A stretch of 3,164 nucleotides of DNA from Escherichia phage phiX174, in the sequence record Z35638.1; one strand, given 5' to 3'. A program made the translations under genes and the position numbers. Shown here one piece after another: positions 1 through 3,164 of this stretch (the stretch's first letter is position 1; each line of letters begins with the position of its first letter). The notes under the pieces are model-generated. The model was not told the origin of the DNA and searched no databases. It was given only the letters and a program-made list of their open reading frames with translations.

Positions 1-130
1 GACGAAAGGGCCTCGTGATACGCCTATTTTTATAGGTTAATGTCATGATAATAATGGTTTCTTAGACGTCAGGTGGCACTTTTCGGGGAAATGTGCGCGG
101 AACCCCTATTTGTTTATTTTTCTAAATACA

Positions 131-159
131 TTCAAATATGTATCCGCTCATGAGACAAT
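131..159 (+). promoter_or_regulatory. bla promoter: -35 TTCAAA (131-136), 17-bp spacer, -10 GACAAT (154-159); RBS AGGAAG at 192-197 ahead of ATG 201
   Basis: Hexamers and spacing read directly from the sequence; position immediately upstream of bla matches the known beta-lactamase promoter of pBR322/pUC vectors (recalled, not searched). Confidence 0.6.
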
Positions 160-188
160 AACCCTGATAAATGCTTCAATAATATTGA

Positions 189-1061
<873 letters not shown>

Positions 1062-1121
1062 CTGTCAGACCAAGTTTACTCATATATACTTTAGATTGAT
1101 TTAAAACTTCATTTTTAATTT

Positions 1122-1147
1122 AAAAGGATCTAGGTGAAGATCCTTTT
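1122..1147 (+). terminator. Possible intrinsic terminator hairpin downstream of bla (stem aaaggatct / agatccttt, loop aggtga, then T-run)
   Basis: Inverted repeat followed by TTTT, seen directly in the sequence about 60 bp after the bla stop; function not demonstrated. Confidence 0.3.
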
Positions 1148-1231
1148 TGATAATCTCATGACCAAAATCCCTTAACGTGAGTTTTCGTTCCACTGAGCGT
1201 CAGACCCCGTAGAAAAGATCAAAGGATCTTC

Positions 1232-1836
1232 TTGAGATCCTTTTTTTCTGCGCGTAATCTGCTGCTTGCAAACAAAAAAACCACCGCTACCAGCGGTGGT
1301 TTGTTTGCCGGATCAAGAGCTACCAACTCTTTTTCCGAAGGTAACTGGCTTCAGCAGAGCGCAGATACCAAATACTGTCCTTCTAGTGTAGCCGTAGTTA
1401 GGCCACCACTTCAAGAACTCTGTAGCACCGCCTACATACCTCGCTCTGCTAATCCTGTTACCAGTGGCTGCTGCCAGTGGCGATAAGTCGTGTCTTACCG
1501 GGTTGGACTCAAGACGATAGTTACCGGATAAGGCGCAGCGGTCGGGCTGAACGGGGGGTTCGTGCACACAGCCCAGCTTGGAGCGAACGACCTACACCGA
1601 ACTGAGATACCTACAGCGTGAGCATTGAGAAAGCGCCACGCTTCCCGAAGGGAGAAAGGCGGACAGGTATCCGGTAAGCGGCAGGGTCGGAACAGGAGAG
1701 CGCACGAGGGAGCTTCCAGGGGGAAACGCCTGGTATCTTTATAGTCCTGTCGGGTTTCGCCACCTCTGACTTGAGCGTCGATTTTTGTGATGCTCGTCAG
1801 GGGGGCGGAGCCTATGGAAAAACGCCAGCAACGCGG
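1232..1836 (+). other. ColE1/pMB1-type plasmid origin of replication (RNA II primer region); RNA II promoter -35 TTGAGA 1232-1237, -10 TAATCT 1255-1260, RNA II start about 1267, RNA-to-DNA switch about 1820
   Basis: Sequence ttgagatcctttttttctgcgcgtaatctgctgcttgcaaacaaaaaaaccaccgctaccagcggtggtttg ... gcctatggaaaaacgccagcaacgcgg matches the pBR322/pUC origin as recalled; promoter hexamers with 17-bp spacer read directly. Confidence 0.9.
1271..1378 (-). ncRNA. RNA I, antisense copy-number control RNA (about 108 nt) complementary to the 5' end of RNA II; promoter on the minus strand around 1384-1414
   Basis: Reverse complement of 1368-1378 is ACAGTATTTGG, the recalled RNA I 5' end; the stem accaccgctaccagcggtggt (1281-1301) plus adjacent A-run (T-run on the minus strand) forms its terminator. 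Ends are approximate. Confidence 0.7.
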
Positions 1837-2002
1837 CCTTTTTACGGTTCCTGGCCTTTTGCTGGCCTTTTGCTCACATGTTCTTTCCTGCGTTATCCCC
1901 TGATTCTGTGGATAACCGTATTACCGCCTTTGAGTGAGCTGATACCGCTCGCCGCAGCCGAACGACCGAGCGCAGCGAGTCAGTGAGCGAGGAAGCGGAA
2001 GA

Positions 2003-2095
2003 GCGCCCAATACGCAAACCGCCTCTCCCCGCGCGTTGGCCGATTCATTAATGCAGCTGGCACGACAGGTTTCCCGACTGGAAAGCGGGCAGTGA
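2003..2095 (+). pseudogene. lacI: 3'-terminal remnant of lacI (last codons ...LARQVSRLESGQ then stop TGA 2093-2095); no functional repressor gene in the window
   Basis: In-frame translation of ctggcacgacaggtttcccgactggaaagcgggcagtga gives the recalled LacI C-terminus; there is no upstream lacI body. The 5' boundary is approximate. Confidence 0.7.
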
Positions 2096-2108
2096 GCGCA
2101 ACGCAATT

Positions 2109-2130
2109 AATGTGAGTTAGCTCACTCATT
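2109..2130. promoter_or_regulatory. CAP/CRP binding site of the lac promoter (aatgtgagttagctcactcatt)
   Basis: Near-palindromic TGTGA...TCACT motif at the canonical position upstream of the lac -35. Confidence 0.7.
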
Positions 2131-2143
2131 AGGCACCCCAGGC

Positions 2144-2173
2144 TTTACACTTTATGCTTCCGGCTCGTATGTT
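2144..2173 (+). promoter_or_regulatory. lac promoter: -35 TTTACA (2144-2149), 18-bp spacer, -10 TATGTT (2168-2173)
   Basis: Hexamers and spacing read directly; context identical to the pUC lac promoter as recalled. Confidence 0.85.
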
Positions 2174-2215
2174 GTGTGGAATTGTGAGCGGATAACAATT
2201 TCACACAGGAAACAG
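2162..2215 (+). repeat. Direct repeat copy 1 (lac promoter -10/lacO/SD segment), 54 bp
   Basis: ggctcgtatGTtgtgtggaattgtgagcggataacaatttcacacaggaaacag; 52 of 54 positions match copy 2, located 121 bp downstream. Confidence 0.85.
2180..2200. promoter_or_regulatory. lac operator O1, first copy (aattgtgagcggataacaatt)
   Basis: Exact 21-bp lacO1 sequence seen directly. Confidence 0.9.
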
Positions 2216-2217
2216 CT

Positions 2218-2241
2218 ATGACCATGATTACGCCAAGCTGA
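2218..2241 (+). other. Truncated lacZ' leader: ATG ACC ATG ATT ACG CCA AGC TGA (MTMITPS then stop), ended by a stop at the junction scar
   Basis: Direct translation; the TGA at 2239-2241 spans the altered HindIII site (aagctG) and the first bases of the EcoRI site. Confidence 0.6.
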
Positions 2242-2250
2242 ATTCAGCTT
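2235..2250. other. Cloning scar: filled-in HindIII site with inserted EcoRI hexamer (aagct-gaattc-agctt); EcoRI at 2240-2245, with a second EcoRI at 2764-2769 at the far end of the insert
   Basis: Seen directly: AAGCT + GAATTC + AGCTT is what a Klenow-filled HindIII end joined to GAATTC produces. The pUC polylinker between HindIII and EcoRI is absent. Confidence 0.55.
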
Positions 2251-2266
2251 ACTCCCCATCCCCCTG

Positions 2267-2294
2267 TTGACAATTAATCATCGGCTCGTATAAT
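2267..2294 (+). promoter_or_regulatory. tac hybrid promoter: -35 TTGACA (2267-2272), 16-bp spacer, -10 TATAAT (2289-2294); SD AGGA at 2328-2331; BamHI GGATCC at 2336-2341
   Basis: Consensus hexamers with 16-bp spacer read directly; the surrounding actccccatccccctgttgacaattaatcatcggctcgtataatg matches the commercial tac promoter cassette as recalled. Confidence 0.9.
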
Positions 2295-2336
2295 GTGTGG
2301 AATTGTGAGCGGATAACAATTTCACACAGGAAACAG
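2283..2336 (+). repeat. Direct repeat copy 2 (tac promoter -10/lacO/SD segment), 54 bp
   Basis: ggctcgtatAAtgtgtggaattgtgagcggataacaatttcacacaggaaacag; differs from copy 1 only at the two -10 bases. Confidence 0.85.
2301..2321. promoter_or_regulatory. lac operator O1, second copy, within the tac promoter transcript start region
   Basis: Exact aattgtgagcggataacaatt seen directly. Confidence 0.9.
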
Positions 2337-2448
2337 GATCCTGCCGTTTTGGATTTAACCGAAGATGATTTCGATTTTCTGACGAGTAACAAAGTTTGGA
2401 TTGCTACTGACCGCTCTCGTGCTCGTCGCTGCGTTGAGGCTTGCGTTT

Positions 2449-3019
<571 letters not shown>

Positions 3020-3164
3020 TTAAGCCAGCCCCGACACCCGCCAACACCCGCTGACGCGCCCTGACGGGCTTGTCTGCTCCCGGCATCCGCTTACAGACAA
3101 GCTGTGACCGTCTCCGGGAGCTGCATGTGTCAGAGGTTTTCACCGTCATCACCGAAACGCGCGA

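Follow-up and report, generated by a model that had tools for sequence, protein, structure and literature searches.

The mutation that gives the pUC origin its character is said to have been placed just outside RNA I by Lin-Chao et al. in 1992, with an effect that can reportedly be suppressed by Rop and rises with temperature, and which those authors reportedly ascribed to altered folding of RNA II and escape from inhibition by RNA I. Published accounts describe the origins of pUC19 and pBR322 as differing by one point mutation, which increases copy number approximately tenfold (PMC11132462; also PMC11897241, PMC5168713), place this copy-up mutation in the primer RNA II (PMC11132462, PMC11897241, PMC5168713; all citing Lin-Chao et al. 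1992), and identify TEM-116 as the bla of pUC (PMC11132462; PMC11897241; PMC5168713). The window, that is, the whole 3,164-base stretch of DNA that was analysed, is a complete small plasmid with the following layout.

1-2232: first block of pUC19 backbone (bla, origin, lac promoter and start of lacZ-alpha), the reverse complement of positions 2686-455 of the pUC19 record, with 100% identity to the pUC portion of U36911
201-1061, plus strand: bla, of the pUC type (TEM-116)
Between bla and the lac promoter: origin of the pMB1/ColE1 type
2233-2768, plus strand: insert of 536 bp in place of the polylinker, comprising EcoRI, tac promoter, BamHI, phiX174 D'-E-J' and EcoRI
2449-2724, plus strand: lysis gene E, within the phiX174 D'-E-J' segment at 2336-2765
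2769-3164: second block of pUC19 backbone (the remainder of lacZ-alpha up to position 1 of the record), likewise with 100% identity to the pUC portion of U36911

The two markers in bla, A444 and T745, are both in the pUC state, whereas pBR322-type bla contigs carry G and C at these positions; A444 specifies V84I, while T745 specifies A184V and removes a PstI site, as in TEM-116. The bla region is moreover 100% identical to a stretch annotated at 100% as blaTEM-116, which bears out the description of this gene as pUC-type in the earlier note. That note had also taken the origin to lack rop, and this holds, as two Rop peptide words of 11-12 residues were looked for in all six reading frames without a match, and no Rop-like open reading frame was listed. 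The pUC-specific junction between origin and lac (1991-2060) is present exactly in 67 shotgun-sequenced contigs among the matches listed, all of which are otherwise pUC-like. The record therefore has the absence of rop, the TEM-116 bla, and the ori-lac junction with lacZ-alpha that are expected of a pUC backbone; the copy-up T at RNA II nt 112 is the pUC feature that it does not have, the base at 1379 being C.

The origin itself (approximately 600 bp, 1232-1836) shares 99.5-100% identity with many records derived from pBR322 or pUC, and contains the following features.

1268-1822, plus strand: RNA II pre-primer, its 5' end (GCAAACAAAAAAACC) and its length of 555 nt to the origin both inferred from ColE1/pMB1 knowledge
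1272-1378, minus strand: RNA I antisense regulator (Rfam match at 1376-1272; canonical 5' end at 1378)
1377-1418, plus strand: predicted RNA II hairpin (nt 110-151), in which C112 lies opposite A149 as a mismatch and U112 would pair with A149
1379, plus strand: pUC copy-number site, RNA II nt 112, position 1308 of the pUC19 record; the C found here is the pBR322/pMB1 wild-type base
1624-1625, plus strand: dinucleotide AT (gagcATtgag), positions 1063-1062 of the pUC19 record; TA in every sequenced ColE1/pMB1-type origin examined

The Rfam RNAI model (RF00106) aligns over its full length to the minus strand (1376..1272; 73.7 bits, E-value 6e-13, gathering score 47); the model begins at AGUAUUUGG, and RNA I has a terminator-like hairpin at 1302..1278 with a T run after it. 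Position 1378 is the canonical 5' end of RNA I (ACAGUAUUUGG), and the complement of C1379 is consequently the base directly 5' of RNA I. The letters and the Rfam coordinates together thus confirm what had been claimed for this site, namely that position 1379 is C on the plus strand (context CCAAATACTGT-C-CTTCTAG), or G on the RNA I-sense strand, immediately upstream of the RNA I start. As RNA I is encoded on the minus strand, RNA II is encoded on the plus strand, and a start near 1268 makes position 1379 RNA II nt 112. The pUC change had been described as a G-to-A mutation of RNA II, for which the site was right and the wording was not, as the change in RNA II itself is C112 to U and 'G to A' is the wording of the RNA I-sense (pBR322 top) strand. 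A consensus promoter scan of 1150-1900 under a strict rule returned no sigma-70 match. An RNA I antisense to the beginning of the primer transcript, coupled with a near-identical origin, assigns the replicon, on the evidence of its letters, to the ColE1/pMB1 type.

Folding predictions were obtained for both states of the copy-number site. Folded on its own, the hairpin has a predicted energy of -10.1 kcal/mol with C112 and of -14.6 kcal/mol with U112; a stabilisation by U112 of about 4.5 kcal/mol was likewise predicted when longer fragments of RNA II were folded at 30, 37 and 42 C, and the z-score against shuffled sequences went from -0.9 (C) to -2.8 (U). The U112 of pUC would, by this model, close the C.A mismatch between nt 112 and 149 of the RNA II hairpin, and the result, being a thermodynamic prediction, is consistent with a folding-based mechanism rather than proof of one.

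The state of both origin sites in physically sequenced DNA was obtained by scanning a pattern which spans 1379 and 1622-1626 over species-representative genomes and metagenome assemblies, where vector DNA represents shotgun-sequenced contamination; 239 contigs were among the matches listed. At the 1379 site these 239 contigs divide into 146 with T and 93 with C. T is the base in all 67 contigs with the pUC ori-lac junction among the matches listed, while the 46 listed contigs that link rop to a C-type origin all have C and account for 46 of the 93 C-type contigs. The earlier note had given the polarity of this site as A/T in pUC and G/C in pBR322, and these two sets of listed contigs (67/67 and 46/46) are in full agreement with it. 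The bla markers follow the same division, both pUC markers being found together in 71 T contigs versus 1 C contig among the matches listed, and TEM-1 markers in most of the C-type contigs that include bla. When the window was compared with the 67 listed pUC ori-lac contigs, consistent differences were seen at 1379, 1624 and 1625 only, all 67 having T at 1379, T at 1624 and A at 1625.

Differences from real pUC DNA at 2087 and 2886-2887 had also been considered and were dropped, as they represent variants of other vector families and not of pUC19. In 11 contaminant contigs (L006, L027, L039, L044, L045, L084 and others) lacZ-alpha reads CGCACCGAAACGCCC for CGCACCGATCGCCC, with loss of the PvuI site, at the equivalent of window positions 2879-2892, and in 22 contigs, at the counterpart of 2081-2092 upstream of the CAP site, GAAAGCAATTGGCAG replaces GAAAGCGGGCAG; the CGCACCGAAACGCCC and GAAAGCAATTGGCAG variants presumably belong to other engineered vector families. 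In two metagenome contigs, L209 and L240, a rop gene accompanies the pUC T at the copy-number site; Rop, according to what Lin-Chao et al. reportedly found in 1992, suppresses the pUC mutation, and this combination should blunt the copy-up effect. Within the matches L006-L244, at least 120 species-representative genome assemblies have contigs of pMB1-origin vectors, and Streptomyces, Mesorhizobium and Vibrio, as well as metagenome-assembled genomes, are among those affected. Contamination by cloning vectors is widespread in public assemblies.

The second site of interest was read correctly in the earlier note, positions 1619-1628 being gagcattgag, and was interpreted wrongly, as that note took gagcattgag as pBR322-like and gagctatgag as the pUC form. 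CTATG, and not CATTG, was found at 1622-1626 in all 239 contigs listed, including all 93 of the C type and the 46 of those with rop; as contigs with the pBR322-type base carry CTATG, CATTG is not a difference between pBR322 and pUC. An exact 31-mer with CATTG had no occurrence in metagenome_contigs and none in viral_contigs, and none of the 935 E. coli RefSeq matches to a 59-nt CATTG probe was at 99% identity or above. In the plasmid collection, U36911 and U36912 were the only full-length matches to the probe at 100% among those listed, the next best listed being at 96.6%; two further records fall in the band of at least 99%, presumably as partial probe matches. CATTG looks like a spelling that exists in text only, most simply an old misreading or sequencing error, and may serve as a handy marker of copied legacy origin text in other records.

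The same two records stand out when the backbone is considered as a whole. U36911, which describes a shuttle plasmid under an accession from the 1990s series, has a pUC part that matches positions 1-2232 and 2769-3164 of the window (2,628 bp) at 100%, and U36911 and U36912 are the only ones among more than 5,000 plasmid records to match the origin at 100%. The window ends, GACG...GCGA, correspond to the complementary strand of the 2,686-bp pUC19 GenBank record, the ends of which are quoted in bioRxiv 10.1101/2024.02.28.582384; both pUC19 records are now at version.2. Primer coordinates given for L09137.2 (PMC9978351) map exactly, such that the pUC19 position is 2687 - w, where w is the position in the window, and 1379 is thereby pUC19 position 1308, 1624-1625 are 1063-1062 and CATTG occupies 1061-1065. 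Both signs of legacy text, namely the CATTG spelling and the linearisation point and register of pUC19, are thus found in the window, which was evidently made by editing a pUC19 file. A literature search for a paper on discrepancies between the old and revised pUC19 records returned none.

From these observations we consider, with a probability of approximately 0.9, that the origin text was copied from a legacy pUC19 reference and was not read from the plasmid. The identity of the source as that legacy reference is inferred through U36911. The old reference was reportedly compiled in 1985 from the 1979 sequence of pBR322, before the pUC mutation was found in 1992, and as it predates that finding it would have the pBR322 base at RNA II nt 112 (C1379). 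The plasmid record would have been assembled on paper from the old pUC19 reference, in reverse-complement register, and a designed cassette of tac promoter and phiX174 gene E; the old reference would have brought with it both the pBR322 base at 1379 and an old misreading, CATTG for CTATG, and the 'pBR322-type origin with pUC-type bla' would be a property of the text and not of the DNA. The earlier note had offered a legacy in-silico compilation as one of two options, and this option is now strongly supported by the 100% identity to U36911, by the pUC19 register and by the restriction of differences from the 67 listed pUC backbones to three bases; its best evidence is the second site, CATTG, which was found only in database text.

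The insert was also counted in favour of assembly on paper. Its phage part is 95% identical to phiX174, and the segment at 2336-2765 carries 21 engineered substitutions, each of them silent in gene E, which alter 14 residues in the overlapping D frame. Eight unique sites result from these substitutions (NheI 2475, HindIII 2511, BclI 2519, SalI 2535, EagI 2548, SacI 2556, XhoI 2601 and PstI 2628), and silent changes of this kind identify the insert as a design; the gene E insert is a construct designed for cassette mutagenesis. A literature search for the publication behind the engineered gene E cassette found none, and the search for a physically sequenced relative returned wild-type phiX174 genomes only, at approximately 95%. 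Two tandem promoters, lac and tac, both of them carrying a lac operator, are directed into gene E (2100-2340), and the plasmid has no copy of lacI. At EcoRI 2764 the initial 12 codons of phiX174 J are joined in frame to lacZ-alpha (open reading frame 2729-3019), and the HindIII site of the polylinker has been lost (aagctg at 2236-2241).

If the origin text was copied, C1379 is uninformative on the DNA of the plasmid itself. The pUC mutation is probably present in the physical plasmid; if built from ordinary pUC19, its DNA would have T at 1379 and it would have the pUC copy number.

The alternative that survives best, though we regard it as improbable, is that the physical plasmid truly has the wild-type pMB1 base (C1379) in a pUC backbone without rop, by reversion or by choice. 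A rop-less plasmid with the wild-type pMB1 base has a copy number of a few tens per cell as against hundreds, and a motive for such a choice could be found in the toxicity that leaky lysis protein E, expressed from tac/lac without lacI on the plasmid, would have at pUC copy number; with tandem lac and tac promoters reading onto a lysis gene and no lacI, selection for lower copy is plausible. The combination of C, TEM-116 and no rop does moreover occur in real vectors of the pQE type (L003, L120). However, C was found in none of the 67 sequenced pUC ori-lac backbones among the matches listed, in the window it is accompanied by the AT dinucleotide that is absent from the sequenced DNA searched, and the rest of the backbone is 100% identical to U36911, so that a text which was not determined from the plasmid lends this possibility no support. 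The other option of the earlier note, a true wild-type pMB1 origin, accordingly fails to gain support from a record that does not inform on the physical base. A more particular form of this alternative, in which the plasmid has reverted from T to C at RNA II nt 112 under selection against lethal leaky phiX174 E at pUC copy number, with only AT having been copied and the match to legacy text at 1379 being coincidental, we consider very improbable.

It is highly improbable that the sequence was determined de novo and that the three differences represent fresh sequencing errors or private mutations. Nothing specific speaks for this, beyond the fact that old gel reads can swap neighbouring bases (AT/TA); against it, the same three bases, and no others in 2,628 bp, are common to the independent records U36911 and U36912, and independent errors would not be expected to coincide at the same three bases. 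A true chimeric backbone, with the origin segment taken from pBR322 and not from pUC, either physically or on paper, would account for C1379 as the pBR322 state (C in 46/46 contigs with rop linked to a C-type origin, among the matches listed), but was rejected as hardly credible, as both flanks are continuous pUC sequence (bla of the pUC type and, opposite it, the pUC-specific ori-lac junction), neither a breakpoint nor rop is present, and contigs with the pBR322-type base have CTATG and not CATTG.

Copying of the origin from a legacy reference, the reading that we prefer, has practical consequences. Records which contain old pUC19 text misreport the very base that sets the pUC copy number, with the result that annotation tools or readers may mislabel an origin as 'pBR322-type' or deduce a low copy number from it. 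Users of the gene E plasmid should expect a pUC-like copy number, strong titration of LacI and leaky lysis, unless resequencing shows otherwise. The value of these observations lies in data hygiene and in caution over annotation and reagents, and not in new biology; all of it is already known, from the standard origin and the textbook mutation of copy number to the relic of a reference sequence.

Among known systems, vectors of the pQE type (T5-lacO, lambda t0, cat, rrnB T1; L003 and L120) share with the window the C at the copy-number site, both TEM-116 markers and the lack of rop, but they are without the pUC ori-lac junction and lacZ-alpha, have CTATG and represent an unrelated lineage. L003 is NZ_CP097216.1 and L120 is a genome contig, both of them real sequenced DNA, and one of the two was deposited as an 'unnamed plasmid' of E. 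coli from piglet faeces. The wild-type pMB1 origin of pBR322 shares the C at nt 112 and is the same over the RNA I/RNA II region except at 1624-1625; pBR322-type contigs often have rop, carry mostly TEM-1 and have CTATG, whereas the window has no rop, TEM-116 and CATTG. Physical DNA of the pUC type, with the copy-up origin of Lin-Chao 1992, is the same over bla, origin and lac except for three bases, having T at 1379 (67/67 listed) and TA at 1624-1625 (239/239 listed) where the window has C and AT. The original pUC19 reference before its revision (Yanisch-Perron, Vieira and Messing 1985; L09137/M77789 in their first versions) has the same register, would have the same 2,628-bp backbone and shares the TEM-116 bla, the absence of rop and the lac promoter with lacZ-alpha; judging by U36911, it would also have C at 1308 (in window orientation) and AT at 1062-1063, and it differs from the window in having a polylinker where the latter has its 536-bp cassette.

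Follow-up and report, generated by a model that had tools for sequence, protein, structure and literature searches.

A 55-bp direct repeat between the lac and tac promoters of a pUC-type plasmid carrying phiX174 lysis gene E, very probably a by-product of vector construction

The window, that is the whole stretch of 3164 bp of DNA which was analysed, is a complete circular, laboratory-made plasmid of the pUC type which has been opened at an arbitrary point. Over approximately 85% of its length it shows 99-100% identity with pUC-derived records. When the last 120 and the first 120 bases were joined, they gave a contiguous match of 100% in pUC-derived records, and the point of opening is consequently regarded as arbitrary. 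The backbone carries a class A beta-lactamase gene and a ColE1-type antisense RNA I; a survey of the ORFs of the whole plasmid showed that rop is absent from the pUC-type backbone and that no ORF in the 3164 bp is big enough for lacI. A search of 72,556 plasmid records matched the backbone only, none of them being identical to the insert-bearing plasmid, and no paper naming the plasmid was found. Its provenance would therefore be that suggested by its anatomy, and the features on which this is based are listed below.

201-1061: class A beta-lactamase ORF
1272-1376: ColE1-type antisense RNA I (RNAI)
2088-2108, + strand: lac auxiliary operator O3 (GGCAGTGAGCGCAACGCAATT) of the pUC backbone, exact pattern match
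2111-2126, + strand: CAP (CRP) site of the lac promoter (TGTGAGTTAGCTCACT), exact pattern match
2144-2173, + strand: wild-type lac promoter, with -35 TTTACA (2144), an 18-nt spacer and -10 TATGTT (2168), from the promoter scan and pattern matches
2161-2215, + strand: repeat copy 1, comprising part of the spacer, the -10, O1 and the ribosome-binding site (lac approximately -19 to +36), from the repeat finder and direct comparison
2180-2200, + strand: lacO1 operator copy 1, exact 21-bp match to AATTGTGAGCGGATAACAATT
2218-2241, + strand: lacZ' stub of seven codons (MTMITPS) ending at a TGA from the cloning scar, by translation
2240-2245: EcoRI site in the scar which separates the tac cassette from the pUC HindIII site, the latter apparently destroyed, from the restriction map and the sequence
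2246-2341, + strand: standard HindIII-BamHI tac promoter cassette (AGCTTACTCCCC...AGGAAACAGGATCC), matching the cassette of pCmGFP
2267-2294, + strand: tac promoter, with -35 TTGACA (2267-2272), a 16-nt spacer and -10 TATAAT (2289-2294), from the promoter scan
2282-2336, + strand: repeat copy 2, comprising the -10, O1 and ribosome-binding site which tac has from lacUV5, from the repeat finder and direct comparison
2301-2321, + strand: lacO1 operator copy 2, exact 21-bp match
2341-2763, + strand: phiX174 bases 460-882 (truncated D, the whole of E and the first 12 codons of J), 95% identity
2449-2724, + strand: phiX174 lysis gene E, 91 amino acids, 91/91 identical to annotated E; Pfam Microvir_lysis, E-value 1.8e-22
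2729-3019, + strand: first 12 codons of J fused in frame to pUC lacZ-alpha via EcoRI (2764-2769), from the ORF list and the phiX174 alignment

The upstream promoter region (2100-2239) is 99% identical to pUC-derived records, and the CAP site, TTTACA, 18-bp spacer, TATGTT, O1, O3 and start of lacZ' of the pUC lac control region were all present in their native arrangement. The sequence at 2111-2126 is taken to be the CAP site from the established layout of the lac control region. The distance of 92 bp between the centres of O3 and of the first O1 matches that of the native lac operon. The ribosome-binding sequence of this copy, AGGAAACAG, starts at 2207, and the lacZ' reading frame which follows it runs into the scar AAGCT-GAATTC-AGCTT, read as a destroyed (filled) HindIII site plus an EcoRI linker.

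Based on the promoter scan, the hexamers of the downstream promoter agree with the consensus at 12 of 12 positions and are spaced by 16 bp, as required of a tac promoter. They are followed by O1, the lac leader and a ribosome-binding sequence, with AGGAAACAG at 2328-2336 and the BamHI site at 2336-2341, which completes the tac arrangement. The -35 hexamer of tac (2267-2272) lies outside the repeat, inside the 66-bp segment between its copies. No start codon is found at a useful distance from the tac ribosome-binding sequence; the first ATG (2365) opens an ORF of only five codons, MISIF, at 2365-2382. Gene E, starting at 2449, is probably translated from its own phage ribosome-binding site, GAGG, at approximately 2435.

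The payload had been named as E in the first-pass annotation, and its protein proved to be 100% identical to the phiX174 lysis protein E. Relative to phiX174 the insert has 21 substitutions, all within 2475-2637 and clustered in new six-base restriction sites, by which unique sites for nine enzymes (NheI, HindIII, BclI, SalI, EagI, SacI, XhoI, PstI and BstEII) are created. In the overlapping D frame 14 residues are changed and the first 23 codons are missing. The location of the 21 differences in restriction sites, with E unchanged and D altered at 14 residues, clearly points to deliberate design, and the insert carries lysis gene E in a cassette-mutagenesis version. A natural origin was considered and rejected, every substitution creating a restriction site, being silent in E and damaging the overlapping D frame. 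The ATG of the J'-lacZ-alpha fusion overlaps the D stop codon (TAATG), and with this fusion alpha-complementation could be used to monitor transcription that passes through the E cassette.

The repeat finder and direct comparison revealed that 2161-2215 and 2282-2336 are direct repeats, identical at 53 of 55 positions (96%). The only mismatches are at 2171/2292 (G/A) and 2172/2293 (T/A), so that the -10 hexamers read TATGTT and TATAAT, and they leave two exact blocks, one of 10 bp (2161-2170) and the other of 43 bp (2173-2215). The same repeat had been reported at 2162-2215 and 2283-2336 as 54 bp long with 52 matches, which is one base too short, and the accompanying observation that the copies differ just at the -10 bases, GT versus AA, agrees with the direct comparison. 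The figure of 121 bp, given as the length flanked by the repeats, is in fact the period from start to start; the intervening segment is 66 bp (2216-2281). The assignment of the copies to lac and tac promoter, operator and Shine-Dalgarno sequences is borne out by the promoter scan, the pattern matches and the cassette comparison. Chance similarity can be dismissed, the expected number of pairs of such quality in 3164 bases being approximately 5e-23 and the longest exact direct repeat being 43 bases, compared with a mean of 11 and a maximum of 14 in 200 shuffles. Among the other repeats, the direct ones designated D2 and D3 have 72-73% identity, and the operators show inverted matches to 134-150; all of these are short and imperfect and were judged to be due to chance.

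The tac promoter consists of the trp -35 region joined to the lacUV5 promoter, operator and leader. Since tac was built from lacUV5, lac and tac elements share approximately 55 bp by descent. The repeat extends from the lac HpaII site (CGG, approximately -19) to the AluI site (AG, approximately +36), which were reportedly the ends of the fragments from which tac was first built; GT versus AA in the -10 box corresponds to the UV5 mutation. The repeat is thus, with high confidence, a by-product of construction which arose when a tac cassette was cloned behind the pUC lac promoter in the same orientation. Features of this kind are a known and ordinary outcome of the building of vectors, and the repeat is neither designed nor evolved.

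It is scarcely credible that the duplication is an artefact of a map compiled in silico, or of misassembly, and absent from the physical plasmid. The backbone is identical to the textbook pUC sequence and no record of the whole plasmid was found, so the sequence could have been compiled. The junctions, however, make restriction sense throughout (filled HindIII plus EcoRI linker, HindIII-BamHI tac, BamHI-phiX and the in-frame EcoRI fusion), the copies differ at the expected -10 bases, and an independently assembled plasmid (NZ_CP135179.1) has the same kind of tandem. Deliberate design, in which the pair of O1 operators was set up and O3 kept for DNA looping by tetrameric LacI around tac and hence tighter repression of a lethal gene, is very unlikely. 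A stretch of 234 bp does hold two perfect O1 copies and O3, all in one orientation, looping at 57-155 bp strongly boosts repression (PMC1762422), and a lethal payload would benefit from tight control; but all of the elements are off-the-shelf fragments joined at restriction sites, and their spacing is set by the lacZ' stub and linker with nothing to suggest tuning. A favourable helical phase at 121 bp cannot be demonstrated, the estimates running from 10.4 to 11.05 turns. The plasmid carries no lacI, and at so high a copy number the repressor would be titrated, with no advantage to looping.

As a by-product of construction, the arrangement would place E and the downstream J'-lacZ-alpha fusion under tandem LacI-controlled promoters, Plac followed by Ptac. 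Each promoter has its own O1 and, from known lac biology, the downstream O1 would repress Ptac and also act as a roadblock to transcripts from Plac. Repression would rest wholly on LacI of the host, and a repressor-overproducing host would be needed because the plasmid has no lacI, two O1 plus O3 in each copy and a high-copy replicon.

Two LacI sites 121 bp apart had been pointed out previously, and these correspond to the O1 copies at 2180-2200 and 2301-2321, with 121 bp from centre to centre. With O3 (2088-2108), which had been missed, the LacI sites in the region number three. Maxima of repression at 92.5 and 115.5 bp were reportedly described by Muller, Oehler and Muller-Hill in 1996, which would put 121 bp approximately half a turn off. 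Repression in vivo is strongly raised by LacI loops which join operators at distances of approximately 57-155 bp (PMC1762422), and both the distance from O3 to the first O1 (92 bp) and that between the O1 copies (121 bp) fall within this range. With the helical repeats fitted in vivo, 10.95-11.6 bp per turn (PMC1762422), 121 bp is equivalent to 11.05 turns at 10.95, 11.0 turns at 11.0 and 10.4 turns at 11.6 bp per turn, that is, anything from in phase to half a turn out. The accidental 121-bp O1-O1 pair together with O3 may loop around the whole tac promoter and give unusually tight repression or roadblocking, which could explain how a high-copy plasmid without a repressor gene keeps a lethal gene; this is considered distinctly improbable.

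A simulated deletion between the copies takes 121 bp from the plasmid of 3164 bp and leaves 3043 bp. Stub and scar (lacZ' and cloning scar), whose removal had been foreseen in the first-pass annotation, were both lost in the simulated products, as was the EcoRI site at 2240-2245. A crossover within the 43-bp block yields the wild-type lac promoter and one within the 10-bp block yields lacUV5, and both products keep the lac -35 TTTACA, the CAP site, the operator, the leader and an intact E. It had been proposed that the product would be of lac or tac type according to the crossover point. The lac product and the dependence on the crossover were reproduced; a tac-type product is impossible because TTGACA (2267-2272) sits in the 66-bp segment which is always lost, and the alternative is lacUV5.

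In structure the repeat resembles a deletion hotspot, being direct and having an exact block of 43 bp against a threshold of 16 bp (PMC8938948). The copies are also close together, with 66 bp between them, on a multicopy replicon of the pUC type (RNAI, no rop ORF). The rate of deletion was estimated with a formula whose form is said to be that of the EFM calculator. Using constants from PMC8938948, the formula, which was calibrated on other plasmids, gave a predicted rate of approximately 3.4e-5 for the exact block of 43 bp, the spacer being 78 bp. With all 55 bp taken as a perfect match the predicted rate is approximately 7e-5, and for the 10-bp block it is approximately 7e-10, below the validity range of the formula.

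Plasmid deletions at repeated lac operators, and likewise at repeated terminators, have been documented and are described as recA-independent for repeats below 200 bp (PMC2991278). The earlier description of the repeat as a substrate for RecA-dependent and slipped-strand deletion is sound as a statement of generic instability, but with such short and close homology the contribution of RecA is probably minor (PMC2991278). A 121-bp deletion which does not require RecA is plausible. It would occur through replication slippage or single-strand annealing, mainly independently of RecA, and in the resulting plasmid of 3043 bp a single lac (rarely lacUV5) promoter would still drive E. Digestion with EcoRI is predicted to give fragments of 524 and 2640 bp from the parent and a 3043-bp linear molecule from the deletion form. 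PCR across the repeat can itself give a product shorter by 121 bp as a result of template switching.

A rearranged subpopulation connected with the toxicity of the payload had been suggested as well. The risk of instability is accepted, but the link with toxicity was overstated, as the products would still transcribe an intact E at high copy. Relief of burden or toxicity is not expected from the simulated products, which keep promoter, operator and intact E. The deletion would probably lower the expression of E only and so be a weak escape route, by which the cell is not truly freed of the toxin; should leaky expression of E be costly, the deletion may have a mild advantage. That the repeat is an important route of escape from E toxicity, with 121-bp-deleted cells being selected and taking over cultures, is therefore unlikely. 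Repeat-mediated deletions which abolish a costly function do take over in 20-50 generations (PMC2991278), the estimated rate of approximately 3e-5 is far above point-mutation rates, and the commonest product would have the weaker, CAP-dependent wild-type lac promoter instead of Plac plus Ptac, which should reduce leaky E. Both products, however, retain a working promoter, the operator and intact E on a pUC replicon, and the documented takeovers had lost the -35 region and with it expression (PMC2991278). Here the lac -35 is retained, so that induced lysis should persist. Moreover, a strain which has been sequenced carries the same tandem architecture intact. True escape would be expected to come from loss of function of E or from mutations of the host, slyD and mraY being the known routes.

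The repeat matters in practice only, to users of plasmids which have Ptac behind the pUC lac promoter, and no biological question depends on it. For these users E is under two promoters, and two O1 in each plasmid copy titrate the LacI of the host. They may also meet with a variant which lacks 121 bp and has one promoter, lac or lacUV5; in it the level of expression would be changed but not E itself.

When compared with known systems, the upstream part of the region is like the pUC lac/lacZ-alpha region in having O3, the CAP site, TTTACA, the 18-nt spacer, TATGTT, O1, the ribosome-binding site and ATGACCATGATTACGCCAAGCT. It differs in that the polylinker is replaced and lacZ' is cut to seven codons by the TGA of the scar, lacZ-alpha being resumed only past the insert, where it is fused to the first 12 codons of J. 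The downstream part has the TTGACA, 16-nt spacer, TATAAT, O1, AGGAAACAG and BamHI site of the tac cassette (pDR540/pKK223-3-type HindIII-BamHI fragment). The cassette of pCmGFP (NC_011521.1), an unrelated vector, matches 2246-2341 base for base except at one operator base. Apart from adjoining an upstream lac promoter, which creates the repeat, the cassette shows no difference of substance. The exceptional base in the pCmGFP cassette (NC_011521.1, 301-395) is a single G-to-T change in the operator (GTGATCGGATAAC), which might weaken LacI binding there.

Known repeat-mediated deletions (BioBrick R0011 lacO, T9002 terminators and the RMD class of the EFM calculator) likewise involve short, close direct repeats on a high-copy plasmid; the documented cases abolish expression and are strongly selected, whereas here only a swap of the tandem for a single lac or lacUV5 promoter is predicted.

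Among the 72,556 plasmid records, a true lac-to-tac tandem was identified in one other, NZ_CP135179.1, an engineered plasmid of 6.1 kb from Vibrio cyclitrophicus ZF270. The tandem, at 440-700 of the record, is intact in this finished assembly, which indicates that the architecture can be maintained, low-frequency variants being outside the scope of such an assembly. The annotation of this plasmid includes one gene named "Abi family protein" and another named "hypothetical protein", the latter starting MVSELIKENMHMKLYMEG; we suspect that these labels represent misannotated vector and reporter sequence. As in the present plasmid, a pUC-type lac promoter and lacZ' stub are followed by Ptac-lacO in the same orientation, and the repeats of the two plasmids agree both in the base at which they start (CGGCTCG) and in the GT/AA difference. 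The repeat of NZ_CP135179.1 differs in being 62 nt long at a spacing of 139 bp, with an SP6 promoter and a polylinker in the spacer, and in place of a lysis gene the payload is the one starting MVSELIKENMHMKLYMEG, which we take to be a red fluorescent protein.
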